Part shown: positions 1-15,014 of the stretch, piece by piece | Layout of the letters: the number at the start of each line of letters is the position of its first letter | Position numbering within the stretch: position 1 is the first letter of the stretch | From: an archaeon | Lineage (GTDB): Archaea > Iainarchaeota > Iainarchaeia > Iainarchaeales > CSSED10-239 | Length of the DNA stretch: 15,014 nt | Direction: 5' to 3' | Assembly (NCBI GenBank): GCA_035387745.1 | Contig: DAOOON010000004.1 | Location: 1-15,014 of the forward strand | Notes under the pieces: generated by a model | Told to the model about the DNA's origin: nothing | The model's input: only the letters and a program-made list of their open reading frames with translations | Database searches by the model: none | Made by a program: the position numbers and the translations under genes

Positions 1-196
1 CTAATGCAAATATTAATTTTAAAACAAAAACACCTAATGCCAATGGAGTAAAAGACTTCATCACAGATATAAACCCAATTATTGCAATAATTAGAATTGC
101 ATATATAAATATTGTAGAAAAGGTGTGTGTTTTAAGATATCCAATAGTAAAAAGCTCTGTAAACCAATTCAAGGGCTTTTGTTTAGATAATCGCAT
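1..196 (-). CDS. Hypothetical membrane protein, N-terminal part (gene continues past window start)
   Basis: Reverse-strand ATG at 194..196 opens a frame with no stop to position 1: MRLSKQKPLNWFTELFTIGYLKTHTFSTIFIYAILIIAIIGFISVMKSFTPLALGVFVLKLIFAL. It has two hydrophobic helix-like stretches. No family was recognised. Confidence 0.35.
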   Translation of the reverse strand, partial: MRLSKQKPLNWFTELFTIGYLKTHTFSTIFIYAILIIAIIGFISVMKSFTPLALGVFVLKLIFAL

Positions 197-234
197 ATAT
201 ATTATATGTATAATTATATATAAAAATAGGTTGT

Positions 235-567
235 TTATCTAACTTTAGAAAGAACATGATCTATTTTTTGTTTAAGTTGAGGCTTTGGTTCAAATCCTAT
301 GATTCTACCAATCTCTGCTCCTCTCTTCATAATCACAATACAAGGTACTTCGCCAATTTTAAACATTGTCGAAATGGGTTTGTTTTCTTCGCTATTTATT
401 TTTAAGAATTTTATTTTGTTTTCATACTCGTTACTTAATTCTTCAAAGGTAAGATTAAGGGCTCTTGATGGGCCAGATAATGTTTCCCAAAAATATATAA
501 CCACAGGTACATCTGATTCAACTACTTCTTCTTCAAAGTTATGTCTATTACAAAGTATAACTGTCAT
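235..567 (-). CDS. Thioredoxin-fold protein lacking the CxxC redox motif (SGPS instead of CGPC)
   Basis: The 110-aa ORF follows the thioredoxin layout: VVIYFWETLSGPSRAL (normally FWAxWCGPCK), KFLKINSEEN, then FKIGEVPCIVIMKRGAEIGRIIG (cis-Pro loop and beta4). An AAGGAAAAG SD-like element lies upstream of the ATG. Confidence 0.75.
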   Translation of the reverse strand: MTVILCNRHNFEEEVVESDVPVVIYFWETLSGPSRALNLTFEELSNEYENKIKFLKINSEENKPISTMFKIGEVPCIVIMKRGAEIGRIIGFEPKPQLKQKIDHVLSKVR

Positions 568-664
568 TTGTCTTTTCCTTTGTTTTATATTTCTAAGATA
601 ATAAATATAAAATCATCTATATTAAAAAACTTACTATTTTATAAAAAAACAACTATTCTGTGAT

Positions 665-700
665 TAAAAAATAAGAAGAAAGGATTCTTATCTGAATCCT
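665..700 (-). terminator. Hairpin plus T-rich tract after the small zinc-ribbon gene
   Basis: On the minus strand, AGGATTC-AGATAA-GAATCCT (681..700; its loop holds the TAA stop at 688..690) is followed by TTCTTCTTATTTTTT. Confidence 0.4.
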
Positions 701-831
701 TTAAATTTATAGTCTTTTACCTTTGGAGGTTCGTTATTGCATTTTAAGCAAACTTCGTCTCCACTTTCTTCATCTATTCTGTGTCTTGTAACATTTTTAC
801 AAAAAGGACACATTTTTGTTTCATATTTCAT
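688..831 (-). CDS. Small zinc-ribbon protein (47 aa), unknown function
   Basis: Absent from the ORF track because it is under 60 aa. Hand translation: MKYETKMCPFCKNVTRHRIDEESGDEVCLKCNNEPPKVKDYKFKGFR*. It has two CxxC pairs (C8/C11, C28/C31). GTGAT lies 5 nt upstream of the ATG and a hairpin terminator sits at the stop. Confidence 0.55.
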   Translation of the reverse strand: MKYETKMCPFCKNVTRHRIDEESGDEVCLKCNNEPPKVKDYKFKGFR

Positions 832-949
832 GTTTTATCACAATTTATTCATTCAATTAATAAATTCCTTATCTTGGTATTTGAAATATACTAATTGTTA
901 TATATCTATGAAAAGAAAGGTTTAAAATCACATTTTTTTAACAAATAAG

Positions 950-977
950 AGTTTTAGGATAAAAGTTTTAGAATAAA
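950..977. repeat. 14-bp direct tandem repeat, two copies with one mismatch
   Basis: agttttaggataaa (950..963) is followed directly by agttttagaataaa (964..977), inside a 238-nt intergenic spacer. Confidence 0.6.
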
Positions 978-1002
978 AGAACTAGTCTGATAAGAAGAGA
1001 TT

Positions 1003-1069
1003 AAAAAAAATAAAAAGAATAAGAAAATAAAAAAATCATATCAAAAAAATAAATCAGTTAGTTTACGAT
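1003..1069 (-). terminator. Oligo-T terminator region downstream of the 22-codon ORF
   Basis: The minus strand after the stop reads AAATCgtaaactaactGATTT, then T7, T7, T5 and T8 runs. Archaeal transcription terminates at oligo-T tracts. Confidence 0.35.
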
Positions 1070-1138
1070 TTATTTCTTCTTCTTTTTTACTGTTTTTTTT
1101 GCTGCAGGTTTTTTTGCTGCTTTTTTCTTTACTACCAT
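1070..1138 (-). CDS. Candidate 22-aa lysine/alanine-rich micro-protein
   Basis: Hand translation: MVVKKKAAKKPAAKKTVKKKKKK*. GGTGA (1145..1149) lies exactly 6 nt upstream of the ATG, the same GGTGA-N6-ATG geometry seen at rpl10e (3954..3958) and trkA (14696..14700). T-tracts follow the stop. Confidence 0.3.
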   Translation of the reverse strand: MVVKKKAAKKPAAKKTVKKKKK

Positions 1139-1439
1139 TTTCTTTCACCCCTTTTTCAACTTTTCCTTCCCCTTATGGAAAAATATTATATATTAATTAT
1201 GATACAACATATATATAAAGCTTTTTGTTTGCTTATTTATGAAACCTTTTTCATGTTTGCTTGCAGACAAATGAAAAATAATACATGTCTGTAACTTCCA
1301 ATAAATACTAATTACGGCGAGAGTTGTAAACACGCATGAATGGCGTCACATATATTCTTTAATTGGCCTAAAGAAAATAAAAAATGAAAAAAAAAGGTTT
1401 CACGGCTAAATTCTTATATTAAAAAAAGGTTTTATGAAA

Positions 1440-1469
1440 GTAAAACAAGAAAAAAAATGAAAAATAATT
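1440..1469 (-). terminator. Oligo-T tract after ndk
   Basis: The minus strand after the ndk TAA stop reads AATTATTTTTCATTTTTTTTCTTGTTTT (T5, T8, T4). Confidence 0.4.
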
Positions 1470-1931
1470 TTATTTTTCATCTTCTGCATAGATAAAATTG
1501 AAATCTATTTTTTCGTAATCAAACAATTCTTCATCTTTGAAAAATCTTGCAATTTCTATGTCAGCAGCAACTAAAGAATCTGAAGCATGAACAACATTAC
1601 ACTGCCCACTTAATGAATAATCTCCTCTTATTGTGCCAGGAGCTGCCTCATAACCTCTTGTAACTCCACAGACCGATCTAACAACAGTAACCGCATTATT
1701 GCCTTCAAGAACACAAAGAATGGATGGTGCACTTTTCATAAATTTCTTTATTCTTGGGAAAAATGGTTTATTTTTAAGATGAGAATAATGTTCATCTAAA
1801 AGATCATCGCTTAAATGAGTCATTTTCATCCCAACAATCTTGAGTCCTTTTCTTTCAAAGATGTGCAGGATTTCTCCAACAAGCGCTCTGTTAAGTGCAT
1901 CTGGTTTAAAAATTACTAGTGTTCTTTCCAT
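1470..1931 (-). CDS. ndk: Nucleoside diphosphate kinase
   Basis: 153 aa. MERTLVIFKPDA...RALVGEI...FERKG is the typical NDK N-terminus. GTIRGDY and NVVHASDS carry the active-site His (family NxxHGSDS). A GGAGAT SD lies upstream. Confidence 0.95.
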   Translation of the reverse strand: MERTLVIFKPDALNRALVGEILHIFERKGLKIVGMKMTHLSDDLLDEHYSHLKNKPFFPRIKKFMKSAPSILCVLEGNNAVTVVRSVCGVTRGYEAAPGTIRGDYSLSGQCNVVHASDSLVAADIEIARFFKDEELFDYEKIDFNFIYAEDEK

Positions 1932-1946
1932 TATATCTCATCTCCT

Positions 1947-3140
1947 TTATTTCTTTTCTAAAATGTAAATTTTTCTATTAATCATTGAACCGCTAGGAGT
2001 AGTGTATGCTATAGGGTTTTGCAATTCTAATTTTGGATTTAACACAGAAACATCAACCAAAAAAAACCCGTTTCTTTCATAAACACCTCTATTAATTGAA
2101 ATTACTTTGTTATCATAAGTTTTAAAATCTGGTAATATACACACAACTCTTGCTTTCTTTAAAAGATTATTATTAAGATTTGCAAAGACAGCATAGTAAA
2201 TGCTATTTAATTCTTTAACAATATTCCTTGCTTTCTCAAGATTAAGTGCTTTCTTTAAGAAAGGTCCCATATATGGTTCAAAAACACAAGCATCTGCAGA
2301 GAATCTTGTTTTTGCAGAGTCTCCTTGTATTATTTTATATCTGCTTGACAATTTAAATTCCTTAATTGCCCAAGAAACATTCTTATTGCTTGCTTCTATC
2401 ATTTCTTTACTGTTGTCTATTCCAACAACATTAAAATTTTTTATAAGACCTTCAATCAAAAAGGTGCCAGTACCACAGAAAGGATCAACTATTGTCTTTC
2501 CTTTTGGTTGGCCTAAAAGATTAATCATTATTGAAACAAGTCTAAAAGAAGTATTATACATCTCCTTTATTACTGGCCTATTTTTGTCCTTAAAAATATT
2601 ATCTTTAGGATTAAAACAAGATGTGGTCTTTGCAAAATAGAATTTATTATTAAACTTAACAACAAAAAGCTCTAGGCCATCATTTATCTTCCAAGAAAAG
2701 TAATTGTCTGGATTTGCAATGTAATTAATGTTTTCTTTTGATCTCTTCTTTGAATGAGTAACTGGTTTTTTATAAACTGCTTTTGCTCTGTCTGCCTTAA
2801 ATTCTTGCTTAAGCAGGTCTTCTACAATCTCTAATTCATCTTCTAAAATATCAATTGTTGAAATTGTGTAATTAAATTTCTTTGGGCTATCAAAATTTAA
2901 TTTGTTTATGATTTCCTTATTAGATTTAATTTTGGAAGTTTCTAGATAAACCTTTGATACTCTAACAAGACCACCAAGTTCTTTTGTAAGGCCTTCAAAA
3001 TTATGTTCTTTATTAAAATCAAGAATAATATATTTTTCAGAATTAGCAATAACAGAATAAGAAATATTGTGTTTATGCAGATAAACTGCAATCTCTAGTT
3101 TTGAAAGATCTTTGTCTCTTCCAAGAAGGAATAGATACAT
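1947..3140 (-). CDS. SAM-dependent RNA methyltransferase, Trm11/UPF0020-like, with divergent N-terminal half and variant motif IV
   Basis: 397 aa. The N-terminus LLGRDKDLSKLEIAVYL resembles Trm11-type starts. RPVIKEMYNTSFRLVSIMINLLG, then motif I VDPFCGTGTFLIEG, then VVGIDNS. Motif IV reads FEPYMGP where DPPYG is expected. It lies 15 nt upstream of ndk, so co-transcription is likely. Confidence 0.65.
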   Translation of the reverse strand: MYLFLLGRDKDLSKLEIAVYLHKHNISYSVIANSEKYIILDFNKEHNFEGLTKELGGLVRVSKVYLETSKIKSNKEIINKLNFDSPKKFNYTISTIDILEDELEIVEDLLKQEFKADRAKAVYKKPVTHSKKRSKENINYIANPDNYFSWKINDGLELFVVKFNNKFYFAKTTSCFNPKDNIFKDKNRPVIKEMYNTSFRLVSIMINLLGQPKGKTIVDPFCGTGTFLIEGLIKNFNVVGIDNSKEMIEASNKNVSWAIKEFKLSSRYKIIQGDSAKTRFSADACVFEPYMGPFLKKALNLEKARNIVKELNSIYYAVFANLNNNLLKKARVVCILPDFKTYDNKVISINRGVYERNGFFLVDVSVLNPKLELQNPIAYTTPSGSMINRKIYILEKK

Positions 3141-3160
3141 GTTTTTTCGTTTAATGGTAA

Positions 3161-3175
3161 TTTTTTAAATAAAAA
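3161..3175 (-). promoter_or_regulatory. TATA-like box about 28 nt upstream of the methyltransferase ATG (probable leaderless mRNA)
   Basis: The minus strand reads TTTTTATTTAAAAAA, centred about 28 nt from the ATG at 3140. There is no SD in the intervening AAACGAAAAAAC. Confidence 0.35.
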
Positions 3176-3203
3176 TAAAAAAGAAAAAAGAAAAAGTAAA
3201 AAC
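3176..3203 (-). terminator. Oligo-T terminator after rpl10e
   Basis: The minus strand immediately after the TAA stop reads GTTTTTACTTTTTCTTTTTTCTTTTTT. Confidence 0.45.
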
Positions 3204-3947
<744 letters not shown>

Positions 3948-4002
3948 CTTGTTTCACCTTTATTAAAAAAATAGATAAAATTGTCGAAATTTATCTTTAT
4001 TG

Positions 4003-4010
4003 TATATAAA
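4003..4010 (-). promoter_or_regulatory. TATA box candidate for rpl10e
   Basis: The minus strand reads TTTATATA about 59 nt upstream of the ATG, leaving a ~30-nt leader that contains the GGTGA SD. A 7-bp hairpin (AGATAAA/TTTATCT, about 3973..3998) lies between them. Confidence 0.35.
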
Positions 4011-4073
4011 TATATTTATATAGAAACATATTTAAATAAAACATTTTAATAATTTTAAAAAAAACTAGAATAT

Positions 4074-4240
4074 AGAAAGGAAAAAGAGGCCTTTTTGCAG
4101 GTCTCCTTTCTCTTTATTACATTTCTTTTGGGGAAAGAAAAGTTTTTGGGGTAAAACACCTCAAAAATGTAATATAAGAAAGAAAAGAACAGGGACCTGT
4201 TCTGGTAAACAGTGTGTTTCTCTTCTTCCTCTTTTCTGCC
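4074..4240. ncRNA. Candidate structured RNA of unknown class in a 474-nt intergenic region
   Basis: Three consecutive hairpins. (1) AGAAAG/CTTTCT (4074-4079 with 4106-4111) enclosing GAGGCC/GGTCTC (4086-4091 with 4100-4105). (2) A 10-bp stem (4115-4124 with 4165-4174) enclosing TTGGGGT/ACCTCAA (4146-4152 with 4158-4164). (3) AGAACAG/CTGTTCT (4186-4192 with 4197-4203). A pyrimidine run at 4217-4237 is complementary to the purine runs at 4074-4089 and 4177-4188. There is no ORF. Strand is ambiguous: both imperfect stems become G-U wobbles only on the plus strand, but on the minus strand hairpin 1 is followed by T5, as in a terminator. Confidence 0.3.
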
Positions 4241-4421
4241 TTGTATTTTATTCTTTGTGGAATTTGGTAATAGATTTAACTGTTATATCTTATAGTCCTA
4301 AAATCTTTATATATACTACCGGGTGGTTTTTCCAAACCTAAACTAGAAAAAGGGTTTGATTAGCAAAATATACATAATAAAATGTTTGTTTTTTTGAGGT
4401 TTTTAACTCTTTTTTGCAAAT

Positions 4422-4781
4422 TTACCAATTTAACTTGTCGCCAATAGAGAAGAGCTTTTTGCCATATTTTGCAGGAAGTTCTATAATATAGCGACATTTA
4501 TCTCTTGGCTTTGTCATCTGCCAAGGCTTAAGCCCAAGCTTGATATCTATAATCTTCTTCTTAGAATCTAAAAACACAACATTTATTGGAAAAAACACAA
4601 AAAACATGTGTATGCTTGCACCAATATGCGTATCTCTTTCAAGATCAAATATCAGGCCATAATCAAAGTTTTTCTCTCTAGAAAACATTAGACCCTTTGC
4701 TCTACTAAACACATTGTCTGCAATCCTGTGAGTTGCTATAATATTTTTTTTCTGCGAGATGTTTCTAATCATATTAATCAT
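4422..4781 (-). CDS. DUF192 (COG1430/UPF0127-like) protein
   Basis: 119 aa. The pattern ADNVFSRAKGLMF...IHMFFVFFPINVVFLDSKKKIIDI...CRYIIELPAKYGKKLFSIGDKL matches the DUF192 layout as I recall it (GLM...M...PLDxxFxD...YVLEL..G....I.GD). It is the last gene of the minus-strand block, 10 nt after the preceding gene. Confidence 0.6.
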   Translation of the reverse strand: MINMIRNISQKKNIIATHRIADNVFSRAKGLMFSREKNFDYGLIFDLERDTHIGASIHMFFVFFPINVVFLDSKKKIIDIKLGLKPWQMTKPRDKCRYIIELPAKYGKKLFSIGDKLNW

Positions 4782-4791
4782 TATATTTTAA

Positions 4792-5919
4792 TTATTTGGA
4801 TAACCCAAAGGTTATAACAAATTCATTGTCTTGCTGTTTTGTAATCTTAAAATCATAAAATGCTGGTTCATTAACAAGTATTGTATAGGTTTTACAATCT
4901 GTTAAACAATTTGAATCAATAAATGAAATATTAATTCTGGTAGACTCTAGAATATATTTAGAACTAATTGTCTTTAAAGCAATGATGTGCCTCATTTCTA
5001 CTTCTGTCTTGTTGTTTTTTATCATATATTCCATTGTATCAATAATTATTTCTTCTGCATCTGGCTTAGGAATAAACGTCTGAAATAAAACGATAGTAAC
5101 AACAAATAAAATAAAAACATATTTTATAAAATTTAAACCTCTATCTTTTTTTATAATATACATTACATACGAGGTAAATCCCCCTAAAAGTAAAGCAATA
5201 TACAAGATAAAATTATCAAAAAAAGTTCTAGTAATTATTTCCTCTGTTGAATACCACAAAAAATTACTACCAATAATGTGGTCTATATACAATAATACAA
5301 AAATAAAGATAAAATAAAACAAAACAGATAAATAAAACAAATTAGAAAAATATATTTTATTCTTAGACTCGCTTCTAAAAAGAAGTAAATCTTTAGATAC
5401 GTTCTCAAGTATTTTATCATAATCAATTGTTGATTTTTTTAAAACATCTATTATTATTAGAGTGTGCTCAATCACAGAACTGTTAATGTTTTTATTTATG
5501 GAATATAATGATTCTTCAAAGCTTTCACCCCAAGAAACTCTATTTGAAAGCCTCTTTATTTCTGGATTAATATTGCCGTAAAAATTATATTCTGACAGAT
5601 TAGATAATGCCAAAGATAAGTTTCTTGTTTTTTTATACTCTTTTGATAAATCATACAAAAAATAATTGAATTCGGTTTCTACAGATTTTCTTTTTTCGGT
5701 TTTTATGTAGTATTCTATTAAAAACCCTAAGCCCCCTACAAAAATCCCAGAAATAAAAACTATAAAATAGATATTGCTTGCTGCAAAATATTTGTTAGCT
5801 ATGGCTATAATTAAAAGACCACAAACAATTCCTGCTAATTCTAATATAGAATATTCATTATTATAAAAAAAAATATTTGCTTTCTTAAAAAAATCATTTT
5901 CTTGAGGATTTATAATCAT
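4792..5919 (-). CDS. Polytopic membrane protein, single T2SS-F (FlaJ/ArlJ/TadC)-like domain plus ~90-aa C-terminal non-membrane domain
   Basis: 375 aa: two N-terminal TM helices, a ~115-aa soluble helical segment (ETEFNYFLYDLSKEYKKTRNLSLALSNL...WGESFEESLYSI...VIEHTLIIIDVLKKS), three further TM helices, then a soluble tail containing SNCLTDC. It lies downstream of the FlaI-like gene as the second of two membrane-protein genes. The family call rests on topology and context only. Confidence 0.5.
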   Translation of the reverse strand: MIINPQENDFFKKANIFFYNNEYSILELAGIVCGLLIIAIANKYFAASNIYFIVFISGIFVGGLGFLIEYYIKTEKRKSVETEFNYFLYDLSKEYKKTRNLSLALSNLSEYNFYGNINPEIKRLSNRVSWGESFEESLYSINKNINSSVIEHTLIIIDVLKKSTIDYDKILENVSKDLLLFRSESKNKIYFSNLFYLSVLFYFIFIFVLLYIDHIIGSNFLWYSTEEIITRTFFDNFILYIALLLGGFTSYVMYIIKKDRGLNFIKYVFILFVVTIVLFQTFIPKPDAEEIIIDTMEYMIKNNKTEVEMRHIIALKTISSKYILESTRINISFIDSNCLTDCKTYTILVNEPAFYDFKITKQQDNEFVITFGLSK

Positions 5920-5923
5920 TCAC

Positions 5924-6766
5924 CTATTTATGTAATATTAAAACCAATATAATTTCAACTATTGGAAAAGCAATAGCTATAATAAATAATATATTTTTTA
6001 TAGAGTCCCTATAAAAAGGCATTAAAAAAACACTAAATATCAATATGAAAATTAAGAAAAACAAAAATATGTTTATTTCAAAAAGCAAAGTAATTTTGCT
6101 TCTTTTCCTTTCTTCTTTCTCTTTTCTTAATTGATCTGTAGATTCCAGATAATCTGAAATTACATTAGATAGTGTTGTTTTATTTTCTAAAACATCTATT
6201 AATTTTGAGAAAAAATTATATTCTTGCTCTGAATAAGTGCTATTACAAATTTGTTTTAATGTTCCCTTTAAGTTGTTATTTAAATCAGACATTGCTAATA
6301 TTTTTTTTGATTTTTCAGTTAATAGTTTATTACTTCCAATTTTTTGAAATAAATATAAAACATCTTTAACGCTCATCTTTTGATCTTGTAAAACCGATAA
6401 ATGCCTTATACTAATTTCTAATTCGTGCTCTAATTCCTTTTTGTTTGATGTAATTAAATAATGTGGATAGCGATATAAAGTCATAAAAATAAAACCTGCA
6501 AAAGTAAATGCAATAATAATTGTTAAAACAAACGTAAAAACCGAAAAGAGGATGTTCAATTTAAGCATTACAAAAATCATAAAAAATTCTAAACAAATGC
6601 CCACAAGAAAAGACAAGAATAATGTATTAGATATATAGGTTTGAACATCTTCTTCTATGTTAGTTATAACAAGCATTTTTGTTAGTTCTTTAAACTTAGG
6701 CGCGATGCTTTTAGAAATATCTGAAAAAAAAAAATTAGATATTTTTGATAGTGTTTTACCAAACAT
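5924..6766 (-). CDS. Polytopic membrane protein, single T2SS-F (FlaJ/ArlJ/TadC)-like domain
   Basis: 280 aa: two TM helices, a ~125-aa soluble helical segment (ELEISIRHLSVLQDQKMSVKDVLYLFQKIG...LKGTLKQICNS...FFSKLIDVLENKTTLSNVISDYLES), then two TM helices. It starts 21 nt after the FlaI-like gene, the canonical flaI-flaJ order. An AGGAG SD is present. Confidence 0.55.
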   Translation of the reverse strand: MFGKTLSKISNFFFSDISKSIAPKFKELTKMLVITNIEEDVQTYISNTLFLSFLVGICLEFFMIFVMLKLNILFSVFTFVLTIIIAFTFAGFIFMTLYRYPHYLITSNKKELEHELEISIRHLSVLQDQKMSVKDVLYLFQKIGSNKLLTEKSKKILAMSDLNNNLKGTLKQICNSTYSEQEYNFFSKLIDVLENKTTLSNVISDYLESTDQLRKEKEERKRSKITLLFEINIFLFFLIFILIFSVFLMPFYRDSIKNILFIIAIAFPIVEIILVLILHK

Positions 6767-6787
6767 TATTTATTTCTCCTGTTTTTA

Positions 6788-9307
6788 CTACTCCAAAATA
6801 TTTAATTTTTTTAATAATTGCTTTTTGTTATTGTAATAATCGTTAACTATATTATTAAAATCAGTACCATCTGTTATCCCCGAATCGACTAACCATCGGA
6901 GTAACTTTTTGTGATTAAAAAACTCTGATGTGCTTATTGCTGAGGACTCTAGATTAATCTTAAAATCGGAATCCTTTTTTGAATAATAGATTACGTCATT
7001 ATCTTTTCCGTTGCTTATTTCTAATATCTTAATAATTTGCATTTGTTCAATATTGTTTATTTTTGTTCGTTCTAGACTTATTATAATCGCTTTCCTATTA
7101 ATTGCTTTTGCCTTTTCTGAATATTTTGGCAGCAACTCCTCTGGCAGATAAACCATTGAAAAATCATACCATTTAATATCAAATAAATCTTCAGAGAAAT
7201 TATCTAAGATTAAATAATCTGATCTTTGAGAAAGCGTTTGAGAAATTATGGTCTTTTTATTTGATGCAATGTTATCTAGTAATAATTTCTTAATCCAATT
7301 CTTTTGTGGCAGTTTTATATAATCAAAGGACTGTATGCTAGTGATTGTTTTATCTGGATAAAATTGAGCCAATGCAGAAATAAACAAATTTGCATCTCCT
7401 CCGGTTATTAATATTTGAAAATCGTCATCCATTGCAGTCCAAATATAAGAATATATATCGGTTATGCCTATTCCTAAATTTATAAGGCTTACGGGAGTTA
7501 ACGGTTCTTCTAAATATTTTTTAATAATAAATGAAGACCCTCTATTGCTTATGTCGCCTACAGAATATAGGCCTTCTACTTTGTAGCCATTAGGCAAATA
7601 TCCATTTATTATTGGCTGAGCAGAATTAACTTGTAACCCCATTATTTTTGTTAAAGAAAGAACAAATTGATTTAGTTTAAATAGATTTTCAAATTTAAGA
7701 TTTGTCTCAATTGCCCCATACTTTAAGTGGTATACGATTATTGGCATATTCTCGCCAGAACAACTAATCTCTATTATATTTTTATCTTCTAAAATGGTCG
7801 ACAAAAAACCAAAACCTAAAAAGTCCCTTTTAATAAAATTAAAATATAATTTTTTTTCTAAATCTGTTAAATTATAAGACAATTTGTCAATAGTTAAATC
7901 AAATACTTTCTTAATATAGTTATTTAGATTTTGTTTATCACCTTTAAAGGAGGTGTAATTTGAATCAATAGAATCCAAGAAAATCTTTTTAATTTCGACA
8001 TATGTTTCTTCTTGAGATTGATTAAGTTCTGGCTGAATTACACTATATACTAATCCCTGAGACATCATGTAATTTATATTCACAAAAGTAAATTCATCGA
8101 TATTATATTTTTCGGAGATATTTATTTTATCGGTTTCAGATATTTGAGGTTTGACACTATAAACTTTAGTTATAGAACTGGATTGTTGAACACATGGTTT
8201 GTCTATTGTTTCTTTGGTAATTCTAGAAATTGCGGTTTTAGATAATGTTCTTTCTTCTGCATCTTTTGGCAACACATAATCAAAGGATGTTTTTTGCGAA
8301 ACTTTGGTTTGATTTGGTTTTTCTTCAATTAGAGATTTTTCTTTTATTTCATTATTATCAAAAGAAAGGTCTGGAACAACAATATCTTCAATATAATTGT
8401 CAATATTTAACTTTGGCTTCTCTGATTTTGCTTTCTGCTGTTCTTTTTTATAATTACTAATATTATTATCGATATTTTTATTGGTATTTATTTTGCCATT
8501 ATCCAAAATAAATGTTGACTCCCTTATTTTTTTTGTTGGAGGAATTTGCTCGTAAGTTGAAAATCCTTTATTTACTGCTTCTGAAATATTTGTATCATCT
8601 TTAATTGAAAAAATTTCTGGGACTTCTATTTCTTCAAGTAAAGCATAAATGTTATTAGTATTTTTTTGATCTTCTTTATTCTGTTGTTCTCCATTATATT
8701 GTGATTCTTCTTTTTTAATTTTTTTCTGGTTTATAACTTTTGTTTCTATTGCATCTAGTTTTGCATAAAGATGAGAGACGCCTGTATCTTTTATTGCAAT
8801 CTTTTTAATTTTGGGGTCATCATCTAAGAAACTAATTGATTCGAAAAATGGTTGTTCATCCTCTACTTTATCTGTTTTTTCTTCTAATGCTGTCAATAAA
8901 AAATCCACTTCCGGAGTATCTTTCTCTACTACATTTTCTAAATTAGTAATAGTAATTCTTTCTGCAATATCTTGTAATTTATTAGATATCACTTCTAGTC
9001 TTTTCTTTTCAACTTCCAATCTTAATGCATTTTCAACATATTCCCTTGGAGTAATTGTTTCAATTGTTGGATAATTAGATTCTGAATTATTTTCATGTGT
9101 TTTTGTTTCTATTTTAAAATTTCTAAATTCTTCTTTTTTTTCCGAAACATTGTGTAATTTTAACTTTGGAAGACTACCTACTTTGTTCTGATAGCTATCT
9201 GGAGGAGTATTATCTATAGAAATATTAAATTTTTGTGTGAGTGTTTTTTCTATTTTTTTTGGATCGCTATTATCATTAATCCTAGACAACTTTTTTAGTT
9301 CTACCAT
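6788..9307 (-). CDS. FlaI/ArlI-family (archaeal type IV filament assembly ATPase, T2SS-E superfamily) homolog with degenerate nucleotide-binding motifs and long N-terminal extension
   Basis: Residues ~415-839 follow the FlaI layout: VYSVIQPEL, LYFNFIKRDFLGFGFLSTILEDKNIIEISCSGENMPIIVYHLKYGAIETNLKF, NSAQPIINGYLPNGYKVEGLYSVGDISNRGSSFIIKKY, EPLTPVSLI, SYIW, and C-terminal LLRWL...VNDYY. The Walker A position reads GGDANLFIS (7376..7402), where GxxxxGK[ST] is expected. Confidence 0.85.
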   Translation of the reverse strand: MVELKKLSRINDNSDPKKIEKTLTQKFNISIDNTPPDSYQNKVGSLPKLKLHNVSEKKEEFRNFKIETKTHENNSESNYPTIETITPREYVENALRLEVEKKRLEVISNKLQDIAERITITNLENVVEKDTPEVDFLLTALEEKTDKVEDEQPFFESISFLDDDPKIKKIAIKDTGVSHLYAKLDAIETKVINQKKIKKEESQYNGEQQNKEDQKNTNNIYALLEEIEVPEIFSIKDDTNISEAVNKGFSTYEQIPPTKKIRESTFILDNGKINTNKNIDNNISNYKKEQQKAKSEKPKLNIDNYIEDIVVPDLSFDNNEIKEKSLIEEKPNQTKVSQKTSFDYVLPKDAEERTLSKTAISRITKETIDKPCVQQSSSITKVYSVKPQISETDKINISEKYNIDEFTFVNINYMMSQGLVYSVIQPELNQSQEETYVEIKKIFLDSIDSNYTSFKGDKQNLNNYIKKVFDLTIDKLSYNLTDLEKKLYFNFIKRDFLGFGFLSTILEDKNIIEISCSGENMPIIVYHLKYGAIETNLKFENLFKLNQFVLSLTKIMGLQVNSAQPIINGYLPNGYKVEGLYSVGDISNRGSSFIIKKYLEEPLTPVSLINLGIGITDIYSYIWTAMDDDFQILITGGDANLFISALAQFYPDKTITSIQSFDYIKLPQKNWIKKLLLDNIASNKKTIISQTLSQRSDYLILDNFSEDLFDIKWYDFSMVYLPEELLPKYSEKAKAINRKAIIISLERTKINNIEQMQIIKILEISNGKDNDVIYYSKKDSDFKINLESSAISTSEFFNHKKLLRWLVDSGITDGTDFNNIVNDYYNNKKQLLKKLNILE

Positions 9308-9326
9308 ATCGATAACTACATAAATA

Positions 9327-9334
9327 TATTTATA
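9327..9334 (-). promoter_or_regulatory. TATA box candidate for the FlaI-like gene (leaderless or very short leader)
   Basis: The minus strand reads CTATAAATATATTTA, with TATAAATA about 23-27 nt upstream of the ATG at 9307. No SD is present. Confidence 0.35.
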
Positions 9335-9346
9335 GCAAATAATAAG

Positions 9347-9377
9347 GGCATTATATTTATAAATATATTTTAATGCC
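9347..9377. repeat. 31-nt inverted repeat between the peptidase stop and the FlaI-like promoter
   Basis: GGCATTA (9347..9353) pairs with TAATGCC (9371..9377). They enclose the perfect 14-nt palindrome ATATTTATAAATAT (9353..9366). Confidence 0.6.
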
Positions 9378-9383
9378 TAAATT

Positions 9384-10124
9384 CTAAATAAAAGAGGTGG
9401 CGAAATTACCTAAGAGTGAAAGCACATTAAAATAGGTCAATACGGAAACAATAGCATAAGCAATTGTTAGTATTAATACAAAAGGAACTAATGGAGATAC
9501 CCATATTTTATCTATGCGATGAATTTTAGAAAACTTCTTTAATTCATATATTTGCTGTTCTGGAGAACAATTTGGTTTTATTGTTGTTTTAGAAATAACT
9601 TTATTATTTACCAATTTATATTCTTCTAAAGGGGTATAAAAATTAGTTAATTTATTTATTGCTTTTGGAAAGCCAAAGCTCATTAAAATTAAGCTTTCTC
9701 CTAATGGCTTTTTAGGGAAATTGCCTTTAATTGTATTGTAAATTAAAAACAAAATTGGGAAAAACAACGTTAAAACCGTAGACATTAAAAAGACTAGCCC
9801 TGTAAATAAAACAGAAATACCACTAATAAAACTCATTGTCATTAATGCAATAAGGTCCCCTTCCCCAATATATGCATAAACTGTAAATTTTCCTAATACA
9901 TAGATGATGGTTAAGAATGCAAAAGATATTGCGATCTGTAAAATATACATATATAAAAAACCTTTAATTAAACCAAAAAAAATATAATATGCAAAACCAA
10001 TTGCAGAAATAACTAATAATGGTACAATATTTATTTCTCTGTATTTTAAATCTTGATATCCCAAATAAATAAAACAAATTAAACCTATTAAAAACATAGG
10101 GAAAAATATAATGCTCATGCTCAT
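9384..10124 (-). CDS. A24-family prepilin/preflagellin (class III signal) peptidase
   Basis: 246-aa polytopic membrane protein. The first catalytic Asp context is GYQDLKYREI (D25) and the second is IGEGDLIAL (GxGD, D90). A ~60-aa soluble insert lies between the TM blocks, as in FlaK-type enzymes. Its ATG overlaps the upstream gene's TGA stop (ATGA). Confidence 0.8.
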   Translation of the reverse strand: MSMSIIFFPMFLIGLICFIYLGYQDLKYREINIVPLLVISAIGFAYYIFFGLIKGFLYMYILQIAISFAFLTIIYVLGKFTVYAYIGEGDLIALMTMSFISGISVLFTGLVFLMSTVLTLFFPILFLIYNTIKGNFPKKPLGESLILMSFGFPKAINKLTNFYTPLEEYKLVNNKVISKTTIKPNCSPEQQIYELKKFSKIHRIDKIWVSPLVPFVLILTIAYAIVSVLTYFNVLSLLGNFATSFI

Positions 10125-11095
10125 CTCTTTTCTTCTTTTTCTTTAATTGGCTTCTTTTCTTTTATTTTTTTTGGTTTTTTCGTTTGAATTGCTGTTTTAG
10201 TCAAATGAATTAAATCATCATATGCTTTTCTTTTTGTTATCCTTGCAGTTGATCTTTCAAACAATTGATCAGTGTATTTGCCTGGTGGGCCAAAAGAAAC
10301 AATTTGCTTTTTTAAAATCTTATTTAGTATTGCTTGATTTTGTAAAGTGTTATTTGTTTCATCAATTATTGATTTTGGTAAATCTATAGTCAAAACTCCA
10401 CTACCAATTCTGTCCACATAGTTTGTACCAGAGCCAGCAGTAACAAAATTGGCCATTTGCGCTAACTTAATGGTTGCTGAAAATTTATAAACTAAATCGT
10501 AGCTTTTCTGGTCAATCTTTTGATTTAACCTATCTGCTGTTTTTGAAATACCGGCAATATTAAAGGCTTTGTGTTTTTGTACATACCATAAGAAGTCCCT
10601 AAGGGTTTTTATAAAAAATGAATCATACATATAATAAGTAATGTAGCCCATCATGCCATTATAGCCTTCGACACCAACATTCTTTTCTTTTATAAACTTC
10701 TCTAATTTTGATAATCCCATTAAATAGCTTGCTGAGTTATTTATCAAACCAAAAGGGTGGGCAATCACAAAAAGGTAATCCTTCCTCTCACACATATCAT
10801 AGATTCTTCTCATCGAAACATTCTCTTCAAAAAAAACATTATAACTATAGATGTCTTCGTTTGGGGCATAAACTAAAACTTCTCCCTGATCTGTAGAAAT
10901 GGTTATTCCCGGAATCAAGATGTTTGCTTTTGGTTTATCTTTTAACAAATCAAAATATGCTTTCTTTGGATTTTTCTTTGCGTTTTCAGTGATTGCAGTT
11001 CCTAGAAGATTATTCTTGTTAGCAAACTGCCAGTATCTTTTACTTGACTGCTTTCTTTTTAGAAACTGCGTATTTAAATCTAAGTTATATGACAT
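10121..11095 (-). CDS. PHP-domain-like protein with substituted metal-ligand positions and Lys-rich C-terminal tail
   Basis: 324 aa. Its segments line up by eye with the PHP motifs: LDLNTQF (DLHxHT), AITEN (TDH), ILIPGITISTDQGEVLVY (GxEis...Hxl), FVIAHPFG (AHP retained), VGVEGYNG (iEvxN) and TAGSGTNYVDRIGSG (GSDAHxxxxxG). The tail is KKPKKIKEKKPIKEKEEKR. The assignment is from memory of the family pattern. Confidence 0.45.
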   Translation of the reverse strand: MSYNLDLNTQFLKRKQSSKRYWQFANKNNLLGTAITENAKKNPKKAYFDLLKDKPKANILIPGITISTDQGEVLVYAPNEDIYSYNVFFEENVSMRRIYDMCERKDYLFVIAHPFGLINNSASYLMGLSKLEKFIKEKNVGVEGYNGMMGYITYYMYDSFFIKTLRDFLWYVQKHKAFNIAGISKTADRLNQKIDQKSYDLVYKFSATIKLAQMANFVTAGSGTNYVDRIGSGVLTIDLPKSIIDETNNTLQNQAILNKILKKQIVSFGPPGKYTDQLFERSTARITKRKAYDDLIHLTKTAIQTKKPKKIKEKKPIKEKEEKR

Positions 11096-11104
11096 ATTTT
11101 TCTT

Positions 11105-11731
11105 TTATTTTTTTAAATTTACTCTTGCATCGACTATGTAGATTTCTTTTTCTGTTAGAATTACTGGATTTAGATCAATCTCTTGAAGATGCTTGTCTTT
11201 GCTCAACTCGCAGACTTTTTCTAGTAAGGAGATTAGCTTTGAGACAGGATAGTTCTTTCCTCTTGCAGAAAAGTACCTACTTACTTTTGTTGTATAAACC
11301 ATAACTTCTATTTCTTTTTTTGTTATTGGTAAAAGTCTTATTGTAGTGTCATCTTGTAATTCAGTGTAGATACCACCTTGGCCAAAGACTATAACTTTTC
11401 CAAATTGAGCATCATTGTTTATTCCTATCAATAACTCAAGGCCTTTAACTTGCTTTTGAATAATTACTTTGCCTTTTACTTTCTCTTTTTTTAGAACTTC
11501 TTGAAGCTTTTCAAAGGCATCTATGAACGCTTCTTTTGTGTAAATTTCTGTGTAAACTGCTTTACTTTCAGTTTTATGTACAAGAGAAGAACTAAGTTTA
11601 AGTACATATGGAAAATCCGAAAATCTTTCTATATCTTTTTTTAAAAGTTCTTTAGATTCTAAAATTGCAATATTTTTTTGTTTTAGATATTTAAAAGAAT
11701 CCTCTAAGTTAAGCCAAGCCATTTTTTTCAC
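11105..11731 (-). CDS. ATP-grasp domain protein resembling the beta subunit of ADP-forming acetyl-CoA synthetase (AcdB-like)
   Basis: 208 aa: FPYVLKLSSSLVHKTESKAVY (family PVVLKixSxxixHKsdxGGV), IIQKQVKGLELLIGINNDAQFGKVIVFGQGGIYTELQDD, and EIDLNPVIL...IVDARV at the C-terminus. No alpha/CoA-binding subunit is in the window. Confidence 0.65.
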   Translation of the reverse strand: MKKMAWLNLEDSFKYLKQKNIAILESKELLKKDIERFSDFPYVLKLSSSLVHKTESKAVYTEIYTKEAFIDAFEKLQEVLKKEKVKGKVIIQKQVKGLELLIGINNDAQFGKVIVFGQGGIYTELQDDTTIRLLPITKKEIEVMVYTTKVSRYFSARGKNYPVSKLISLLEKVCELSKDKHLQEIDLNPVILTEKEIYIVDARVNLKK

Positions 11732-11943
11732 TTCTTTTTATAAAAATAATGTTTAAAAACCCATATATACTATAAATATATATATTATAAATATATCTAA
11801 ATTCTTATAAAAGTTTAGATTCTAGAAATAGAACACAGGTTTTAAAATCATTGTGTTTTACTATTTTATTATTATATTTAAAATGTATCTAATTATAGAC
11901 ACATCTTACAAAAAAAAATACAAAAATAAAGGAGAGAAATAAA

Positions 11944-13248
11944 ATGAAATTACATTGCCTAGGGGCAGGACAAGAAGTTGGGAGAAGCGCCCTATTATTA
12001 AAAGGCAAAAATGAAAACATATTATTGGATTATGGTTTAAAACTTAATCCAACAACACATGTAAAAGCAGATATGGAACTACCAGCAAAGACTGAGCACC
12101 CTAAAGCTATAAAAGAACCATTAGCTGGAATAATTTTAAGCCATGCTCATCTTGACCATTCTGGAGCAATACCGTCACTTTACAAAGAAGCAAATGTTCC
12201 ATTGTTTCTAACAGAAGCAACTTTAGAACTGTCTAATCTTTTATGGAAAGACACCTTAAAGATTGCAAAGTTAACTGGAGAAGATTGTGGATTTAAGCCT
12301 CAACAGGTTGATGACACTAACAACTCTGCATTCTATATTGATTATAGAGTTCCAGTACAGATTTCGCCAAACATAAAGATAACTTTCTTTGATGCTGGTC
12401 ACATTGTTGGAAGCGTTATGGCTCTTATAGAAATGGATAAGAAAAAAATACTTTACACCGGAGACTTTAGAGCAACAGAAAGCCAGATGTTTAGAGGGTA
12501 TGATAGAAAACTTCCACAAGTTGATATTTTAATAACAGAAACGACCTATGCTGACGCTCCACACAAGAACAGAAAAGAACAAGAAAAATTATTGGTTGAT
12601 GAGATTAGAGAAACGCTTGACAATAGAGGAATTGTTATTCTCCCTGCGTTTGCTATTGAAAGATCTCAAGAACTTGTAAGTATTCTTGATAGATATAATA
12701 TTAAGGTTCCAGTCTATCTTGATGGCATGGCAAAAAAAGCAACAACTATTTTTGCACAATACCCTAATCAGTTTGTGGAGTATGCAAGATTCAAAAAAGC
12801 AGTTGACAGAATTGAATTTATTAAAAACCAAAAGAAGAGAGAAAAAATTGTTGCCACAAACACCCCTTGTATTATTATAACAACTGCCGGAATGCTAGAA
12901 GGCGGGCCTGTTTTAGGTTATATTAGAGACTTAGGAGATGACCCGAGAAACAAAATAATTCTAACAGGATATCAAGTAGAAGGCACAAATGGCAGAAGAC
13001 TTTTCGATAAAGGAAAACTTTATATCGACGGTAAGATTTATAGCCCAAGAGCAAAAGTAACAAAACACAGCTTTTCTGCACACGCAGATAAATTAGAATT
13101 ACTTGAGCTTGTTAAAAAAGTAAACCCAAAGAAAGTAATCTGTATTCACGGAGACAAAGATGTCACTTTTGATTTCAAAAATGAACTTAAAAAGCTCGGA
13201 ATTAATGCAGAAAATCCTGCTGTTGGCGATATTGTTGATTTAGATTAG
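11944..13248 (+). CDS. Beta-CASP metallo-beta-lactamase-fold ribonuclease, aCPSF2-like (no KH domains)
   Basis: 434 aa: LGAGQEVGRSALLL...ILLDYGL, the HxHxDH motif SHAHLDHSGAIP, DAGHIVGS, TETTYAD, FSAHAD and CIHGD (beta-CASP motifs A-C). An AAGGAGAG SD lies upstream. Confidence 0.85.
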   Translation: MKLHCLGAGQEVGRSALLLKGKNENILLDYGLKLNPTTHVKADMELPAKTEHPKAIKEPLAGIILSHAHLDHSGAIPSLYKEANVPLFLTEATLELSNLLWKDTLKIAKLTGEDCGFKPQQVDDTNNSAFYIDYRVPVQISPNIKITFFDAGHIVGSVMALIEMDKKKILYTGDFRATESQMFRGYDRKLPQVDILITETTYADAPHKNRKEQEKLLVDEIRETLDNRGIVILPAFAIERSQELVSILDRYNIKVPVYLDGMAKKATTIFAQYPNQFVEYARFKKAVDRIEFIKNQKKREKIVATNTPCIIITTAGMLEGGPVLGYIRDLGDDPRNKIILTGYQVEGTNGRRLFDKGKLYIDGKIYSPRAKVTKHSFSAHADKLELLELVKKVNPKKVICIHGDKDVTFDFKNELKKLGINAENPAVGDIVDLD

Positions 13249-13262
13249 AGGAAAATAAAAAC

Positions 13263-14036
13263 ATGAAAAGATTTTGCCCAAAATGTGGAAAAACCGTTCC
13301 TGAAGAAAGAATGATTAATAATTTTTGTTTGAATTGTTATATCGAAGATCACCAGGTAATCACAGCGCCCACATTTGAAATCACATATTGCCCAAAATGT
13401 AAAAAACTAAGATATGCTCGAAAAATCTTTGATAATGTGGAAAATCTAGAAAAAGAACTAGTAAAACACATAAGAATCAAAGACCTTGAACAGGCAAAAG
13501 CAAATGTGACTTTGGTTTTAGATTTTGATAAGCACGAATATTATGTTAAAGTTCTTGTAAAAGCTTTGATTGCTAACACCATACAAGAGATTGCAATGGA
13601 AAAAGATGTTTCTTTAAGAGTTGATAATTGCGAGAACTGTCTAAAGCTTTCTAGCAACTATTACACTGCAATATTACAATTAAGATTTGATACAAAAGAA
13701 CTACTTAAAGAACTACAGCCTGTTCTAGTTAATCAAATTGAAAACCAAGTTAAGACTATCAACAATGCAGACTCTAATAAAAATAAACCTTTTTTTATAG
13801 CTAAAACTATTGAACAAAAAACTGGAATAGATATTTACTTTAATGATTCAGATCATGCAGAAAAGGTTAGAAAAACTCTACTTTATAATAAGCACGTAAA
13901 GACCTGGCAAAAGACAAGAAGCCTAATTACTGCGGACAAAGACGGGAAAAGGAAATACCGCCACACAATCTGCTTACATTATGGAGTATTACCAACAGAA
14001 AGTGGAGCAAAAGAACTAGAAGAAATTGAAAATTAA
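13263..14036 (+). CDS. nmd3: NMD3-family protein (archaeal homolog of the 60S export adaptor)
   Basis: 257 aa. N-terminal Cys clusters CPKCG...CLNCY...CPKCKK, and CENCLKLSSNYYTAILQLR matching the NMD3 signature C..C.....Y.A.vQ.R. It starts 14 nt after the RNase gene, with a GAGGAAAA SD. Confidence 0.8.
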   Translation: MKRFCPKCGKTVPEERMINNFCLNCYIEDHQVITAPTFEITYCPKCKKLRYARKIFDNVENLEKELVKHIRIKDLEQAKANVTLVLDFDKHEYYVKVLVKALIANTIQEIAMEKDVSLRVDNCENCLKLSSNYYTAILQLRFDTKELLKELQPVLVNQIENQVKTINNADSNKNKPFFIAKTIEQKTGIDIYFNDSDHAEKVRKTLLYNKHVKTWQKTRSLITADKDGKRKYRHTICLHYGVLPTESGAKELEEIEN

Positions 14037-14689
14037 AATAGTTCTTTAATTATTTTAATCTTCTCTCGTTTTGCAACAATTAATATTTTTTGGCCTTCTT
14101 CTAATTTATCTTTTTCCTTGTAAACATAAAATTCAGAATTCTTAAAATATCCAATAATATTACAGCCTTCAGGAAGTAACTCCTTTAGTTTGGATATGTG
14201 TAATCCTATGTGTTTTGCATCTTTTTTCACTAGTGTCTCTACAATTGCTGCATCACCCATACTATAAAACGATAGTTCTAAGATATCTTTATCAGTAATT
14301 AATTGGGCTATATATCCCGCAGCCGCATAATCTGGCTGAATTACATAATCAATACCCAGTTTATCAAAAACATCTTTTTGATAGCCAATTTTTCTTAATA
14401 TTACTGCAACTGTTTTAACCCCTGCTTGTTTAGCAATCAGAGCAATAATTAAATTAGTTTCATCATCATCAGTTAATGCTAGAAAAACATCCGCATGATC
14501 AATTCCTGCTTTTTTTAAAGTGTTTATGTTTGTGGCTTCACCATTAATTGTAACCACATCAAATTCGTAAGCTATGGCTTTTGAAATTGCAGGATCTTTT
14601 TCAATAACTACTACTTCGTTTTCTTCAGCATCTAATAAATCAATTAAATGCTTTGAAACTGCGCTTCTTCCTACTATTATAACATACAT
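14033..14689 (-). CDS. trkA: K+ transport regulatory subunit TrkA/KtrA-like (RCK-N plus RCK-C)
   Basis: 218 aa. MYVIIVGRSAVSKHLIDLL...EVVVIEKDP is a Rossmann beta-alpha-beta. DVFLALTDDDETNLIIALIAK is the typical TrkA-N pattern, and a C-terminal RCK-C-like half follows. GGTGA-N6-ATG is present. It starts 1 nt after the trkH stop. Confidence 0.85.
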   Translation of the reverse strand: MYVIIVGRSAVSKHLIDLLDAEENEVVVIEKDPAISKAIAYEFDVVTINGEATNINTLKKAGIDHADVFLALTDDDETNLIIALIAKQAGVKTVAVILRKIGYQKDVFDKLGIDYVIQPDYAAAGYIAQLITDKDILELSFYSMGDAAIVETLVKKDAKHIGLHISKLKELLPEGCNIIGYFKNSEFYVYKEKDKLEEGQKILIVAKREKIKIIKELF

Positions 14690-14690
14690 T

Positions 14691-15014
14691 TTATTTCACC
14701 TTTAATTTTTTTTGCAATAACATACCCATTAATCCAAATATTGGAATAATTTCTAGTCTTCCAATCCACATATTTAATATTAATGCGATCTTTGGAACAA
14801 TTGGCATTGTGTGACTTGTAATCCCAGTGGTTATACCAACATTACCTTGTGCTGAAACTACCTCAAAAATACTATGCGATATTGGATAATTATATGCAAC
14901 TAATATTAATACTGTAATACCAATTAATATAATATAACTAATAATGAAAAAATATAAGAACTTAATGTCCTCGTTATCCACTGCTTCTCCATTGTGTTTT
15001 TTTGGTAAGCTTGC
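14691..15014 (-). CDS. trkH: TrkH/KtrB-family K+ transporter, C-terminal part (gene continues past window end)
   Basis: EVVSAQGNVGITTGI and MWIGRLEIIPIFGL are typical TrkH C-terminal motifs. The track's M at 14979..14981 is an internal GTG. The frame stays open to 15014 (SLPKKHNGEAVDNED...), so the gene is truncated by the window edge. Confidence 0.85.
   Translation of the reverse strand, partial: ASLPKKHNGEAVDNEDIKFLYFFIISYIILIGITVLILVAYNYPISHSIFEVVSAQGNVGITTGITSHTMPIVPKIALILNMWIGRLEIIPIFGLMGMLLQKKLKVK

What the first reader, a model, noticed from the sequence alone, without database searches (positions are those of the whole stretch)
4422..11731. Seven-gene minus-strand block: type IV filament-like machinery without pilin or active ATPase, joined to AcdB-like ATP-grasp, degenerate PHP and DUF192 genes
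The gene order is ATP-grasp (AcdB-like), 9 nt, PHP-like, 4-nt ATGA overlap, A24 peptidase, 76 nt with its own TATA box, dead FlaI-like, 21 nt, T2SS-F-like, 4 nt, T2SS-F-like, 10 nt, DUF192. The spacing implies one or two transcription units. A peptidase and platform proteins imply a class III signal-peptide substrate, yet no pilin/archaellin-like ORF lies in the block and the gaps are too small to hide one. The ATP-grasp, PHP-like and DUF192 partners are not standard archaellum, Aap, Ups or Tad components as far as I know. This may be an undescribed surface-filament or cell-contact apparatus variant, plausibly energised in trans. That interpretation is inference.
Basis: partly seen in the sequence, partly recalled or inferred. 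Interest (0 to 1): 0.7.

Follow-up and report, generated by a model that had tools for sequence, protein, structure and literature searches.

The report
Pilus-type gene cassette with dead ATPase
This tiny-genome (DPANN, Iainarchaeota) archaeon carries a conserved pilus-assembly gene cassette whose motor protein has lost every ATP-burning motif yet is kept under strong selection, so it probably works as a scaffold powered by another ATPase, although no such ATPase was found for this species.

Summary
In detail: seven minus-strand ORFs with exactly the stated spacing and family assignments, no pilin ORF in the window, and a FlaI/GspE-fold protein lacking Walker A, the Walker B Glu and the His box.

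The "seven-gene apparatus" reading is only partly supported. The order recurs in 15 GTDB species and 26 metagenome loci of Iainarchaeota, but their housekeeping flanks are collinear too. A distant lineage (L043, 25-28% identity, unrelated flanks) keeps only four genes:
- A24 peptidase
- pseudo-ATPase
- two T2SS-F platform genes

That four-gene set is the real unit. The other three genes fare differently:
- **ATP-grasp:** absent in several relatives.
- **PHP-like pseudoenzyme and DUF192:** neighbours found throughout Iainarchaeota but absent from L043.

Outside the window's subclade, a class-III-signal pilin (often with a PKD adhesin) follows DUF192 wherever the sequence reaches. The window's subclade has an ORF-free spacer there.

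An intact ferredoxin-fused T2SS-E ATPase with its own two platform genes, and no peptidase or recognisable pilin beside it in the loci read, co-occurs in at least nine related genomes or contigs. This makes energisation in trans plausible. I could not find that ATPase for the window's own species.

Verdict: a new variant of the type IV filament kind, and I found no description of it in the library searched.

The parts
9384..10124 (-). A24-type (FlaK/PibD-like) prepilin peptidase, 246 aa. Core cassette gene 1. The catalytic Asp dyad is present (D25 in YQDLKYREI, D90 in GEGD).
   Evidence: Pfam Arc_PepC_II 3e-10 and NCBIfam FlaK 4e-11. D25 and D90 are invariant in 14 orthologues. 14/14 hit Arc_PepC_II and 10/14 hit Peptidase_A24. 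An orthologue sits in the distant locus L043.
6788..9307 (-). Pseudo-ATPase of the archaeal GspE/FlaI/PilB family, 839 aa. Core cassette gene 2. Residues 1-~390 (nt ~8138-9307) are a K/E/N/S-rich, fast-evolving extension with no known domain. Residues ~390-839 keep the two-domain secretion-ATPase fold but lack Walker A (nt ~7385-7423), the Walker B Glu (nt ~7183-7204) and the His box.
   Evidence: NCBIfam FlaI 2e-34. Alignment with true FlaIs. PDB profile search 2OAP 4e-47. Foldseek 2OAP 1e-23 and FlaI 2e-21. It forms a discrete clade of about 17 50%-identity clusters, all without Walker A. dN/dS is 0.07-0.10 for the core and 0.21-0.40 for the extension. All 14 orthologues whose locus spans the whole gene are intact 788-1116 aa ORFs.
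5924..6766 (-). T2SS-F / TadB-like platform protein a, 280 aa, one T2SSF domain. Core cassette gene 3.
   Evidence: Pfam T2SSF 2.2e-8 and ArlJ/FlaJ N-half 8.5e-8. Orthologue in L043 at 28% identity. dN/dS 0.054.
4792..5919 (-). T2SS-F / TadC-like platform protein b, 375 aa. Core cassette gene 4. One T2SSF domain plus a conserved ~95-aa domain C-terminal to the last predicted transmembrane helix, so probably extracytoplasmic (nt ~4792-5073), carrying a PKPDAE motif and two conserved Cys.
   Evidence: Pfam T2SSF 2.3e-5 here, and 10/11 orthologues hit. Alignment A5. The L043 orthologue aligns over 353 aa and reaches into the C-terminal domain.
4422..4781 (-). DUF192 (UPF0127/COG1430) protein, 119 aa, no signal peptide. 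An Iainarchaeota-wide downstream neighbour of the cassette, absent from L043.
   Evidence: Pfam DUF192 2e-15 and NCBIfam PRK03760 2e-30. It follows T2SSF_b, or FlaI-dead in L007, in every Iainarchaeota locus that extends that far. Absent in L043.
10121..11095 (-). PHP-fold pseudoenzyme, 324 aa, with a K-rich tail. An Iainarchaeota-specific upstream neighbour, usually within about 50 nt of the peptidase gene. Most metal ligands are lost (DLNTQ, ITEN, GSGT).
   Evidence: 48 homologues, all at least 54% identical, none with a Pfam domain. Alignment A3. AF2 pLDDT 79 and Foldseek PHP hits, RNase AM 2e-4. dN/dS 0.04-0.07. Not near the cassette in L043. Separated from A24 by a reverse-strand UPP synthase gene in L021.
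11105..11731 (-). ATP-grasp_5 (AcdB-like) protein, 205-208 aa. A neighbour, not part of the system.
   Evidence: Pfam 3.5e-37. Absent between bCASP and PHP-like in L014, L016, L017, L018, L053, L054, L060, L062, L063 and L069. Separated from PHP-like by a 370-aa ORF in L012.
3948..4421 (-). ORF-free spacer at the position where other Iainarchaeota carry the pilin (and PKD adhesin) genes. It holds no pilin remnant. It contains a conserved ~125-nt element that belongs to the uL16 side.
   Evidence: Three-frame translation shows no pilin relic. The spacer is 462-478 bp and conserved in L007-L010. Pilin genes occupy this site in L012, L016-L019, L021, L035, L053-L057, L059, L060, L062-L064, L068 and L069.

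Best explanation
The functional unit is a four-gene type IV filament cassette. It consists of an active A24 prepilin peptidase, a catalytically dead GspE/FlaI-fold protein with a long disordered N-terminal extension, and two single-domain T2SS-F (TadB/TadC-like) platform proteins.

In Iainarchaeota the cassette is embedded between a lineage-specific PHP-fold pseudoenzyme and a DUF192 gene. In most lineages it is followed by its substrate genes, a class-III-signal pilin and often a PKD-domain adhesin. The window's subclade has lost those substrate genes from this site. The ATP-grasp gene is only a neighbour.

Shown:
- the anatomy of the cassette;
- loss of all ATPase motifs across the whole clade;
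- purifying selection on every gene;
- conservation of the four-gene core down to 25% identity.

Inferred mechanism:
- The peptidase matures pilins.
- The two platform proteins and the pseudo-ATPase ring form a non-catalytic membrane platform or scaffold. The extension probably serves as a docking or spacer arm.
- Energy for filament assembly comes from a second, intact module: a ferredoxin-fused T2SS-E ATPase plus its own two T2SS-F proteins and a VTT/DedA protein. That module has no peptidase and no recognisable pilin beside it in the loci read, and it co-occurs with the dead cassette in related genomes.
For: Dead motifs:
- Alignment against true FlaIs.
- All clade representatives lack GxxxxGK[ST].
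- The fold and homology are retained: afGspE 2OAP 4e-47 and FlaI 5e-30, and Foldseek alignments that run the full length.

Selection:
- dN/dS is 0.04-0.25 for all block genes, and 0.07-0.10 for the ATPase-fold part, similar to NDK and uL16.
- All 14 orthologous ORFs that lie wholly within their loci are intact.

Core cassette:
- L043, from a different lineage with unrelated flanks, keeps A24, pseudo-ATPase, T2SSF and T2SSF at 25-28% identity and nothing else of the block.

Peptidase:
- The catalytic dyad is invariant.

Pilin:
- KKS|ISAIISVVLLILV-type ORFs lie directly after DUF192 in most relatives, with a PKD protein in the Forterrea group.

Active paralogue (intact Walker A/B, T2SSE 1.7e-34, Fer4 domains):
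- adjacent to the dead cassette in L013;
- about 10 kb downstream in L035;
- in the same MAG as L019 (L022) and in the same MAG or bin as L020 (L033);
- on the Forterrea chromosome-length contig (P0194);
- on contigs of the same length as L021's (57,584), L063's (368,344), and the 63,384 and 41,531 contigs that carry PHP-like P0053 and P0054.
- No peptidase or recognisable pilin is called next to the active module in the loci inspected.
Against: - No active ATPase and no pilin could be found for the window's own species or shown for its subclade. Nine candidate proteins were traced to other organisms, and a 10-kb walk downstream found nothing.
- An orthologue of 36% identity or more should have appeared among the 120 best hits with the same multi-source signature as the window proteins, and none did.
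- L007 (83% identical pseudo-ATPase) has cleanly lost both platform genes while keeping the pseudo-ATPase, peptidase, PHP-like and DUF192. This argues that the pseudo-ATPase has a role that does not need its own platform.
- No physical or co-evolutionary evidence links the two modules.
- Transcription units are unknown.
Confidence: 0.5

Rival explanations
1. The pseudo-ATPase cassette works without any filament. The peptidase, platform proteins and dead hexamer would form a static membrane complex, for example a cell-contact or anchoring complex, or a regulator or brake of the active pilus motor. Pilin adjacency in other lineages would then be incidental.
For: - The window's subclade has no pilin at the locus.
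- No active ATPase was traced to this species.
- L043 also has no pilin nearby.
- L007 keeps the pseudo-ATPase under dN/dS 0.10 without its platform genes.
- The long, conserved-island-bearing disordered extension suggests a docking role.
Against: - The peptidase keeps its catalytic dyad, which implies class III substrates.
- The pilin sits directly after the cassette in most lineages.
- The platform proteins are conserved as T2SS-F.
- Absence in MAG fragments is weak evidence.
Confidence: 0.2
2. One reading: all seven genes, including ATP-grasp, PHP-like and DUF192, form one new surface apparatus.
For: - Tight spacing and the same strand in the window.
- The PHP-like/A24 junction is about 50 nt or less in 11 of 13 species.
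- DUF192 follows the cassette in every Iainarchaeota locus that reaches that far.
- PHP-like is lineage-specific and the most conserved gene of the block.
Against: - ATP-grasp is absent in 10 loci, and a 370-aa ORF is inserted after it in L012.
- A reverse-strand UPP synthase separates PHP-like from A24 in L021.
- L043 has none of the three.
- The housekeeping flanks are just as collinear, so synteny inside Iainarchaeota is not specific.
Confidence: 0.12
3. A decaying relic. Only the peptidase is still needed, and the dead ATPase and platform genes are on their way out.
For: - The ATPase motifs are lost.
- The pilin is lost from this site in the window's subclade.
- Both platform genes are deleted in L007.
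Against: - All 14 fully covered pseudo-ATPase ORFs are intact across species that differ by up to about 60%.
- dN/dS is 0.05-0.10.
- The dead state is shared with a lineage at 26% identity, so it is ancient and stable.
- The other apparent defects, in L009 and L018, are scaffold N-runs.
Confidence: 0.08

Closest known systems
Archaeal type IV pilus assembly modules (FlaI/PilB-type ATPase + FlaJ/PilC-type platform + PibD/FlaK/EppA peptidase), e.g. Haloferax PilB3-PilC3, Sulfolobus Aap/Ups
   Same: - The same three protein families.
- The ATPase-fold protein is closest to archaeal GspE and FlaI and has a weak PilB3_C match at its C-terminus.
- Class-III-signal pilins lie next to the cassette in most relatives.
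   Different: - The ATPase has lost Walker A, the Walker B Glu and the His box throughout the clade, and carries a 340-670 aa disordered N-terminal extension.
- The platform is split into two genes.
- The second platform protein has a conserved domain C-terminal to its last predicted transmembrane helix.
- A PHP-fold pseudoenzyme and DUF192 flank the cassette.
Bacterial Tad/Flp pilus (CpaF/TadA, TadB, TadC, TadV)
   Same: - The platform is encoded as two single-T2SSF-domain proteins next to the ATPase-family gene.
- An A24-family peptidase without a methyltransferase domain.
- CpaF is a detectable structural relative.
   Different: - No TadZ, secretin or Flp-type pilin.
- The ATPase homologue is catalytically dead and is closer to archaeal GspE/FlaI than to CpaF.
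Methanococcus maripaludis Epd pili, where the pilin/peptidase locus is separate from the ATPase/platform locus (from my own knowledge, not checked here)
   Same: It is a precedent for a type IV pilus system whose parts are encoded at separate loci and cooperate in trans.
   Different: There the separate locus holds the only, active, ATPase. Here the pilin/peptidase locus retains its own ATPase homologue and platform, but the ATPase is dead.
ArlH/FlaH of the archaellum motor, a RecA/KaiC-family protein that interacts with FlaI in a nucleotide-dependent way (title and abstract of PMC5019145, listed)
   Same: It shows the concept of a non-motor NTPase-fold protein acting as a structural or regulatory partner of a type IV filament motor.
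   Different: It belongs to an unrelated family and still binds nucleotide. The protein here is a FlaI/GspE paralogue whose P-loop is deleted.

Membership tests
GspE/FlaI/PilB secretion-ATPase family (T2SS-E) | Sequence and fold homology across the N-terminal and C-terminal domains | tested here: met
   NCBIfam FlaI 2e-34. PDB profile search: afGspE 4e-47, FlaI 5e-30. Foldseek: 2OAP 1e-23, 4IHQ 2e-21 over 480-510 columns. Pfam T2SSE itself gives no hit.
GspE/FlaI/PilB secretion-ATPase family (T2SS-E) | Walker A P-loop GxxGxGK[ST] | tested here: not met
   A 3-residue deletion leaves ITGGDANLF. The motif is absent in all clade members and in P0223.
GspE/FlaI/PilB secretion-ATPase family (T2SS-E) | Walker B with catalytic Glu (DxxxxGE) and His box | tested here: not met
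   The sequence is DYLILDNFSE here. The His-box region carries a 5-residue deletion.
Peptidase A24 (prepilin/preflagellin peptidase, FlaK/PibD type) | Two catalytic Asp residues, the second in a GxGD motif, in a polytopic membrane protein | tested here: met
   D25 and GEGD D90 are invariant in 14 orthologues. Arc_PepC_II hits 14/14 and Peptidase_A24 hits 10/14. FlaK NCBIfam 4e-11. The match to the FlaK structure 3S0X is weak, E 0.043.
T2SS-F / TadB-TadC / FlaJ platform proteins | Cytoplasmic T2SSF domain flanked by transmembrane helices | tested here: met
   Protein a: T2SSF 2.2e-8, above the cut-off. Protein b: 24.8 bits against a 25.2 cut-off here, but 10/11 orthologues match, best 2e-8.
Complete type IV filament system | At least one class-III-signal pilin substrate in the genome | tested here: inconclusive
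   None in the window or in about 35 kb of the same contig. Present directly after DUF192 in most related lineages. The whole genome of this species could not be searched.
Complete type IV filament system | An active assembly ATPase | tested here: inconclusive
   An intact Fer4-fused T2SS-E ATPase co-occurs in at least nine related genomes or contigs. It was not traced to the window's species.
PHP (polymerase and histidinol phosphatase) domain | PHP fold | tested here: met
   AF2 pLDDT 79. The 16 best Foldseek hits are PHP-domain entries (RNase AM, PolC, Pol III alpha). The best E is 2e-4 and TM-scores are 0.3-0.5, so support is moderate.
PHP (polymerase and histidinol phosphatase) domain | His/Asp/Glu metal-ligand motifs (HxH, DH, E, H, H, DxH) | tested here: not met
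   HxH is NTQ in the window, although it is HTH in distant relatives. ITDH is ITEN/ITEY. GSDxH is GSGT/GSGS in all 27 aligned members. There is no Pfam or NCBIfam PHP hit.
DUF192 / UPF0127 | Profile match over the full domain | tested here: met
   Pfam 2.1e-15 over positions 4-96 of 96. NCBIfam PRK03760 2e-30, below its equivalog cut-off. PDB 3PJY 9e-4.

The most novel reading that the evidence does not exclude
The four-gene cassette is a distinct, ancient class of type IV filament-derived machine in DPANN archaea. In this class a permanently nucleotide-free FlaI/GspE-fold ring with a long disordered arm has become a structural or regulatory organelle component. It would either hand its platform and pilins to a redox-sensing (Fe-S-fused) motor encoded elsewhere, or, in the window's subclade, act without any filament, for example in contact with the host cell.
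Probability: 0.2. Interest if true: 0.8.

Novelty: new variant of a known kind. Interest (0 to 1): 0.56.

Why it matters
Type IV filament machines are defined by a hexameric motor ATPase. Here a whole archaeal phylum-level lineage, plus at least one distant one, has kept the motor's fold, its platform and its peptidase for a very long time after deleting the P-loop. That is a natural experiment on what the ATPase ring does besides hydrolysis.

Iainarchaeota are uncultured, small-genome DPANN archaea. Their surface structures are the likely interface with hosts or partners. A conserved locus holding a peptidase, pseudo-motor, pilin and adhesin, together with a separate Fe-S-fused active motor, gives concrete targets for cryo-ET, heterologous expression and interaction studies.

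The result also corrects annotation. These proteins are called 'hypothetical' or, by homology, 'FlaI', but they cannot be ATPases.

Tried and rejected
1. **Pilin fused to the platform protein.** The KKDRG|LNFIKYVFILFVV stretch before the last helix of T2SSF_b looked like a class III signal. I rejected this because the R/K-G is not conserved in L012-L021.
2. **Pilin remnant in the 474-bp spacer.** None is present in any frame.
3. **Small ORFs as Flp-like pilins.** The 47-aa ORF at 688-831 is a zinc ribbon.
4. **Gene decay in relatives.** The 'internal stop' in L009 T2SSF_a, the 'internal deletion' in L018 T2SSF_b and the L013 'rearrangement' all coincide with scaffold N-runs. Only the L007 deletion stands.
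5. **L013 as proof that PHP-like is separable.** This is unsafe because of the 100-N joint.
6. **Tracing the active ATPase to the window's species.** P0072, P0074, P0077, P0080, P0081, P0085, P0092, P0103 and P0118 all map to other samples. Cluster look-ups gave no shared locus tags. A walk from the thioredoxin gene found nothing.
7. **Rfam and tRNA scans of the window.** No hits at gathering thresholds.
8. **Bacterial-type promoter scan.** Not enriched, 58 against 51±7, and not applicable to archaea.
9. **PHP-like as RNase P Rpp30.** No Rpp30 structure appears among the top 50 fold hits.
10. **Literature.** No description of a dead FlaI/PilB in DPANN was found.

Full report
**Origin of the window**

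The window is identical to ENA contig ERZ761564 NODE_4656. The same organism occurs in NCBI MAG GCA_964645375.1 and in several other samples. GC content is about 27%.

All related loci come from MAGs labelled archaeon, Diapherotrites, Iainarchaeum or ainarchaeum. They include the closed genome of Candidatus Forterrea multitransposorum, phylum Iainarchaeota, DPANN.

**Checking the observation**

The seven minus-strand ORFs, their coordinates and every stated gap are correct, including the ATGA overlap. Profile searches confirm these families:
- DUF192
- two T2SS-F proteins
- an A24/FlaK-type peptidase
- an ATP-grasp_5 protein
- a FlaI-family protein that Pfam's T2SSE model no longer recognises

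The second T2SS-F protein scores 24.8 bits against a cut-off of 25.2. Ten of eleven orthologues match the family, so the assignment is safe.

**The dead ATPase**

Alignment with genuine FlaI/PilB proteins shows three lesions:
- The P-loop is shortened by three residues and has no GK[ST].
- The Walker B Gly-Glu is replaced.
- The His-box region carries a five-residue deletion.

The protein still matches archaeal GspE (2OAP, 4e-47) and FlaI (4II7, 5e-30) by profile. A model of its C-terminal 450 residues aligns to those structures over their full length.

A profile search of 1.84 billion representatives finds a sharply separated clade. About 17 clusters score 593-893 bits, and the next hits score below 245 bits. 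Every member of the clade lacks Walker A.

All 14 orthologues whose locus spans the whole gene are intact ORFs of 788-1116 aa. The ATPase-fold part evolves at dN/dS 0.07-0.10, like NDK or uL16. The N-terminal 340-670 residues evolve at 0.21-0.40, are K/E/N/S-rich and match no domain.

This is a stable pseudoenzyme, not a pseudogene.

**The peptidase and the PHP-like protein**

The peptidase keeps both catalytic aspartates (D25, and D90 in GEGD) in all 14 orthologues aligned.

The 324-aa protein has homologues only in this lineage: 48 proteins, all at least 54% identical, none with a Pfam domain. Its model (pLDDT 79) finds PHP domains as best structural matches, with modest scores and a best E of 2e-4.

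Motif inspection shows a half-degenerate metal site in the family and a further degenerate one here. DLHTH has become DLNTQ, and GSDxH is GSGT in all members. It is nonetheless the most constrained gene of the block, with dN/dS 0.04-0.07.

**Synteny**

The order PHP-like, A24, pseudo-ATPase, T2SSF, T2SSF, DUF192 recurs in 15 GTDB species representatives and 26 metagenome contigs.
- upstream: TrkA, NMD3 and a beta-CASP nuclease;
- downstream: uL16, a THUMP methyltransferase and NDK.

Conservation inside Iainarchaeota therefore cannot show which genes belong together.

Three observations separate the genes:
1. ATP-grasp is missing from ten loci and is separated from PHP-like by a 370-aa ORF in L012.
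2. In L021 a reverse-strand UPP synthase gene sits between PHP-like and A24.
3. This one is decisive. A distant dead-ATPase protein, P0223, lies in a locus with entirely different flanks (L043, GCA_043821385.1). That locus retains exactly A24, pseudo-ATPase, T2SSF and T2SSF. These are orthologous at 25-28% identity, and the T2SSF_b alignment reaches into the domain C-terminal to its last predicted transmembrane helix. L043 has no DUF192, PHP-like, ATP-grasp or pilin nearby.

The conserved unit is therefore a four-gene cassette, and the loss of ATPase motifs predates the split of these lineages.

**The missing pilin**

Outside the window's subclade, every locus that reaches far enough has a 170-180 aa ORF directly after DUF192. 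It carries a textbook archaeal class III signal (for example MNRKKS|ISAIISVVLLILVT) and gives weak UpsA and arch_flag_Nterm matches. A large PKD-domain protein often follows.

The window's subclade (L001, L007-L011, L048, L049, L066) instead has an ORF-free spacer of about 470 bp with no pilin relic.

'No pilin' is thus true of the window but is a derived state.

**A candidate energy source**

In L013 the dead cassette is immediately followed by a second module:
- a 596-aa protein with an N-terminal 4Fe-4S ferredoxin domain and an intact T2SS-E ATPase (GNTGSGKTT, DRVVIGEIR);
- two T2SS-F-like proteins.

This family is widespread in Iainarchaeota and neighbouring DPANN. Its locus is itself conserved as ATPase, T2SSF, T2SSF and a VTT/DedA protein, with no peptidase or recognisable pilin beside it in the loci read.

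It co-occurs with the dead cassette in these cases:
- on the same contig, about 10 kb away, in L035;
- in the same MAGs as L019 and L015, and in the same MAG or bin as L020;
- on a contig of the Forterrea chromosome's length (839,632 bp);
- on contigs of the same length as four others that carry the dead locus (57,584, 63,384, 41,531 and 368,344 bp).

The two loci are complementary. One holds the peptidase, pilin, adhesin, dead motor and a platform. The other holds the live motor and a platform. That is the basis for my preferred model.

**Weaknesses of the model**

I could not find the live motor for the window's own species. Nine candidates mapped to other organisms, and a 10-kb walk found nothing.

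L007 has cleanly lost both platform genes while retaining the pseudo-ATPase under constraint. Both points keep a filament-independent role alive as a rival.

The other apparent defects in relatives are scaffold gaps, not decay.

**Comparison with known systems**

The cassette is built from the three families of archaeal type IV pilus systems. It has a Tad-like split platform, and its ATPase homologue is nearest to archaeal GspE/FlaI.

It fails the defining catalytic features of the ATPase family, so it should not be filed as a FlaI or PilB ATPase. It most likely still works within a type IV filament system.

Full-text searches found no description of a conserved dead FlaI/PilB homologue in DPANN or other archaea. 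The 2016 census of archaeal type IV pili does not mention DPANN or Diapherotrites.

**Verdict**

It is a new variant of a known kind. The unit is four genes rather than seven, with two lineage-specific companions of unknown role (the PHP-fold pseudoenzyme and DUF192) and one unrelated neighbour (ATP-grasp).

Noticed in passing
window ~4162-4317, minus strand (TATA-like box ~4306-4317, element ~4162-4285): A conserved ~125-nt non-coding element lies in the DUF192-uL16 spacer. It has its own TATA-like box, a purine-rich/pyrimidine-rich long hairpin enclosing a GAACAGGTCCCTGTTC hairpin, and a T-run.

It is conserved at about 75% identity upstream of uL16 even in Forterrea-group loci, where neighbouring proteins are only 45-70% identical. 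Several base pairs covary. It has no Rfam match above threshold. It is probably an undescribed small RNA or a uL16 leader.
   Followed up: partly
L013:10080-13475; also L022, L026, L027, L033, L035, L070, L073: A conserved DPANN module made of a T2SS-E ATPase fused to an N-terminal 4Fe-4S ferredoxin domain, two T2SS-F-like proteins and a VTT/DedA membrane protein, with no peptidase or recognisable pilin next to it. An Fe-S-fused pilus motor suggests redox control of filament assembly.
   Followed up: partly
L007:11341-11416: A species with an 83% identical pseudo-ATPase has a clean deletion of both T2SS-F genes. The pseudo-ATPase stop codon is followed about 70 nt later by DUF192, with no N-run, and the remaining genes stay under purifying selection.
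   Followed up: partly
window 3204-3947, minus strand (uL16): Ribosomal protein uL16/L10e carries a ~55-residue Lys/Ala/Pro/Thr-rich C-terminal tail (…GKGATPAKGATPAKGAAPAAPAGKAATPAKKK). The tail is histone-H1-like in composition and is also present in Forterrea.
   Followed up: no
L017:7985-11335: The N-terminal extension of the Forterrea pseudo-ATPase contains five tandem copies of a 15-residue unit (KKEVPLDKVDNSNIS). Short conserved islands such as FxESISFLDDxPK and EEIEVPEIFSIKDD recur across the clade.
   Followed up: no
window 688-831 and ~1066-1134, minus strand: Two tiny ORFs lie between NDK and thioredoxin. One is a 47-aa CxxC…CxxC zinc-ribbon protein, called as a gene in several assemblies. 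The other is a 22-aa Lys-rich peptide (MVVKKKAAKKPAAKKTVKKKKK), preceded by a purine-rich stretch.
   Followed up: no
L043:6535-7239 and L021:6887-7570: A UPP synthase (cis-prenyltransferase) gene lies divergently upstream of the A24 peptidase, both in the distant lineage and in L021. It may be an older neighbour of the cassette than PHP-like.
   Followed up: no
L073:1-6411: A giant ORF (3311 aa called, no Pfam hit) lies about 1.6 kb upstream of the active Fer4-ATPase module, beyond two reverse-strand genes, on a 520-kb Iainarchaeota-like contig. It may be a surface protein.
   Followed up: no

Follow-up and report, generated by a model that had tools for sequence, protein, structure and literature searches.

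A conserved PilB/GspE/FlaI-type ATPase paralogue without catalytic motifs, encoded beside prepilin peptidase and platform genes in Iainarchaeota

The window analysed here, a stretch of 15,014 nucleotides of archaeal DNA, encodes a homologue of the secretion and pilus ATPases that has the two-domain fold of the PilB/GspE/FlaI/VirB11 superfamily and lacks its Walker A, Asp box, Walker B, and His box. About 40 relatives, representing 18 or more GTDB species in the Iainarchaeota/Diapherotrites (DPANN), share these losses. On sequence grounds the protein, hereafter the pseudo-ATPase, is a pseudoenzyme, with the catalytic residues gone in all members and the sequence under purifying selection, and it probably has a non-enzymatic role within a pilus-like machine. 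Our preferred reading, which we hold at a probability of roughly one half, is that of a catalytically dead yet functional afGspE/PilB/FlaI-type paralogue that would act as a nucleotide-free scaffold or adaptor of the platform in a machine powered in trans.

The reading frame is uninterrupted, as the original prediction had stated, and encodes an N-terminal extension followed by a FlaI/GspE-type N-terminal domain (NTD) and a degenerate RecA-like C-terminal domain (CTD; Table 1). The start codon is supported by the family alignment, in which all members open with MVELKK or a near variant (MVEIKK, MVILEK). The extension is rich in K/E/N and disorder is predicted for most of its length; in the full-length AF2 model, pLDDT is below 50 across most of residues 1–378, with helices predicted at 87–120, 134–148, and 178–204 and a hairpin at 154–171. 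Its mean identity within the family is 0.35, and conserved islands stand out in the alignment (MVELKK, ISFLDDxPKIxKI, VSxLYAKID, and IEEIEIPEIxSIKDDT). The NTD is the best-conserved region, with 61 of 225 columns invariant and a mean identity of 0.69. For the CTD, mean identity is 0.51–0.55 and 18 columns are invariant across 20 sequences; the PilB3_C profile matches weakly at residues 798–835. Scans for tRNAs, Rfam families, and tandem repeats returned nothing relevant.

Table 1. Coordinates of the pseudo-ATPase, its parts, and the neighbouring genes in the window
Feature	Coordinates	Strand	Basis
DUF192 protein (COG1430), final gene of the conserved cluster	4422..4781	(-)	Pfam E 2e-15, synteny
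Platform half b, T2SSF-like, 375 aa	4792..5919	(-)	Pfam T2SSF E 2e-5, slightly below cut-off; synteny
Platform half a, T2SSF domain, 280 aa	5924..6766	(-)	Pfam T2SSF E 2e-8, synteny
Pseudo-ATPase gene, 839 aa	6788..9307	(-)	ORF call, PDB homology, family alignment, AF2 and Foldseek
Degenerate RecA-like CTD and C-terminal helical tail, residues 626-839	6791..7432	(-)	Alignments, AF2, Foldseek
Walker B equivalent RSDYLILDNFSE, residues 695-706	7190..7225	(-)	HMMER and family alignments
Asp-box equivalent SIQSFDYIKL, residues 657-666	7310..7339	(-)	HMMER and family alignments
Walker A equivalent GGDANLFIS, residues 636-644	7376..7402	(-)	HMMER alignment to 2oap and 4ii7, family alignment
NTD, homologous to afGspE/FlaI NTD, residues 401-625	7433..8107	(-)	PDB and family alignments
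N-terminal extension, residues 1-400	8108..9307	(-)	Conserved islands in family alignment, AF2
Prepilin/preflagellin peptidase, FlaK/PibD-like, 246 aa	9384..10124	(-)	Pfam Arc_PepC_II E 3e-10
Conserved 324-aa protein	10121..11095	(-)	Synteny

Membership of the secretion-ATPase superfamily is indicated by both sequence and predicted structure. A phmmer search against the PDB matched afGspE (2oap, E 1.2e-39, query residues 477–702) and FlaI (4ii7, E 2.8e-26, query residues 387–703), and the AF2 model of residues 395–839 (pLDDT 89.4, pTM 0.86) found afGspE as its best Foldseek match (2oap, E 3e-34, TM 0.83), followed by FlaI (TM up to 0.73). This structural comparison, which had been proposed together with the prediction, thus yields a two-lobed fold predicted with confidence, in which the P-loop is a mere three-residue turn. 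The assignment to the FlaI/ArlI family was right in recognizing a homologue of the secretion ATPases but too specific, as afGspE is the best match and the NCBIfam FlaI model NF058587 gives 119 bits, below its cut-off of 550, over model positions 23–355 of 527 only. By these comparisons the pseudo-ATPase has its nearer relatives among pilus ATPases of the afGspE/PilB type, and the archaellum motor is more distant. An alignment to the Pfam profile T2SSE (PF00437) had also been suggested, but the profile does not match the whole protein, the 395–839 core, or three relatives even at E ≤ 10, and HMMER alignments with PDB chains, together with intact relatives, were therefore used for the motif columns.

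In these columns every nucleotide-handling motif is replaced or deleted. GETASGKTT aligns with GGDANLFIS, the replacement that had been predicted, with a three-residue gap precisely over SGK, and the P-loop of the model is accordingly placed as a predicted turn between the strand 631–635 and the next helix. At the Asp box, SIQSFDYIKL pairs with SIEDTrEIkL, again as foreseen. At Walker B, RSDYLILDNFSE pairs with RPDYIIVGE(I/V)RG; GE has become DN and the core reads DYLILDNF, so that the predicted replacement stands, with its coordinates shifted by one codon (7190–7225, not 7187–7222). The missing His box was likewise borne out: the segment in which the intact ATPases P0021 and P0022 have their TGH/His box has been deleted, [ST]GH is absent from the window protein, and the sole such tripeptide among the family representatives checked, an SGH in P0149, is not at the His-box position. 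In the NTD, the IRKF arginine of the ATPase family is a lysine (IIKKY). Neither GK[ST], whose absence had been noted from the start, nor [AG]xxxxGK occurs anywhere in the 839 residues, a search for a functional GxxxxGK[ST] elsewhere in the protein found none, and GxxxxGK[ST] is absent at Walker A in all of the approximately 40 family members.

From these losses we infer that the pseudo-ATPase can neither bind nor hydrolyse ATP as its family does. That it is still an NTPase or a nucleotide sensor, acting through a non-canonical site, appears very improbable to us. Some relatives do keep an acidic residue at Walker B (...LDE, e.g., RPDYIILDE; none keeps GE), and the CTD is under purifying selection, both of which would suit such a site, but the P-loop is physically removed throughout the family, the Asp box, the His box, and the NTD arginine have gone with it, and no GK[ST] elsewhere in the protein could stand in.

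The family is sharply delimited. Its members fall into 20 clusters with 37–79% identity; at the 50% level, some 18 representatives, none of them with a P-loop, have scores of more than 260 bits, after which scores drop abruptly to real ATPases at 243 bits or less. The 18 GTDB species loci include the complete genome of Ca. Forterrea, and their ORFs are uninterrupted unless cut by a contig end. Between the window and its closest relative (L010), dN/dS is 0.21 in the N-terminal extension, 0.087 in the NTD, and 0.106 in the CTD, at dS of 0.66–0.92, which indicates purifying selection in all parts including the dead domain. The original view of a conserved inactive paralogue rather than a decaying gene is thereby upheld, both for the shared substitutions and for selection.

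Gene decay and misassembly are effectively refuted as explanations, because the losses are shared across the relatives, the ORFs are open, and dN/dS is near 0.1; in addition, 12 independent contigs carry the identical 839-aa protein. Two observations pointed the other way. A gene of the P0002 type lies in three pieces on one ENA contig (L060), and P0002 itself has five private changes, several of them radical, at sites that are otherwise invariant. The breaks in L060 were rejected as a sign of decay and are attributed to assembly errors, because its coverage is 2.6x and many adjacent housekeeping genes are broken too. We found no description in the literature of a conserved, P-loop-less member of the PilB/GspE/FlaI family, in line with the earlier unawareness of any dead secretion ATPase, and inactivated ATPases are not mentioned by Makarova et al. 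2016.

The pseudo-ATPase gene nearly always stands in a cluster composed of the gene for the 324-aa protein, the prepilin peptidase gene, the pseudo-ATPase gene itself, two TadC (FlaJ-half)-like genes, and a DUF192 gene. The predicted flaI-flaJ-like order is thus found, with two T2SSF genes after the pseudo-ATPase and the peptidase before it. Within contig limits, all species loci have the five genes from the peptidase to DUF192, the P0002 lineage excepted, where both adjacent platform genes are missing and the pseudo-ATPase stays beside the peptidase; the two adjoin in all species loci with DNA reaching upstream. The cluster also survives rearrangement in L022, DUF192 included, though without the gene for the 324-aa protein. 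General collinearity of the genomes accounts for a large part of the flanking synteny, and a functional link is not proved by it. Platform half a corresponds to the N-terminal half of ArlJ/FlaJ (NCBIfam model positions 6–243 of 555). The peptidase scores 43 bits with NCBIfam FlaK_Arch, under the cut-off of that model, and retains both catalytic-type Asp motifs in its sequence (QD25LKYREI and GEGD90), whose aspartates we take to be the catalytic ones from knowledge of FlaK. The 324-aa gene may open the operon, because it runs 4 nt into the peptidase gene; its product has no match in Pfam, NCBIfam, or the PDB, and an early impression of a PHP-like protein was dropped. Archaellum genes (ArlH, ArlF/G, ArlC/D/E or ArlX, archaellins) were found neither in the window nor within ±10 kb around the relatives, and no pilins with class III signal peptides came up when every ORF of at least 35 aa in the window was scanned with a simple pattern.

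The pseudo-ATPase had been described as the only ATPase-like gene of its filament locus. This holds for the locus but not for related genomes, in which a ferredoxin-fused T2SSE ATPase with intact motifs is encoded as well, along with two TadC-like genes of its own, and for this reason the machinery is probably not unpowered. The search for an intact paralogue was positive in L022, where both genes share a contig and the two modules directly adjoin, in CAYXAY01, where both occur in one MAG, and in the closest relative (79% identity), whose intact ATPase and pseudo-ATPase occur together in two NCBI MAGs and, we infer, on one 813-kb contig. In most genomes the two modules are far apart. A scan of JGI metagenomes with back-translated, rather unspecific patterns of the intact ATPase gave at least six loci, the 813-kb contig not being among the matches listed, and no overlap was found between the P0016 and P0066 loci, which share a sample. 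For the window organism the intact ATPase was not located, in that none of P0063, P0073, P0076, and P0077 comes from its samples or assembly. When the C-terminal 440 aa of the pseudo-ATPase were used in a word-indexed search of proteins, only seven fragments and no intact paralogue were returned.

Under the preferred reading, the pseudo-ATPase would be a nucleotide-independent scaffold or adaptor, whose strongly conserved NTD may dock it onto a platform protein and whose long disordered extension may recruit partners through its conserved short motifs, while the intact ferredoxin-fused ATPase would supply the energy in trans for pilin extraction and filament assembly. The P0002 lineage retains the pseudo-ATPase together with the intact module although both adjacent platform genes are missing, which fits a role tied to that module; the radical changes in P0002 could instead mean that the pseudo-ATPase needs its own platform genes and not the other module. 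Homology gives no ground to assume a direct partnership, because the afGspE-like pseudo-ATPase and the TadA/CpaF/VirB11-like intact ATPase belong to different subfamilies. FlaI hexamerisation, moreover, is nucleotide-dependent, and for this reason a P-loop-less pseudo-ATPase may not form a ring at all.

The difference in subfamily is also an argument for a distinctly less likely reading, in which the pseudo-ATPase, the split platform, the peptidase, and DUF192 form an autonomous, repurposed membrane complex that assembles no dynamic filament and is independent of the ferredoxin-fused ATPase. Such a complex might serve as a static anchor in contacts with other cells or with a host, or it might regulate or chaperone the prepilin peptidase. 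This reading would agree with a cluster that is kept as a unit and contains no pilins, with the distance between the modules in most genomes, and with the persistence of the pseudo-ATPase by the peptidase where both platform genes are missing. It agrees less well with the direct adjacency of the modules in L022 and with the T2SSF domains kept in the platform genes, and nothing points to any particular alternative function. We consider rather unlikely a further variant, in which the pseudo-ATPase would form a motor-derived, nucleotide-free ring or cap seated permanently on its own split platform (a stator, a clutch, or a docking hub for the redox motor) or the base of a static attachment structure. 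If true, the variant would make the pseudo-ATPase the first "dead motor" subunit of natural origin within the PilB/GspE/FlaI superfamily, as a ring or cap serving a redox-sensing (ferredoxin-fused) pilus motor or as a cytoplasmic attachment base in these DPANN cells.

In the systems known to us, secretion and pilus ATPases of the PilB/GspE/FlaI family drive type IV filament machines. A phylum-wide dead paralogue beside peptidase and platform genes suggests a non-enzymatic role for the fold, as scaffold, stator, or regulator, and offers a natural system for telling the structural from the catalytic roles of these ATPases. It also bears on the surface structures of small-genome DPANN archaea, which may mediate cell-cell contact. 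In the JGI annotation, proteins of the family are labelled "VirB11/archaellum biosynthesis ATPase" or "FlaI"; such labels wrongly imply motility or an active motor.

Among known systems, ArlH/FlaH is described as a RecA/KaiC-like partner of ArlI that binds ATP and hydrolyses it poorly (PMC5019145). The likeness would be one of function only, as a non-motor RecA-superfamily member of a type IV filament machine that modulates the motor; ArlH/FlaH belongs to a KaiC-like family with a Walker A and ATP binding, whereas the motor family itself is the origin of the window protein, which has no P-loop. The clamp-loader delta-prime "stator" and the non-catalytic subunits of F1/V1 are P-loop NTPase paralogues without catalysis that act as rigid subunits with a structural or regulatory role; they represent the same concept in unrelated families, and a mixed ring of this kind has no support here for the window protein. 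FlaI/ArlI (PDB 4II7, 4IHQ) resembles the window protein in sequence, in fold, and in the order of ATPase and then platform gene, but the window locus is devoid of the accompanying archaellum genes and the window protein of the catalytic motifs. The ferredoxin-fused T2SSE ATPases (TadA/CpaF/VirB11-like; L022:10080-11870, P0294, P0065) are members of the same superfamily found in the same genomes, and two small TadC-like genes follow them as well; they differ in their intact motifs (GNTGSGKTT, VEEVxEI, RPDxVxIGEVR, TTFHA), in being matched by Pfam T2SSE, in their N-terminal Cys-rich 4Fe-4S domain, in their subfamily, and usually in their locus. The closest counterpart is afGspE (PDB 2OAP), which shares the NTD, the CTD, and the C-terminal helices, its TM score of 0.83 extending over the whole 445-residue core. 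Unlike the window protein, afGspE binds AMP-PNP and has GETASGKTT, the Asp box, GE at Walker B, and the His box; the window protein, for its part, has a shorter CTD and an added N-terminal extension of 400 aa.

An uninterrupted ORF encodes the 839-aa pseudo-ATPase, which in phmmer searches against all PDB chains matched GspE of Archaeoglobus (2oap, E 1.2e-39, query 477–702) and FlaI of Sulfolobus (4ii7/4ihq, E about 3e-26, query 387–703). These alignments bear out the original prediction that all nucleotide-handling motifs are lost: in the Walker A column, ivvGEtaSGKTTtlnA of the family faces ilitGGdan---lfisA, the gap of three residues being exactly SGK, while SIEDTrEIkL of the Asp box has become SIQSFDYIKL and RQRPDYIIVG of Walker B has become SQRSDYLILD. 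The motif coordinates first assigned were correct except for the Walker B stretch, which was off by one codon and lies at 7190–7225. Aligned with P0021 and P0022, two relatives that are intact, the protein shows the same losses and also a deletion of the segment that bears their His box, and the IRKF arginine of the N-terminal domain (NTD, residues 401–625) is replaced family-wide by lysine (IIKKY). A functional P-loop elsewhere in the protein was sought, and neither GK[ST] nor [AG]xxxxGK occurs in all 839 residues. Pfam T2SSE (PF00437) gave no match even at E ≤ 10, the only Pfam match being a weak one to PilB3_C over the C-terminal helices, and the NCBIfam FlaI model, covered over its first two thirds only, stayed at 119 bits where its cut-off is 550.

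The fold itself is predicted to be kept: a confident AlphaFold2 model of residues 395–839 built with the family alignment (pLDDT 89.4, pTM 0.86) had afGspE as its best Foldseek match in the PDB (E 2.7e-34, TM 0.83 across the whole model), followed by FlaI (TM up to 0.73) and then CpaF, VirB11, PilT, and PilB. Here a turn of three residues takes the place of the P-loop, leading from strand 631–635 to the next helix. Judging from its motifs, the protein would neither bind nor hydrolyze ATP, and residual non-canonical nucleotide binding is unlikely. The 400-residue N-terminal extension is largely low-confidence or disordered in the full-length model, with helices at 87–120, 134–148, and 178–204 and a hairpin at 154–171 that coincide with conserved sequence islands; it looks like a disordered tether bearing short conserved motifs.

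Throughout the phylum, selection has maintained the pseudo-ATPase, a derivative of an afGspE/PilB/FlaI-type ATPase that has no P-loop. A word-indexed search recovered its relatives in 20 clusters (37–79% identity, each 790–920 aa), and a profile search of 1.84 billion representatives placed about 18 above 260 bits, followed by an abrupt fall to ≤243 bits, where genuine ATPases begin; a P-loop is missing from every family representative, whereas 126 of 150 proteins among the matches listed have one. A more distant protein (P0163, 824 aa, 223 bits), whose N-terminal extension is rich in K and E, likewise has neither Walker A nor Walker B, which suggests a wider, older or second putative pseudo-ATPase lineage. 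Another protein (P0162, 1154 aa) carries two complete, intact ATPase modules fused in tandem in one polypeptide. Scanning one genome per GTDB species yielded 18 loci, among them Ca. Iainarchaeum, ‘ainarchaeum sp.’, Ca. Diapherotrites, and the complete genome of Ca. Forterrea multitransposorum, each with one uninterrupted ORF save where cut by a contig end.

Gene decay is unlikely: relatives share the losses, and between the window and its closest relative (L010; Nei-Gojobori, dS 0.66–0.92, unsaturated) dN/dS was 0.21 for the N-terminal extension, 0.087 for the NTD, and 0.106 for the dead C-terminal domain (CTD). The protein is predicted to be inactive but is conserved, as originally proposed, rather than a decaying pseudogene. 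Across the family, mean identity was 0.35 in the extension (residues 1–400; 14/400 columns invariant), 0.69 in the NTD (61/225), 0.51 in the CTD (626–790; 18/165), and 0.55 in the C-terminal helices (791–839; 7/49); the strongest constraint lies on the NTD. An assembly artefact is likewise unlikely, since assemblies at NCBI, JGI, ENA, and Logan together hold the identical protein on 12 contigs; the window contig (15,014 bp) also occurs as ENA ERZ761564 NODE_4656. A copy that lies in fragments on the ENA contig L060 was rejected as a case of decay and ascribed to an artefact because coverage is 2.6x and TrkA, beta-CASP RNase, NDK, and other genes there are broken too. The Forterrea orthologue (L029:9074–12460, CP045477.1) has a far longer N-terminal extension, in a stop-to-stop frame of 1129 codons. 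The sole mention in the genome paper is of a repeat-containing ‘secretion-related ATPase’ misassembled via repeats (PMC5905446), which may be this gene, with the repeat in the extension.

The pseudo-ATPase is embedded in a tightly packed peptidase-platform cluster (Table). Within the window, no pilin-like ORFs or archaellum accessory genes were found. The order from peptidase to DUF192 recurs in all species-level loci examined, Forterrea included, as far as contig extent permits and with one exception, the P0002 lineage; in L022, a locus whose pseudo-ATPase is 39% identical, it is kept despite rearranged flanking genes. Farther out, the genes (NMD3, beta-CASP, ATP-grasp, uL16, methyltransferase, NDK) simply keep a collinear order across these genomes and therefore say little about function. 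The conserved 324-aa protein, whose stop overlaps the peptidase start, matched nothing in Pfam, NCBIfam or PDB; most species loci reaching that far have it ahead of the peptidase, but L022 and L024 lack it at that place. A stand-alone ATP-grasp_5 protein (208 aa, E 3.5e-37) is encoded upstream of the cluster in many, not all, species loci, probably by plain collinearity and not as part of the system.

Table. Coordinates of the cluster genes and other features in the window
Feature	Position	Strand	Cluster order	Remark
ATP-grasp_5 protein	11105-11731	-
Unknown protein, 324 aa	10121-11095	-	first
Prepilin peptidase	9384-10124	-	second	QD25LKYREI and GEGD90
Pseudo-ATPase	6788-9307	-	third
T2SSF_a	5924-6766	-	fourth	matches N-terminal half of ArlJ/FlaJ
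T2SSF_b	4792-5919	-	fifth
DUF192	4422-4781	-	sixth
Intergenic stretch	3948-4421			~470 nt
uL16/L10e	3204-3947	-
Intergenic stretch	602-1469			~870 nt

The window is strongly AT-rich (GC 0.23–0.35) and carries archaeal housekeeping genes (uL16, NDK, NMD3, beta-CASP RNase, thioredoxin, TrkA). Its uL16/L10e has a Lys/Ala/Pro/Thr-rich C-terminal tail of ~75 residues (…GKGATPAKGATPAKGAAPAAPAGKAATPAKKK), which recalls the tails of histone H1-like proteins or low-complexity tails that bind nucleic acids; a comparable K-rich tail ends the L022 orthologue. Both intergenic stretches are unusually long for a compact genome and gave no match in tRNA and Rfam scans; the counterpart of 602–1469 in related contigs contains a called 47-aa ORF.

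The related genomes that were checked hold, besides the pseudo-ATPase, a separate module of intact ATPase and platform genes. The view of it as the only ATPase-like gene thus holds within the locus but not for related genomes, which also encode an intact ferredoxin-fused ATPase. In L022, an intact 596-aa ATPase directly follows DUF192 (L022:10080–11870); its N-terminal part is a Cys-rich 4Fe-4S ferredoxin domain, its motifs read GNTGSGKTT, VEEVREI, RPDRVVIGEIR, and TTFHS, and after it come another two small genes of TadC type and one VTT/DedA gene. Its numerous homologues (Pfam Fer4 + T2SSE, + PF27713; TadA/CpaF/VirB11-like) occur in Iainarchaeota and other DPANN (also L033:8001–9782, L046:9001–10788, L054:6001–7701), usually in a separate module of PRPP synthetase, ferredoxin-fused ATPase, two T2SSF, and VTT/DedA, the last three genes always being downstream of the ATPase. 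Besides the single contig of L022, both ATPases are found in one MAG, CAYXAY01 (contig 4, L016; contig 6, L046), in two NCBI MAGs of the closest relative (P0002 pseudo-ATPases HNW05581.1 and HPV66543.1; intact P0294 HNW06044.1 and HPV66356.1), and in a further MAG (HRS42799.1 and intact HRS42581.1). P0002 and P0294 also lie on JGI contigs of equal size, taken as one contig (813,239 bp); in three more lineages, too, the contigs of both ATPases agree in length (63384, 57584, and 41531 bp, taken as one each). All co-occurring intact ATPases have Walker A, Walker B, and the N-terminal Cys-rich domain, and could represent redox-sensing pilus motors. All these are related genomes; for the window organism itself (pseudo-ATPase HOZ35583.1; assembly GCA_964645375.1), no counterpart turned up among the intact homologues looked up.

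Both platform genes are cleanly missing beside the pseudo-ATPase in the P0002 lineage, the closest relative (79% identity), while peptidase, pseudo-ATPase, and DUF192 stay, the last 72 nt after the pseudo-ATPase (gap at L009/L010/L015:12502–12574 on the 813-kb contig, counterpart of window 4792–6766). Five private substitutions in P0002 (F454N, V549I, G590R, Y598N, Q668H), where the other 19 aligned sequences do not vary, are a weak hint of relaxed constraint. In this superfamily the NTD moves against the CTD, and both together contact platform and partners, as known from work on PilB and FlaI. The pseudo-ATPase would serve as a scaffold or adaptor. The chief competing reading is a complex that has been repurposed and works autonomously, for instance as a static anchor or a factor associated with the peptidase; a role tied to the intact machine is favored, though unproven, because the pseudo-ATPase has outlasted the loss of the adjacent platform genes in a lineage with the intact module, and because the two modules adjoin in L022.

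A full-text search of a literature collection returned no description of a P-loop-less protein of this kind, and the main survey of type IV pili in archaea (2016) mentions neither inactivated nor ferredoxin-fused ATPases (PMC4858521). Because related genomes encode an intact ATPase at another place, the paradox of an ‘unpowered machine’ is removed, which leaves the significance of the protein real but tempered, its function being one that we infer. At most, its part in a type IV filament machine would be that of an accessory subunit. Filing it as a FlaI/ArlI or T2SSE ATPase would be wrong because the defining catalytic features are absent and the curated Pfam and NCBIfam thresholds are missed; it is a pseudoenzyme that derives from this ATPase family.
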